A stretch of 59,130 nt of DNA, filler included, from Acidimicrobiia bacterium (GTDB taxonomy: Bacteria; Actinomycetota; Acidimicrobiia; Spongiisociales; JAHEDJ01), in NCBI GenBank assembly GCA_029210695.1. It is 5 parts of 5 records of this genome, joined end to end, with 100 filler letters (N's around TTAATTAATTAA, not from the genome) between each part and the next. Parts side by side here need not be neighbours in the genome. Positions count along the whole stretch, not along the records: positions 1 to 12,593 come from JARGFH010000082.1; 4 more parts are not named here. The stretch is one strand, 5' to 3'. The notes under the pieces were generated by a model that worked only from the letters and a program-made list of their open reading frames with translations, was not told where the DNA came from and ran no database searches. Numbering within the stretch: position 1 is the stretch's first letter; every line of letters starts with the position of its first letter. Both the position numbers and the translations under genes were made by a program. Positions 1 through 59,130 of the stretch are shown here, piece by piece.

Positions 1-74
1 ATCCGCAACGCTTCAGCAGTAGCAACCATCCCCCAACACTACACCGGTTCGCCATTTCAGCGACAGACCACTAG
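1..74 (-). mobile_element. IS630-family element, left end with transposase N-terminus (partial, contig edge)
   Basis: Minus strand reads CTAGTGGTCTGTCGCTGAAAT, then GGGGG-ATG at 29 giving MVATAEALR. The terminus GCGACAGACCACTAG (60-74) is identical to the IS630 end at 36814-36828. Confidence 0.7.
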
Positions 75-100
75 AACCTATAACCCAAAACCTAGAACCT
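71..100. repeat. Degenerate heptamer tandem repeat (CTAGAAC-type, 4 units)
   Basis: ctagaac-ctataac-ccaaaac-ctagaac, between the IS end and the stop codon of the carbamoyltransferase. Confidence 0.7.
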
Positions 101-102
101 CT

Positions 103-1077
103 TCACATCGTCAACGCCATCACGGCTTTTTGTGCGTGCAGTCGGTTCTCGGCCTGATCGTAAACGCGGCTCCAGCGACCATCGATGACGGCGTCGGCGA
201 CTTCCACGTTGCGATCCGCCGGCAGCGGGTGCATGTAGATGGCGTCTTCGTCGGCCATCTCCATGCGACGGGGGTCGACGATCCAGTCTGTGTAGTTCGC
301 CGAGATCTTCGCCGACTCCTCGTGATCCGAGGTGGTCAGCATCGATCCCCACGCCTTGGCGTAGACCACGTCGGCGCCGCGCATTCCCTCTTCGAAGTCC
401 TCGATGATCTCGAAACCTCCGTGCGCTGCCCTGGCGTTGTCCTCGGCCTGAGCAATGATCTCCGGCATCAGCTTGAACTCCGGCGGCCGGGTGAGCCGAA
501 CATTGGCGCCGTAGCGGGTCATCAGCAGGATGACACTCTGGGGCACACTGATCGGCTTCTGATAGCTCGATGCGTAGGCGTAGCTCATGTTGATCGTGAG
601 CTTGCGAGGGTCGCCCTTCTGTTCGATGATCGTGAGCAGATCGGCGAGGGCCTGGAACGGGTGGTACCAGTCGCATTGCATATTGAGGACCGGCGTCCGG
701 CTGGCTTCGGCAACTGCCCGGATGTACTGATTGCCGATGCCCCAATCGACGTTGCGGATGGCGATACCGTCGTCGTATCGGCCGAGGATCTCACCGATCT
801 CCCGCCACGTGTCGCCGTGTCCGATCTGGGTGGTGGTGCTGTCGAGGAACATGGCATGCCCGCCGAGTTGTGCCATCCCGGCCTCGAAGCTCGCCCTGGT
901 CCTCGTGCTCGAGAAGAAGAACAACATGGCGAGTACCTTGTTGTCCAGCAGCGCATGCTGTTCGCCGAGCGCACGACGTCGCTTGAGGTCGAGCGCCACG
1001 TCGATGATCGTGTCCAGCTCGTCTCTGGTCCACTCCTGGGTGGTGATCATGTCCCGCCCGTGCAGATGGGTTTGCAT
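103..1077 (-). CDS. Ornithine carbamoyltransferase-family protein, YgeW/knotted-type
   Basis: STRTR carbamoyl-phosphate motif, HPFQ, HPLPAD, QAENRLH. The segment YAYASSYQKPISVPQS resembles the YgeW WAYSPSYGKPLSVPQG motif. No OTCase SMG motif. AAAGGAG RBS. Confidence 0.85.
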   Translation of the reverse strand: MQTHLHGRDMITTQEWTRDELDTIIDVALDLKRRRALGEQHALLDNKVLAMLFFFSSTRTRASFEAGMAQLGGHAMFLDSTTTQIGHGDTWREIGEILGRYDDGIAIRNVDWGIGNQYIRAVAEASRTPVLNMQCDWYHPFQALADLLTIIEQKGDPRKLTINMSYAYASSYQKPISVPQSVILLMTRYGANVRLTRPPEFKLMPEIIAQAEDNARAAHGGFEIIEDFEEGMRGADVVYAKAWGSMLTTSDHEESAKISANYTDWIVDPRRMEMADEDAIYMHPLPADRNVEVADAVIDGRWSRVYDQAENRLHAQKAVMALTM

Positions 1078-1096
1078 CGATACTCCTTTGGTCTGG

Positions 1097-1828
1097 TCAG
1101 GCTCCGACTTTTCGCCTGATCAGGCGAAAGCGCAGCAAGTCGTCACGGAAGAATGAGGTCGATTGCACGACCGGTTCGTTGTCCTGGTCGTATCCAACCT
1201 CTTCAAAACTGAGTGCCGGTGTCCGGCGAGGAATGCCGAGTTCGTCCGCCTCGTGGGAAGGAAGTGCGACGGGAACGATCTCGGAGAGGTAGTAGCCGAG
1301 GGGTCGGTTGCAGTGCCGGTCGAGGAGGTCGTAGAGGGGGAGCGCTCCGGACTTTTTCGTGATCTCGACTTTGATGTGCCGGGTCGGGATCCGGTTGTAC
1401 GTAAGCACCACCGGACGGTCGTCTTCCAGGAATACCTTCTCGACGACCAGTACTGGTTCGCCGGATTCGATACCGAGATCCCCCGCCAGTGATTCTGATG
1501 CGGGCCGTGGAGTGAGTCCGATGACTCGGACAGATGGGGTATAGCCATGATCCTGGAGTACTTCCTCGTACGACCAGATCTCCTCGAGACGGGACTTGAT
1601 CTGGAGGCCCGGCTGGTTTACGAAGGTCCCGGCTCCCTGCTTGCGATAGATCGACCCCTCGTTCTCGAGCCTGCTGAGTGCGTCGCGAATCGTCGTCCTG
1701 CTCACCCCGAGCTCAGCCGCCAGCTCGGTCTCCGACGGAATGCGACCCTCCTCAAACGCGCCGGAAACGATGCGCTCCTTGAGGTTCGCTTTCACCTGGT
1801 CGGTGAGTGATGGGCTGCGGGTGATCAT
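1097..1828 (-). CDS. GntR-family transcriptional regulator (HutC subfamily, UTRA domain)
   Basis: wHTH IPSETELAAELGVSRTTIRDAL...QGAGTFV followed by a ~150-aa UTRA-type C-terminal domain. Confidence 0.93.
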   Translation of the reverse strand: MITRSPSLTDQVKANLKERIVSGAFEEGRIPSETELAAELGVSRTTIRDALSRLENEGSIYRKQGAGTFVNQPGLQIKSRLEEIWSYEEVLQDHGYTPSVRVIGLTPRPASESLAGDLGIESGEPVLVVEKVFLEDDRPVVLTYNRIPTRHIKVEITKKSGALPLYDLLDRHCNRPLGYYLSEIVPVALPSHEADELGIPRRTPALSFEEVGYDQDNEPVVQSTSFFRDDLLRFRLIRRKVGA

Positions 1829-1853
1829 CTGGCTAGCACGTCCGGTGATACTG

Positions 1854-1880
1854 TTGTATGATTGTATGACAAATCGTACA
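1854..1880. promoter_or_regulatory. Putative GntR operator in divergent promoter region
   Basis: Direct repeat TTGTATGA-TTGTATGA (1854-1869), palindrome TTGT-ATG-ACAA (1862-1872) and imperfect palindrome TGTATGA-caaa-TCGTACA (1863-1880). Matches the GT..AC-type GntR consensus. Confidence 0.6.
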
Positions 1881-1966
1881 GGAGGCTACCCCGCCTGTCC
1901 AGCCCCATCGGGGCGCGACACGAGGAGCCTCGAGTAACCGGTACCGCAATACGAGGAGAACAGCAC

Positions 1967-2917
1967 ATGCGCAGCTTCGCCGGAAGGGACATCCTTTCGC
2001 TCAAAGGTTTCGAACGAAACGAGTTCGAACACATCTTCCAGATCGCCGATGAACTCGAACCGATCGCCAGGGAACGCCGGAACGTCGATCTGCTGGCCGA
2101 GAAGACGATGGTGACGGCGTTCTACCAGCCGTCGACGCGCACCCGCCTCGCCCACGAAGCTGCGATGCACCGCCTCGGGGGCCACGTCACCGGGTTCTCG
2201 GATGCCAAGATGACCCGCGCCGGCGACTTCTACCAGGAGTCGATCAAGGACACCGTCCACATGCTCGAGTACTACGGCGACGTGCTCGTCATGCGCCACT
2301 TCCAGCAGGGTGCCCCGCACGAAGCTGCCAGGTGGGCATCGATTCCCGTCATCAATGCTGGTGATGGATGGGGGGAACATCCGACCCAGGTCCTTACCGA
2401 CCTCTACACGGTGCTGAACGAGAAGGGCACCATCGACGGGCTCACGTTTGTAGCCATCGGTGATCACCGGATGCGCACTATGCACTCCCTCGGCTACGCG
2501 CTGTCGCAGTTCGATGCGGAGATGGTGGTCCTCGCTCCCGAAGAGATGTCGCCGCTGCCCGAGTTCCTGGCAGAACTGGACGAGATGGGAACGAACTACC
2601 GGATCGTCGAGCACATCGACCAGGTGATTCACGAGGCAGACGTCATCTACATGGAGCCCGTCGTTCAGCCCGACTACACCCAGTCGCGCCAAGACAAGCA
2701 GGACGAGTACGGTCGGACGCCTGCCAACTACCAGATCACCAGAGAGGTCATGAAGCGGGCCAAGGGCGACTCGATCATCCTCCACTCGCTGCCCCGGATG
2801 GATGAGCTGCTGCCCGAGGTCGACCAGCTCAAGCACGCCCGCTACTGGCAAGAGGCCTACAACGGGGTCGTGATGCGGATGGCGCTGATTGCGTCAGTGC
2901 TCGGAGTGATGGAGTAA
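1967..2917 (+). CDS. Aspartate carbamoyltransferase-like protein (divergent PyrB-like)
   Basis: FYQPSTRT, INAGDGxGEHPTQ and HSLPR motifs. Start set at ATG 1967 behind GAGGAG. Lacks the YMTRxQ aspartate-binding motif (has YMEPVVQ). Confidence 0.85.
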   Translation: MRSFAGRDILSLKGFERNEFEHIFQIADELEPIARERRNVDLLAEKTMVTAFYQPSTRTRLAHEAAMHRLGGHVTGFSDAKMTRAGDFYQESIKDTVHMLEYYGDVLVMRHFQQGAPHEAARWASIPVINAGDGWGEHPTQVLTDLYTVLNEKGTIDGLTFVAIGDHRMRTMHSLGYALSQFDAEMVVLAPEEMSPLPEFLAELDEMGTNYRIVEHIDQVIHEADVIYMEPVVQPDYTQSRQDKQDEYGRTPANYQITREVMKRAKGDSIILHSLPRMDELLPEVDQLKHARYWQEAYNGVVMRMALIASVLGVME

Positions 2918-3861
2918 TGCCCAGACTCGTCATTGCCATCGGCGGTAACTCGCTCATTGCCGACAAGGACCACCAGACGGTGGAGGATCAGTACAACGCG
3001 GCCGCCGAGACCGACCAGCACATAGCGCAGCTCGTGAAGGGTGGCTGGGACGTGGCGATCTCTCACGGCAACGGACCGCAGGTGGGGTTCATCATGCGGC
3101 GCTCCGAGCTGGCGCGTGGGGAACTGCACGAGATCCCGATGGACGTTGCCGGAGCCGACACGCAGGGGGCGATCGGATATGCACTGCAGCAGAATCTGAT
3201 CAACGACTTCCGGGCGATGGGGATTCAGAAACCCGTCGTCACGGTTGTCACTCAGGTCGAGGTGAGCTCGACCGACCCGGCGATGCTCGACCCGTCCAAG
3301 CCGATCGGAACCTTTCTCGACGAAGAAGAAGCCAATCGGCGTCGCCAGGAGGAAGGTTGGGCGATCAAGGAAGATGCGGGGCGCGGTTGGCGACGGGTCG
3401 TCGCCTCACCTCAACCGCAGCGTATCGTCGAGATCGACGTGATCCGCCAGCTCATCGACTCCGGTGTGGTGGTGATCTGCGTCGGTGGCGGCGGTATTCC
3501 GGTAGTCGCCGATGAGAACGGCGACCTGCACGGAGTCGCGGCTGTGATCGATAAGGATCTCGCGTCGGCACTGTTGGCCAACCTGATCGACGCCGACATG
3601 CTGCTGATCTCGACTGCGGTCGAGAAGGTGGCACTCAACTTCGGCACGCCGGAGCAACGCTGGGTCGACCGGCTGACTCTGTCGGAGGTCAAGACGTACC
3701 TCGAGGAGGGCGGCCACTTCGGCGAAGGGTCGATGGCTCCGAAGATGCGAGCCGTCGTGCAGTTCCTCGAGGGCGGTGGAAAAGAAGCCTTGATCACCAA
3801 CCCGGCGAACCTCGAGCATGCCGTTGCCGGTGCAACAGGAACCCGTATCGTTCATGACTGA
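2917..3861 (+). CDS. arcC: Carbamate kinase
   Basis: AIGGNSL, HGNGPQVG, PSKPIG, WRRVVASPQP, GGGGIPV, AVIDKD and GSMAPK motifs. TAATG coupling to the upstream gene. Confidence 0.95.
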   Translation: MPRLVIAIGGNSLIADKDHQTVEDQYNAAAETDQHIAQLVKGGWDVAISHGNGPQVGFIMRRSELARGELHEIPMDVAGADTQGAIGYALQQNLINDFRAMGIQKPVVTVVTQVEVSSTDPAMLDPSKPIGTFLDEEEANRRRQEEGWAIKEDAGRGWRRVVASPQPQRIVEIDVIRQLIDSGVVVICVGGGGIPVVADENGDLHGVAAVIDKDLASALLANLIDADMLLISTAVEKVALNFGTPEQRWVDRLTLSEVKTYLEEGGHFGEGSMAPKMRAVVQFLEGGGKEALITNPANLEHAVAGATGTRIVHD

Positions 3862-5131
3862 CGGTCGTCTAGAGCATGTCACAGGTCTCGTCTGTGTGAT
3901 TTGCGGGCAGTCGTACCCGGCGGATGCGGCCGGGTACGTCTGCGGGGAATGCGGCAATGAGGGCATCCTCGATGTCCGATACGACTATGAGCGGGTCGGG
4001 TCGCGCCTCTCCAGGGAGTCACTGGCGGATGACCGTGAGATGACGATGTGGCGCTATCGGCCGCTCATGCCGGTCGCAGCCGATGCAGAGGTTCCGCCGC
4101 TCACGGTCGGTTGGACTCCAACCTACGACGCTCCCCGGCTGGCCGCCGCGCTCGGCCTGGCGGGGGTGTGGGTCAAGGATGAAGGCAGACAGCCGACTGC
4201 TTCTCTCAAGGATCGCGCCAGTGCCATGGCGCTGGTCAAGGCGCGGGAGGTCGGCGCGGACATCGTGACGACCGCCAGCACCGGCAACGCAGCAGCCGCG
4301 CTGAGCGGCTTGTCGGCTTCGATGGGTCAGAAGAACGTGATCTTCGTCCCCGAGTCTGCGCCACAAGCGAAGATTGCCCAGCTTCTCGCCTACGGATCGA
4401 TCGTTGTCCTCGTCAAGGGGAACTACGGGGATGCTTTCGATCTATGTATGGCCGCTTCGGCCGAATACGGGTGGTACAACCGCAACACGGGCTTCAACCC
4501 GTACATGACAGAAGGCAAGAAGACGGCCGGTCTCGAGATACTCGAACAACTCGAGTGGAACGCACCCGACGCCATATTTGTGAGTGTGGGTGATGGATCG
4601 ATCATCGGCGGGGTGCACAAGGCGATGAAGGATGCGCAGGCTCTCGGCTGGATCGATCACTCACCGCGCCTCTTCGGCATCCAGGCCGCCGGCAGCGACT
4701 TCCTCGTGCAGGCGTTCGAGAACAACGAAGACGTTCTCATCAAGGCGCCGATCTCCGCAGACACGCTGGCCGACTCGATCAGCGCCGACCTGCCGCGTGA
4801 CCGGATCAAGGCGATGGCGGCCGTCCGTGAAACCGGCGGCGCCTACCTGCGCGTCTCCGACGAAGCAATTCTGGCGGCGGTGCCGGTCCTGGCGCGCGGC
4901 TCGGGCGTATTTGCCGAGCCGGCCGGCGCGGCTGCCCATGCGGGCCTGATTGCCGCTGCCGAGCGCGGACTCGTCGGCTCATCCGATCGGGTGGTTGTCC
5001 TCTCGACCGGCAGCGGGCTCAAAGACGTGGCCTCGGCGATGAAGGCCGTTACGGCCGCCGGCACCGAGCCGATGGTGATCGAACCGACACTCGCTGCATT
5101 GAAGGAAGCCCTTGCCACCAGGGGCGAATGA
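3854..5131 (+). CDS. Threonine synthase-like PLP-dependent enzyme (fold type II) with N-terminal Zn ribbon
   Basis: CxxC...CxxC at the N-terminus, PTASLKDR (PLP lysine), ASTGNA, EGKKT, VGDG, FAEPAGA, STGSGLKD. Confidence 0.88.
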   Translation: MTDGRLEHVTGLVCVICGQSYPADAAGYVCGECGNEGILDVRYDYERVGSRLSRESLADDREMTMWRYRPLMPVAADAEVPPLTVGWTPTYDAPRLAAALGLAGVWVKDEGRQPTASLKDRASAMALVKAREVGADIVTTASTGNAAAALSGLSASMGQKNVIFVPESAPQAKIAQLLAYGSIVVLVKGNYGDAFDLCMAASAEYGWYNRNTGFNPYMTEGKKTAGLEILEQLEWNAPDAIFVSVGDGSIIGGVHKAMKDAQALGWIDHSPRLFGIQAAGSDFLVQAFENNEDVLIKAPISADTLADSISADLPRDRIKAMAAVRETGGAYLRVSDEAILAAVPVLARGSGVFAEPAGAAAHAGLIAAAERGLVGSSDRVVVLSTGSGLKDVASAMKAVTAAGTEPMVIEPTLAALKEALATRGE

Positions 5132-6609
5132 CCAACCACGAAGGACTACGCATGATCGATCTCACCATCCACGAAGCAACCCTGGAATCGGCCGTTACCC
5201 AGGCTCATCAACGTTCGATTCGCATCCCGACCTTCAAGCAGATGCGCGATCCGTCCTTGATCCCCGACTCGATCAAGCAAGAACTGACGTCCGTCGGGTT
5301 GTGGGATCTCGACCCTCGCAACCTGTTTCGGATCACCTGGCACAACGAGCCGACCCCGAGCGGTGGCGGCTACGGGCCGGTCAACTACATAGAACTTCCC
5401 TCGGAACTGACCGGCACGCCGGCCAGGATTCTCCTCCTCGAAGGCAAGTGGTTCCCGACCGGTGCCCACAAAGTGGGAGCCGCCTTCGGATGCCTGGTGC
5501 CCCGCCTGGTCACGGGCCAGTTCGATCCCGCTACTCAGAAGGCGGTCTGGCCATCGACGGGCAACTACTGCCGGGGAGGCGCCTACGACTCGCATCTGCT
5601 GGCGTGCGAATCCGTCGCAATCCTTCCTGAGGGGATGAGCCGGGAGCGGTTCGACTGGTTGAGGACCGTGGCAGGCGAGATCATCGCCACGCCGGGAACA
5701 GAGTCGAACGTCAAGGAGATCTTCGACAAGTGCAACGAACTGCGCGCCTCGGGGGAGGACCTGGTGATCTTCAACCAGTTCGACGAGTTCGGAAACTACT
5801 TGTGGCACTACGCGGTGACGGGTCCGGCCATGGTCGAGGTGCTCGAGGCAGCGATGCGACCCGGAGACGAGTTCCGCGGCGTGACCCTGACCACCGGCTC
5901 GGCCGGCACGATCGCCTCGGGCGACTACCTCAAGCAGCTGTACCCCAACTCCAAGATCGCAGCAGGCGAAGCCATCCAGTGCCCGACCATTCTCTACAAC
6001 GGCTTCGGCGAGCACCGGATCGAGGGAATCGGCGATAAGCACATCCCCTGGATCCATAACGCCAAGAACACTGATATGGCGATCGGTCTGGATGATGAGG
6101 CGACGATTTCCCTCACTCGCTTGTTCAACGAACCGGCCGGAACGGCCTATCTGGCCGACCAGGGAGTCGCACCCGGTCTGATCGAGAAGCTGCCGCTGCT
6201 CGGGATTTCCGGAATCGGCAACATGCTCATGGCGATCAAGATGGCCAAGTACTACGAGATGGGCTCCCAGGATGTCATCGTAACCGTCGGCACCGACTCT
6301 ATGGAGATGTACGGAAGCCGCCTGCGAGAACTGAACGACGAGCGTGGAGAGTTCACGACTCTCGACGCGGCCGCCGCCTACCACCGCTACTTGCTCGGGC
6401 AGGGAATCGACCACGTCCAAGAACTCGGGTACTACGACCGCAAGCGGGTCCACAACCTGAAGTACTACACATGGGTCGAGCAGCAGGGCAAGACCTACGA
6501 GGAGATCCAGGCACAGTGGTACGACCCCGACTACTGGACGAACATCCAGGCCATGGTCGACCCGATCGATGAGCTGATCGAGGCCTTCAACACCAGGGTT
6601 GATCTGTAG
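5128..6609 (+). CDS. PLP-dependent enzyme, fold type II (cysteine synthase/TrpB-like), substrate unknown
   Basis: FPTGAHKVG (PLP lysine), PSTGNY, TGSAGT, HRIEGIGD. ATGA overlap with the upstream stop; alternative start at 5152. Confidence 0.85.
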   Translation: MTNHEGLRMIDLTIHEATLESAVTQAHQRSIRIPTFKQMRDPSLIPDSIKQELTSVGLWDLDPRNLFRITWHNEPTPSGGGYGPVNYIELPSELTGTPARILLLEGKWFPTGAHKVGAAFGCLVPRLVTGQFDPATQKAVWPSTGNYCRGGAYDSHLLACESVAILPEGMSRERFDWLRTVAGEIIATPGTESNVKEIFDKCNELRASGEDLVIFNQFDEFGNYLWHYAVTGPAMVEVLEAAMRPGDEFRGVTLTTGSAGTIASGDYLKQLYPNSKIAAGEAIQCPTILYNGFGEHRIEGIGDKHIPWIHNAKNTDMAIGLDDEATISLTRLFNEPAGTAYLADQGVAPGLIEKLPLLGISGIGNMLMAIKMAKYYEMGSQDVIVTVGTDSMEMYGSRLRELNDERGEFTTLDAAAAYHRYLLGQGIDHVQELGYYDRKRVHNLKYYTWVEQQGKTYEEIQAQWYDPDYWTNIQAMVDPIDELIEAFNTRVDL

Positions 6610-6618
6610 CACTTCGAC

Positions 6619-6670
6619 CATTTCCGGCGCCATATTCCGGGTCGATCCGCCCGGAATGTGGCGCGAAATG
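6619..6670 (+). terminator. Long hairpin after the PLP operon (putative terminator/stabiliser)
   Basis: Arms CATTTC-cg-GCGCCA-t-ATTCCGGG and CCCGGAAT-g-TGGCGC-GAAATG pair with one bulge and one G-U pair. No U-tract. Confidence 0.55.
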
Positions 6671-6772
6671 CTGACAGGGATCATCAGACCGGGTGGCCGG
6701 TCTCTCGATGATGCAACCGCACCTTCTCCGGCCTAGGCTCACTCTGTAATTGGACCCAAGGGAAGGGTGTCT

Positions 6773-8182
6773 ATGAGATACAAGTCCTGGTTTGCTCTGT
6801 TCGTGGTGTTTGCCCTCGTGTTCGCCGCGTGTGGCGACTCCACAGATGAGACAACCCCCGATGATGGTGGAACCGACGTCACGGCTGTGCCGGGCACGGT
6901 CACAACCATTGACATTTGGATTGCGTTTGCCGACGGACCCCGTCTCACCTACACGGAAGAGCGGGCCGCCGAGTTCAACTCTGCACACTCGGACTACAAC
7001 GTCGCGGTAACGGCGTTCGATTCGTACAACACCGTGTTTGAGCAGGCGCAGTTGGCGCTCGAGGGTGGCAACCCGCCCGAGATCATTCACTTCTTCGAGG
7101 CCGCCACCCAGGAGGCTCTCGATACGGTGGATGCAGACGGAAATCCGATCTTCAAGTCGGTGACCGAGGCGATCGGTGGTCGCACCGAGATTCTCGGTGA
7201 GCCTGTGATCCTCGATGACGTCGTTTCGGCCGCCCGGAACTACTACACCGTCGACGGCGAGTTTTACTCGATGCCGTGGAACACCTCCTCGGCGATCATG
7301 TTCGTTAATCAGGACATCCTCGACGCCGCAGGCGTCGCCGAGATCCCGAAAACCTGGGCAGACGTCGACGCGGCCTGCGAGAAGATCATGGCGATAGCCG
7401 ATGCGCCCAAGGGCTGCATCACTTGGCCGAACCATTCGTGGTTCGTCGAGCAGACGCTGGGTCAAGAAGGTGAGTTGCTGGCGAACAACGACAACGGCCG
7501 CGATGGTCGGGCCACCGAGGTCTACCTCGACTCCGATGGCATGGTCGCCTACTTCGAGTGGTGGAAGAGCCTCGACGATCTGGGCTACTACATCTACACC
7601 GGCGTTCAGCGCGACTGGGACGGCACCAACACTGCCTTCCAGGCACAAGAGGTCGGTATGTTGATCTACTCGTCCTCAGATACGACGGTAATCACCGAGA
7701 CGGGCACCGAGAACGGTTTCAACGTTGTGGCAGCACCAATGCCCTACAACGGCGACGTGCCGTACGAAGGCAACCTGATCGGTGGAGCGACGTTGTGGTT
7801 GCGAAATGGGCTGGACACCGTGACGGAAGATGGCGCCCTGGCGTTCATGAACTTCTTCTCGAATCCTGCCAACGCGGCCGAGTGGCACAAGATCACGGGT
7901 TACATCCCGATCACAGAGGCTGCCGTGCAACTACTCAAGGACGAGGGCTTCTACGACGAGAGCCCGAACAGCCTGGTCGCATCCGACCAACTGGCTGCTG
8001 CGGCAGATACGCCAGCCGCCAGGGGTGCGTTGCTCGGTAACTTCGTTGCCATTCGTGACGTCATCACCGCGGCCGCGGAGGACATGCTCGTCAACGACAT
8101 AGATCCAAAGCAACGGCTGACAGAAGCAAACGCAGAAGCCCAACAGCTTCTCGACGAGTACAACTCCCTCTTCGGTGGCTAA
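6773..8182 (+). CDS. ABC transporter solute-binding lipoprotein, UgpB-like (CUT1 family)
   Basis: Lipobox FAAC. YSMPWNTSS, GGATLW and WHKITGYIP match UgpB-type motifs. Confidence 0.85.
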   Translation: MRYKSWFALFVVFALVFAACGDSTDETTPDDGGTDVTAVPGTVTTIDIWIAFADGPRLTYTEERAAEFNSAHSDYNVAVTAFDSYNTVFEQAQLALEGGNPPEIIHFFEAATQEALDTVDADGNPIFKSVTEAIGGRTEILGEPVILDDVVSAARNYYTVDGEFYSMPWNTSSAIMFVNQDILDAAGVAEIPKTWADVDAACEKIMAIADAPKGCITWPNHSWFVEQTLGQEGELLANNDNGRDGRATEVYLDSDGMVAYFEWWKSLDDLGYYIYTGVQRDWDGTNTAFQAQEVGMLIYSSSDTTVITETGTENGFNVVAAPMPYNGDVPYEGNLIGGATLWLRNGLDTVTEDGALAFMNFFSNPANAAEWHKITGYIPITEAAVQLLKDEGFYDESPNSLVASDQLAAAADTPAARGALLGNFVAIRDVITAAAEDMLVNDIDPKQRLTEANAEAQQLLDEYNSLFGG

Positions 8183-8192
8183 TCGTTAGCCG

Positions 8193-9563
8193 ATGAGTGC
8201 GTTACTCGCACTACTAGCGGGGGCCGGGGCCGGCGCGTACGGATTCCGTACGGCGCGCCGGCTTCGCCCCGCCCGGCGATACCTCGTGGGTGCCCTGCTG
8301 GGCACCCTCGGGGCGGTCGTTGTTTCCGTCTTGACAGGTGGTTGCGCCTACAGCCCTGAGGTCGACGCTGCCCAACACATCCTCGGTATCGCGGTTGCCG
8401 GCGGGATAGGACTAGCCGTTGCGTCCGGCACGTCGGTCGTTCTCGCTTCCGCCAAGGGTGGGAGAGACGCCGGCAGTATCGGGAGCGACATCCGCACCGG
8501 TACCTACCGGCTCGGTTGGTGGTGGCCCTGGGCGCTTCTGCTGCCGACCATCGTCATCCTGGTCGTCTTTCTCTACGTCCCGGCGGTCCAAACGTTCACG
8601 CTCTCCACGAAACTGGTCCGGTTGGGGGCACCCCGTCAGATCGAGGTGTGTCTCGCCAACTTCTCAGAACTCCTCACGCCCAACCCGTGGATTCTGGTCA
8701 TTCTCCCTTTGATCGCGGTCGGGGTCATGTGGGGGCTCGGGTTGTGGAAGCGACGGGCGAGCTTGGGGTCGATGAGCCTGACCGCCGCCACCGCGCTTCA
8801 GCCCTTCGGGATCGTGGTGTTGCTGCTGGCCCTCTACTACATGTTCAACGGAGGCCCCAGGGGATATCGCGGCATCTACGTCAACACGCTGGTTGTGTCG
8901 GCAGGGACCGTTGCCGGTGGCATGATTCTCGGCCTGGCCGTGGCGTACCTCGCCTTCCAGAAGGTTCGCGGGATGACCGTCTACCGGACGTTGCTCATCT
9001 GGCCGTATGCGGTCTCTCCTCCGGTCGCCGGCATCCTCTTCTTCATGATGTTCGACCCGACCGCCGGCATCATCCAGCATCTGTTCGAACTGGTTGGGGT
9101 TACCTTCCCCAACTACCGGGAGGATGTGTTCCTGGCCCGGTTCGCCGTCATCGCCGCCTCGACTTGGAAGATCCTCGGCTACAACGTGCTCTTTTACCTG
9201 GCCGGCCTTCAGAACGTTCCGGGTGATCAGATCGAAGCTTCGGTCCTCGATGGGGCCTCGGCCTGGCAGCGCTTTCGGTACGTGGTGACGCCTTCGCTCG
9301 CTCCGATCACCTTCTTCCTCCTGATCACCAACCTGACCTACGCGTTCTTCGAGGTGTACGGCACCATCGATTACCTGACCAGGGGCGCCCCGGCCGGCAA
9401 GACTTCTGTGGCCATCTACGAGATCATTCGCGTCGGCGTCGAGAACCGGGATATCGGTCGGGGTGCTGCCCAGTCGGTGCTGCTCTTCTTGGCGGTGATC
9501 GGTTTGACCGTCTGGCAGTTCAAACAGTCGGAGAGTCGTATCACCTATGGAGGCGGGGGATGA
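8193..9563 (+). CDS. Carbohydrate ABC transporter permease, UgpA-like, with N-terminal membrane extension
   Basis: EAA motif EASVLDGASAWQRF, YRTLLIWPYAVSPPVAG, multiple TM helices. Confidence 0.88.
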   Translation: MSALLALLAGAGAGAYGFRTARRLRPARRYLVGALLGTLGAVVVSVLTGGCAYSPEVDAAQHILGIAVAGGIGLAVASGTSVVLASAKGGRDAGSIGSDIRTGTYRLGWWWPWALLLPTIVILVVFLYVPAVQTFTLSTKLVRLGAPRQIEVCLANFSELLTPNPWILVILPLIAVGVMWGLGLWKRRASLGSMSLTAATALQPFGIVVLLLALYYMFNGGPRGYRGIYVNTLVVSAGTVAGGMILGLAVAYLAFQKVRGMTVYRTLLIWPYAVSPPVAGILFFMMFDPTAGIIQHLFELVGVTFPNYREDVFLARFAVIAASTWKILGYNVLFYLAGLQNVPGDQIEASVLDGASAWQRFRYVVTPSLAPITFFLLITNLTYAFFEVYGTIDYLTRGAPAGKTSVAIYEIIRVGVENRDIGRGAAQSVLLFLAVIGLTVWQFKQSESRITYGGGG

Positions 9564-10408
9564 CCGGGCTCGCAGTAGGTGTACGAAAGAAGAACTGGTT
9601 CCGGGGTCGGTCCTGGCCGGTCCACGGCGCTCTCATCCTCACGACGTTCCTGATCGGGTTCCCGCTCGCCTACGCGGCGCTCATCGCCACCCAGTCGAAT
9701 CCCGATGTGTTCGCTTTCAAGTTGACACCCGGTGACTCGCTGGCTCAGAACTTCCAGGACGTTTGGTTCGGCCGGAATCTCGGTCGCTACATGTGGAACT
9801 CGACGGTTCAGTCTGTGCTGATCACCGTCGCCAAGACGATCCTGTCACTGGCGGCGGGACTGGCGTTCGTCTACTTCCGATTCAAGGCGAAATGGATTGT
9901 GTTCTTCTTCGTGCTGATCACGTTGATGATGCCGACCGAGGTCATGATCCTGGCTCTCTTCCGATTGGTGTCTGCCTTCGATTGGAAGGACACGATGGCG
10001 GCGCTGGTCGTTCCGTTCGCGGCCTCGGCCACCGGCGCGTTCCTGTTCAGGCAGCATTTCGCCAACCTGCCGAACGATCTCGCTGAGGCATCGCAGGTCG
10101 ACGGGGCCAGTCCGCTCCAGTTCCTCACCAAGGTCCTGATTCCGCTGTCCTGGAACACCATCGGGGCCCTGGCGGTCATTCAGTTCGTCTACGGCTGGAA
10201 CATGTACTTGTGGCCTGTCCTGATCATTTCGAAGCAGGAGGCCCAGGTCATTCAGGTGGGCCTGCAGAATCTGCAGGGTATCGACGTCGGGTTGACGTAC
10301 GGACCGTTGATGCTCGCCGCCCTGCTGGCATCGATCCCGCCGACCATCGTGTTCATTCTGCTTCAGAAGCCGTTCATGTCGGGTTTCTCGATCACGGCCG
10401 ACAAGTAA
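9560..10408 (+). CDS. Carbohydrate ABC transporter permease, UgpE-like
   Basis: EAA motif EASQVDGAS, ASATGAFLFRQHF, WNMYLWP. ATGA overlap. Confidence 0.9.
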   Translation: MTGLAVGVRKKNWFRGRSWPVHGALILTTFLIGFPLAYAALIATQSNPDVFAFKLTPGDSLAQNFQDVWFGRNLGRYMWNSTVQSVLITVAKTILSLAAGLAFVYFRFKAKWIVFFFVLITLMMPTEVMILALFRLVSAFDWKDTMAALVVPFAASATGAFLFRQHFANLPNDLAEASQVDGASPLQFLTKVLIPLSWNTIGALAVIQFVYGWNMYLWPVLIISKQEAQVIQVGLQNLQGIDVGLTYGPLMLAALLASIPPTIVFILLQKPFMSGFSITADK

Positions 10409-10490
10409 ACCGACTCGTTCTGGGCTGCCGGCGAACTGGCCGGCCCCGGTACGGCTCTAGAATCCTGCAACGAACACAGGGGACAATCGA

Positions 10491-10727
10491 ATGACTGCTG
10501 GCTTGGTGGGTCTTGTCGTCGGGATACTCGGTTTGGGCGGGCTAGCCCTCCATCTGTGGGCGATCATCGATGTCGTCCGCACGCCGGCTCCGGTGTGGGC
10601 CCGGGCCAACCAAAATCAGATTGTCTGGGCGCTGGTCGTGCTGCTGTTCTCGCTGCTCGGGCCGATCCTGTACCTCGTAATCGCCCGCCCTGCATTGCAG
10701 GCAGCCGGCGGAGACTCAATCGCCTGA
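10491..10727 (+). CDS. Small membrane protein, PLDc_N-like
   Basis: LWAIIDV...W.LVVLLFSLLGPILY pattern typical of the phospholipase D N-terminal two-helix domain. Confidence 0.75.
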   Translation: MTAGLVGLVVGILGLGGLALHLWAIIDVVRTPAPVWARANQNQIVWALVVLLFSLLGPILYLVIARPALQAAGGDSIA

Positions 10728-10741
10728 GAAGTAACTCTCCG

Positions 10742-10769
10742 ATTGGCCTATGGCCTATGGCCTATGGCC
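10742..10769. repeat. Heptamer tandem repeat (TATGGCC x4)
   Basis: attggcc-tatggcc-tatggcc-tatggcc between convergent genes, overlapping the DUF885 3' end. Confidence 0.75.
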
Positions 10770-12409
10770 ATGTCTATCCATTCGTCGACCATCCGGGCGA
10801 GGGTCTCCATCGGAACGTCGCCGTGTCCGAGAACCACATCGTGGAAGTCCTTGATGTCGAACCGATCGGCCAGGCGTGCCTCCGCGTTGGAGCGGATCTC
10901 CTCGATTTCGAGTCGGCCCATCATGTATCCGAGGGCCTGGCCCGGCACACCAACATATCGGTCGATTTCGCCCTCGACCTGTGTCCGCGTCATCGGGCTG
11001 TGGTCGAGCATGTAGCGAATCGCTTGTTCGCGTGACCACCCGAGGGCATGGAGGCCGGTATCCACGACCAACCGGCAGGCCCGCATCGAGTCGGCCGCCA
11101 GCATGCCGACCCGGTCGAGATCAGACGAATACAGCCCCATCTCGTCCGCGACCCGCTCCGTGTAGAGGGCCCACCCTTCGAGGTATGCAACGGAGAGCGG
11201 TTCGTGGTGAATCGGATGAAGATCCTCGTTCTCGAGCGCCAGGGCTACCTGCAGGTGGTGGCCTGGAATCCCTTCGTGATATGTCGTTGCTTCGACCTGG
11301 AAGGTTCCCCACATCGACGGGTCGGCGGTGTTGAAGAAGAACGTCCCGGGCTTGGAACCGTCTATAGCGGGTTGCGAATAGAACGCAAGGGGCCCCTGCT
11401 CGATCGATTTGGCAACACACGGCGCTTTCGGCAGGACGCCGAACCAGTCGCCCATGGCCGCCGCGGCCCTGGCGAGCGCACGGGTGGCATCTGCCACGAG
11501 GGTCGCGGCATCGGAGTAGTGAAGAGCGGGATCGCTGCGAAGCCGATCGTATATCTCGGCGACGTTCGTTGTGCCGAGGAGCGGGCCGGCAATCTGCGGG
11601 TATTCGTCTTCGAGTTTCTCCACTTGCTGCCGGCCGATGTCGTGGACCCGGCGAGACGGCACCGCTCTCGTGACATTCGCCCACACCAAACGCTCATAGC
11701 TCTCGGCCCCGCCGTCCAGATACACGAGACCGGGTTGACTATCGGGGCGCGCCGCCGGAAGGGCCACGTCGTGGACCACCTTCCGAAGATCGGACAACGC
11801 CGGTCGGACCTGATCGGTGAGGATGGCGGCCAGCCGGTCCCTCCAGCGTGCAGCTTCGGTTGCGGTCATCTCGGTTGGTGCAGGTTGGGCGAGGAGCGGA
11901 TCGGTCGGTGCCCCGAGATGGCGATCGAGGCCGGCCAGTGTCTGCTCACCGATGGTGCGGTTGGCGACCCGGCCCCTTGCAACGGCCGACACAATCCGGG
12001 CCGCGAATTCCGTGAGAGTGTCCGGGAGATTGGCCATTCTCACCAGATAGCGCTCGCCGTGCTCGGCCGTCGTCAACGGAAACCGCGGACCGAAGGTCAG
12101 AAGCATCGGATGGAAACCCATATTCGAGTTGAAGAGCTGGAGATCGTGATACCACTCGAGTTGCTCGTCGGTCGACCCCGCAGCAAAGGCGATCAGGTCG
12201 AGCGTTGGATGGGGTCCGATCTCGACTGTGGCTGCTCCTGCCGTGGAAGCGAAACGCCGTAGCTCCGACCGTCGATGTTCGACGCCATCCGGCGTGAAGT
12301 CCTCCCAGAGTTCGAGGGTGTCGAGGTTGCCCTTCCAGAGCGCACCCATTCGGTCGGATTGCAGATGGAACGCGTGGAACTCGTCGGCGAGGGCGGTGAT
12401 GGTGTCCAT
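10748..12409 (-). CDS. DUF885 family protein (metallopeptidase-like)
   Basis: YHEGIPGHHLQ, EGWALYTE, RACRLVVDTGLH, PGQALGY, FDIKDFHD. Confidence 0.92.
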   Translation of the reverse strand: MDTITALADEFHAFHLQSDRMGALWKGNLDTLELWEDFTPDGVEHRRSELRRFASTAGAATVEIGPHPTLDLIAFAAGSTDEQLEWYHDLQLFNSNMGFHPMLLTFGPRFPLTTAEHGERYLVRMANLPDTLTEFAARIVSAVARGRVANRTIGEQTLAGLDRHLGAPTDPLLAQPAPTEMTATEAARWRDRLAAILTDQVRPALSDLRKVVHDVALPAARPDSQPGLVYLDGGAESYERLVWANVTRAVPSRRVHDIGRQQVEKLEDEYPQIAGPLLGTTNVAEIYDRLRSDPALHYSDAATLVADATRALARAAAAMGDWFGVLPKAPCVAKSIEQGPLAFYSQPAIDGSKPGTFFFNTADPSMWGTFQVEATTYHEGIPGHHLQVALALENEDLHPIHHEPLSVAYLEGWALYTERVADEMGLYSSDLDRVGMLAADSMRACRLVVDTGLHALGWSREQAIRYMLDHSPMTRTQVEGEIDRYVGVPGQALGYMMGRLEIEEIRSNAEARLADRFDIKDFHDVVLGHGDVPMETLARMVDEWIDMAIGHRP

Positions 12410-12518
12410 GCGCTCACGCTAGCGGCGATCTGGTCGGGTGACGATGGGCATGAGGAATATCCAATGTCTACAAGGGATTCCGCCTTCACTTGCCTCTCCG
12501 GGGGGCCGATACATTCAG

Positions 12519-12593
12519 CCTGGATCCACCGGTCTGATCGGTGTCTGACGGTTGGGATTGACATAGAAAATGCCTTCTGACCTGGGAGAATGA
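12519..12593 (+). mobile_element. Probable IS1380-family left end (partial, contig edge)
   Basis: Begins CCTGGATCCACCG, an IS1380-like terminal IR recognised from memory. Followed by TTGACA and TGACCTGGGA. Runs 75 bp to the contig break, like the other IS stubs. Confidence 0.55.
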
Positions 12594-12693
12594 NNNNNNN
12601 NNNNNNNNNNNNNNNNNNNNNNNNNNNNNNNNNNNNNTTAATTAATTAANNNNNNNNNNNNNNNNNNNNNNNNNNNNNNNNNNNNNNNNNNNN
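12594..12693. other. Artificial contig linker
   Basis: N-run, TTAATTAATTAA (stops in all six frames), N-run. Confidence 0.99.
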
Positions 12694-12764
12694 ACCGCCT
12701 GGGCCCACCGCCAGACAACACGAGACAAAGCCGCCGCTTGACAAGATACAACCCTGGGGTGTCT
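12694..12764 (+). mobile_element. IS110-family right end with transposase C-terminus (partial)
   Basis: Frame reads TAWAHRQTTRDKAAA* (stop 12739-12741). TTGACA at 12738-12743, then ...CCCTGGGGTGT-CT core, a typical IS110 right-end layout. Confidence 0.65.
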
Positions 12765-12772
12765 AGCCGGTC

Positions 12773-12800
12773 GGCAATTGGCAATTGGTCATTCGCAATG
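12773..12800. repeat. Degenerate heptamer repeat (GGCAATT-type, 4 units)
   Basis: ggcaatt-ggcaatt-ggtcatt-cgcaatg just outside the IS110 end. Confidence 0.55.
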
Positions 12801-12817
12801 GTGACATGAGTCACCGA

Positions 12818-14961
<2,144 letters not shown>

Positions 14962-15008
14962 CATCTGGCCGGAGCCCGCTCCCGCGGGCCATCTTCGTGG
15001 AGAACAAC

Positions 15009-15299
15009 GTGATTCTTGCCCAAGCTTCAGAGACCTCGACAAGTTCAATACCGACGCTGATCATGTTCCTGTTCCTCGGCGTGGTCTTCTACCTGATGAT
15101 CGTGCGACCGCAACGATCTCGCATGCGGAAGCAAGCGGAATTAGCGGATTCGCTGGAGATCGGCGACCAGGTTCAAACCGTCGGAGGCATCTTCGGATCG
15201 GTTCGCCGGATTGACGAAGACGGTGTCGTCCTCGAGGTTGAGAACGGCTCACTCAAGTTCAGCAAACGCGCAATAGCCACGAAAGTCAATCAAGACTGA
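15009..15299 (+). CDS. yajC: Preprotein translocase subunit YajC
   Basis: FYLMIVRPQ, GDQVQTVGGIFG. Lies between tgt and secD. Start GTG behind GGAG is an estimate. Confidence 0.92.
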   Translation: MILAQASETSTSSIPTLIMFLFLGVVFYLMIVRPQRSRMRKQAELADSLEIGDQVQTVGGIFGSVRRIDEDGVVLEVENGSLKFSKRAIATKVNQD

Positions 15300-16840
15300 T
15301 GTCGAAGCGCGCGGTCACGATGTTGGTGATCCTGGCGGTCGCCTGGGGAGGTCTCGCGCTGGCGCTGACCAACGACATGGCGCCCAAGCTGGGACTCGAT
15401 CTCAAGGGAGGAACGTCGGTCATCCTGCGCGCGCCCGAGGGGACCGATTCGGACGTTCTCGCCAAAGCGGTTGAGGTGATGCGGAGTCGCATCGAGGCAA
15501 TCGGCGGGGTCCAGGAGCCGGAGATCCAGGTCTCCGGTGACCGCAACGTCCTTATCCAACTTCCCGGTGTGACCAACCAGGAGCAAGCGCTCAGCGTGAT
15601 CGGCCAAACCGGCCAGCTGTCATTCCGGCCGGTGCTCGCAGAGCGAACGGCCGGAGATCCGTTCGCCGGGTTGCTGGACACGACGACCACGACAAACCCG
15701 ACCCCCACTTCGACCACTGCTCCGGCAGACGACAGTACGACGACCTCTTCATCGACGACGACCTCGTCATCCACCACGACAACGACCACTACCACCACTC
15801 TCCCCGGTATCGACCCAGACTCCGGTCTGACCATTGCCGACGACCCAACCCAACCGGGCTGGCTGGCGCAGTACGCCGAAGACGGGACGATCGCCGAGGT
15901 CCTGCTCGTCGGCGGAACCGATCTGATGGGCGATCAGGTCGACGAGGCGCTGCCATTCTTCGACCCCACCGAGAATCGTTGGGTGGTCCAACTGGGTCTG
16001 GATTCCACCGGCGCCGATGCCTTCGAAGCGATGACGAAACAGGCCGCTCAATACGGCCTGTACATCGACCCGCAGCGTCGTATCGCCATCGTGCTCGACG
16101 GTGAAATCATGTCCGCACCATGGGTGACCCCCGATGAGGGCATCGCCGGCGGCACCGCCATCATCAGCGTTGGATCCCAGCAGGAGGCACAGGACCTGTC
16201 CGTCGTGCTTCGATACGGTTCGCTCCCGATTTCCTTCGAGCGTCTGGATGTGAAGAAGGTCTCCGCCACGCTCGGTTCGGACTCCCTGCAGGCCGGCCTC
16301 GTGGCCGGGTTGGGCGGGCTGATTCTGGTGGCGATCGCGGTCGTGTTCTACTACCGGGTTCTCGGTCTCGTGACTGTGCTCGGGATCTCCGTGTTCGGGA
16401 GCCTGCTGATCGCCACGATCGGTACTCTCGGACGGGTGCAAGGGTTGACGCTGACGCTGTCCGGAGTCACCGGCATCATCGTGTCGATCGGCATCACCGC
16501 CGACTCCTACATCGTCTTCTTCGAACGAATCAAGGAGGAAATTCGCGAGGGTCGGTCGCTGCTCCTCGCCGTCGACGAAGGATTCGCACGGGCGTTCCGT
16601 ACGATTCTCACCGCAGACACGGTCTCATTCATGGGCGCGTTCCTGCTGTATGCGCTGGCAATCGGCCCCGTCAAGGGATTCGCCCTCTCCCTGGGCATCG
16701 CAACCGTCGTCGATGTCATCGTTGCCTACTTCTTCACGAGGAACGTCGTCGGGATCCTTGCCCGCACGGGATTCGGCGAAGGTGGTTGGTTCTCGATCCG
16801 CGGCGCTACGGGAGTGGCCCTGGAGGGGAGCACGTCATGA
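15299..16840 (+). CDS. secD: Protein translocase subunit SecD
   Basis: LGLDLKGG, IAIVLDG, LRYGSLP, GITADSYIVFFERIKEE, VKGFA. Contains a Thr/Ser-rich insertion. Confidence 0.97.
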   Translation: MSKRAVTMLVILAVAWGGLALALTNDMAPKLGLDLKGGTSVILRAPEGTDSDVLAKAVEVMRSRIEAIGGVQEPEIQVSGDRNVLIQLPGVTNQEQALSVIGQTGQLSFRPVLAERTAGDPFAGLLDTTTTTNPTPTSTTAPADDSTTTSSSTTTSSSTTTTTTTTTLPGIDPDSGLTIADDPTQPGWLAQYAEDGTIAEVLLVGGTDLMGDQVDEALPFFDPTENRWVVQLGLDSTGADAFEAMTKQAAQYGLYIDPQRRIAIVLDGEIMSAPWVTPDEGIAGGTAIISVGSQQEAQDLSVVLRYGSLPISFERLDVKKVSATLGSDSLQAGLVAGLGGLILVAIAVVFYYRVLGLVTVLGISVFGSLLIATIGTLGRVQGLTLTLSGVTGIIVSIGITADSYIVFFERIKEEIREGRSLLLAVDEGFARAFRTILTADTVSFMGAFLLYALAIGPVKGFALSLGIATVVDVIVAYFFTRNVVGILARTGFGEGGWFSIRGATGVALEGSTS

Positions 16841-17904
16841 GTACGTTCTCGCGGCTGTACCGGGCTGATACTTCTTTCGATTTCGTCGGCAATGCAAGGC
16901 GGTGGCTCATCATCTCAGGGACGATCGTCTTCGTCTCCCTGGCCGGTTTCGTGATCCGCGGACTCAATCTCAATGTGGACTTCGAGGGCGGCGTCATCGT
17001 GCAGGTCGCCAACGAAACGAACGCCACGGTGGCCGACATGCGGGCGGCGCTGACCGCGATAGGCCTCGGCGATGCCCGAATCGAGTTCCTGGACTCGCTC
17101 GACGGAGCGACTGCCTTTCGTGTACGGACGCCCGCACTCGATGAGGCGCTAGAGAGCGAACTCGTGCACACCGTTGCCGACACCGGCGGCGTCGGTATCG
17201 AAGAGACCGACGTTGAGGCGGTCGGGCCGACCTTCGGAGCGGAGATCACGGCACGAGCCATCCAGGCTCTAGTCGTATTCCTGGTGGTCGTGGCGCTCTT
17301 CATCGCCTGGCGTTTCGAGTGGAAGATGGCCATGGCCGGGCTTACGGCACTGTTCCACGATCTGATTATCACCTTTGGTGTCTACGCCCTGGTCGGATTC
17401 GAGGTGACCCCGGCAACGGTGGTGGCGGTGTTGACGATTCTCGGCTACTCCCTCTACGACACGGTGGTGGTCTTTGACAAGGTCACTGAGAACGTCGAGT
17501 CGTGGAGCGACAGCCACACGTACACGGAAATCGTCAACAGGGCCATGAATCAGGTGTTGATGCGCTCCATCAACACGTCTCTGACGAGTCTCTTGCCCGT
17601 GGGCTCCCTCCTGTTCGTCGGTTCCTATCTCCTCGGCGCCGCCACCTTGCGTGAGTTCGCGTTGGCGTTGTTCGTGGGAATCGCTGCCGGAACCTATTCG
17701 TCCATCTTCGTCGCCTCGCCGCTGCTTGCCGTGTGGAAAGAGAAGGAAGACTATTGGCAGTTGCATCGTCGACGCCTGGAAGGGCGCCGCGAAGCCAAGC
17801 TCACCAAGGCGTCGGCCGGCCGGACTTCCGCGCCGCGAGCAGCGCGACCGCCGACGGTGGGTGGAGTCACGCCGAGGCCGCCAAAGAAGCGCAAGAAGCG
17901 CTAG
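16837..17904 (+). CDS. secF: Protein translocase subunit SecF
   Basis: LNVDFEGG, ALFHD, GYSLYDTVVVFD, RSINTS, GTYSSIFVASP. ATGA overlap with secD. Confidence 0.97.
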   Translation: MSTFSRLYRADTSFDFVGNARRWLIISGTIVFVSLAGFVIRGLNLNVDFEGGVIVQVANETNATVADMRAALTAIGLGDARIEFLDSLDGATAFRVRTPALDEALESELVHTVADTGGVGIEETDVEAVGPTFGAEITARAIQALVVFLVVVALFIAWRFEWKMAMAGLTALFHDLIITFGVYALVGFEVTPATVVAVLTILGYSLYDTVVVFDKVTENVESWSDSHTYTEIVNRAMNQVLMRSINTSLTSLLPVGSLLFVGSYLLGAATLREFALALFVGIAAGTYSSIFVASPLLAVWKEKEDYWQLHRRRLEGRREAKLTKASAGRTSAPRAARPPTVGGVTPRPPKKRKKR

Positions 17905-17985
17905 CGCACGTACCAGTACCTACTGGCTCGGTGACACGACTTCCGCTCGAGTCTCACGTATGCATGATCCTGGTACCCTCCGACC

Positions 17986-18513
17986 GTGATTGAAAGCATG
18001 CTTCGTTCGCTCATTCGGGATGTTCCCGACTTCCCAGAGCCGGGAGTCATCTTCAAGGACATCACGCCGGCACTGGGAAATGCCGGCGCCCTCGTTGACA
18101 TCGTTGAGGCGCTCGCCGCTCCCTACATGAATCAGGGGATAACGAAGGTGGCCGGGATCGAGTCACGCGGTTTCATCCTCGCCGCCCCGGTCGCCATGGC
18201 GCTGGGAGCCGGGTTCGTCCCGTTGCGCAAGCCGGGCAAACTTCCATACGAAGTCGTGCGAGAAGAGTATTCCTTGGAGTACGGTATCGACGCGCTCGAG
18301 ATGCACATCGATGCAGTGGAAGCCGCTGATCGGGTCCTGGTGGTCGACGACGTGATTGCCACCGGGGGCACCGCGGCCGCCGCCACCCGACTTCTGAATC
18401 GTCCCGGTGCGCATATCGTCGGGATGATCGTCTTGGTCGAGTTGACGTTCCTCAACGGTCGGGAGGCGCTCAATGGACTTCCCATGCGCGCGCTCGTGAC
18501 GTATGGCGACTGA
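17986..18513 (+). CDS. apt: Adenine phosphoribosyltransferase
   Basis: PDFPEPGVIFKDITP, GIESRGF, RKPGKLP, VVDDVIATGGT. Confidence 0.97.
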   Translation: MIESMLRSLIRDVPDFPEPGVIFKDITPALGNAGALVDIVEALAAPYMNQGITKVAGIESRGFILAAPVAMALGAGFVPLRKPGKLPYEVVREEYSLEYGIDALEMHIDAVEAADRVLVVDDVIATGGTAAAATRLLNRPGAHIVGMIVLVELTFLNGREALNGLPMRALVTYGD

Positions 18514-20695
18514 GGCCGAGCCTCGCACCGACGAAGCTCTCGTCGCAGAAGTCGATCCGATTGTCCGCGTGTTCTCGAAGACCCACCGGGATGTGGACGT
18601 AGAACCGATCATCCGTGCCTACGACGTTGCTCACAGGCAGCATATGGGCCAGTTCCGCATGTCGGGCGAGCCCTATATCACCCATCCGCTCGCCGTTGCC
18701 CTGGTGCTGGCTGAGTACGGCCTGGATCGCGACACGATCGTCGCCGGGATCCTGCACGATACGGTCGAGGACACCGATCTAACGCTCGATGAGGTAACGA
18801 AAGCCTTTGGCTCCGACGTTGCTGCCCTCATCGACGGTGTAACCAAACTCGATCGGGTACGTTTCGATTCCAGAGAGGTGGCCCAGGCGGCCACCATCCG
18901 CAAGATGGTCGTTGCCATGGCGCAGGATCTGCGGGTGCTGCTAATCAAACTGACCGATCGCCTACACAATCTGCGAACGATCGATCCACTGTCACCTGAA
19001 AAGCAGCAGCGCATCGCCACCGAGTCGCTCGAGGTGTACGCGCCACTAGCCCACCGGCTCGGGGTGCAGGAGATCAAGCACGAGATGGAAGACCGTTGCT
19101 TCCAGATCCTCATGCCGGGCCGCTATACGGAGATCGAAGAACAGATCCAGCACAGGGCGCCGCAGCGTGAGGCGTTCATCGAAGAGGCTGTTGAGGCGGT
19201 ACGTGGCACGCTGGCGGAGTCGGAAATCGGCGCGATCGTCACCGGACGCCCGAAGCACTTCTACTCGATCTACCGGAAGATGGTGACCACCGGGCAACCG
19301 TTCGAAGAGATCCATGACCTGATCGGTATCCGGATCATCACCGAGAACGTTCGTGACTGCTATGGAGCGCTGGGCCTGATCCACACCATGTGGCCCCCGG
19401 TTCACGGACGGTTCAAAGACTACATCGCTATGCCCAAGTTCAACCTCTATCAGAGCCTGCATACGACCGTGATCGGCCCAGGCGGGAAACCACTCGAGGT
19501 GCAGATCCGCTCTAGCGAGATGCACGAGCGGGCCGAGTACGGCATCGCCGCCCACTGGCGCTACAAGGAGGGGGCCGGCTCGGACCTTCCCTGGATGGCC
19601 GATCTCAGAATGCTTCAGGAGGACCACGACGATCCGGAGGAGTTCCTCACCCACCTCAAGCTCGACTTGTACGAAGACGAGGTGTTTGTGCTCACGCCGA
19701 AAGGCCAGGTCAAGACCTTGCCGCGTGGTTCGACGCCTATCGATTTCGCCTACTCGATCCACACGGAAGTCGGTCATCGATGTTCCGGTGCCAAGGTCAA
19801 CGGCAGACTCGTCCCGCTCGACACCCGTTTGGAGTCGGGCGACATAGTTGAGGTGATGACCTCGAAGGCGACCGAGGCGGGTCCGAGTCGTGACTGGATG
19901 AAGATCGTTCGCACGTCGCGGGCCAAGGCGAAGATCCGTCAATGGTTCTCAAAGGAACGGCGCGATGCGGCACTGGGGGAGGGTCGGGACAAGATTGCCG
20001 CCCTCCTCAAGAAGGAGAACTTGGGACTCAATGCGGCCGATCGTGATCGAGCGCTCAAGTTGGTCGCCCAGGACTTAGGTCATGCCGAACTCGACAGCCT
20101 GTACGTGGCGGTAGGTGAGGGAGGAAGCAGCGCATCCGCCGTAGTGCACAGAGTCCTTCGGCTGGTTCGACCTGAAGAGTCACTCGATGAAGACCTGCTC
20201 GCCCCGCCGAAACCGCGCAGCGAGATCCGGACCGGCCCGGGGATCATCGTCGAGGGACTGGACGACGTGTGGGTCCGCGTCGCCCGCTGCTGCGCGCCCG
20301 TGCCCGGCGATGACATCGTCGGTTTTGTCACCGTCGGCAGAGGCGTGTCGGTTCATCGTTCCGATTGCACGAACATCGTGGCGATGGGAGAACGCCGGGA
20401 ACGGATGATCGAAGTCGCCTGGGCTCCCGAGCGAGTAGGGACGTTTGCGGTGTGGGTCCAGGTCGAGGCTCTCGATCGTTCCGGACTGCTCCGCGATGTC
20501 ACCACCGCCGTCTCGGATCTCGGGGGAAACATCACGGCCTCGTCTTCGGCCACGGGTCGAGACCGGGTCGCCGTCCTCCGGTACGAGGTCGAGCTCTCTG
20601 ATCCTGCTCAGGTCGAACGGCTGGTGGAGGACCTGCGCGGCGTTGAGGGCGTATACGACGCGTATCGCCTGGTCCCCGGAGGTTCCGATCGGTAA
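18503..20695 (+). CDS. rel: Bifunctional (p)ppGpp synthetase/hydrolase Rel
   Basis: HD motif HDTVED, YAPLAHRLG, GRPKH, YQSLHT, EVQIR, TGS (DFAYSIHTEVG), CC zinc domain and ACT domain. Confidence 0.97.
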   Translation: MATEAEPRTDEALVAEVDPIVRVFSKTHRDVDVEPIIRAYDVAHRQHMGQFRMSGEPYITHPLAVALVLAEYGLDRDTIVAGILHDTVEDTDLTLDEVTKAFGSDVAALIDGVTKLDRVRFDSREVAQAATIRKMVVAMAQDLRVLLIKLTDRLHNLRTIDPLSPEKQQRIATESLEVYAPLAHRLGVQEIKHEMEDRCFQILMPGRYTEIEEQIQHRAPQREAFIEEAVEAVRGTLAESEIGAIVTGRPKHFYSIYRKMVTTGQPFEEIHDLIGIRIITENVRDCYGALGLIHTMWPPVHGRFKDYIAMPKFNLYQSLHTTVIGPGGKPLEVQIRSSEMHERAEYGIAAHWRYKEGAGSDLPWMADLRMLQEDHDDPEEFLTHLKLDLYEDEVFVLTPKGQVKTLPRGSTPIDFAYSIHTEVGHRCSGAKVNGRLVPLDTRLESGDIVEVMTSKATEAGPSRDWMKIVRTSRAKAKIRQWFSKERRDAALGEGRDKIAALLKKENLGLNAADRDRALKLVAQDLGHAELDSLYVAVGEGGSSASAVVHRVLRLVRPEESLDEDLLAPPKPRSEIRTGPGIIVEGLDDVWVRVARCCAPVPGDDIVGFVTVGRGVSVHRSDCTNIVAMGERRERMIEVAWAPERVGTFAVWVQVEALDRSGLLRDVTTAVSDLGGNITASSSATGRDRVAVLRYEVELSDPAQVERLVEDLRGVEGVYDAYRLVPGGSDR

Positions 20696-20771
20696 CTAGT
20701 CCTCAGGCGGCAGGCGCAGATGACCCGACGGAGTCCTCAAGAGTCACGGCCGTCAATCCGATAACCAGGGC

Positions 20772-22616
20772 ATGGAAGCTTTCCGCTCTCTATGGCGTCG
20801 CGATGGCGAGGCAGGTTTCAGCATTCTGGAATCGGTGGTCGCCCTCGTAATCGTATTCGGGTCAATGCTGGTCTTGTTTCGTTCCCTGGACAGTTCGATC
20901 CGGGTGGTGAACGAGAGCAGACGGCAGACGGCCGCCATAGCCCTCGCTTCCGAGTTGCTCGAACGGGCCCGCTCGCTCGAATGGGACAACGTCGGCTTGA
21001 CCGGCGCTAGCAACGATGCCGACTGTCCTACGCCGGTCCCCGCAGACGGTGTAAGCGGTGTCGCCTGTGCCGACTGGGCCACAGAGTTCGGCGTCACGCC
21101 GGACGGCTTGGGCGGGTACTTGTTCGAAGGGGAGCGGATTGTCTTTGCCAACGGTCCCACCTTTGACCCGTTTCTCTCGTTCAACGATCAACAGTTGCGT
21201 GACAACGTCACCTACGATCGATTCCTCTTCGTCACCCAGCAGACCGATGTCGCCGGTGAGGAGCGCTACCGCAAGATCACTGCCATCGTTCAATGGGACC
21301 CGCCCAACGGTTTCCGTCGGGAGATCCGCCAGGTCACCTACGCCTCGGCATTCGAAGCCCCGCCCAGCCCGGTGCTGGATGCCAACGTCGACTTCTTCGG
21401 CGGGGCGGTTTCGATCACCGGCTACATGGGGGGAACTTCAGGATGGTTGGACGCCGCCTACGAGCGTCCGCTGCTGATCGACGGCACGTTCTTCCGGGGA
21501 CCCACCGCGCACGCCCGAGCCACGACGGACTACGTGTCGGCGGCAGACATCGAAGTCAGCTCACCGTCCAGCGAGTGGGTATGGGACGGCGCAGTTGCCG
21601 CGTTCCGCAGCAGGATTGATGCAGACGTCTTCACTCTGGCCTCGGATGACCACTTCGGCACCTCCGCCCCGCCGTCTCCGGCCGACACGGTCAACCTGGA
21701 CCTCGTGCGCTGGCAGGCTCCGGGTGTAGTACCGTCGCCGCCCAACTACATGCTGTTCGGCCTCGAATGGTCGGATGGTGGTGCTGCGCAGAACACCGAA
21801 GTGATCAAGGCGGTTGCTCACGCCCAGGACGCGTCCGACGGTCTGCCACTGGTCGAACTCGACGTGAATGGTGCCGGGAGCTTCGGGTTCGGAACTCCCG
21901 AATATGGAGCGGCTTTGGCGGCGTCCTACGGAGAGTCCATCGGCTCCTATGACTTCATCCCCGTACACTACGGACGCCTGACGTCCGGCACTGCGCTCGA
22001 CTACGACGCCAGGATCGATCGGTTCTCCACGACCGACGCTTCCCGCAAGATCGACACGACCTTCAGCCTGGCGTCCCAGGAGGTCTTGTTCCTCTACGAC
22101 ACGGTCCTCGCCAAGAACAGCACCAAGTTCGAGGGGTGGATGAAGGTCGTTTTGCCGTCGGTGTCCGGATCGCTGTCGGCCGGTGAGGCGGCGCTCGCTC
22201 CGAGTCTGGTAACCGGCAACGTCACGATCAACGTCTGGGACACCGTGACCAATAACTACGTGACCATCTTCGGGCCGACCAACCTGGCCTCGATGGGGGC
22301 GATCCCGCCTGTCGTGAGCTCCACGGCGCCTCTGGTACTGACACCCGGTTCGACGGCAGGTATCCTGAACTGGCCGGACATCTTTGAACAGGTCACGATC
22401 GAAGAGCTCAGCGTCAACAATCCCGTTCTCAACCAGGATTTCTACCTAGCGGGAGCCACCGCCGGCGCTCAGATTCAGGTTCCCCCCATTGTGACGGGAA
22501 CGATTCACTACTACGCCGAGGACACCAAGCTGGCGAGAGTGCTGTTCGACTACACCCTGGTGTTCCAGCTGCCCGGCGTCACCGCCAGTTCCGCCTACAT
22601 CAACCCGGATCTCTAG
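20772..22616 (+). CDS. Large type IV pilin-like protein (class III signal peptide), PilV-like/adhesin
   Basis: EAG|FSILE plus hydrophobic helix, ELLERAR, and a long beta-rich C-terminus. Confidence 0.75.
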   Translation: MEAFRSLWRRDGEAGFSILESVVALVIVFGSMLVLFRSLDSSIRVVNESRRQTAAIALASELLERARSLEWDNVGLTGASNDADCPTPVPADGVSGVACADWATEFGVTPDGLGGYLFEGERIVFANGPTFDPFLSFNDQQLRDNVTYDRFLFVTQQTDVAGEERYRKITAIVQWDPPNGFRREIRQVTYASAFEAPPSPVLDANVDFFGGAVSITGYMGGTSGWLDAAYERPLLIDGTFFRGPTAHARATTDYVSAADIEVSSPSSEWVWDGAVAAFRSRIDADVFTLASDDHFGTSAPPSPADTVNLDLVRWQAPGVVPSPPNYMLFGLEWSDGGAAQNTEVIKAVAHAQDASDGLPLVELDVNGAGSFGFGTPEYGAALAASYGESIGSYDFIPVHYGRLTSGTALDYDARIDRFSTTDASRKIDTTFSLASQEVLFLYDTVLAKNSTKFEGWMKVVLPSVSGSLSAGEAALAPSLVTGNVTINVWDTVTNNYVTIFGPTNLASMGAIPPVVSSTAPLVLTPGSTAGILNWPDIFEQVTIEELSVNNPVLNQDFYLAGATAGAQIQVPPIVTGTIHYYAEDTKLARVLFDYTLVFQLPGVTASSAYINPDL

Positions 22617-23243
22617 ATGCACCTCATTCGCCTTCACCGAGCCGACGATGGGGTGACGCTCACCGAGTTGATGGTGGCTCTGTTCCTCATGGTCATTGTG
22701 GCGGCAGTGTTCCTTCCGACGATGATCAGCGGAATGAACGCCACGGGGCAAATCACGAATGTGGCCAGGAGCAACGACAACGGCCGTCTGGCTCTCCAAC
22801 GAATCGACCGGGAATTGCGCGCTGCGGAAGTGATCTGTACACCGGCGCCGGGAGATGCTCCCGGCGATACGCTCAGACTCATCACGCGGGCATACACGGC
22901 CGCCAGCACGCCAACCGGTACCCGGGACATCACCTACAGCCTCAACGGTACCAATCTCGAGAAATCGACCGACGGGGGAGCGACATGGACGCCTGTGGTG
23001 GAAGGCGTCGTGAATGCCACAGTGGTCGATGACGATTACAACACCGCTCACACGTTGCCGGTAGGCACCATTGGTGTTCCACTCTTCACCAACGATCAAG
23101 AAGCCGGCTATCCGAGTTATGGCAAGGTGATCACGGTTCGTTTGTGGCTCGATGAGTCCGCAACAGACCACATCAGTCCAATCCTGCTGACCACAGAACT
23201 GTCGGGGCGGAACATCTGGGTTCCCAATGGGCCGGGCTGTTGA
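22617..23243 (+). CDS. Type IV minor pilin, PilW/GspJ-like
   Basis: DDG|VTLTELMVAL prepilin motif and RIDRELRAA. Confidence 0.8.
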   Translation: MHLIRLHRADDGVTLTELMVALFLMVIVAAVFLPTMISGMNATGQITNVARSNDNGRLALQRIDRELRAAEVICTPAPGDAPGDTLRLITRAYTAASTPTGTRDITYSLNGTNLEKSTDGGATWTPVVEGVVNATVVDDDYNTAHTLPVGTIGVPLFTNDQEAGYPSYGKVITVRLWLDESATDHISPILLTTELSGRNIWVPNGPGC

Positions 23244-23254
23244 GGGGAGGAGTC

Positions 23255-24733
23255 ATGATGCGCTTGTTCAACAGAGAAGACGGCATCGGGATCGTAACTG
23301 CACTCATGGTTGCGTTCATCGTGTTCTCACTGGGTGCCGTGTGGTACTCGGTATCGGTCCATGAACTCGACGAGACTACCTACGATCATCACCGGACGAC
23401 TGCACTGCATGTGGCCGATGCCGGGGTCCGGCAGGCTATGTATGAGCTGTCTCAGACGACCCTCAAGAACCAGCCGTACTGGACCGGGAACGGGACCGAT
23501 CTCGGTGGGGATTGTGCCATCGAGAGTGTGACCAGCATCGAGGACGGGGTGACCCGCCAACTCGGGCAGTACTGGGTGGACGTTTCGGATGCGACACCGG
23601 CCAACCTCAACGACCACCGGTACTTCGTGGAGTCGTGGGGTTGGGGCCGGGACACTTCGTCCCGCCAGCTGAGCATGCGCAAGATCGAGCAAGAGGTCGA
23701 GATAGTGATCAAGCGTGGTTTTGTCTACGCCCTCTTCGCGGCTTCCGGTGGTGTGGCCGCCGGCAACCAGAAGACGATTTACGGTGATGTGTACTCGGCG
23801 GCCGACGTGACGATCACCAACCACACGGAGATTTGGGCGAATGATCCAGGTTTTGCCGGTGACGGGGACCTGACCACATCCGGTCAACTGACGATTCCGA
23901 GTGGATCCAACCTGATCATTGAGGGGAATGTGATGGCAGGGACTCACCTTCAGGATGACAACCCGGGCTCCGTGTACGGAGGTGATGTCACGGTGGCGGC
24001 CGGCGACGCCTTCTTCACCAAGGCGACGGTGGTGGGCAAGGTGAGCCTCTTCGGCAACGTCCTGGCCGGCTCGGACCTCACCGCAGGCTCGCTCGGCCAG
24101 AACCTGGTTACGCTGGAACCGGTGGTTGCCGATCCGCTACCCGACTTCGACTGGAACAAGATCACGGCGACCTACGGCGGACCCCACAGCTTCAACGGTG
24201 TCCCGGCCGGTGGGCCCGTGTATGAGTGGTCGACCTGGAACAGCTTCGATCTCTGGTACAAGGCGAATAGCGGCAACCTCAAAGGATGGCATCGCGTCAC
24301 CGACGCCGGTTCGTACACGTGGCGTCTCGCGCAGGGGGCTGGATCAACGTTCACCGACGACTTCATGCTGGTGTTCGACGGTCAGTTGACCGTCGACGGC
24401 AGTTCGAATATCGACCCCACCCAGGCTCCCATCACAGTGACGCTCGTTGGGTATCAGGCCAGTTCCGATTTGCAGTTCGGGAAGAACCTCTCTTCGAGCG
24501 ACGATCAGCGATGGGTCATGTATTCGAAAGGCTCCGTCGGCGCCAAGAACCTGGCCACCATCTACGGGGTGGTCTACGGTGAAACGGACAACTCGGTCAA
24601 CCACCTCGAGGTGCACTTCCGGCCTCCAAACAGCGATCTGGGTTTCATCTGGGGGACCGAGCGTCGTGTTATTGCCCGCCCGTTCGTCTGGCGTGAGGTT
24701 CCTGAGGACCCGACGCCGTGCACCTTGCCCTAG
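23255..24733 (+). CDS. PilX/GspK-like minor pilin with beta-helix-like C-terminus
   Basis: EDG|IGIVTALMV (no E5), ALHVADAGV, VESWG, repeated IYGDV/IEGNV units. GGAGGAG RBS before ATG 23255. Confidence 0.72.
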   Translation: MMRLFNREDGIGIVTALMVAFIVFSLGAVWYSVSVHELDETTYDHHRTTALHVADAGVRQAMYELSQTTLKNQPYWTGNGTDLGGDCAIESVTSIEDGVTRQLGQYWVDVSDATPANLNDHRYFVESWGWGRDTSSRQLSMRKIEQEVEIVIKRGFVYALFAASGGVAAGNQKTIYGDVYSAADVTITNHTEIWANDPGFAGDGDLTTSGQLTIPSGSNLIIEGNVMAGTHLQDDNPGSVYGGDVTVAAGDAFFTKATVVGKVSLFGNVLAGSDLTAGSLGQNLVTLEPVVADPLPDFDWNKITATYGGPHSFNGVPAGGPVYEWSTWNSFDLWYKANSGNLKGWHRVTDAGSYTWRLAQGAGSTFTDDFMLVFDGQLTVDGSSNIDPTQAPITVTLVGYQASSDLQFGKNLSSSDDQRWVMYSKGSVGAKNLATIYGVVYGETDNSVNHLEVHFRPPNSDLGFIWGTERRVIARPFVWREVPEDPTPCTLP

Positions 24734-24805
24734 GTGGCTGCCGAAAAAGTGGCTTTCGGTGAGGTTGGTTGGCGGCGGGCCAGTCGTGGGTGATGCCGGA
24801 GACCA
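24730..24805 (-). mobile_element. IS end, IS5/IS1182-like (copy 1), at CTAG
   Basis: CTAG-GTGGCTGCCGAAAAAGT... is identical to the copies at 24906-24980 and 47838-47912. The minus strand ends ...PKATFSAAT*. The CTAG contains the stop codon of the upstream pilin gene. Confidence 0.7.
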
Positions 24806-24905
24806 NNNNNNNNNNNNNNNNNNNNNNNNNNNNNNNNNNNNNNNNNNNNTTAATTAATTAANNNNNNNNNNNNNNNNNNNNNNNNNNNNNNNNNNNNNNN
24901 NNNNN
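24806..24905. other. Artificial contig linker
   Basis: N-TTAATTAATTAA-N. Confidence 0.99.
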
Positions 24906-24980
24906 GGTCTCCGGCATCACCCACGACTGGCCCGCCGCCAACCAACCTCACCGAAAGCCACTTTTTCGGCAGCCACCTAG
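24906..24980 (+). mobile_element. IS end, IS5/IS1182-like (copy 2), at CTAG
   Basis: Exact reverse complement of 24730-24804. Ends ACTTTTTCGGCAGCCAC-CTAG. Confidence 0.7.
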
Positions 24981-25014
24981 GGGATAGTCGCGAGTCGCTA
25001 CGAGCGAGTGTGGC

Positions 25015-27117
25015 TCATTGTTCGTCTGGTTTCTCGTTGAGCTCTTCTAATTCGATTTCTGCGGTTGGTTCGTCGGCCGTGGCGTTCAGACGATCGATCA
25101 ACCGGTAGTACCCGCGAGTTGTTCCGAATGCGGTAACGACGTCGCCGCTTTCGAGGACGGTTCCGCCGGTCGGCACCATCACATCGGTGTGCCGGCGCAC
25201 GGAAACGAGCGTGCAACCCTCGGGCCAGGTCACCTCGCTGAGCGGCCGGCCGTCTGCAAACGAACCCGGCGGGACCCGGAAATCGAAGAACCGTGTGCCG
25301 GGGTCGGTCCTGGTCGCCATCCGCTGACGATCGAGTTTCCGTCCGGTGGTGGCGGCGAGGGCATAGTGGTAGGACCGGACTGCATCCTCCCGGCGGAACA
25401 TCCCGACCAGGTGGCCGGGATCATCATCCGCAACGACCGGCATTCGGCCGATCCCCAGGGCGGCCATCCGCTCGAGGGCCGCCGACACCGGTGTCGAAGG
25501 TTGCACCGTGACCGGACGATGTGTCATGGCATGAGCGACGGTGAGATCATCCCGTGCGCCTCCTGCTCGCATGATGTCGCTAACCGTGATGAGCCCGACG
25601 AGCCGGTCCTCGTGGACGACCGCCATGCCGTGATGGCGATGCCGATCAAGCTCACCCTGAAGCTCCTGCAACGTCATCGCCGGGTTGGCGAGGGCGGCAT
25701 TCGTCGACATGACTTCGCCTACCGAGATCGTATCCAGCAGATCGACTTCGCCGACGGTGGTGAGCACGATGCCACGCCGCTTCAGCGGCATCGTGTACAC
25801 ACTCTCAGGATGCAGCAAGTCGGTGAGCACGGTGGCAATGGCTGCGGCCAGCATCAACGGGAGGATCAGCGCGTAGTCCCTTCCGATGATCTCATAGACG
25901 ATCAGGATGGCGGTGAGGGGTGCCCTGGCGACCGCGGCGAACATGGCGGCCATGCCGACGATGGCAAAGGCGCCGGGATGCAGCTCTGAGATCGTCCAAT
26001 GAGGAGCGAGGAATTCCCCGAAGCCGGCACCTAGCGCGGCACCGAGGAAGAGGGAGGGCATGAATGCCCCACCCGATCCGCGCGAAGACAGCGTCATGGT
26101 GGTGGCGAACAGCTTCAGTCCGACCAGGAGCAGGAGCGCCCACCACACGTCGCCGCTCTCCGCCACCAGCTGCAGGGTTTGACGCGTGAACACCTGACCC
26201 GTTCCGAGCACCTGCGGCTCGAAGAACCCGATGGAGGCGACCACCAGCCCGAACAACACCGGCCTGGCCCACTTCGGACCCGGCATCCGGGCAGCCAGTG
26301 TCTCCACGATGTCGAGCGACCGCAGGAATGCCCAGGCGACAACGACCACGACCAGGCCGAGCAGCAGATACAACAACAACTCCCGCGAGTCACCCATTCC
26401 GAACGGGAATGCCACGAGCAGAACCTCATTCAATCCGAACGCATTCGACAGCCCCTCGGCCGTCACAGCTGCTGCAACAGAGGCGACCACAACTGAACTC
26501 AGATGCCGGGCCGCGAAGCTGCGGAGGATGACCTCCATGGCGAACAACATGCCGGCAATCGGGGCGTTGAAGCTGGCACCAATTGCGGCGCCGGCGCCGG
26601 CAGCAACCATGCCCCTGATCTGGTCTTCGCCGAGCCGGGCCTTGCGCGACACGAACGACCCGATCGCTGCTCCAATCTGAACAACCGGGCCCTCCCGACC
26701 GGCCGACCCACCGCCTCCCAGGGTGAGGGCGGTGGCGAGAATCTTGAACGGAACCGAACGACTGGCCAGGTACCCGCCGTGGAGGGCGAGCCCGACCGCC
26801 GCCTCAGGCACGCCATCACCCTCGACCTCAGGAGCGAAGCGGGTGGCGATCCAGAAGGCGCCGAGGAACCCGATGGGAACAGAGAGGAACACGATCCACT
26901 CACCGATTCCCAGGCTCTCCCCTCCGTCGGCGAAGAGGTCGCGGACAACGTCGACCGCGAAGATCAACAGAGCAGCGGCGGCGCCCACCGCCACACCGAC
27001 GAGCGCAGCGAGCGCAAGCGTCCAGGCTGTATCGCCGGTCTGGCTTGCTCCCCGGGAATCCCGGTACCGCTTCACGATCGAATCGAACATCCCGACCAGC
27101 GTAGGCGCGCCGGGCAC
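25015..27117 (-). CDS. ClC-family chloride channel/transporter with CBS pair and TrkA_C domain
   Basis: GDGVPE, GREGP, FNAPIAG, GGAFMP, ARAPLT, two CBS domains and a C-terminal TrkA_C-like domain. Start may be 27090. Confidence 0.92.
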   Translation of the reverse strand: MPGAPTLVGMFDSIVKRYRDSRGASQTGDTAWTLALAALVGVAVGAAAALLIFAVDVVRDLFADGGESLGIGEWIVFLSVPIGFLGAFWIATRFAPEVEGDGVPEAAVGLALHGGYLASRSVPFKILATALTLGGGGSAGREGPVVQIGAAIGSFVSRKARLGEDQIRGMVAAGAGAAIGASFNAPIAGMLFAMEVILRSFAARHLSSVVVASVAAAVTAEGLSNAFGLNEVLLVAFPFGMGDSRELLLYLLLGLVVVVVAWAFLRSLDIVETLAARMPGPKWARPVLFGLVVASIGFFEPQVLGTGQVFTRQTLQLVAESGDVWWALLLLVGLKLFATTMTLSSRGSGGAFMPSLFLGAALGAGFGEFLAPHWTISELHPGAFAIVGMAAMFAAVARAPLTAILIVYEIIGRDYALILPLMLAAAIATVLTDLLHPESVYTMPLKRRGIVLTTVGEVDLLDTISVGEVMSTNAALANPAMTLQELQGELDRHRHHGMAVVHEDRLVGLITVSDIMRAGGARDDLTVAHAMTHRPVTVQPSTPVSAALERMAALGIGRMPVVADDDPGHLVGMFRREDAVRSYHYALAATTGRKLDRQRMATRTDPGTRFFDFRVPPGSFADGRPLSEVTWPEGCTLVSVRRHTDVMVPTGGTVLESGDVVTAFGTTRGYYRLIDRLNATADEPTAEIELEELNEKPDEQ

Positions 27118-27186
27118 ACTGGCGAATCCCGGCAGAACCAGGATCCATCGCCTCTAGTCTTCACGCATAACGCGAAAGGCGACATC

Positions 27187-27669
27187 GTGACCATCGAGGT
27201 TCACCCTGACATCAGCCCGCTGGCGTTCCTGCTCGGCACCTGGCAAGGGACCGGTCGCGGCGACTACCCGACCATAGACTCGTTCGAGTACGGAGAAGAG
27301 ATCCAGTTCAGCCACGTCGGCAAACCGTTTCTGATCTACCGTCAGCGCACATGGGCGCTCTCCGACCGAGCGCCGATGCACAGCGAGACCGGCTACTTTC
27401 GGAGCGGCGGGGACGGAGCCGTCGAACTGGTGCTGGCCCAACCGAGCGGGATTGCGGAAGTCCACGCCGGACGGCTCAGCGGCACCACGATCGACCTGCG
27501 CACCACCGGCGTTGCCCTGACACCGACCGCCAAGGAGGTCGTCGGAGTCGGACGCCGGTTAGAGGTGGACGGCCAGGTGCTCCACTACCGCCTCGACATG
27601 GAGGCGGTCGGCGAGGCCTATCAGTTCCACCTCGAGGCGGAACTTCACCGCATCGAAGAGAAGGGCTAG
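27187..27669 (+). CDS. Nitrobindin/FABP-like protein (DUF1794)
   Basis: LAFLLGTWQGTGRGDYPTI, GKPFLIY, HSETGYFR and a C-terminal heme His (FHLEAEL). Start GTG 27187. Confidence 0.9.
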   Translation: MTIEVHPDISPLAFLLGTWQGTGRGDYPTIDSFEYGEEIQFSHVGKPFLIYRQRTWALSDRAPMHSETGYFRSGGDGAVELVLAQPSGIAEVHAGRLSGTTIDLRTTGVALTPTAKEVVGVGRRLEVDGQVLHYRLDMEAVGEAYQFHLEAELHRIEEKG

Positions 27670-27760
27670 ACACCTGCCATCTATGGTTCTTCCGTAGCAC
27701 ACTCCCAGCCGGGAGGAGAGCGGCGCGCAGGAACCGGGCATTCGGGCAGACTGGATATCG

Positions 27761-28030
27761 ATGGCAGAAGAACACGGCCACGATCGGATTCACCACGCGG
27801 TGTGGGACCCGCCCTGGTTGCGGGCGTCGTACGCCCGCTGCCTGTGGGACGGCGGGAACACCGGCGACAATTCGGAGTTCTGCTCAGAGGCTTGCGCGGA
27901 GATGTACGCGCAGTGGGATCATGACACCGCACGCAGGGATTACGGTCGCGAACCGGTCCCCGGACGCCATGACGAGTTCGTGGCAGTGCTTCCTATCAGA
28001 ACGCCGCGCCGCCGGCCACACTCAGGCTGA
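27761..28030 (+). CDS. Small hypothetical protein with CxxD...FCSxxC putative metal site
   Basis: Fills the intergenic gap on the coding strand. CLWD and FCSEAC motifs. Confidence 0.55.
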   Translation: MAEEHGHDRIHHAVWDPPWLRASYARCLWDGGNTGDNSEFCSEACAEMYAQWDHDTARRDYGREPVPGRHDEFVAVLPIRTPRRRPHSG

Positions 28031-28067
28031 AACCACGATTGCCGCTCGATCCCACTACGTTTGGCCC

Positions 28068-28898
28068 GTGACTCGACTCACCACCCTCGCCAGAGCCGTC
28101 GACCCCCGCATCCCGTCACACCGGGTGGTGCTGCTCATTTCAGGGATCGCTGCGGCGGCCGCCTGGGGGCTGGCTCCGGACGGCGATGGCGTCCGACTGG
28201 CACTCAACGCAGGCGTCGCGTCGTTCCTCGCCTGGGCGATCGGTCGCGAACTCGACCCGGATCGGCCAAATGCGGCGGCGGTGGCCGCCGTGCTGGCGGG
28301 AATCGCGATCATCACCGTGGGCGAGGCGCTGCTCTTTCCAACGCTGCTCGCACTGCTGGCGATCAGGGTGTTGCACCGGTCAACCGGGCTGCCTCCCACT
28401 CTGTTCGATCTGATCGCGCTGCCGGGAGCTGCATTCGCTGGGGCGAGTTCGACTATTGGCTGGACGGCCGGTCTCGCACTGGCATTCGCGGTGGCGAGAG
28501 ATCACCGCCTGCCCGACCCTGCACCTCGCCGCCAACTCGCCGCCGCCTTCTTCATCGCCTCTGCTGCTACCGCCGGCGCCCTCATCAGTGGTTCACCGGA
28601 CGATTGGACGGCTCCTGCGGCCGGGCAGGCGATCGTGCTCGCCGTTGGTGTTTTCGCCGGCCTCAGTATGCGGATCTACGAACCGCGCTCGGTTGCCGAC
28701 CATACCGGAGGTCTCCTCATCGCCCGCCGGCTCCAGAGCGCCCGGGTCGGCGCCATTGGCGCAGGCCTGCTGGCGGCCGCGGTGGGCGGAGGTGCCGGCA
28801 TTGCGGCGCTCATCCCACTATGGGCGGCGATCGCCGGCGTTGCAGCATGGGATCGAGTAGGACCCGACCAGGTGTCCTACTCCGAGAGGACAAGGTAG
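28068..28898 (+). CDS. Hypothetical multi-pass membrane protein
   Basis: Many hydrophobic segments, WAIGRELDPD and RSTG motifs. Start GTG 6 nt after a TACGTT box. Confidence 0.75.
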   Translation: MTRLTTLARAVDPRIPSHRVVLLISGIAAAAAWGLAPDGDGVRLALNAGVASFLAWAIGRELDPDRPNAAAVAAVLAGIAIITVGEALLFPTLLALLAIRVLHRSTGLPPTLFDLIALPGAAFAGASSTIGWTAGLALAFAVARDHRLPDPAPRRQLAAAFFIASAATAGALISGSPDDWTAPAAGQAIVLAVGVFAGLSMRIYEPRSVADHTGGLLIARRLQSARVGAIGAGLLAAAVGGGAGIAALIPLWAAIAGVAAWDRVGPDQVSYSERTR

Positions 28899-28902
28899 GA
28901 AC

Positions 28903-28933
28903 ACTCGCGACTCGCGACCCGTCACTCGCGACT
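28903..28933. repeat. Heptamer tandem repeat (ACTCGCG-type, 4 units)
   Basis: actcgcg-actcgcg-acccgtc-actcgcg between convergent genes. Confidence 0.65.
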
Positions 28934-29335
28934 TATTTCAAACGTGCTTTCGATGTTGGCCGTCGCCGCCAGCATTGTGTAGGCCGAGCAAATCTTGTTA
29001 TCGCTCAGCCAGATCGCCCGCTCGAGCCGTTGCGGATCGACGTCACCTACGATGCGATAGTGCAGTGCAATGTTGGTCCAGATCCGGGGAGGCTCAGGGG
29101 CCCTTTCACCGGAAACGTCGACCTCCAACGAGGAGAACGACTGCCGCATCTTGTCGAGAATCTCGACGACATTGGTACTGCTGCACGTAGCCAGGCCGAC
29201 CAGGAGTAGTTCCATGGGACCCGGTCCCGATGGGTGTTCGGCCGAAGCACCCTCGACCCGGAGGTCGTGGCCGGAGCGGGTGTGAACGTCGAACGCGATG
29301 CCTTGATCGTGAACTGCTGTGATGATCTTCTGCAT
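28922..29335 (-). CDS. OsmC family protein
   Basis: GPMELLLVGLATC...KICSA two-cysteine pattern. Start set at MQKI. Confidence 0.9.
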   Translation of the reverse strand: MQKIITAVHDQGIAFDVHTRSGHDLRVEGASAEHPSGPGPMELLLVGLATCSSTNVVEILDKMRQSFSSLEVDVSGERAPEPPRIWTNIALHYRIVGDVDPQRLERAIWLSDNKICSAYTMLAATANIESTFEISRE

Positions 29336-29460
29336 GAGCACAGTATGGCGGAGGGCCGGGTGTCCCACGGCGAGTGCCGTTTGGCCCCTTGGGTCACGCT
29401 GGGCGCGGGAGGACCATGGATTCAGGTGGGGCCGGTGTTCGGCGTCCACGTGCCGAAAGG

Positions 29461-30816
29461 ATGGCTGGGGTGATCACTGAAGGTGAGTTGAATCCGCTAC
29501 GGGTTGCCAATCATCAGTTCAACCAGGCAGCGCCGTTTCTCAAACAGTTCCATGACGGCGCCGGCCTGCGCGAGTGGTTGTTCGAACCCGAACAGGTAGT
29601 TCGGGTTTCACTCCCGGTGCGAATGGACGACGGCCACGTTGAGGTCTTCCGCGGCTACCGGGTCCTCCACTCGAATGCCCGGGGCCCGGGCAAGGGAGGA
29701 TTCCGATTTCACCCGAGCGTCAATGAAGAAGAAGTCCGGGCGCTGGCTGCATGGATGACCTGGAAATGCGCACTGCTCGACATACCATTTGGTGGTGCCA
29801 AGGGCGGCGTAGCGTGCGATGCCCGGATGCTGTCCGAAGGCGAGAAGGCGCGAGTTACCCGGCGCTATATATCTGCACTGGGCGACAACATCGGACCACA
29901 CACCGACATTCCGGCCCCCGACCTCTACACCGATCAGCAGACGATGGCCTGGGTATTCGATACCTACTCGATGATGCACCCGGGCGAGAACTGTTTTCCG
30001 GTTGTCACCGGCAAGCCCCTCGACCTCGGAGGATCGCTCGGACGGGATAGCGCCACCGCCATGGGCAGCATGTACGTGACCGAGCATTTCCTCGAACTGG
30101 GCGGATTGCCCGGCTTGACCTCACTCGACGGAGCCGAAGTCGCCATCCAGGGATTCGGAAACGCCGGCCGGTGGGCGGCCAAACTCTACGAAGGAGCGGG
30201 CGCCCGCATCGTGGCGGTCAGCGACTCACGAGGCGGAATCTACGATCCGGACGGCCTTGACGTTTCGCGGATCGAGGATCACAAAGATGCCACCGGCAGT
30301 GTCGTCGACTTCCCGGGCACGAAGCCACTGGCGACCAAGGAGGTCCTCGAAGTACCGTGCGACATCCTCGTACCGGCGGCCATGGAGAATCAGATCCTCC
30401 AGAGCAATGCCGGTCGGATCCAGGCCCGATTGATCGTTGAAGCCGCCAACGGTCCGACCACACCGGAGGCCGATGCCATCCTCCATGAGCGTGGCATCAT
30501 CGTCCTTCCCGACATCCTCGCCAACGCCGGCGGCGTCGTGGTCAGCTACTACGAATGGGTTCAGAATCTCCAGAACCAGCAATGGGAGGAGCACGAGGTT
30601 CAGGAGAAGCTGCGCAAGAAGATGTATCGAGCGACGAATCAGGTCGTGACCAGTCGGGCCGGTCTGCTGGATGCGATCGATCACCATCGGGCGACGTGGG
30701 CCCGACTCCGCCCGGAGGATCCACCCGTCGACGCTCCAACGCTTCGCACAGCCGCCTACGTCGTGGCAGTCGGCCGGTGCGCCGACACCCTTCTCGAGCG
30801 AGGGATTTGGCCCTGA
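29461..30816 (+). CDS. gdhA: Glutamate dehydrogenase (Glu/Leu/Phe/Val family)
   Basis: GPGKGGFRF, MTWKCA, GGAKGG, DIPAPD, VTGKP, QGFGN, EAANGP, ANAGGV. Start is 29461 or 29470. Confidence 0.93.
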   Translation: MAGVITEGELNPLRVANHQFNQAAPFLKQFHDGAGLREWLFEPEQVVRVSLPVRMDDGHVEVFRGYRVLHSNARGPGKGGFRFHPSVNEEEVRALAAWMTWKCALLDIPFGGAKGGVACDARMLSEGEKARVTRRYISALGDNIGPHTDIPAPDLYTDQQTMAWVFDTYSMMHPGENCFPVVTGKPLDLGGSLGRDSATAMGSMYVTEHFLELGGLPGLTSLDGAEVAIQGFGNAGRWAAKLYEGAGARIVAVSDSRGGIYDPDGLDVSRIEDHKDATGSVVDFPGTKPLATKEVLEVPCDILVPAAMENQILQSNAGRIQARLIVEAANGPTTPEADAILHERGIIVLPDILANAGGVVVSYYEWVQNLQNQQWEEHEVQEKLRKKMYRATNQVVTSRAGLLDAIDHHRATWARLRPEDPPVDAPTLRTAAYVVAVGRCADTLLERGIWP

Positions 30817-30824
30817 GAGAAGAA

Positions 30825-30890
30825 GTTCTAGGTTGTAGGTTGTAATTGCCGGGAAACCAGCCAGAACCCAGAACCTATTACCTAAGACCT
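30825..30890. repeat. Inverted heptamer-repeat element (GTTCTAG)n...(CTAGAAC)n between convergent genes
   Basis: gttctag-gttgtag-gttgtaa, spacer, then ccagaac-ccagaac-ctattac-ctaagac. Confidence 0.7.
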
Positions 30891-30893
30891 CTT

Positions 30894-32279
30894 TTAGATT
30901 TCCTCGAAGCGGGCCTGGAAGAAACGGAGTTCTTCCGGCTCGTAGGTGAACTTCAGGCCGCCGACGCTTTCACGATGCTCGTAGACCTCAACCACCGACT
31001 CAGCGGTCACATCCATGTGCGCCTGGGTGTAGACGCGCCGCGGAATCGCCATGCGTACAAGTTCGAGTTTCGGATAGCGGTGATCGCCGGTGGCGGGATC
31101 ACGGCCGGCCGAAACGACCCCGCGCTCCATGCCCCGTACCCCGGAGTCGACGTAGAGAGCAGCCGTCAGTGACTGCGCCGGAAACTGGTCTTGTGCAAGG
31201 TGGGGCAGGATGGCCGCCGCGTCCAGGAAAATCCCATGGCCACCGATGGGCTGCACCAGGGGGATGCCGGCCTTGAGCAGCGCATTGCCGAGGTACTCGA
31301 CCTGCCCGATCCGCGCCCTGACGTGATCGTCGGTGTCGACCATCTCGTGGATCCCGCGGGCCAGCGCCTCCATGTCACGCCCGGACATGCCGCCGTAGGT
31401 ATGCAGCCCTTCGAACTTCACGAGCATGGCGCGGGCCCGCCTGGCGAGTTCGGGATCGCGTACCGCCAGGAACCCACCGATGTTGACGAGGTTGTCCTTC
31501 TTGGATGACACGGTGGCGCCGTCCGAGTAGGAGCAGATCTCCAGCATGATGTCCTTGACAGACTTGTTCTCGTAGCCCCCTTCACGCTGTTGAATGAAGT
31601 AGGCGTTCTCGAGGGCGCGGGTGGCATCGAGCATCACCGGAATGCCGTTCGCACGACACAACTCGTAGGTCGCCTTGAGGTTGGCCATCGACATCGGCTG
31701 GCCGCCGGCCATGTTGACGTTGGTTTCCACCGAGATGTAGGGGATCTTGTCGGCGCCCACCTCGTCGATCAGCCTCTGGAGCTTGACGAGGTCGACGTTG
31801 CCCTTGAAAGGGTGCTCGACAGAAGGCATGTGCGCCTCGTCGATGATCACGTCGACGAAGACGCCGCCGGCATACTCCTGATGAAACCGCGTCGTCGTGA
31901 AATACATGTTGCCCGGTACGTAGTCACCCGGCGAGATCAGCAACTGGCTGAGGATGTGCTCGGCGCCGCGACCCTGATGCGTTGGTATCAACTCGGGATA
32001 TCCGTACACCTCCTGCACCGCATCGACGAGGTGGTAGAAGCTCCTGGATCCGGCGTACGACTCGTCCCCGACCATGAGGCCTGCCCACTGGTAGTCCGAC
32101 ATGGCCGAGGTGCCAGAGTCGGTTAGCAGGTCGATGTACACGTCGTCTGAGCGCAGCAGAAAGCTGTTGAACCCGGCGGTACGGATGGCTTCCTCACGGT
32201 GAGCGCGGGTGGTCATCTTGATGGGCTCGACCACTTTGATCTTGTAGGGCTCTGCCCAACTGCGACGATGCTGTTCCAT
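30894..32279 (-). CDS. tpl: Tyrosine phenol-lyase (beta-eliminating lyase)
   Basis: IDLLTDSGT, GDESYAGS, HQGRGAE, SSKKD (PLP lysine). TPL-type residues NMYFTTTR, ERGVVSAGR and LRFF rather than the tryptophanase FDTT/LRHF. Confidence 0.85.
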   Translation of the reverse strand: MEQHRRSWAEPYKIKVVEPIKMTTRAHREEAIRTAGFNSFLLRSDDVYIDLLTDSGTSAMSDYQWAGLMVGDESYAGSRSFYHLVDAVQEVYGYPELIPTHQGRGAEHILSQLLISPGDYVPGNMYFTTTRFHQEYAGGVFVDVIIDEAHMPSVEHPFKGNVDLVKLQRLIDEVGADKIPYISVETNVNMAGGQPMSMANLKATYELCRANGIPVMLDATRALENAYFIQQREGGYENKSVKDIMLEICSYSDGATVSSKKDNLVNIGGFLAVRDPELARRARAMLVKFEGLHTYGGMSGRDMEALARGIHEMVDTDDHVRARIGQVEYLGNALLKAGIPLVQPIGGHGIFLDAAAILPHLAQDQFPAQSLTAALYVDSGVRGMERGVVSAGRDPATGDHRYPKLELVRMAIPRRVYTQAHMDVTAESVVEVYEHRESVGGLKFTYEPEELRFFQARFEEI

Positions 32280-32317
32280 GATGACCTCCTGCGGCCTCGA
32301 GGTGAGGAACGCTCAGT

Positions 32318-35218
32318 CTACGCCGAGGCGACCTTCAGTTCGCCGGCGGCCGGCAGCGTCAGGATGAAGCAACTCCTGCCGTCTTCCCGGTCGTAACCGA
32401 GGTCACCGCCCATGAGACGAGCCAGCTTCCGTGAAACATGCAAGCCAAGCCCGATCGACCCGGGCTGCCCGGCGGAAGCGTGCGCCCGGAAATAGGCGGC
32501 GAAGACCCGGTCCCGATGCTTTTCATCGATGCCCCGACCGTCGTCGATCACCCGCATGACCACGAATGGGCCGCGCCGAGCCGTCTCGACCTCGACGTTC
32601 GGCCCTCCATACTTCATGGCGTTGGTCAGCAAATTGCGGACGATCTGCCTGACCCGAGCCGGGTCGGCCGCGGCGCGTTCGCCGTTGCTTCGAACGCTCA
32701 CACGGGATCCCAGGTCGGATGGCTGTCCGGCCAGCACCGCCGCAATCTGCTCCCCGAGATTGAGATCAATCGCCACCGCAGCCAGCGTGCCGATGTCCGC
32801 CCGGGCGTACACGAGCAAGTCCTCGACAATCCATGCAACATCCTGGGCCTCACGGTTGATCAGGTCGAGCATTTCGAGGCGATCGGAATCCGACAGATCG
32901 TCGAATCCCTCACGGATGACGTTCGTGAACCCGAGTACCGCAGTCAACGGTGTGCGGATCTCATGGCTGATCGAAGCGATGAACTCGTCCTTTGAGGCCA
33001 CCAACTGCTCGAGGCGCCTGCTCGTCTCCTGCCGCTCCAGATAGGAACCAACCAGTCCTCCGGCGGTACGTAACACGCCGATGTCGTTCTCGTGCCACTC
33101 CCGCCGCTGGAGATAGTCGGCGAATCCGATCGCCCCCGTCCACTTCCCGAACACAAAGACGGGAATCACCAACTCGCTCCTCAAACCATCAGCTTCATAG
33201 ATAGATCGCTCGGTGCCCTCGTCCAGATCCTCCGTATGAAGGATGGACGCTTCACCTCGAGCCAGGCGCCCGGGAGTCGTCGGTGTATCGCGGTGCGACC
33301 CACCCATCCACAGGTCCGCAATGTGCACGCCTTCCAGGTTCGGTGGCTGCAGCGCGTGCACAACCCGGGACGACATCCCGGCATCCGGGTCGTCGAATAC
33401 CTCTTCCAGCCACATGTAGTCGGCGCCGGTCACTGCTGCCAGATGTTCGAAGGCGGCTTCAAGCGCATCCTCTCGCCCGGAGATGAGTTCGCGCGACACC
33501 TTCGCCAGGGCTTCCTCGTAGGCGAGGCGGGTATTCAAGGACGTCACCGTTTCTTGCCGATCCCAAAACGCGCCAACCATCTCTCCGGCCGTGCGAAGGA
33601 ACCGGATGTCCTCTTCGGTCCAGCGCCGCTCGTCTTGAGAGTCGCTGAAACCGATGGTCCCCCGCCACTCGCCCCGCACGAAAATCGGCAGGCAGAGCTC
33701 ACTCAGAATCCCGTCGGCCAGATACAACCCTCTCTCTGGATCAGCCAAATCAGTCGTTGCAATTGCCGATGGCTCGCCGCGCTGCAGCTTCGCATACAAC
33801 GAAGGAAGCGCACTGAAAGGTCCACTCCAAGGCTGGGCGGTCGGGTCGATCCCGGGAGCTCCTTCGTCGGCCGCCCAGTGAGTGATGCGGGCGCACGGCC
33901 CCAGCTCGTCGTCCTGAAAATTCTCCTCGACAAACACGATGTCGGCTGCCGTCGCCTCGAGCAGCGCCCCGAGGGCATCGTCGATGGCCGACTCACGGGA
34001 AGCCAGCAATGCTCCGGATCTTTGGGCGAGCGCGTGCTCGAGCCGGTGCCGGTACTCGAGATTCGCCATCGCCTCCTTCAGCTGCTCTCGCGCCTCGATG
34101 CGTTCCCAGTAGGCGGCGATCAGTTCGGCAGCAGTTCGCAGCAACTCGATGTCATGGGAATCCCCGAGACTGTCGGCGCCGATGTCGTTGAATCCGATCA
34201 ACCCGACCCACGAACCCCGGACCATGATCGGAATACTCAGCTCGGTCGTGTGCCCCGTCCCCTTGTACCTGGCGCGTTCGACGGACGGTAAATCGGCAAC
34301 CTGAAAGGCAACCGGCCGACCATTTGACAAACCGGCAAAGGACACCGGCATCTCACTCCAGGGCACCAGCGTCCACCGGTCCACCGGATCAGGTTCCGTC
34401 CCCTCCATGAGTACCTCGGCGACCAGCGTGGAGCACAGACCCCGCTCAGGATCGTCGACGTTCTGCTCGACGAATACGGCCGTAGCCTCAGTGGCGACTA
34501 GCAGGGCGCCCAGCGCACGATCGAGCGAAGTATCCGAATCGCCGGTGGCGAACGCCCGGGAACAAGCCGAGATCGCCTTCTCGAACCGGACCTTCCGATC
34601 CAGGGACACCCTGATGCTGCCCATTGCCCGACTCGTGAAGGCGAACATCACGATGAGGCTGGCAACGAACACGCCGGCCATGAGCAGGGAGATGAATACG
34701 GCTCTGCTCCCACTTTCCGGCTCCCACCAGAGGCCTGATCCGATGAGCAGCAAACTCAACCACCCGACGGCGTAGCCGACCGGGAGTGCGGCGCGTTGTG
34801 GAGGTAGCAGCAGGAACGCGGTGGCGATCAAATAGGCGAACGGGATCGCGATGACTGCGGGCGGGGTGCGGAGGAGCCAGAGAGTCAGACCCATCAACGT
34901 CGTGTCGAACATCACCGAGCCGACAACCGATCCCATCACCTTCGTGCGCCGAAGCAGCGCGTCGACTCCCAAAACCAACCCCAGGACCGACACTCCGAAC
35001 GCAGCCGGCCAATCCAGCACAACGCCCAGTACGAGACCGAGACAAACGGCCGCGATCGCGATCGGGCCACGCAATGAGAGCCAGCGGCGATAGAGCATCG
35101 GGAATCCAACCGACGATCCGGTGAAGCCTGTCAGTTCGGCGTCAGGCCACTTCGAGGGCTCGCCGCGATCAGCGGTGTGCTCAGATATCCAACGACTCCC
35201 TGACTTCGTTGCGGGCAC
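32318..35218 (-). CDS. Membrane sensor histidine kinase with three tandem GAF domains
   Basis: N-terminal TM helices, three repeats containing ELxxPIxVxGxWxGxIGF, HisKA SHEIRTPL, and HATPase N/G boxes. Start uncertain (possibly 35098). Confidence 0.9.
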   Translation of the reverse strand: MPATKSGSRWISEHTADRGEPSKWPDAELTGFTGSSVGFPMLYRRWLSLRGPIAIAAVCLGLVLGVVLDWPAAFGVSVLGLVLGVDALLRRTKVMGSVVGSVMFDTTLMGLTLWLLRTPPAVIAIPFAYLIATAFLLLPPQRAALPVGYAVGWLSLLLIGSGLWWEPESGSRAVFISLLMAGVFVASLIVMFAFTSRAMGSIRVSLDRKVRFEKAISACSRAFATGDSDTSLDRALGALLVATEATAVFVEQNVDDPERGLCSTLVAEVLMEGTEPDPVDRWTLVPWSEMPVSFAGLSNGRPVAFQVADLPSVERARYKGTGHTTELSIPIMVRGSWVGLIGFNDIGADSLGDSHDIELLRTAAELIAAYWERIEAREQLKEAMANLEYRHRLEHALAQRSGALLASRESAIDDALGALLEATAADIVFVEENFQDDELGPCARITHWAADEGAPGIDPTAQPWSGPFSALPSLYAKLQRGEPSAIATTDLADPERGLYLADGILSELCLPIFVRGEWRGTIGFSDSQDERRWTEEDIRFLRTAGEMVGAFWDRQETVTSLNTRLAYEEALAKVSRELISGREDALEAAFEHLAAVTGADYMWLEEVFDDPDAGMSSRVVHALQPPNLEGVHIADLWMGGSHRDTPTTPGRLARGEASILHTEDLDEGTERSIYEADGLRSELVIPVFVFGKWTGAIGFADYLQRREWHENDIGVLRTAGGLVGSYLERQETSRRLEQLVASKDEFIASISHEIRTPLTAVLGFTNVIREGFDDLSDSDRLEMLDLINREAQDVAWIVEDLLVYARADIGTLAAVAIDLNLGEQIAAVLAGQPSDLGSRVSVRSNGERAAADPARVRQIVRNLLTNAMKYGGPNVEVETARRGPFVVMRVIDDGRGIDEKHRDRVFAAYFRAHASAGQPGSIGLGLHVSRKLARLMGGDLGYDREDGRSCFILTLPAAGELKVASA

Positions 35219-35279
35219 GAGGTCCGCACTGCGCGCGGATCAATAGCCTTATCGACTCAGGAAGCCCGGCCCTTGACGG

Positions 35280-36344
35280 TTACCGGTCCGGCAGCGCCAC
35301 ACTCACAAGATAGTCATCAGCGTCTTCGTTCCAGCTGAGCTCGATGAGGCCCCGAGCCTGAGCGGCCTTGCAGAACTGGAGGAAACCGCCGAATCCGTAG
35401 CGCTTCTCTGTGAACTTCGGATCCTGCTTGCGCAGCTGGTTCTTCAAACCCGAGAGGGCCGGAGGGCCTTCCGAGGTTTCGAGCCGGGCAACGACCGACA
35501 AGAGCAATGAGAACGCCTCATCTTCGCCGCTGTCCTCGCTGCGAAAGTCGACCACCGGATCGCCTTTGGCGCTGCCTTCGGTCAGCTCGAGCACTTTGCG
35601 CTGCTCCATGTGCCGCAACAACTCTCCGAAGGCACGGAACCCGAAGTCGGCCTCGTTGAAGGTCGGATCTTTGCGGATGAGAGCCCGTTTGAGAGAGGAG
35701 GCGAGAACGGCACCCTGCGCGGTGCGCTGAAGGCCGGACAGGGTCTGGGTAACCAGTTGGTCGAGGTCTTCGAGCCCTTTGGTCTCCAATTCGACCCTGG
35801 GCTCCTCTTGGCGATCGCTCGTCCGGCGGCCGGGTTTCTTGGATCCGCCCCGCGCCCCGGCCGGTACCTCGACGCCTTCGAGCCGCTCATAGAAGAGAAA
35901 CTCATCACAGGCCGGGGGCAGCAGCGCACTCGTCGAGTCCTTGACGCCGACCCCGATGACCCGCCGGTTCAACTCGCGGAGCTTGTGAACCAACGGGGTG
36001 AAATCACTGTCGCCGGTGCCGATGACGAACGTCGTGAGGTAGTCGCGCTCGAAGGCGAGTTCGAGGGCGTCGACGGCCATCTTGATGTCAGCCGAGTTCT
36101 TCCTCGACGCACCCATCCGCTGCGGGATGTCGATCAACTCCACATGATTGCGGGTCAGCATCCGGCGATCCTCATCGAACATCGACCAGTCGCCGTAGGC
36201 GCGGCGAACCACCACCCGTCCCCGTTCGGCGAGCGCGTCGGCGATCGGTTTGAGATCGAAAGTCACGCCCAGGTTGTCGCGCGCTCCGATGGCCAGGTTC
36301 TCGTAGTCGAGGAATAGGGCAATGCGTTCTTCTTCGGGTGCCAT
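35280..36344 (-). CDS. NYN (LabA/DUF88) domain protein with two OST-HTH/LOTUS domains
   Basis: FLDYEN, KNSADIKMAVD, GDSDFTPL, DEFLFY, two DPxFxExxxGF repeats. Start ATG 36344 after TACGCT. Confidence 0.92.
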   Translation of the reverse strand: MAPEEERIALFLDYENLAIGARDNLGVTFDLKPIADALAERGRVVVRRAYGDWSMFDEDRRMLTRNHVELIDIPQRMGASRKNSADIKMAVDALELAFERDYLTTFVIGTGDSDFTPLVHKLRELNRRVIGVGVKDSTSALLPPACDEFLFYERLEGVEVPAGARGGSKKPGRRTSDRQEEPRVELETKGLEDLDQLVTQTLSGLQRTAQGAVLASSLKRALIRKDPTFNEADFGFRAFGELLRHMEQRKVLELTEGSAKGDPVVDFRSEDSGEDEAFSLLLSVVARLETSEGPPALSGLKNQLRKQDPKFTEKRYGFGGFLQFCKAAQARGLIELSWNEDADDYLVSVALPDR

Positions 36345-36481
36345 GAGTTTCAGCGTAGCCGCCGTGGCGTGGTCCACATCCCCGCGCCGGGACTAGTTCC
36401 ACTGTGCGCTGGAGCAAGAGTCCCCAAGTTTCGCGATCAAGTTCCGATGTATGACGAAAGAACCAAGGACTGGGAGGTCTC

Positions 36482-36592
36482 ATGGGACAAATGATCGGTA
36501 GCGGTCTCACCTGGGATGGTGGGAGGTCGAGACGCATCGCAATCTTGTTGATTGCGCTCTGTTTGGCTGTTGTGATTGTCAACACCGCCTGA
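36482..36592 (+). pseudogene. 5' stub of a secreted/membrane protein gene truncated by IS21
   Basis: GGAGG RBS, then MGQM...RSRRIAILLIALCLAVVI (signal-peptide-like), running into the IS21 terminus where it stops. Confidence 0.45.
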
Positions 36593-36653
36593 AAATTGAC
36601 CCCCTGGCACCGGTTGAAAATTGACCCCCCGGGCCGGGTTTTGGTCACTCTGT
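36577..36653. mobile_element. IS21-family terminus (partial, contig edge)
   Basis: Starts TGTCAACACCG. Two subterminal repeats GAAAATTGACCCCC at 36591-36604 and 36616-36629. Confidence 0.8.
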
Positions 36654-36753
36654 NNNNNNNNNNNNNNNNNNNNNNNNNNNNNNNNNNNNNNNNNNNNTTA
36701 ATTAATTAANNNNNNNNNNNNNNNNNNNNNNNNNNNNNNNNNNNNNNNNNNNN
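36654..36753. other. Artificial contig linker
   Basis: N-TTAATTAATTAA-N. Confidence 0.99.
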
Positions 36754-36828
36754 GAAGAAATCATTGCCAAAGTCAAACGAGGACGAGCCGCCCTCAACCA
36801 GATCACTGAATCCGCGACAGACCACTAG
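36754..36828 (+). mobile_element. IS630-family right end with transposase C-terminus (partial)
   Basis: Frame EEIIAKVKRGRAALNQITESATDH*, with the stop inside the terminal ...GACCAC-TAG. IR shared with 60-74. Confidence 0.8.
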
Positions 36829-36866
36829 AACCATCCAATCGCGGGGAGCATCGCGAGTCCCATTTG

Positions 36867-38291
36867 TCACTCGCGCTCGAGGCGCTCTAATGCGCGCTGG
36901 AGTCGGACGATCGTTTTGGCGCTTCCGATCGCCGCCATCGACTCGAAGAGCGGCGGTGAGACCTGCGATCCGGTGACGGCCACCCGGAGCGGCTGCCAGC
37001 CTTTTCTAGGATTGAGTTCCGTATCCTCGAGAACCAGGCGTAACGCCTCTTCGATCGACGCAGGCGTCCACTCACCGACCTCGGATAGGCGCCGGACTGC
37101 GGCTGCTAGAGCCACTTTCGCATCACCCTTCATCACTTTCGACCACGACGGTTCGTCAAAGCTCACCTCATCGACGAACAAGAACCGGCTCATCTCCCCG
37201 ACCTCAGTCATGAGCTTCACCCGCTCTTGAATCAGCGTGGACACTGAAGCGAAGGTTTCCCACTCGTCATCGGTCGGAGGGCGGCCCAGCTCTGCCTCGA
37301 TCAACGGCCGGGCCCGCCCGGCGAAATCGGCCGCCTCAATGGCGCGCACATACTCACCGTTCATCCACTGCAACTTGTCGACGTCGAACACCGCAGGGTT
37401 CTTCGACACTCCGGCCAGATCGAACCGCTCGATCGCCTGCTCGACGGAAAAAATGGTGGTTTCCGCGTCGTACGACCAACCGAGCAGGCTCAAGTAGTTG
37501 AACATTGCTTCTGGGAGATAGCCTCCCCGTCGGTACGCCTGCAACGACGTGTCTCCGTGGCGTTTGGACAGCTTCTTGCCGTCCGGACCGAAGAGCAGAG
37601 GGAGATGTGCGTAGACGGCCGGGTCGGCTCCCATCGCCCTGGTCAGGAGGATGTGTTTCGGCGTTGAAGGCAGGAGATCTTCTCCGCGTATCACATGGGT
37701 GATCTCGTAGTCGACGTCATCAACGGTCGAGGCCAGGTGATAGGTCGGGACGCCGTTCGAACGAAGAATCACGAAATCGTCGATCACCTCCTGACCGAAG
37801 CGCATCTCGTCTCGAACGAGATCGACGAATTCCACCGCCGCCTCCTGCGGCACTGAGAACCGAACGACTCCCGAGGTCGCATCGGTGGCTGGCCGCCGGA
37901 TGTAGACGTTCGGATGTTTGCCCTCTCGCTGGGCCCGGGCGCGCAGTTCGTCGAGTTCTTCGGGCGTCCGTTCGTCGTAGTAGGCGTGCCCGCCGGCCAC
38001 CAACTGCTCGGCCACCTGGCGGTATCGGTCGAATCTGTCCGACTGCCGATAGGTCCCATGCGGACCGCCGGCATCCACGCCCTCATCCCAATTGAGCCCC
38101 AGCCAGGCCAGACCCGTCTTGATGTCGTCCTCGTACTGTTCCTCGCTGCGCTCGACATCGGTGTCATCGATGCGCAGCACGAAGGTACCCCCGTGATGTC
38201 GCGCAAACAGCCAGTTGAACAGGGCAGAACGAACGTTGCCGACGTGCAGCAACCCGGTCGGCGAGGGCGCAATGCGAACCCGGACCGTCAT
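36867..38291 (-). CDS. gltX: Glutamate--tRNA ligase
   Basis: RIAPSPTG.LHVGN (HIGH), RIDDTD, RQSDR, THVIRGED, KLSKR, LRVAVTG..SPPLF. Confidence 0.97.
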   Translation of the reverse strand: MTVRVRIAPSPTGLLHVGNVRSALFNWLFARHHGGTFVLRIDDTDVERSEEQYEDDIKTGLAWLGLNWDEGVDAGGPHGTYRQSDRFDRYRQVAEQLVAGGHAYYDERTPEELDELRARAQREGKHPNVYIRRPATDATSGVVRFSVPQEAAVEFVDLVRDEMRFGQEVIDDFVILRSNGVPTYHLASTVDDVDYEITHVIRGEDLLPSTPKHILLTRAMGADPAVYAHLPLLFGPDGKKLSKRHGDTSLQAYRRGGYLPEAMFNYLSLLGWSYDAETTIFSVEQAIERFDLAGVSKNPAVFDVDKLQWMNGEYVRAIEAADFAGRARPLIEAELGRPPTDDEWETFASVSTLIQERVKLMTEVGEMSRFLFVDEVSFDEPSWSKVMKGDAKVALAAAVRRLSEVGEWTPASIEEALRLVLEDTELNPRKGWQPLRVAVTGSQVSPPLFESMAAIGSAKTIVRLQRALERLERE

Positions 38292-39049
38292 GGCTTCACC
38301 ACCGGATTGGAGAGCACGCCGATCGATTGAACCTCGACGTCGACGATGTCGCCGTCGACGATGGGACCCACGCCCGACGGAGTCCCGGTGAGGATCACGT
38401 CTCCTGGCAACAACGTCATGACCCGGGTTACGTACTCGATCAGTTCCGCAACGCCGAAAACCAGGTCGGTGGTCTTTCCGGCCTGGCGGACTTCACCGTT
38501 CACGCGGCACAGGATATCGAGGCCTTCCAGGGGATCGAATTCGGTCTCAATGGCGGGGCCAAGCGGGCAGAACGTATCGAATCCCTTGCCCCTGGTCCAC
38601 TGGCCGTCGGCGCGTTGAAGGTCGCGAGCGGTGACGTCGTTAGCCGCCGTGTATCCGAGCACGATCGACGCGGCATCCTCGGCGCGCACGTTGCGGGCGA
38701 CGCTCCCGATGACGACCGCAAACTCCGCTTCGTGGTGGACGTTCGTCGAATCGGGCGGAATGACGATGGGTGCTCCGGGGCCGATGACGGAGGTCGACGG
38801 CTTGAGGAAGATCACCGGGGCGTCGGGAACCTCCGCCCCCATCTCAGACGCGTGGTCGGCGTAGTTTCTGCCGATGGCCACGATCTTGGTGGGAAATACG
38901 GGGGAAAGGAGTTGAACGGAGTCGAACGGGGCAACCACCTCGGTCGACTCCCATTCGAACAGCGGAGAACCTTTGTAGAGGCGGATACCCTCCGGCTCAA
39001 CGGCACCGTAGACGATGCCTTCGGGGTTGCGTACTCGTACGATTTTCAT
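38288..39049 (-). CDS. Fumarylacetoacetate hydrolase family protein
   Basis: IGRNYADH, FLKP, HHEAE, NDVTARD, KGFDTFCPLGP, GDVILTGTP. Usual neighbour of gltX in Actinobacteria. Confidence 0.93.
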   Translation of the reverse strand: MKIVRVRNPEGIVYGAVEPEGIRLYKGSPLFEWESTEVVAPFDSVQLLSPVFPTKIVAIGRNYADHASEMGAEVPDAPVIFLKPSTSVIGPGAPIVIPPDSTNVHHEAEFAVVIGSVARNVRAEDAASIVLGYTAANDVTARDLQRADGQWTRGKGFDTFCPLGPAIETEFDPLEGLDILCRVNGEVRQAGKTTDLVFGVAELIEYVTRVMTLLPGDVILTGTPSGVGPIVDGDIVDVEVQSIGVLSNPVVKP

Positions 39050-39591
39050 GGGTAGTACTCGTCTCTCTCATACCTGGACAGTCTGGCGGCCTGCTCAGGA
39101 TCCATGTGCCGCATCGTGTCGGCGAAGTGTTCGGCCATGACGGGTAGGAAGAGCGCCGTGGCCTCGATGTATCGGTGGCCGTGATCGTCTTCGCCGACCG
39201 CCTCGGCCCACATCTTCCGACCCTCTTGAGCGCTCAACCAGGCTGCTCCATGCAGGGTCATTCCGAGCGGGATCGGCCGGAGGTAGTTCGTCTCGAGTTT
39301 GACTGTGACTCCCGGCCGCTGATGCGCCATCATGACGAATCCCATCAGGTCGTCGAAGAAGGCGGAGATCGCCCCACCGTGAACGAGACCGGGCCCGCCC
39401 TGGAAGCGAGGGGCAAACCGGATTTCGGCCTCAACCAGGTCACCGACGAAGTGCGGTCGCAGACCCAGTCCTTCCGTGTTCTCAGGACCGCACCCGAAGC
39501 ACCATGGAAGGTGCATCGTCGGAACCCGCGAGAGAGCATCGTGATCGGATACGGGGATCACCGTCCCCGTCAGGTACCGATACGGATCCAT
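39046..39591 (-). CDS. PaaI family thioesterase
   Basis: CFGCG.EN..GL and QGGPGLVHGG...DD hotdog motif. Confidence 0.88.
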   Translation of the reverse strand: MDPYRYLTGTVIPVSDHDALSRVPTMHLPWCFGCGPENTEGLGLRPHFVGDLVEAEIRFAPRFQGGPGLVHGGAISAFFDDLMGFVMMAHQRPGVTVKLETNYLRPIPLGMTLHGAAWLSAQEGRKMWAEAVGEDDHGHRYIEATALFLPVMAEHFADTMRHMDPEQAARLSRYERDEYYP

Positions 39592-40088
39592 CAGCGGAGT
39601 TGTTCGGCGATACCGGCGCGAATCTCATCGAGCGTCTGGTGCAGGAAGTCCCGGTCGATGTCGTCGAGGACCGAACGACCGGGCACGGTTTCGTGCGCGG
39701 ATTTGCGCAGCCACATCGTTCGGCGCCGGTTGAGGTCCGCCCGGGTCACCTCCGGAAGCCCATCGACGCGCAACCCCAGGACGATCAGTGCCGCTTCAAC
39801 ATCATCCGGCACCGGACCGCGTCCAAACACAGACGCCCGGGCAGAGGCGACGGTCGCCACGACGGAGTCAATTGCACCCGAATCGCGTTCGTATTCGGCC
39901 TGCCTGACGAGCTTGATGACCCATCCGGCATCCGGACTTGGATTGCCGAACACGCCGCCGACATGCATATCTGCCGGGGAGTTGATCTCGCCGGGTCGGA
40001 GCGGCTTCCAGACGCCGGGGGCGCCGGGTTCTGTAGTGGGACGAGGTAGATCGTCGACTTCGAGTTCGATGTTGGGCTGTTGACCCAT
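39591..40088 (-). CDS. Hypothetical protein
   Basis: Overlap-coupled in the ilvE-gltX run (TGATG). Motifs GNPSPDAGW and RASVFGRGPV..D. Confidence 0.75.
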   Translation of the reverse strand: MGQQPNIELEVDDLPRPTTEPGAPGVWKPLRPGEINSPADMHVGGVFGNPSPDAGWVIKLVRQAEYERDSGAIDSVVATVASARASVFGRGPVPDDVEAALIVLGLRVDGLPEVTRADLNRRRTMWLRKSAHETVPGRSVLDDIDRDFLHQTLDEIRAGIAEQLR

Positions 40089-40098
40089 TGGTTGTCTC

Positions 40099-41013
40099 CT
40101 AGACGGGCTCGAGCCAGTTCAGATACGCGTCGAGTTTGCCGCTAACGGCTTCATGGAACAAGTCCTGAGCACGCTGTGTGATGGGTCCGGGTCGACCGTT
40201 GCCGACCGGGCGGTGATCAACTTCCCGGATCGGTGTCACCTCGGCTGCCGTCCCGGTGAAGAACAGTTCGTCTGCGTAGTAGAGATCACTTCGTACCAGC
40301 GACGCTTCGCGCACCTCAACGCCGTCATCTTGGAGGAGTTGTATCACTGAGGCCCTGGTGATCCCGTCGAGGATCCCCGCTGAGACCGCCGGTGTCATCA
40401 CCACACCATCACGAACGAGGAAGAGGTTCTCTCCGCTCCCCTCCGCCACGAGTCCGGCAGTGTTCAACATGATCGCTTCGTCGAATCCGGCCCGCAACGC
40501 CTCGCGCTTCGCCAGGACCGAGTTCAGGTACCCGCCCGTTCCTTTGGCATTCGGGATGAGGGTCGACTCGGCGAATCGCCTCCACGAGGAGACGCCGACG
40601 GAGATCCCGTTCCGCACTCCGTCCTCGCCCAGGTAGGCGCCCCAGGTCCAGGCCGCGATGATCGTGACGGGCTCACAGGCTCCGGGATCGAGGCTGAGCG
40701 AGCCTGCCCCATAGGTCACCAGGGGCCGGATGTAGGCCGAGGGAAGAGAGTTGACCTTGACCACCTCGCGCGCTGCTTCAACCAGGTGCTCGACCGACCA
40801 GCCGACGGGGATATCGTAGGCGGCCGCCGATCGGTGCAGGCGTTGCATGTGCTCGGTCAGGCGAAAAACGGCAGGCCCGGTAGCCGTCGCATACGCCCGG
40901 ATACCCTCGAAGACGCCCGTGCCGTAGTGCAAACCGTGACTGAGCGCGTGGACCTGTGCGTCGGCCCACGGCACCATCTCTCCGTCCATCCAGATGAATT
41001 GCGCATTATCCAT
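40099..41013 (-). CDS. ilvE: Branched-chain amino acid aminotransferase
   Basis: LHYGTGVFEGIR, AYIRP, AKGTGGY, EGSGEN, LDGITR, FFTGTAAEVTP. Confidence 0.96.
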   Translation of the reverse strand: MDNAQFIWMDGEMVPWADAQVHALSHGLHYGTGVFEGIRAYATATGPAVFRLTEHMQRLHRSAAAYDIPVGWSVEHLVEAAREVVKVNSLPSAYIRPLVTYGAGSLSLDPGACEPVTIIAAWTWGAYLGEDGVRNGISVGVSSWRRFAESTLIPNAKGTGGYLNSVLAKREALRAGFDEAIMLNTAGLVAEGSGENLFLVRDGVVMTPAVSAGILDGITRASVIQLLQDDGVEVREASLVRSDLYYADELFFTGTAAEVTPIREVDHRPVGNGRPGPITQRAQDLFHEAVSGKLDAYLNWLEPV

Positions 41014-41031
41014 GGAGGTATCTTCGCAGGT

Positions 41032-42951
41032 CTATCCGCTGGTGGTCAGTTGCCGGGCATGCCAGTCGAGGATGGCATCGAACCGTTCCTGCCGGTGTTT
41101 CGGCTTTCCAGATCGGGACAGTTCGTGGCCCTCGCCGGGGAAGCGGAGGAATTCTGCTTCCACCTCCTGCCGTTTCAAGATCATGAACAGTTGCTCGGCT
41201 TGCTCGATCGGGCACCGGAAGTCGTTCTCAGAGTGGAGGATCAGCGTCGGCGTCTGGATCAAGTGCGCGATCCCCAGAGGACTCTTCTCCCACAGGACAT
41301 TCGGATCATCGACGAGGTCAACGCCGGCATAGATCTTCGGGAAGGTCGACCCGATGTCCGACGTCCCGGCGAATGATGTGAAGGAGAGCAGCGCCCGCTC
41401 CACGACCGCCGACCGGTAGCGGTGATCCTTGGCAATCAACCAGGCGGTGAGAAACCCGCCGTATGAACCGCCCATGACTCCGATCCGCTCGGGATCCAGG
41501 CGCGGATAGCGGCGCAGGGCCTCCTCGATCGTGTTGGTGACGTCCTCGACGTCGACGACGCCCCAGCCGTCACCTACGACGGCCCGCACGTGCTCCAGAC
41601 CTCGCCCGGTCGAGCCCCGCGGATTACAGGCGATCACGGCATAACCGGCGCCGGCGAATACCTGGAACTCATCGAAGAATCCCCAACCGTACTGGCTGGC
41701 CGGGCCACCGTGAATGTTGAGGAGCACCGGTAGGCGATCCTCACCCGGCGGGACCAGGGCCCAGGCGTCGACTTCGATGCCGCCGGAAACCACATTGAAG
41801 TGCTCCGGTTCGCACATCGGCACCCCGGCGCGGAACGCCGCGTTCAGGTCCGTCAGACACCTCTCCTCGCCATCCTCCCAGATGTAAACCTCACCAGGGT
41901 CGGTCGGGCTGCTGATGATCATCGCCAGACGGGATCCGGACGCATCCACCGTCAAACCCTTCACAACGCGATCCCCATCGACGAGGTGATCAACGGCGCC
42001 GTCTTCGTGAACCCGGATCACGCCGACACGCCCGGAGTCTTCGACGACCGAGAAGAAGGTCTGCCCATGCCATTGGGGACCACGGGGGGCAACGCCCAAT
42101 GTCATTGAGAACACGTTGCGGTCGAGGTGACCGGTGAGGTCGACCGGTTCCTCTCCAATCCTCCATACGGAGATGAGACTCGGCCAACTCCCCGGAACGG
42201 GGTCACCGATGGCATGCAAAGTCCCGTCGGGCCGATAGGACGGGAAGGCCCACGATCCGCGCTCGACGATGCGCCGCTGCTCGCCGTTTTCGATGTCGAC
42301 TTCGAAGAGGTCCATGCCATCTTCAAAGGCTCGTCGAGGCGATCGATCGGTGGCGAAAGCGATGGCCGTCCCATCCGGGCGCCAGGCGATGAATCGCTCG
42401 TCGTACTCGCCTTCGGTCAGACAGCGTGGGTCTGCGCCACCCTCCGGGTCGACCAGCCAGACATGCCGCTTGCGATCGTGGGTCCAGCCGAGGTTGTCGA
42501 ACCGGAAGGGCACGTCGGTGACGCGACGGGGGCGGCGCCCGCGTTCGGCATCATCGAGATCCGCCCATTCATCGGTATGGGTGATCCCGACGGCCGCAAT
42601 TCCGCTCCCATCCGGCGACCATTCCAACTCCTCGCAACCCAGGGGAATGTCCGTGAGGACCCGGGCTTCTCCGCCGCCGGCCGGCATCACGGCCACCTGC
42701 GGACGCTGGTCCGGGGTCTCTCCGCCCCGGAGGAACGCGAGCGATTTCCCGTCCGGTGACCAGCGGGGATTGACGTCGGCCGGCCCGTGGGTGAAAGCCC
42801 GGGCGGACCCGCCGTCCCAGACCCAGATCGTGCGGTGGTACCGATCGTCATCGAGATCCGGACGGGTGACCACGAACGCTACCCGTGTGCCGTCCGGGCT
42901 GATCTGGGGATCAGAGGGAAGGGTGAGGCGAGCGAGATCCGAAGACTGCAT
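41032..42951 (-). CDS. S9 family peptidase (acylaminoacyl/dipeptidyl peptidase) with PD40-type propeller
   Basis: SPDG repeats, IHGGP, GGSYGG, DFRCP and GEGH catalytic-triad motifs. Confidence 0.94.
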   Translation of the reverse strand: MQSSDLARLTLPSDPQISPDGTRVAFVVTRPDLDDDRYHRTIWVWDGGSARAFTHGPADVNPRWSPDGKSLAFLRGGETPDQRPQVAVMPAGGGEARVLTDIPLGCEELEWSPDGSGIAAVGITHTDEWADLDDAERGRRPRRVTDVPFRFDNLGWTHDRKRHVWLVDPEGGADPRCLTEGEYDERFIAWRPDGTAIAFATDRSPRRAFEDGMDLFEVDIENGEQRRIVERGSWAFPSYRPDGTLHAIGDPVPGSWPSLISVWRIGEEPVDLTGHLDRNVFSMTLGVAPRGPQWHGQTFFSVVEDSGRVGVIRVHEDGAVDHLVDGDRVVKGLTVDASGSRLAMIISSPTDPGEVYIWEDGEERCLTDLNAAFRAGVPMCEPEHFNVVSGGIEVDAWALVPPGEDRLPVLLNIHGGPASQYGWGFFDEFQVFAGAGYAVIACNPRGSTGRGLEHVRAVVGDGWGVVDVEDVTNTIEEALRRYPRLDPERIGVMGGSYGGFLTAWLIAKDHRYRSAVVERALLSFTSFAGTSDIGSTFPKIYAGVDLVDDPNVLWEKSPLGIAHLIQTPTLILHSENDFRCPIEQAEQLFMILKRQEVEAEFLRFPGEGHELSRSGKPKHRQERFDAILDWHARQLTTSG

Positions 42952-43028
42952 GGCGTCCTTTCATGAGGCCGAACAAGAGGAATCTAGTGGCACCGGGTTA
43001 GCGTGAATCCCTCAGCCGACGGCAAGCG

Positions 43029-43592
43029 ATGATCGAACCACTCACCAGCCCACCGACCAAACCCTCCCCCCGTGCCGCCGGCATGGCTGCCGCCGGTGGT
43101 GCTGGGCTCATGCTCACCAGTCCCGGGTTCGACAGCGAGGTCCTCACTTTCTTGATGGCGGCCGCCGGCGCTCCTCTCCTGGGCTGGGCCCTGCTCGGTC
43201 TCCTCTCCATCCATAGAGACGGACGGGGCCCGGCATTATCGGCCGGTTTCTGGATAGCTGAGTCCGGTGTGCTCTCGCTCACCGTCGGCTACCTAATGGC
43301 GGCCATCGAGGCGGGGGCCGGCATCGATGTTGAGACCGGGTCGGCCTCCGTCGCCGGCCTCGTGCCTGCCACTCTGATCTTCCTGGCCTTTTTCGTCTTG
43401 CTCCCGGTTGGACTCGGTCTCTTCGGTGTGGCGGCCTGGCGGACGGGTGCGCTCGGCCCGTGGAAACGCCTCCTTCCTTCGCTGACGGCGGCGGTGGGAG
43501 TGCTGGCCCCCCAACTGCTGCTAGTCGGCTTCATAGCCTTGGGGTTCGGCATGTGGGACCAAGGTCGCAGGCTCGACTCTGTGGCCGGTTAG
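43029..43592 (+). CDS. Hypothetical membrane protein
   Basis: Five to six hydrophobic segments, co-oriented with pgpA. Confidence 0.65.
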   Translation: MIEPLTSPPTKPSPRAAGMAAAGGAGLMLTSPGFDSEVLTFLMAAAGAPLLGWALLGLLSIHRDGRGPALSAGFWIAESGVLSLTVGYLMAAIEAGAGIDVETGSASVAGLVPATLIFLAFFVLLPVGLGLFGVAAWRTGALGPWKRLLPSLTAAVGVLAPQLLLVGFIALGFGMWDQGRRLDSVAG

Positions 43593-43601
43593 CCTCCCGG
43601 G

Positions 43602-44048
43602 GTGCATCGACTCATCGCCTCATGGTTTGGATCCGGCCTGCTCCTCGGCGCCGTACGCGGGTCGGACCGCGGTTCTGGAACGGTCGGAGCAGCGTTGGCG
43701 CTCGTCTTCTCCCTTGCGTTCGGGGTAATCGGATGGTGGGTGCAAGCGCTGGCAGCCGTCGTCGTGGCTGTGGCCGCGGTGTGGTCTGCCGGGCACTTCG
43801 CAGAAGACGGTGACCCCGGCTGGGTCGTTGTCGATGAAGCAGCCGGGATGTTCCTGGCCACGATCGGCCTCCTCGGCTGGTCGGCGCTCGTCGCCTTCTT
43901 CGTGTTTCGCATCGCCGACATCTTCAAACGAACGCCGGGGGTCGGAGCGGCCGAATCGTTACCCGGGGGTTGGGGAATTACCGCAGACGATCTCGTAGCC
44001 GGCCTCTACGGCCTGGCGGCAGGCTGGGCATTCCAACTCATGACCTAA
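43602..44048 (+). CDS. pgpA: Phosphatidylglycerophosphatase A
   Basis: SGTVG, DPGWVVVDE..G, FRIADIFK, GGWGITADD. Confidence 0.9.
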   Translation: MHRLIASWFGSGLLLGAVRGSDRGSGTVGAALALVFSLAFGVIGWWVQALAAVVVAVAAVWSAGHFAEDGDPGWVVVDEAAGMFLATIGLLGWSALVAFFVFRIADIFKRTPGVGAAESLPGGWGITADDLVAGLYGLAAGWAFQLMT

Positions 44049-44051
44049 ACA

Positions 44052-44130
44052 GGTTCTGGGTTCTAGGTTCTGGGTTCTCGGCGGAACAACTCCGGCGAAA
44101 ACGTAGAACCCATAACCTATGACCTATAAC
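44052..44130. repeat. Inverted heptamer-repeat element between convergent pgpA and serA
   Basis: ggttctg-ggttcta-ggttctg-ggttctc, spacer, then gtagaac-ccataac-ctatgac-ctataac. Same family as 71-100 and 30825-30890. Confidence 0.75.
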
Positions 44131-44194
44131 GGCGGACGGAGTCCGCCTCTGATGGGCGAACGGAGTCCGCCTCTGATGGGCGAACGGAGTCCGC
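44131..44194. repeat. 24-bp tandem repeat (~2.5 copies) built on a GC hairpin
   Basis: CGGAGTCCGCCTCTGATGGGCGAA at 44137-44160 and 44161-44184, partial copy at 44185-44194. Hairpin GGCGGAC-GGA-GTCCGCC at 44131-44147. Confidence 0.8.
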
Positions 44195-44198
44195 TATC

Positions 44199-45803
44199 TC
44201 AGAGTGGTAGCTCTACCTGCTGTGCTTCCTCCACACCGTCGAGAGAGCGGAACTGCTCCATTTGTGTCTCATCGAGGGCACGGTCGAGGCTGAGACCCAT
44301 CATGGCGGCGTTGCCGGTTTCGGGGGATTGACCGACAGCCATATTGGCGATGTTGATTCCGATCTGACCCAGGTAGGTGCCCACCCGTCCGATGACCCCG
44401 GGGATATCGGCATTCCGGACCAGCAACATGTGGCGCGACATGAGCAGTTCGACGTCATGCCCGAAGATCGATACGAGATGCGCACCTTTTCGCCCGATGG
44501 TGCCGGCGATGGACACCGTCCGCCCACCCACCTCCCCCGATAGACGGAGCAGCGAGACGAACTCATCGGATTCCTGCGAGGCTTCCTCTACGATTACGAG
44601 ACCGCTCTGATTGGCGAGGGCCTCGACGTTGACGAACGAGACCGGAGCCGAGCTCACCACGTTGAAAGCCCCTTTGAGCGCCGACAGGCGGAGTGGCCTG
44701 ATCGGGGAGGCCGCGATCCGGCCCTCTGCCCGCACAACGAGGCGATCCGGAAGGCCCTGTGCGACGCGACAGAAGATGGCGCCGAGGAACTCGGCCACTC
44801 CAAGGAACTCACGGGTCTCATCTCCGACATCGCGACCGATGTCCACATTGACCGCAGAGAGCACCAACTCCCCTCGCAGTGCAGCACCAACCGCCTCAGC
44901 GACATCGAGCCCTGCCTTGTCCTGCGCTTCGATCGTCGAAGCGCCGAGGTGGGGCGTGAGAACCACCTCCGGAAGGTCGAGCAAGGGGCTGTCTCGCAAC
45001 GGCTCCATGTCGTACACGTCGAGGCCCGCCCCGGCCACCTTGCCGGACCGGACTGCCTCGACCAGTGCTTGTTCGTCGACGATCCCACCGCGGGAGGCGT
45101 TGACGATGCGGACCCCGTCCTTCATCTTTGCGATGTTGTCCCGGCCGATCAGACCAACTGTTTCCTTGGTCCGCGGAAGGTGCACCGTGATGAAATCAGA
45201 CCGTGCCAGCAGATCGTCGAGGTTGTCGGCGACCTCAACCCCGAGCCGGCGGGCTCGCTCTGAGGAGACGTAGGGATCGAATGCAACGAGTCGCATACCG
45301 AACGAGAGAGCTCTTTGCGCGACGAGGGAGCCGATCCGGCCGAGCCCGATAACGCCGAGGGTCTTCCCGTGGAGCTCGATGCCTTGATATTTCTTCCGGT
45401 CCCACCGGCCTGCCCGCAAGCTGGCGTCTGCCGGTGCAACGTTGCGTGCTTGGGCGAGCAGCAGTGCCATGGTGTGTTCCGCGGCACTGATGATGTTGGC
45501 CTGTGGAGCATTGACGACCAGAACGCCGGCAGCAGTGGCGGCAGGAAGATCGATATTGTCGACGCCGACGCCGGCTCTACCCACGACGACGAGTTCGGGT
45601 GCCGATTCGATGAGTTCCGCGTCGACCTCCGTGGCTGATCGGACGATCAGGCCGTTGGCATCGCCCATACGCTTCAGCAGTTCATCTCGCTCGAGGTCCG
45701 TCGCGATTTCGACATCGCAGTGCTCGGCAAGGACATCGATGCCCGCCTGAGAAATCGTCTCGGCAATCACCACTTTCGGCCGCATCGGCACCACCTCCTC
45801 CAT
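44199..45803 (-). CDS. serA: D-3-phosphoglycerate dehydrogenase
   Basis: RAGVGVDNID, SAAEH, GLGRIG, NASRGG, TPHLGAST, ASB and ACT domains. True start may be a few codons downstream. Confidence 0.96.
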   Translation of the reverse strand: MEEVVPMRPKVVIAETISQAGIDVLAEHCDVEIATDLERDELLKRMGDANGLIVRSATEVDAELIESAPELVVVGRAGVGVDNIDLPAATAAGVLVVNAPQANIISAAEHTMALLLAQARNVAPADASLRAGRWDRKKYQGIELHGKTLGVIGLGRIGSLVAQRALSFGMRLVAFDPYVSSERARRLGVEVADNLDDLLARSDFITVHLPRTKETVGLIGRDNIAKMKDGVRIVNASRGGIVDEQALVEAVRSGKVAGAGLDVYDMEPLRDSPLLDLPEVVLTPHLGASTIEAQDKAGLDVAEAVGAALRGELVLSAVNVDIGRDVGDETREFLGVAEFLGAIFCRVAQGLPDRLVVRAEGRIAASPIRPLRLSALKGAFNVVSSAPVSFVNVEALANQSGLVIVEEASQESDEFVSLLRLSGEVGGRTVSIAGTIGRKGAHLVSIFGHDVELLMSRHMLLVRNADIPGVIGRVGTYLGQIGINIANMAVGQSPETGNAAMMGLSLDRALDETQMEQFRSLDGVEEAQQVELPL

Positions 45804-45898
45804 TGCGCAATCTTGCCCGACTCGAGGGGCTTCACCAAACCCGCCCGTTCGATATCGGCTCCACCTAGAGTGAGAAACAGGAAGTCAGGAGGTTGGAG

Positions 45899-46339
45899 AT
45901 GACCTGGGAACCGAATGTCATCGTGGCGGCCGTCGACGGCTCGGACCGCAGCATCAAAGCCACCCAGCTGGCGGCGGAAATGGCGAGGCGCAACGGGTCG
46001 AAGTTGCACATCCTCACCGTGGTTCGACCGCCCGAGGGCTGGTGGGGCATCGGTGGAGCACCCCCACCTGCCAGGGCGCTGTCGGAATCACTGATGGAGG
46101 CCCAGAAAGAGGTTCTGGATCGAACCGTCGCCGAAGTGAACCTCGAAGGCATCGACTACCAGGTCGGCGAAGAGCTCGGCGATCCGGCCAGTGCCATTGT
46201 GCATTACTGCGAGGACGTTGAAGCCGACTTGCTCGTCATCGGGCGCCGCGGTGCCGGGTTGATGGAGCGGTTCGTGATGGGTTCCGTTGCCGATCGCCTC
46301 GTGCACTACTCCCCTTGTCCCGTGGTGGTCGTGCCGTAG
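45899..46339 (+). CDS. Universal stress protein
   Basis: IVAAVDGS, GDPA, LLVIGRRG, MGSVAD, CPVVVVP. Confidence 0.93.
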   Translation: MTWEPNVIVAAVDGSDRSIKATQLAAEMARRNGSKLHILTVVRPPEGWWGIGGAPPPARALSESLMEAQKEVLDRTVAEVNLEGIDYQVGEELGDPASAIVHYCEDVEADLLVIGRRGAGLMERFVMGSVADRLVHYSPCPVVVVP

Positions 46340-46342
46340 ATC

Positions 46343-47137
46343 ATGTACGAATTCGATCGAGATACGGCGGTCTCGCCGGAAGGTGAGGGCGTCTGGTTGG
46401 TCGAGGTCTCACCGAGCTGGAACATCGGAACGATTCCCAACGGTGGTTATCTGATGGCGATCGCCCTGTCCGCAGTCGGCCGGGAGTTATCTCACCCGGA
46501 TCCTCTGACGGCCACCAGCCACTTCCTCGGTCGGATAACTTCAGGCGAACCTGCCACCATCGAGGTTGAGGTGCTGAGGGAGGGACGAACCCTCTCCACG
46601 GCCTGCGCGCGGCTGCTCCAGGATGGCCGCGAACGCTTGAGAATGCTGGCCACTTACGGCGATCTCGACGCCTCAGAAGGACCAACCCTGGTCACCGCCA
46701 CCCCTCCCCCGATGCCGCCGCCCGACGAGTGCGTCGGCTTCGACAGGGAGGAGGCGACGATGGAGATCCAGAAACGCTTCGACCTCCGGCTCGAGCCGGG
46801 CGTGGCGGGCGGAGCGATGGGGAGTCCGACCGGCAGACCGGAAGTCGGCGGATGGATCCGGTTCGCCGATGGTCGGGAGCCCGATCTGAAATCGCTGGCG
46901 TTGTTCGCGGATGCGCTCCCGCCGACGGTCCTGAACATCGAACGATTCGGATGGGTGCCGACAATCGAACTGACGATCCACTTCCGTGCCAAGCCGGCAC
47001 CCGGATTTCTGCGAACCTGGTTCGCCTCCAGATTCCTGATGAAGAGCCACGTCGAGGAAGACGGCGAGATCTGGGACTCAAAAGGCAACCTCGTTGCTTT
47101 GAGCCGTCAGCTGTCGAGGATCCTGCCCAGGAGTTGA
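46343..47137 (+). CDS. TesB-like acyl-CoA thioesterase family protein
   Basis: WNIG..PNGGY, LREGR, DALPP, WVPTIELT, EEDGEIWD (double hotdog). Confidence 0.9.
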   Translation: MYEFDRDTAVSPEGEGVWLVEVSPSWNIGTIPNGGYLMAIALSAVGRELSHPDPLTATSHFLGRITSGEPATIEVEVLREGRTLSTACARLLQDGRERLRMLATYGDLDASEGPTLVTATPPPMPPPDECVGFDREEATMEIQKRFDLRLEPGVAGGAMGSPTGRPEVGGWIRFADGREPDLKSLALFADALPPTVLNIERFGWVPTIELTIHFRAKPAPGFLRTWFASRFLMKSHVEEDGEIWDSKGNLVALSRQLSRILPRS

Positions 47138-47211
47138 GCCGTGGGCAGCGGTTGCGCCCCCGGCAAACAGACCGCCGCCGGGTAACCACCGCCGCCCGCT
47201 AGGGTCGCAAC

Positions 47212-47820
47212 GTGGCACAGGAAATCATCATCGCCGGAGTCGTCGGCAGCCTCCGCCACGACAGCTTTACCCGTCTGGCGGTCCGGATCGCTCTCGAGGG
47301 TGCCGCCGAAACGGGTGCAGTCACCCGGCTGATCGACCTCTGCGACTACGAACTACCTTTCTGCAACGGCGACAGAACGACGAGCCTGCCCGAAGTGGTC
47401 CGGCTCAGACAAGACGTAGTTTCCGGACACGGTCTCATCCTTGGCACCCCCGAGTATCACGGCGGCTACAGCGGAGTGCTCAAGAACGCCATCGATCTCA
47501 TGGGATTCGACGAGTTCGAAGGCAAGATCGTCGGGCTGGTCGGGGTTTCCGGGGGATCGATGGGCGCCCTCCAGGCCCTCCAGGGTTTGCGAGTGATCGG
47601 CAGGGCCCTGCACGCCTGGGTGATTCCTCAGCAAGCATCCATACCGATGGCCTATCAAGAGCTAGCGCAGAACTCGCCGACCAGGGAAGTGTATGAGCAA
47701 CGCCTTAGGGAGGTCGGTCGACAGGTCGCCCGTTTCGCCGCGCTCCACTCCTCCCCGGAAGCGATCGAGTTTCTCCGTGCCTGGGAGGAAGCCCCGAGTA
47801 ACCCCGGTGGCGAAGACTGA
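47212..47820 (+). CDS. NADPH-dependent FMN reductase
   Basis: GSLRHDS, TPEYHGGYSGVLKNAID, GG.MG. Confidence 0.92.
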   Translation: MAQEIIIAGVVGSLRHDSFTRLAVRIALEGAAETGAVTRLIDLCDYELPFCNGDRTTSLPEVVRLRQDVVSGHGLILGTPEYHGGYSGVLKNAIDLMGFDEFEGKIVGLVGVSGGSMGALQALQGLRVIGRALHAWVIPQQASIPMAYQELAQNSPTREVYEQRLREVGRQVARFAALHSSPEAIEFLRAWEEAPSNPGGED

Positions 47821-47837
47821 ACAACAGATTCTAGATT

Positions 47838-47912
47838 CTAGGTGGCTGCCGAAAAAGTGGCTTTCGGTGAGGTTGGTTGGCGGCGGGCCAGTCGTGGGTG
47901 ATGCCGGAGACC
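47838..47912 (-). mobile_element. IS end, IS5/IS1182-like (copy 3), at CTAG
   Basis: Identical to 24730-24804. Inserted in the heptamer run acagatt-ctagatt-ctag. Confidence 0.7.
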
Positions 47913-48012
47913 NNNNNNNNNNNNNNNNNNNNNNNNNNNNNNNNNNNNNNNNNNNNTTAATTAATTAANNNNNNNNNNNNNNNNNNNNNNNNNNNNNNNN
48001 NNNNNNNNNNNN
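47913..48012. other. Artificial contig linker
   Basis: N-TTAATTAATTAA-N. Confidence 0.99.
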
Positions 48013-48100
48013 CGTCACCGTGGCCATCACCAGTCTCCAAGAGCACCAACCGGCGCTCCCACCCGAAGGTAAACCACTGACAAGTTGCCCGGGGTATACC
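48013..48100 (+). mobile_element. Possible IS right end (family uncertain)
   Basis: Contig-edge stub ending CCACTGACAAGTTGCCCGGGGTATACC, loosely IS481-like. Supported mainly by analogy to the other contig ends. Confidence 0.35.
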
Positions 48101-48124
48101 AGTTGACCGTCCGGGGGTGGCTGG

Positions 48125-51100
48125 ATGTTGAGCATCGCCAAGGCCCGCAAGGACTACTACCTCCAGAAACTGGGGGAGATTTCGCCGGGCGAGGACTACT
48201 ACCTGCGAGGTGGGACTGCCACCGGCCGTTGGCACGGCCGCGGCGCCCTCGAACAGGGACTGAAGGGAATCGTGTCGGCGGAGGGCCTGGTGCGCCTCTT
48301 CGACGGACAGCACCCGGCGACTGGGGAGCAGTTGGGACGTCAGCTCCGCAAGGACGGGGTGGCGGCTTGGGATCTGACCTTCTCAGCGGACAAGTCGGTG
48401 TCGCTGCTGTGGGCGTTCGGGGACGACGAGGTTCGACGCCACGTCGTCGAGGCGTTCGAGGAGTCCACCGCCGAGGCGCTCACCTACCTGGAATCGGTAG
48501 CATCCTCGACTCGGGGCGCTTCTCGGACGCCGATCCTGGACCAAGAAGGCAAGCCGATCCTCGACGAAGATGGCTTCCCTCGTCATCGGGTTGAGACGTG
48601 GCCTATTCGTACCAAGGGGTACGTCTCGGCGTGGTTCACCGAGTTCACCAGCCGAGCCGATGACCCGCAGCTCCACACCCACGTGGTTGTTGGGAACCGG
48701 GTCAAGGGCGTCGACGATGTCTGGCGGGCGATCGACGGGCGTCTCCTTTACCGGCACAAACTGGCCGCCGGCTACCTCCACGAAGCCGAACTGAGGCACC
48801 GGTTGACCGAGCGACTCGGGGTTCGCTGGCAGCCAGTCCGCAACGGGATTGCGGACATCGACGGCTTCACCAGGGACCAGATCATGGCGTTCTCCCAGCG
48901 ACGCCGCCAGATCGAAGCGTGGCGAAACGACCATGGACTTGCGGACACCGCCGTTGCTAACGAGGTCGCCACATTGGCGACTCGGGGCCCTAAACGAGAC
49001 CATCCGATCGACATGCTGATGCCGGTCTGGCTGGAACGAGGCACTGAGGTTGGCGTTACGCCTGAGTCGGTCGCAAAGGTGCTGGAACGCAGCCGTTCCG
49101 TCACCGTCCCAGACCCCGCACCCGTATTCGAATTGATGGCTTCCGCTGAAGGGCTCACCGCCCAGGCCTCGACGTTTGGGCGAGTTGACGCAATCAGAGC
49201 AGTGGCGGAGGCTCTACCCGAGGGAGGACGACGAGCCGATATCGAGCATCTGGCAGACGCCTTCCTCCGTCGCTCGGGCGTGATCCCCATTCTCCCCATC
49301 CACCCCACCACCGACTCTCTGAGTCGCCTGTCGATCGATCTCGAACCCGCCGAACTCGAACATCTCCTCGAACTGGTCAACTCGACGCAGCCGCGAATCA
49401 TGCGGAGGGGCAACGGGGACATCTTCCCGGGACTGGTCAACGAACGGCGCTACACAACCACCGAACTCCTCGCCATCGAACAGCGGATCATCGACCGCGC
49501 CCGGAAGGGTATTGCAGCCGAACGATGGATCGTCCCTGAGGCGCAGGTCGAAGCCGCTCTCGCAACTCAACCGAGCCTCACCGGCGGGCAGCAGGCGATG
49601 ATCCGCCAGTTCGCCACATCCGGAAGCGCCATCGAAGCCGGCGTTGGAGCGGCCGGGACCGGCAAGACCACCGTCATGGCCATCATCGGCCAACTCGCCA
49701 CCGAAACAGGAACCCCCGTCATGGGAACGGCGCTGGCGGCCCGAGCCGCCGCCGGATTCGAAACCGCCACCGGCATTCCGTCCGCCACTATCACCCGCTT
49801 CCTGTGGGAAACCAAAGCAGCCGGTGGCCTCCCAACCGGTACCATCGTCGTGGTCGACGAGGCAGGCATGGTCGGCAGCCGCCAGCTCGCCGAGGTATCC
49901 GACCTCGTCGAAGCAGCCTCCGGCAAGCTCATCCTGATCGGCGACCATCGCCAGCTCGCCGAGATCGACGCCGGTGGCCTATTCGCTGCACTGACGGCTC
50001 GCCTCCCCGCTGTCGAGCTGACCGAGAACGTCCGCCAGGACCAGGAATGGGAACGCACCGCTTTGGCCGAACTCCGCCACGGCTCCATCTCCCGGGCCGT
50101 GGCCATGTACGACCGGCGCGGACTCATCAACACAGCGGCCACCGACGATGACACCATCACCCAAGCCGTCGACAACTGGTACCGAGACGTCCAAGATGCC
50201 GGTGACCCTGCCCAGGTGCTGCTTATCGGGCATCGCAACACCACCGTCGACCAGCTCAACCAGCAGGCCCGACTACTTATCGTCCAATCCGGCTTGCTCC
50301 ACGGACCCTCGGTTAACGCTGGCGATTGCCAATTCCAGGCCGGAGACAGAGCCGTGTGCCTCAAGAACCGCTCCCGGCTCGGAGTCCTCAACGGGGACCT
50401 CGCAACCGTGACGGCTGTGGACACTGAACGGCGCACGATCACGCTCAGACTCGACCGCACCAACACCGACGTGACCGTTCCACAGTGGTACCTCGACGAA
50501 GGAAACCTCGATTGGGGCTACGCCCTCACCGGCCACAAGGCTCAAGGGGCAACCGCCCGGCGCGCCCACACGGTTGCCGGAGATGGCGTCGACCGGGAAT
50601 GGCTCTACGTCACCATGAGTCGAGGCCGGGAAGCAAACACCATCTACCTCGCTGACCCCGAACTTGGCAAGGACGAGTGCACGCATCTGACCCACCAACA
50701 CCCGAACCGGCTCACAGCCCTTATCGCAGCCCTCGGACGTACCGCTGCGGAGCTGGCGGCATCTGACACCGGACGGCGACCTCGGACCCTCACCGACGAA
50801 CAGCTGAACCAGCGGTTTGAGAATCTGGAAGTTGAGCTGGCACTTTCAGAAGCCGAGGATCGCCGACTGGCCGCCGCTGGCAACCAGAGCGACCTCCTCG
50901 TCGAGTACCTGGACCTGCACAGCGAGATCCACGCCCGCCGCCGAGACCGACTCGCAACCATGACCTTCTTACCGTCGGAATGGATTGTTGCCACCTTGGG
51001 AGAGCGGCCTGCAGAGCCTGATCGTCGCGCTGCTTGGGATGCGATCGTCGACCGCGCTCTTCTCTACCGCACCGAGCAAGGGATCCCTGACGAGTCACCC

Positions 51101-51232
51101 GGCCTGCTGGGGCCAGCCCCGCTCAGCCGCGAGGTGGAACAGCGCGTGGCATGGATCGCAGCTCGTCGCGACATCGAGCGGAACCTCCTCAAGTCCGTTG
51201 CGGAACACCAGGCTGTCGGCTTCGGCTTGTAG
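48125..51232 (+). CDS. mobF: MobF (TrwC-type) relaxase-helicase
   Basis: MLSI..DYYL..DYYL, DLTFSADKSVS, HUH motif DPQLHTH, FSQRR, Walker A GAAGTGKT, VVDEAGM, LIGD, YALTGHKAQG, YVTMSRGR. Confidence 0.95.
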   Translation: MLSIAKARKDYYLQKLGEISPGEDYYLRGGTATGRWHGRGALEQGLKGIVSAEGLVRLFDGQHPATGEQLGRQLRKDGVAAWDLTFSADKSVSLLWAFGDDEVRRHVVEAFEESTAEALTYLESVASSTRGASRTPILDQEGKPILDEDGFPRHRVETWPIRTKGYVSAWFTEFTSRADDPQLHTHVVVGNRVKGVDDVWRAIDGRLLYRHKLAAGYLHEAELRHRLTERLGVRWQPVRNGIADIDGFTRDQIMAFSQRRRQIEAWRNDHGLADTAVANEVATLATRGPKRDHPIDMLMPVWLERGTEVGVTPESVAKVLERSRSVTVPDPAPVFELMASAEGLTAQASTFGRVDAIRAVAEALPEGGRRADIEHLADAFLRRSGVIPILPIHPTTDSLSRLSIDLEPAELEHLLELVNSTQPRIMRRGNGDIFPGLVNERRYTTTELLAIEQRIIDRARKGIAAERWIVPEAQVEAALATQPSLTGGQQAMIRQFATSGSAIEAGVGAAGTGKTTVMAIIGQLATETGTPVMGTALAARAAAGFETATGIPSATITRFLWETKAAGGLPTGTIVVVDEAGMVGSRQLAEVSDLVEAASGKLILIGDHRQLAEIDAGGLFAALTARLPAVELTENVRQDQEWERTALAELRHGSISRAVAMYDRRGLINTAATDDDTITQAVDNWYRDVQDAGDPAQVLLIGHRNTTVDQLNQQARLLIVQSGLLHGPSVNAGDCQFQAGDRAVCLKNRSRLGVLNGDLATVTAVDTERRTITLRLDRTNTDVTVPQWYLDEGNLDWGYALTGHKAQGATARRAHTVAGDGVDREWLYVTMSRGREANTIYLADPELGKDECTHLTHQHPNRLTALIAALGRTAAELAASDTGRRPRTLTDEQLNQRFENLEVELALSEAEDRRLAAAGNQSDLLVEYLDLHSEIHARRRDRLATMTFLPSEWIVATLGERPAEPDRRAAWDAIVDRALLYRTEQGIPDESPGLLGPAPLSREVEQRVAWIAARRDIERNLLKSVAEHQAVGFGL

Positions 51233-51648
51233 ATACGCGCTGCTCGGGCGCCTACGTCGACCGGGCATCGACATCCGGGTGCCACGACTTGAGAGCCCGT
51301 TGCGACCATAATCCCGGAAGGGCCTATCCAGGTTGGTACAGCCGTGGGTCGCCCAACCCGATCCGCCGCTATTCCAAGGGCAGATCCCCTGAATATGGTC
51401 CCATTCGGTCCCCCAGTGGGGCGTCGGCCCCACCCGTGGCGACTGACTGTACTGAAGTGGATAGCCCCTATCCCGGATATGCGTGCTAGTCGAGACGGTT
51501 GCCTGCCGCGTGGAGGGTCGAAAAGAGGGAGTCTGCTCAGTGACCCGGTGGACATGGCACCATTTCGCTCCATCACGTCGATTCGGGGCCAGGCGTCGGC
51601 GGACTATGATGCGTTCCTAGCGCAACAGCCTGAGCACGAGGGGTTAGC

Positions 51649-52911
51649 TTGAAGTTCCGTTTCGTCCACGCAGCGGACCTCCACCTTGACACGCCTTTCT
51701 CCGGCATACGAGAAGCCGCCCCCGAGGTCTCAGATGCTCTTCGTCGGGCTTCCCTCGACGCCTTCGTTGGTCTCGTTGATCTCGCCATTGACCGAGAGGC
51801 CGCATTTGTCGTCTTGGCCGGGGACATCTATGACGGGGCTGAGCGCGGAGTCGCCGCGCAGCTCCGATTCCAGCGCGGGCTGAAGAGGCTTGACGATAAC
51901 GGCATCTACTCGTTCATCGTTCACGGCAATCACGACCCAGTGAAGGTCGGTTGGTCAGCGATTCGCGACTGGCCCGACCTTGTGACCGTCTTCGGTCACA
52001 AGCACGTCGATCAAGTGACCGTCGAGTGGCGCGGCGAGCAGATCGCCACCGTCCACGGCATCAGCTATGAGAAGAGAGAGCAGACCGAGAATCTCGCTCT
52101 TCGATTCAGGCGCGGCAGTGGCCCCGGCATCCACGTGGGTGTGCTGCACGCCAATGCCGGCAACAATCAGGACCACGACCCATACGCTCCCTGTTCCGTG
52201 GACGATCTGGCAATCGCCGATCTCGACTATTGGGCACTCGGCCATATCCACAAGCGACAGATCCTGCGCCATGGCGATCCATGGATCGTGTACCCCGGCA
52301 ATCTCCAGGGCCGCAGCCCGAAGCCGAGCGAGATGGGGGAGAAGGGCGCATATGTTGTCGAAGTCGACGGCACGACCATCGCGGAGCCCGAGTTCGTCGC
52401 CCTCGACAAGATCCGCTTTCGGGAGATGGAGCTCGACGTGTTTGGGATGGATCTCTCCGAGGTTGAGGGCGAGCTCCTCAAGATGGGGGATCAAGCCATC
52501 GCGGATGGCGACGGCCGATCACTTCTGGTGCGTTGCTCGCTCAGAGGATCTGGCGACATCCACGAGGACCTCGCTCGGATGGGAGCCGTTGAGGAGTTGC
52601 TCACCGAACTACGCGAGGAATCGACGGGCCAGGACCCATTCCTTTGGTGGGAGTCCCTGAGAGACAGAACCACGACAGCCATCGACATCGACGCAATTAG
52701 GGAGCGCGGAGACTTCTCGGCTGAGCTGCTGGCTCTCGCAGACGAGCTCTCGGCGGAAGGCGACGGCGGCTTCGTCGACGACGTGGTCGAACACCTCCCA
52801 CTCACGAAGCTCGAACGACTCGGAGTGGAACTTCCGTCTCCCGAAGACCCGGTCCTGTGGAATGACGCGGTCACGCTAGCAATCGAATTGCTCGAAGGCG
52901 GTGCAACATGA
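51649..52911 (+). CDS. Mre11/SbcD-like metallophosphoesterase nuclease (YhaO family)
   Basis: HAADLHLD, AGDIYD, GNHD, YWALGHIH, YPGNLQGR. TTG start behind GAGGGG. Confidence 0.92.
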   Translation: MKFRFVHAADLHLDTPFSGIREAAPEVSDALRRASLDAFVGLVDLAIDREAAFVVLAGDIYDGAERGVAAQLRFQRGLKRLDDNGIYSFIVHGNHDPVKVGWSAIRDWPDLVTVFGHKHVDQVTVEWRGEQIATVHGISYEKREQTENLALRFRRGSGPGIHVGVLHANAGNNQDHDPYAPCSVDDLAIADLDYWALGHIHKRQILRHGDPWIVYPGNLQGRSPKPSEMGEKGAYVVEVDGTTIAEPEFVALDKIRFREMELDVFGMDLSEVEGELLKMGDQAIADGDGRSLLVRCSLRGSGDIHEDLARMGAVEELLTELREESTGQDPFLWWESLRDRTTTAIDIDAIRERGDFSAELLALADELSAEGDGGFVDDVVEHLPLTKLERLGVELPSPEDPVLWNDAVTLAIELLEGGAT

Positions 52912-55900
52912 GGATCTCCGGGTTGCACATCAACGGCTTCGGTATGTTCGCCGACTACAGGCTGAACGATCTGCCGTCCGGATTGACCGTCCTCTGCGGC
53001 CCGAACGAGGCCGGGAAGTCGACGCTTGTCAACTATGTCCTCAGCATCCTCTTCGGCTTCCCGGACGGCAGATCAAAGGGTCCTCACCACGAACCGCTTG
53101 TCGGGGGCAACCACGGAGGCAAGCTCTTCCTACGAGACGGCGACAGTGAGTACATCATCGAGCGAACCAAGGCCGGGAAGGTACCGATGGTGCGGTACCC
53201 GGGTGGCGGGATCGGGGGTCAGGAGGCCATCAAGGACCTGCTCGGCAACGCTGACCGCACACTCTTCCAGAACGTGTTCGCATTTGGGCTGAAAGAGCTC
53301 GAAGACCTCAAGGCACTTGAGGGCGACTCCGTACGCGAGCGCATCTTCGCTACCCCAACGTTCGGTGGCGGGCCATCGGCACGAGAGATCATCAATCAGC
53401 TGGAGTCGAGAGAGAAGGAACTGTTTCGGCCGCGATCCGATTCAACGATCACCGACCTTCGCAGGAAGCTCGAGGACGTGCACGGGGGCCTACAGGCTCT
53501 CCAGGGTCAGGCGAAGTCCTACGAGCAAGCGACGCGCGATCTCGACGAGGCGATTGGCGCTGTCGAGAGCATCTCGGCAGATCTGCGCGAGAAGCGGCAA
53601 GAAGCGAAGCGGTACGAGACGTTGATCGAGATCTGGCCACAGTGGTCTGATCGGCTTGCGGCGGAGCGGGAAGCCGAGTCCCTCCAGGTGCCGGACGGCG
53701 TTGAGTTGGCGTCGGAGGCTCGCCTCCGGGACGCGGAGCGGGAGATCGGCGAGAGGAACGTTGCCGTTCGAGAGAGGAAGGACAGTCATGACAGACAGCA
53801 GTCTCGGTTCAACAAGGTCAATGTTGATGATCTGCTTCCTCCGGCGGCCGCGCAAGCCAAGAAGCTGCACGCGGAAATCCGACGCTACGACACGGATCGA
53901 ACTCGGCTCGGCACCCTTGAGACCAGGATTGAGAACCTCCAAACAGACGTATCGCGATCCTTGACAGAACTGGGACCGGGTTGGGACAAGGACCGTGTCG
54001 AGGCCTTCGACACGTCAATCCCGATCAAGGGGAAGCTTGTCGAATGGCGGGACCAGTTGAGCGAGGCCGACAAGGCCATTGCTAATGGTGTCGGACGCGT
54101 CGCCGGTCTCGAGGGAGGGCTGGAAGAGGCGACAACCGAGCGCCGTGACCACGAACAGAAGCTCGCGGAGTACGCAACAACACCGTCCGCGGAGGAGATC
54201 GAGGCAGCCGAATCGAAGACCAGGAAGATGCGCGTGCTCGGCGAGGAGGTCGGGAAGCTTCGCGAGCGTGTCCGAGCGGACGACGAACGAGTTGCCGCTG
54301 TGCAGGAAGTCCTCGAGAGTGTGGGCCGTCCGACCGGGGCAGGTGTGCCGCCAAGCATCCTCTTCGCGGTGCCCGTCGTTTTGGGTGGCGCCGGGGTCGT
54401 TGCGGGGGTCGCCAACGAGTTCCTGTCAGCGGTCCTGCTGCTCGTGCTCGCTGTCGCATCTGGTGTTGGCATCGTCCTATGGAGGCGGGCGGCCCGTACT
54501 GCCGGAGGCGATACGGCCAGTGGGACAAGATCGGAGCGACCCACCGCCGGAGATGCCCCAAGACGCGAGCTCGAGGCCGCTCAGTCCGAGGCACGTGACC
54601 TAGCCGCCGAACTCGGGTTCGCTGAGATTCCGAACGCCTCTCAGATTGAGGAACGATTGGCTGCGATCACGCTCCAGCGAATAGACCGCAGTGCCGCCGA
54701 CGCTCTCGCCAACCTCGTAGACGGAGAGCGAACAAAGGAGCGGAAACTTCGCGAGCAGATCGAGGCCGCGACCAGAGAGTTAGAGGAGCAGCGCTCTGGT
54801 CGCAGACAGCTCGGATCGACGTGGGATGACTGGAGGACGGAACAGGGCATCGCCGAGCCGCTGAAGCCGGAGGTGGTCATGGATCTTGTGCCGGCAATCG
54901 CCGGCACAAGAGAGCTGATCAGACAGGAGAGCGAGGCCAGGTCCGAAGCGAGTGATGTGCGTCAGCGCATCAAGTGGTTTGAGCAGTCGGCAACGGAGAC
55001 ACTGAAGGCCGCTGAGAGAGATGATGACCTGATCGACTCGGGCTTGATGGCTGCTGTTGAGGCGCTCTACCAAGACATCCTGGAGGACGAGAAGAAGCGA
55101 GAGTCGATTGTCGGTCTCAAGAAGGGTATTGGTGGGGCGCGAGAGGACCTCGAGGAGGCAGAAGCCGACCTGGCGAATGCCGAGGCTATCCGCGATCGAG
55201 TACTTGCCGAGGTGGGTGTTGCCGATGCTGCGGCACTTGACGAAGCGATCGGGAAGCTGAAGCGCAGGGCGGAACTCGAGGCGGACGCTGCAAAGCTCTC
55301 TCGACTGATCGAGACGGCAATCGGTGGGGGCGAGGGCGGGGAGCTCATGAAGGAGGAGCTCACTACCGGGGACCTCTCGCGATGGCAGTCGAGCTATGAC
55401 GAGGCCAGCGCACTGGTCGAGGAGCTGGAGCAGGAGCACGAAGTGGCGGTCAGGCACCACCAAGACCTCAAGACCGCGGCAGCGGCTATCGCGGGATCGA
55501 CCGAGGTAGCAAAGCTGGCGCTCGTCGTCGAGGCCCAAAGGGTGGAGTTGGCAGAGGCGACTGCCGAGTGGGCCCGAGTCGCAACGGCACGAGCCCTCAT
55601 TGATGCGACGCTGGCGAGGTTCGAACGGAAGCACCAGCCAAAGGTCGTGGAGCGCGCTGCCGAACTCTTCAACAGGATCACCGATGGGCGCTACCCAGAG
55701 CTCCTCTCTACAGAGAGCGACTTGAAAGTCATGAGCCGGGCGAGCGACCCGATCGACATCGTCGATCTCAGCACCGGGACCGTGCAGCAGCTCTACCTGT
55801 GTCTTCGCTTCGCGCTGGCAGAAGAGTTCGCTGGTCGGGGAGTCAAGCTTCCGCTGGTGATGGACGATGTTCTCGTGAACTTCGATCCGGAGCGTGCGGC

Positions 55901-56039
55901 GAGCGTGGCAGGTGTCATATCCGAGTTGGCAGAGCAGCATCAGGTGGTCCTCCTCACGTGCCACCCGGGAACCAGGGACCTTATGGCAGGCTCTGCCCCG
56001 GAAGCCCGCATCGTCGAACTCAAGCAGTTCCCGCTGTGA
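52908..56039 (+). CDS. Rad50/SbcC-like ABC ATPase with coiled coil and central TM hairpin (YhaN family, AAA_27)
   Basis: Walker A GPNEAGKST, signature LSTGT, Walker B VMDD.LVNFD, LTCH. Two hydrophobic helices mid-protein. ATGA overlap with the nuclease. Confidence 0.92.
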   Translation: MRISGLHINGFGMFADYRLNDLPSGLTVLCGPNEAGKSTLVNYVLSILFGFPDGRSKGPHHEPLVGGNHGGKLFLRDGDSEYIIERTKAGKVPMVRYPGGGIGGQEAIKDLLGNADRTLFQNVFAFGLKELEDLKALEGDSVRERIFATPTFGGGPSAREIINQLESREKELFRPRSDSTITDLRRKLEDVHGGLQALQGQAKSYEQATRDLDEAIGAVESISADLREKRQEAKRYETLIEIWPQWSDRLAAEREAESLQVPDGVELASEARLRDAEREIGERNVAVRERKDSHDRQQSRFNKVNVDDLLPPAAAQAKKLHAEIRRYDTDRTRLGTLETRIENLQTDVSRSLTELGPGWDKDRVEAFDTSIPIKGKLVEWRDQLSEADKAIANGVGRVAGLEGGLEEATTERRDHEQKLAEYATTPSAEEIEAAESKTRKMRVLGEEVGKLRERVRADDERVAAVQEVLESVGRPTGAGVPPSILFAVPVVLGGAGVVAGVANEFLSAVLLLVLAVASGVGIVLWRRAARTAGGDTASGTRSERPTAGDAPRRELEAAQSEARDLAAELGFAEIPNASQIEERLAAITLQRIDRSAADALANLVDGERTKERKLREQIEAATRELEEQRSGRRQLGSTWDDWRTEQGIAEPLKPEVVMDLVPAIAGTRELIRQESEARSEASDVRQRIKWFEQSATETLKAAERDDDLIDSGLMAAVEALYQDILEDEKKRESIVGLKKGIGGAREDLEEAEADLANAEAIRDRVLAEVGVADAAALDEAIGKLKRRAELEADAAKLSRLIETAIGGGEGGELMKEELTTGDLSRWQSSYDEASALVEELEQEHEVAVRHHQDLKTAAAAIAGSTEVAKLALVVEAQRVELAEATAEWARVATARALIDATLARFERKHQPKVVERAAELFNRITDGRYPELLSTESDLKVMSRASDPIDIVDLSTGTVQQLYLCLRFALAEEFAGRGVKLPLVMDDVLVNFDPERAASVAGVISELAEQHQVVLLTCHPGTRDLMAGSAPEARIVELKQFPL

Positions 56040-56427
56040 GACTGCAGAGCGGGCTTGTTCCGTGTCTGGGACACCTGTCCGGTGGACGCGCGATGTCGGC
56101 GCCGCCCCTCTCAGATGCCTGCCGGGATTCATCCCATCGCTACGCTCTGATCTCCGGAGGACTATTTGCCGCTCTTTGAGATCCATAGCGGGGAACTTGT
56201 CCCCTTCAGGCGGTTGAAGGGCGGTTCCGATTGCTTGCGACGAGACCCGACCCGCCCATACTCGGGACAGGTCGTGGCCGGGCATTCACTTCGTTCCGGA
56301 CCCGCCAAAGCGCAACGGTACGGTTCTTGGGTAGCCTGAAATCGGGGAAGTCGGTCGATCGCGTCGCCGATGACGCGGCGCACCGGGCTGCTACCACTGA
56401 TGTAAAGAGAACGACGATTGGGTACGC

Positions 56428-58644
56428 ATGAGAGCTGACACACTCGACCTCACCAGACTATTCGTCCAGAACATCCAGTATGTTGTCCCGGTCTTCCAGC
56501 GTCCGTATGTATGGACCGAGGAGGAGCACTGGGAGCCGCTGTGGAGGGATATCCAAGCCGTGGTGCGAGACGGAGCGGACGGTGGCGGAGAGGAGCACCC
56601 CCACTTCCTTGGCGCCATCGTGCTTGATCAGCAGCCAACCTCGGTAGGGGCTGTGGATGAGCGGCAGGTCGTCGACGGCCAACAACGACTTGTCACGCTT
56701 CAGCTTCTTCTTGCGGCGGTTCGCGATGTCTCAAAGGAGACGGGCGAGGAGAGGTTGCAGGGCCGACTCAGCCAGTTGGTCGCCAACAGCGAGTACGTCA
56801 TTTCGAACGCTGAGGATACACTCAAGGTTCTACCAACGAGGTCTGACCGGACCGGATTCCAGGCTGCGCTCGCCGATGCGGGAGTCTCGAGCATCGATTC
56901 CAAACTGTTGGACGCCTATTGGTACTTCCGCAGCGCCATCCGAGCCTGGCTGGAGAGCACAGATCGAAACGGTACAGATCTCCTCGGGGACCTCGTCAAT
57001 GTCCTCGCTCGTGGGCTCAGGGTCGTGGTAATCGATCTGGATGACCGGGACAACGCCCAGGTCATCTTCGAGACGCTCAACGCGCGAGGCACCCCCCTCG
57101 AGGCGGCTGACCTGATCAAGAACGATCTGCTCAACCGGGCCAAGCAGTCCGGCCACGATGTTGAGGACCTGCACGACCGCCACTGGGCCCGCTTCGTCGA
57201 CGACCGGTGGAGAGAGGAGATCAGCCAAGGGCGCCTGTTGCGGTCCCGTATTGATGCCTTCATGGGTTACTACCTCACGATGCAGGCCGAGCGAGAGGTC
57301 CGCAGCTCGCAGCTATTCAGTCGGTTCCGGACCTGGCTGGACGACTCAGCCCAAGACATCCGGGCTGTGCTCGCCAGCATCGACCGCTACGGCGAAGTCT
57401 TCGAGCGCATCGAGACATTGGAGGGAGACAGCCTCGATGGCGCCTTCATGAGCCGTCTGAACACGCTCGAGTTGACGACTGCCTACCCGTTGCTGTTGTG
57501 GCTCTTCGGAGTGCCTGAGGACGCCCTGACACCCGCCGACCGCCACACGATCTTGCGCGACCTCGAGTCGTTCCTGATCCGAAGGCTCTTGTGCAAGCTG
57601 ACCACACGCAACTACAACCGCCTCTTCCTGACGCTTCTCAACGGCGTCAAGGAAAACCCAAGCGCGGCCACGGCGACGATACGGGCACGACTACTCGCCG
57701 CCACGGGTGACGCGGTCCGCTGGCCTACCGACGACGACGTCCGCTCCGCTGTCGCAGGTGGACGGATGTACGGATCACTACGCCAGGATCGTATCGAGCT
57801 TGTCCTCAAAGAGCTCAACCATCAGGCATTGAGAGATTCGCTGTCCGAGCCGATCAAGGTTCAGGGGAAGCTCACGATCGAACACCTGATGCCGCAGAGC
57901 TGGCAGCAGCATTGGCCACTACCCAATAATCCAGACGCCGAAAGCCGACGCGAGCTACTGATCAACACACTCGGCAACCTGACCCTCGCGACACAGAAGC
58001 TGAACAGCAGCATCTCCAATGGTCCATGGGGCGAGAAACGCAAGGCGATCCTGCAACACAGTGCCCTGAGCCTCAACCGTCAGCTCCCCGAAGCATGGAG
58101 TGACGACGCTATTGAGGAGCGTGGGATGGTCCTGGCGAACGCGATCGTGGCAACCTGGCCGCGTCCAGGGCTCACAGTTGAATCGCCCGGGAACAACACT
58201 GACGCGCTCGACAGGCTTGGAGAAGCCGAAATGAGCCCGGACCCCTCCACTGAGAGGGAGTCGGCGATCGCCGATGAGTTCATTCGTCGACGCGGGGCGG
58301 GCAACACCACGCTTCGGTTGGTCGAGGACTTCACTCGGCGGACTCGGGCCTTCGGCAACGTTGAAGCCCTACCGGGTCGCAGTAGCAGTTCCGAGGATGG
58401 GTTCGGCCCGTACTTGATGCTGCGGCACCGTAACCACCGGTATGGAGCGTTCGCCTACGTCACACCCTCAAACGGGAGCGTCGCGTTGCGCTTGCTGAGG
58501 TCCAGCGCGGATGGGCGTAGCCACGCTGAGCCCGGCGCCGCCAAGGACGCGTACCAGGTTCGCATTCGCCTCAACACCGATGCGGCTCTCGAGGAAGCCG
58601 TCGAGCTTGCCCGGGAAGCCTATGGCTTAGTGAGTTCACCGTGA
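56428..58644 (+). CDS. GmrSD-like DUF262-DUF1524 (HNH) restriction endonuclease with extra C-terminal domain
   Basis: VPVFQRPYVW, VDGQQRL, IFETLNARG, TIEHLMPQ, LGNLT....N...SN, followed by ~150 additional residues. Confidence 0.9.
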   Translation: MRADTLDLTRLFVQNIQYVVPVFQRPYVWTEEEHWEPLWRDIQAVVRDGADGGGEEHPHFLGAIVLDQQPTSVGAVDERQVVDGQQRLVTLQLLLAAVRDVSKETGEERLQGRLSQLVANSEYVISNAEDTLKVLPTRSDRTGFQAALADAGVSSIDSKLLDAYWYFRSAIRAWLESTDRNGTDLLGDLVNVLARGLRVVVIDLDDRDNAQVIFETLNARGTPLEAADLIKNDLLNRAKQSGHDVEDLHDRHWARFVDDRWREEISQGRLLRSRIDAFMGYYLTMQAEREVRSSQLFSRFRTWLDDSAQDIRAVLASIDRYGEVFERIETLEGDSLDGAFMSRLNTLELTTAYPLLLWLFGVPEDALTPADRHTILRDLESFLIRRLLCKLTTRNYNRLFLTLLNGVKENPSAATATIRARLLAATGDAVRWPTDDDVRSAVAGGRMYGSLRQDRIELVLKELNHQALRDSLSEPIKVQGKLTIEHLMPQSWQQHWPLPNNPDAESRRELLINTLGNLTLATQKLNSSISNGPWGEKRKAILQHSALSLNRQLPEAWSDDAIEERGMVLANAIVATWPRPGLTVESPGNNTDALDRLGEAEMSPDPSTERESAIADEFIRRRGAGNTTLRLVEDFTRRTRAFGNVEALPGRSSSSEDGFGPYLMLRHRNHRYGAFAYVTPSNGSVALRLLRSSADGRSHAEPGAAKDAYQVRIRLNTDAALEEAVELAREAYGLVSSP

Positions 58645-58771
58645 AGGCGAGAGTTGGGGTTCTCTGATCATCGGTGAGATCCCCGTGCGAGCTTCTTCTA
58701 CTAGCGGGGCCGGTAAGCGGTCGTGGGGGAACTTGGGGTGTGAGTAGTAACGGAACAGAAAACCGGGCTAA

Positions 58772-59130
58772 GGGGCTCAGCGGATAGGGACTGATTCGGG
58801 GCTCCATCTATCGCGGTAGTCGATGAGTCGTGCGGTGATGAGGATGGTGGCCACGAGACAGAGTTGGGCGTGTCGGTGTCGGGTCCGTCGATCGGTGTTT
58901 CGGCGTAGCTGCCCGTAGTTCGATAGCCAGCTGTTGGTGGCTTCAACGATCCATCTCAGTCCGAGCGTGAGGGGCGGTTTCTTCCCGTCGACCTTCGCCT
59001 GGTTCCGGCGTTGAATGACCACGTCATCGAGTCCGAGCTCGGCCAGTTGACGGCGGATCTTGGGATAGTCGTATCCGCGATCAAGATGCAATGTCTCGAT
59101 GTCAGAGAGCAGCCCGGCCCGAGCGACATC
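58772..59130 (-). mobile_element. IS5-family element, right end and transposase C-terminus (partial)
   Basis: Terminus GGGGCTCAGCGGATAGG next to a TAA target. Contains the partial transposase. Confidence 0.85.
58777..59130 (-). CDS. IS5-family transposase (C-terminal part; truncated by contig end)
   Basis: LHLDRGYD and RWIVEATNSWL DDE motifs. The frame is open to the window end. Confidence 0.88.
   Translation of the reverse strand, partial: DVARAGLLSDIETLHLDRGYDYPKIRRQLAELGLDDVVIQRRNQAKVDGKKPPLTLGLRWIVEATNSWLSNYGQLRRNTDRRTRHRHAQLCLVATILITARLIDYRDRWSPESVPIR

Follow-up and report, generated by a model that had tools for sequence, protein, structure and literature searches.

A predicted variant of the ATP-yielding branch of reductive urate breakdown in an Acidimicrobiia bacterium

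Introduction

What is degraded by a gene cluster that combines two unusual carbamoyltransferases with a carbamate kinase and two pyridoxal phosphate (PLP) enzymes? The question is raised by a locus in the genome of an Acidimicrobiia bacterium (GCA_029210695.1; G000 below), which we analysed in a window of 59,130 nucleotides. Positions 1-12593 of the window are a single contig and the remainder consists of other contigs. Carbamate kinase converts carbamoyl phosphate and ADP to ATP, NH3 and CO2. An initial annotation proposed that the two transcarbamylases remove different carbamoyl groups, for example from a di-ureido purine ring-opening product, and that the PLP enzymes stand in for YgeX (DpaL).

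A di-ureido purine product of this kind matches a published intermediate. The reductive uric acid pathway (via 2,8-dioxopurine, or ‘yanthine’) is described as passing through 2,3-diureidopropionate, with YgeW and YqeA leading to ATP and with YgeY and YgeX as further enzymes (bioRxiv 10.1101/2025.04.24.650524; PMC12507026; PMC12990295). In E. coli and Clostridium sporogenes the corresponding cluster comprises XdhD-YgfM or XdhAC, YgfK, SsnA, HyuA, YgeW and YqeA, together with YgeY and YgeX (bioRxiv 10.1101/2025.04.24.650524; PMC12507026).

Results

Organisation of the module

Profile annotation confirmed the six genes of the divergon at window positions 103-6609, all where the initial annotation had placed them (Table 1). 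The regulator gene is co-directional with the gene for one carbamoyltransferase (OTCl) and divergent from an operon encoding the second carbamoyltransferase (ATCl), carbamate kinase (ArcC) and the PLP enzymes ThrCl and PALP493.

Table 1. Features of the module and its neighbours (window coordinates)
Feature	Position	Strand	Evidence
OTCl, compact YgeW-like carbamoyltransferase, 324 aa	103..1077	-	Pfam OTCace_N + OTCace
GntR/HutC-family regulator with UTRA effector domain	1097..1828	-	Pfam GntR + UTRA
Operator-like element, divergent intergenic region	1846..1880	.	alignment of 8 intergenic regions
ATCl, ATCase-derived ‘pseudo-ATCase’, 316 aa	1967..2917	+	TIGR00670, motifs, tree
Carbamate kinase (ArcC/YqeA type)	2917..3861	+	TIGR00746
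ThrCl, ThrC-fold PLP enzyme with N-terminal Cys-rich ribbon	3818..5131	+	PALP domain, NF006050
PALP493, CysK/CBS-fold PLP enzyme	5128..6609	+	PALP domain, cysK model
UgpB-type ABC transporter: binding protein and two permeases	6767..10408	+	Pfam + NCBIfam
DUF885 protein	10748..12409	-	Pfam DUF885, 434.8 bits

ATCl most likely starts at ATG 1967, because ATGCGCAGC with its preceding AGGAG is conserved in 8/8 aligned intergenic regions; the same conservation disfavours TTG 1862. A 1-nt overlap joins ATCl to arcC, and the arcC and ThrCl reading frames also overlap, though ThrCl may start at 3854 instead of 3818. PALP493 probably starts at the methionine of residue 9 (nt 5152), since its orthologues begin there. 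As this position lies 21 nt past the ThrCl stop, the translational coupling originally described for the whole operon fits the first junctions (ATCl/arcC and arcC/ThrCl) and would not extend to PALP493.

Across the eight aligned intergenic regions, an invariant core, GTATGAnnAAT, occupies positions 1864-1874 within the operator-like element. This putative operator is predicted to bind the regulator, which would control the divergent promoters. The regulator gene neighbours the module in 7 of the 15 loci from relatives and is found in 10 of 80 PALP493 loci from other phyla.

Two neighbours lie outside the conserved core. The UgpB-type transporter genes, which have no accompanying ATPase gene, are accessory and occur, among the 15 relatives' loci, only in this genome and its sister G001. 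The DUF885 protein is a neighbour within the genus and directly follows PALP493 in G004.

Two carbamoyltransferases without canonical substrate-binding motifs

OTCl falls short of the cut-off for each NCBIfam carbamoyltransferase equivalog, including OTC (263.5 bits, cut-off 306), AOTC (236.5, cut-off 288) and the YgeW models (186, cut-off 453; 173, cut-off 500). Motif alignment found neither the ornithine-binding DxxxSMG nor HCLP. OTCl shares with E. coli YgeW a proline-rich loop (SYxKP[IL]SVPQ), a lysine in the position of OTC Asp231, where the 240s loop begins, and an insertion in the 120s loop; such a lysine and an extended 120s loop are described as marks of knotted transcarbamylases (PMC4581275). 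A match of 168 bits links it to the YgeW sequence of PDB 3q98. At 324 aa versus 396, OTCl lacks the extra N- and C-terminal helices and the long 240s insertion of the E. coli protein.

The phylogeny suggested for both transcarbamylases, a tree of 41 rows from which AOTCase, SOTCase and PTCase references are absent, places OTCl together with true YgeW (support 83/77), with canonical OTC as a group of its own (97/91), and resolves ATCl as a separate clade sister to canonical ATC. The description ‘YgeW-like’ is thus borne out by loop motifs and this small tree but not by the best HMM scores, which are to OTCase models and fall below cut-off.

ATCl scores above the cut-off of TIGR00670 (255 bits, cut-off 237) and under that of NF002032 (242, cut-off 263). 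It keeps the carbamoyl-phosphate site (STRTR, HPTQ) and the equivalent of Arg167, and has lost the aspartate-binding residues Lys84, Arg229 and Gln231 (residue roles after the review PMC4581275). It also has a five-residue insertion (MEPVVQPDYT) and reads HSLP, and 8/8 orthologues show the same motifs, losses and insertion. ATCl thus appears to be an ATCase descendant without the beta-carboxylate site.

These features recall the pseudo-ATCases described by Barba et al. (2013; PMC4016543): ATCl is an ATCase-like paralogue that keeps STRT and HPTQ, has lost RxQ and reads HSLP. Two subgroups, to which that description gave no function, can be likened to ATCl. Subgroup 2, represented in Nocardioides sp. 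JS614 beside a ygeW homologue, xdhABC and hyuA, shares with ATCl a YgeW-like neighbour in a purine context, a likeness drawn from the description; subgroup 3 has HSLP and VxP motifs, and the V-Q-P of the ATCl 240s loop fits the latter as described. The searched text of the paper contains none of the words ‘pyridoxal’, ‘threonine’ and ‘diaminopropionate’.

The genome encodes four transcarbamylases, with a canonical ATCase (370 bits to TIGR00670) and a canonical OTCase (361 bits to NF001986) on other contigs; the module's two enzymes are not the sole copies, and their missing substrate-binding motifs speak against ordinary ArgF and PyrB. Its carbamate kinase (376.8 bits to TIGR00746, cut-off 358.25) is the only one found in the genome. 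As first noted, the 12.6-kb contig carries no arcA, aguA or pyr genes; arcA-like (423 bits, cut-off 489) and aguA-like genes are present on other contigs.

A pair of PLP enzymes distinct from YgeX

ThrCl scores 304.2 bits with NF006050 (cut-off 303) and 52.6 bits with the DpaL model (cut-off 276). The PLP lysine in SLKDR and a CxxC...C motif are conserved, and methionine replaces the arginine of NPxR[LI]EGQKT that is present in 4/4 solved threonine synthases. Judged by this active-site signature, ThrCl is not a threonine synthase; a canonical thrC is encoded elsewhere in the genome.

PALP493 (485-493 aa; 493 aa as called here) reaches 75.5 bits with the cysK model (cut-off 350.95) and has no match to the DpaL model at E <= 0.001. 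The lysine of GAHK and a GSAGT loop are invariant, and helical extensions are conserved at both termini. The best PDB matches of its AF2 model (pLDDT 78) are CysK/CBS proteins (TM 0.72-0.78 on target). The family is uncharacterised and widespread, with at least 598 loci in many phyla at 62-79% identity.

In 80 PALP493 loci of other phyla, the PLP pair occurs within purine clusters and never accompanies YgeX; ThrCl and PALP493 are taken to be partners. Both are fold-type II PLP enzymes like YgeX, which stands at the end of the reductive pathway, and they hold its place in clusters that lack it, although neither belongs to the DpaL family and two proteins stand for one. In E. coli the single enzyme YgeX is enough, which counts against its proposed replacement by two.

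Genomic context links the module to purine breakdown

Within the order, 20 of 41 genomes encode OTCl. The gene linkage is conserved beyond this genome: all 15 loci fetched from relatives keep the ATCl-OTCl-arcC trio, and 12 of them have the full set of five enzyme genes. ThrCl was not found in one family (f12; G028 and G037), whose PALP493-like protein reaches only 49-50% identity. The gene order of the G025 operon is ATCl-OTCl-arcC-ThrCl-PALP493-SsnA(short)-YgfK. YgfK directly adjoins the module in G011 and G040; in G001, G004, G006 and G029 it shares the module's contig at a distance of 8-14 kb. Strong YgfK matches occur in 17 of 20 genomes with OTCl versus 3 of 21 without.

In this genome, contig C110 carries genes for YgfK (887 bits, over cut-off), a short SsnA (340 aa; 240 bits, below the family cut-off of 455), a YgfM-like protein, an XdhD-like protein (709 bits, below the cut-off of 1102) and XdhC. 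Colinearity with sister G001 indicates that C110 directly follows the module's contig, placing these upper-pathway genes approximately 10 kb from the module. The purine link first proposed is borne out by gene neighbourhoods: the module is flanked or adjoined by YgfK, SsnA and XdhD-type genes in relatives and, as colinearity indicates, in this genome too.

Neither YgeX (best 86.8 bits, cut-off 276) nor YgeY (best 49.5, cut-off 321.5) was found in this genome, in keeping with the suggestion that YgeX is replaced; YgeX exceeds its cut-off in only 3 of 41 relatives. D-hydantoinase/HyuA was not found at E <= 1e-60 in G000, G025, G031 and G040 (completeness 97-99%). Hydantoinase/dihydropyrimidinase homologues occur in 34 of 41 genomes of the order.

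The neighbourhood survey that had been recommended places xdh and ssnA with the module. The 80 PALP493 loci from other phyla contain ThrCl (56), OTCl or YgeW (39), arcC (35), HyuA-like proteins (28) and YgeX (0). ATCl and YgeY mostly alternate: the 39 OTCl/YgeW loci have ATCl only (17), YgeY only (8), both (1) or neither (13). A Terriglobia locus encodes a true YgeW (68% to E. coli), YgeY, ThrCl and PALP493, and a SAR324 locus a true YgeW (66%), YgeY, carbamate kinase, ThrCl and PALP493; both lack YgeX.

Discussion

These observations support the interpretation first offered for the locus, and we consider it likely that the module encodes, in variant form, the lower part of the reductive (2,8-dioxopurine) urate pathway, in which ATP is gained. 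XdhD-like and YgfM-like proteins, YgfK, the short SsnA and a hydantoinase would convert urate to 2,3-diureidopropionate. Both ureido groups would then be removed by phosphorolysis, one, probably the 3-ureido group, by OTCl and the other, probably the 2-ureido group, by ATCl in place of the hydrolase YgeY. Carbamate kinase would turn the resulting two carbamoyl phosphates into two ATP, and ThrCl and PALP493 together, in YgeX's place, would convert 2,3-diaminopropionate to pyruvate and ammonia. All substrates, the order of ureido removal, the yield of two ATP and how the PLP enzymes share the work are inferred from genomic and sequence comparison. Pairing OTCl with position 3 and ATCl with position 2 is tentative because the two 2025 papers disagree on the ureido group removed by YgeW (PMC12990295).

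Genome and module together share with the E. coli and C. sporogenes cluster YgfK, SsnA-type and XdhD/YgfM-type proteins, a YgeW-like transcarbamylase and carbamate kinase, and the published logic of ureido phosphorolysis coupled to ATP. The variant differs in having a second, ATCase-derived transcarbamylase for the M20 amidase YgeY, a ThrC-fold and CysK-fold pair for YgeX and a 340-aa SsnA, and HyuA was not found in the assembly. Several observations weigh against this reading: the ring-opening hydantoinase has no candidate in the four genomes searched at E <= 1e-60, the short SsnA and the XdhD-like protein score below their cut-offs, one PLP enzyme serves where two are proposed here, family f12 yielded no ThrCl, and the only carbamate kinase found might also act in arginine degradation because an arcA-like gene lies on another contig.

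The same enzymes could instead degrade an imported, non-purine ureido or carbamoyl amino acid (albizziin, a citrulline-like compound or N-carbamoyl amino acids), taken up by the ABC transporter and yielding ATP through carbamate kinase. The transporter genes lie after the operon in G000 and G001, a regulator of HutC type points to a small-molecule inducer, and subgroup 3 (HSLP, V-x-P) is described with a symporter, asparaginase and HyuC rather than purine genes (PMC4016543). We regard this as unlikely: the transporter is present in only 2 of 15 relatives' loci, whereas it is YgfK, SsnA and Xdh that recur as conserved neighbours, and the co-occurrence with YgfK would be left unexplained.

It is somewhat less plausible still that ATCl is a ureidoglycine carbamoyltransferase of an oxidative, allantoate-type urate route. 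Subgroup 1, with an adjoining carbamate kinase, acts on allantoate and was assigned this activity experimentally, Rubrobacter Rxyl_2847 converting allantoate and Pi to ureidoglycine and carbamoyl phosphate (PMC4016543); allantoate and 2,3-diureidopropionate are, moreover, both di-ureido acids (PMC12990295). ATCl, however, reads HSLP where subgroup 1 has HPLA (PMC4016543), no annotated locus showed a uricase or allantoinase gene next to the module, and its linked genes belong to the reductive route.

Ordinary catabolism, with OTCl and carbamate kinase in the arginine deiminase pathway and ATCl working backwards on carbamoyl-aspartate derived from the breakdown of orotate or pyrimidines, is very improbable. 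The arcA-like gene (below its cut-off), the TIGR00670 score of ATCl and the hydantoinase/dihydropyrimidinase homologues in most genomes of the order would fit it, but OTCl lacks DxxxSMG and HCLP, ATCl lacks Arg229, Gln231 and Lys84, and arcA is on another contig, with a canonical OTCase available for arginine. A biosynthetic role, in which carbamate kinase supplies carbamoyl phosphate for a ureido- or diaminopropionate-containing metabolite, is scarcely credible: transcarbamylases carbamoylate diaminopropionate or diaminobutyrate in antibiotic clusters (PMC4581275) and CysK-/SbnA-like PLP enzymes make diaminopropionate, with weak SbnA matches here, yet no NRPS, PKS or tailoring genes are nearby, regulator and neighbours are catabolic, and linkage with xanthine-dehydrogenase-type, deaminase and YgfK genes extends across phyla.

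The reductive urate reading also qualifies the original description of the module as undescribed. That holds for the variant alone, which is new; the parent pathway entered the literature in 2025, and in 2013 a pseudo-ATCase had already been noted beside xdh genes and a ygeW homologue (PMC4016543). A commentary describes the pathway as restricted to anaerobes (PMC12990295), whereas the host here belongs to an environmental Acidimicrobiia lineage. If the proposed reading is correct, the ATP gain per purine could double, and oxygen-free uric acid breakdown would be finished in an environmental actinobacterium by two unstudied vitamin-B6 enzymes and a second carbamoyltransferase.

Gene content of the module

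The module-bearing contig (C162) makes up positions 1-12593 of the window, and the rest of the window comes from other contigs of the 3.9 Mb assembly (181 contigs, 97.85% complete). Pfam and NCBIfam matches confirm the genes that the initial annotation had placed here: a GntR regulator, two carbamoyltransferases, a carbamate kinase and two PLP enzymes. We refer to the YgeW-like and ATCase-derived carbamoyltransferases as OTCl and ATCl, to the ThrC-fold PLP enzyme as ThrCl and to the 493-aa CysK-fold PLP enzyme as PALP493.

Features of contig C162, in window positions
Feature	Position	Strand	Basis
OTCl, OTC-like carbamoyltransferase	103-1077	minus	Pfam, NCBIfam
GntR+UTRA regulator	1097-1828	minus	Pfam, NCBIfam
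ATCl, ATC-like carbamoyltransferase	1967 (ATG) to 2917	plus	Pfam, NCBIfam
Carbamate kinase (arcC)	2917-3861		Pfam, NCBIfam
ThrCl, ThrC-like PLP enzyme	3818-5131		Pfam, NCBIfam
PALP493, 493-aa PALP enzyme	5128-6609 (probable start 5152)		Pfam, NCBIfam
UgpB-type ABC transporter, without ATPase gene	6767-10408		Pfam, NCBIfam
DUF885 gene	10748-12409	minus	Pfam, NCBIfam

An alignment of eight divergent intergenic regions reveals a conserved element whose invariant core is GTATGAnnAAT (1864-1874), and the ATCl start, ATGCGCAGC, is kept in all eight. The module's carbamate kinase exceeds the cut-off of the equivalog model TIGR00746 (376.8/358.25 bits; paired values here and below are score/cut-off) and is the only carbamate kinase in the genome.

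Between PALP493 and the DUF885 gene, this genome and its sister genome (G001) encode a UgpB-type binding protein and two permeases, the first of which (456 aa) carries a ~200-aa N-terminal extension ahead of its UgpA-like part. The transporter genes are missing at the same place in another genome of the genus (G004) and thus look like a recent insertion.

Two carbamoyltransferases distinct from the housekeeping enzymes

The genome encodes four carbamoyltransferases, two of which, an ATCase (369.8 bits, TIGR00670) and an OTCase (361 bits, NF001986), are canonical and lie on other contigs. ATCl passes TIGR00670 (255.2/236.95 bits) and does not pass NF002032 (242/263 bits). OTCl falls below every curated cut-off, including those for OTC (263.5/306 and 247.7/280.85 bits), AOTC (236.5/288 bits), PTC (226.7/500 bits) and YgeW itself (TIGR03316 and NF005538, 172.6/500 and 186.3/453 bits).

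Aligned with E. coli PyrB, ATCl and seven orthologues keep STRTR, HPTQ and the equivalent of Arg167. The PyrB RxQxER motif (Arg229, Gln231), Lys84 and HPLP are gone in 8/8, with MEPVVQPDYTQSR, AGDFYQE and HSLP in their stead; AGDFYQE occupies the Lys84 region, and the Arg229/Gln231 region has become MEPVVQPDYT, including a five-residue insertion. According to the available text of a review, when aspartate binds, its beta-carboxylate is held by Arg229 and Gln231 and its alpha-carboxylate is positioned by Arg167 and Lys84 (PMC4581275).

OTCl and its orthologues lack the DxxxSMG and HCLP motifs, and OTCl reads KAWGSML and HPLP. Two YgeW criteria, a proline-rich loop and an extended 120s loop, were taken from the available text of the same review (PMC4581275). 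OTCl resembles E. coli YgeW in its loop SYxKP[IL]SVPQ (SYQKPISVPQS versus SYGKPLSVPQG in YgeW), in a 120s-loop insertion placed after the IR motif and in a lysine at the position of OTCase Asp231. Unlike YgeW, it lacks, in the alignment, the extended 240s loop with two helices and the extra terminal helices.

A 41-row tree places OTCl with true YgeW (support 83/77) and apart from canonical OTCases (97/91), and puts ATCl in a separate clade beside canonical ATCases; its references are E. coli PyrB, ArgI and YgeW plus the canonical copies only, and two proteins are present twice. With substrate motifs lost and canonical ATCase and OTCase copies on other contigs, the earlier description of both enzymes as non-canonical holds.

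ATCl shares several features with the 'pseudo-ATCases' that the available text of Barba et al. 2013 (PMC4016543) defines in three subgroups. As described there, subgroup 1 acts on allantoate as a ureidoglycine carbamoyltransferase, subgroup 2 (Nocardioides sp. JS614) adjoins a ygeW homologue, xdhABC and hyuA, and subgroup 3 carries HSLP and VxP. Compared with the published Table 1 motifs only, ATCl is like these proteins in keeping STRT and HPTQ, in having H[ST]LP and in having lost RxQ. By the published descriptions, its context (beside a ygeW homologue and xdh) fits subgroup 2 and its motifs fit subgroup 3.

A tblastn search of a plasmid collection with ATCl returned only ordinary pyrB genes (≤41% identity). 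By the names of its protein homologues, the genome belongs to Acidimicrobiia. Homologue searches with OTCl and PALP493 were filled by near-identical Acidimicrobiia proteins with only generic names ('N-acetylornithine carbamoyltransferase', 'ornithine carbamoyltransferase', 'cysteine synthase', 'pyridoxal-phosphate dependent enzyme').

The canonical ATCase gene does not adjoin pyrC either in this genome (contig C11, L001:1381-2409, between an SDR gene and a PotC-like permease) or in a relative, G027 (L057:6444-7454, after a Bmp-type ABC transporter). The genome under study also contains an arginine-deiminase-like gene (G000:C98:35406-36590, 423/489 bits) and an agmatine-deiminase (aguA)-like gene (G000:C159:95937-96923, 254/382 bits), both below cut-off.

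Conservation of the module within the order

OTCl occurs in 20/41 genomes of the same order (E ≤ 1e-60); two unpublished genomes (G010 and G021) are counted in this tally and in those for YgfK, YgeX and hydantoinase. The gene linkage is conserved. ATCl, OTCl and arcC were found together in all 15 loci of relatives examined, and all five enzyme genes lie inside the stretch examined in 12 of the 15 (counting G011, with PALP493 in two frames). The exceptions are G027, where ThrCl and PALP493 lie 20 kb off on the same contig, and G028 and G037, where ThrCl was not found at E ≤ 1e-60 and the PALP493-like gene has only 49-50% identity. About half of the 15 loci carry the genes on one strand in the order ATCl-OTCl-arcC-ThrCl-PALP493. 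ORFs in high-GC loci were called using a GC3 filter.

The PALP493 orthologue contains an in-frame TAA in G027 (C2:75420-76889) and is split over two frames in G011 (C39:62947-64402). These breaks are either assembly errors or signs of decaying copies.

Links to the reductive urate pathway

The reductive urate pathway was worked out only in 2025, in gut bacteria (bioRxiv 10.1101/2025.04.24.650524; PMC12507026). As outlined in the available parts of these papers and a commentary, XdhD-YgfM or XdhAC converts urate to 2,8-dioxopurine, YgfK reduces this to a dihydro compound, SsnA opens the ring to give ureidomethylhydantoin and HyuA opens the latter to give 2,3-diureidopropionate. YgeW and phosphate then take off one ureido group as carbamoyl phosphate, from which YqeA provides ATP, YgeY hydrolyses the other ureido group and YgeX converts diaminopropionate to pyruvate (bioRxiv 10.1101/2025.04.24.650524; PMC12507026; PMC12990295). 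The available text of the commentary describes the pathway as restricted to anaerobes and lists as open questions its stereochemistry and the target of YgeW, 3- or 2-ureido group, on which the two groups disagree (PMC12990295).

Genomic context supports the purine-catabolic role that the initial annotation had proposed. Genes next to the module in more distant relatives encode xanthine-dehydrogenase-family molybdoenzymes, YgfK (896/835 bits), SsnA-like and 8-oxoguanine-deaminase-like amidohydrolases and Bmp-type nucleoside transporters, and in one of the order (G025) a single co-directional row reads ATCl, OTCl, arcC, ThrCl, PALP493, a 340-aa SsnA and YgfK. In the genome under study, contig C110 encodes a YgfK-type Fe-S flavoprotein reductase above cut-off (TIGR03315, 887/835 bits) together with a short SsnA (340 aa; best family matches 240-257 bits, cut-offs 455 and 444), a YgfM-like FAD subunit, an XdhD-like protein below cut-off (Se_sel_red_Mo/XdhD, TIGR03313, 709/1102 bits) and XdhC. 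By blastn, C162 and C110 are colinear with one contig of the sister genome and abut there, which places YgfK ~10 kb from PALP493. Strong YgfK matches occur in 17/20 genomes with OTCl versus 3/21 without it, as plain counts over related genomes.

The available text of PMC12507026 reports that SsnA occurs in Actinomycetota; its neighbourhoods are coloured according to PF00185 and PF00291, a scheme that would mask substitutions by ATCl and by ThrCl/PALP493. A search of full-text literature, with the supplements of bioRxiv 10.1101/2025.04.24.650524 outside its scope, found no description of a two-carbamoyltransferase or two-PLP variant.

The short SsnA (339-340 aa; G000 C110, L042:7969-8991, minus; L023:14086-15108; L027:3871-4890) matches the SsnA model (441 positions) only over ~57-340 and so has neither end of the E. 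coli protein. YgfK begins 18 bases after it in G025, leaving no room for the missing C-terminal part. Many genomes of the order also encode a ~590-715-aa protein whose match to YgfK is confined to the N-terminal 400 positions (L021:6184-7968, L027:2084-3859 and nine further genomes), and this protein is present in the module-less genomes G007, G015, G017, G018, G026, G030, G035 and G038.

Two PLP enzymes with atypical features

ThrCl has the SLKDR lysine and a conserved N-terminal CxxC...C ribbon, and scores 175.3/167.1 and 304.2/303 bits against the threonine synthase models TIGR00260 and NF006050. A methionine replaces the arginine of NPxR[LI]EGQKT, which is present in 4/4 solved threonine synthases and which presumably binds the substrate phosphate. 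The genome has a better-scoring thrC (245.6 bits) at another place.

In PALP493, both the GAHK lysine and the GSAGT loop are invariant. The enzyme shares only the fold with CysK, whose model it matches below cut-off (75.5/350.95 bits). Its AF2 model (pLDDT 78) consists of a CysK/CBS-like core with helical N- and C-terminal extensions, and the best PDB matches are to CysK (TM 0.78 on target). A protein atlas contains clusters of ~490-aa look-alikes in several phyla, none with a functional name. Complex prediction for ThrCl and PALP493 gave a score of 0.01 (mark 0.32), which has no bearing either way on a heteromer.

Further fold-type II PLP paralogues are encoded in the genome (G000:C111:11112-12089 and G000:C136:2428-3228). 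They are a third ThrC-like gene (162 bits, just below cut-off) and a 445-aa ORF that gives the best, still weak, DpaL-model match (86.8 bits).

Proposed replacement of pathway enzymes within and beyond the order

Neither the YgeY amidase (best 49.5/321.5 bits) nor the YgeX diaminopropionate ammonia-lyase (best 86.8/276 bits) was found in the genome under study, and for this reason we call the module a variant. YgeX is above cut-off in only 3/41 relatives, just one of which, G036, has OTCl. The HyuA hydantoinase was likewise not found in the 181 contigs (best TIGR02033 147/393 bits), and a search at E ≤ 1e-60 gave no hydantoinase homologue for this genome or for G025, G031 and G040; the family is present in 34/41 relatives, with or without the module, one copy lying beside YgfK in G029. 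Two bypasses of the missing hydantoinase, PLP-driven ring opening of 5-amino-dihydrouracil and phosphorolysis of an acyl-urea, were considered and dropped as unsupported.

A scan of species-representative genomes with a PALP493 alignment identified at least 598 loci. The best 80 (62-79% identity) are from Chloroflexota, Desulfobacterales, SAR324, Terriglobia, Halanaerobiales, Spirochaetota, Synergistaceae and others. Within ±10 kb of PALP493 in these 80 loci, many of which end at contig ends, we identified ThrCl in 56, OTCl or YgeW in 39, arcC in 35, HyuA-like genes in 28, Xdh-like genes in 16, SsnA-like genes in 10 and YgeX in none; 6 of the 49 loci of at least 15 kb have none of the neighbour markers.

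The 39 loci with OTCl or YgeW divide into 17 with ATCl only, 8 with YgeY only, 1 with both and 13 with neither. A Terriglobia locus encodes a true YgeW (68% to E. coli), YgeY, ThrCl and PALP493, and a SAR324 locus a true YgeW (66%), YgeY, carbamate kinase, ThrCl and PALP493, both without YgeX. We read these gene patterns as two substitutions, in which ATCl would stand in for YgeY, and ThrCl plus PALP493 for YgeX.

One relative, G016 (L147:955-2094; L148:6381-10996), encodes YgfK, a short SsnA, an XdhD-like gene and a true YgeX-type lyase (47.5% to E. coli). Despite its YgfK and short SsnA, OTCl and PALP493 were not found there with the queries used.

Environmental traces

A search of sequencing runs, four of them examined in detail, returned only small shares (≤0.20). 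In one estuary metatranscriptome library, contigs cover pieces of OTCl, ATCl-arcC, arcC-ThrCl, ThrCl-PALP493, PALP493 and DUF885, three of them bridging gene junctions; at 88-93% likeness they come from relatives. The ABC-transporter part has almost no cover in this library. The cover hints at expression, with DNA carry-over in the library a possible source. DNA runs from sediment and estuary contain pieces ~95% alike, including one contig that spans the transporter and DUF885.

A putative two-ATP branch of urate degradation

The module appears to be a new variant of a known pathway, an interpretation supported by context, with putative chemistry. We propose that 2,3-diureidopropionate would be phosphorolysed twice. 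OTCl would take the 3-ureido group, in agreement with the order in the available text of bioRxiv 10.1101/2025.04.24.650524, and substrate analogy would assign the N-alpha (2-) ureido group to ATCl, which has kept the alpha-carboxylate site and lost the beta-carboxylate site. ArcC could then convert two carbamoyl phosphates to two ATP, and the PLP pair may dispose of diaminopropionate. Weighing against this proposal, or leaving gaps in it, are the missing hydantoinase homologue, the truncated SsnA, the arginine-deiminase-like and agmatine-deiminase-like genes elsewhere in the genome, and the gene content of G016.

A wider reading is tentative, and we consider it somewhat more doubtful than probable. 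Not only gut anaerobes but also bacteria from the environment, in several phyla (Acidimicrobiia, Chloroflexota and others), may run a higher-yield reductive urate pathway in which two dedicated carbamoyltransferases conserve both ureido groups as ATP, the ATCase-derived enzyme takes the 2-ureido group, and a ThrC-fold and an extended CysK-fold enzyme jointly act on 2,3-diaminopropionate (probably the D form) by PLP chemistry not known from any other enzyme pair. If this reading is true, the published dispute would be settled for cleavage of the 3-ureido group by YgeW-type enzymes. The module offers comparative evidence on which group YgeW removes.

These observations point to a widespread environmental version of the urate pathway with three enzyme replacements, and provide a testable function for three large mis-annotated families labelled 'aspartate carbamoyltransferase', 'threonine synthase' and 'cysteine synthase'. 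Engineered probiotics that lower urate could make practical use of enzymes that gain ATP while drawing urate breakdown forward. Should the second carbamoyltransferase have the proposed activity, the fermentation of purines would yield two ATP per urate by substrate-level phosphorylation, not one.
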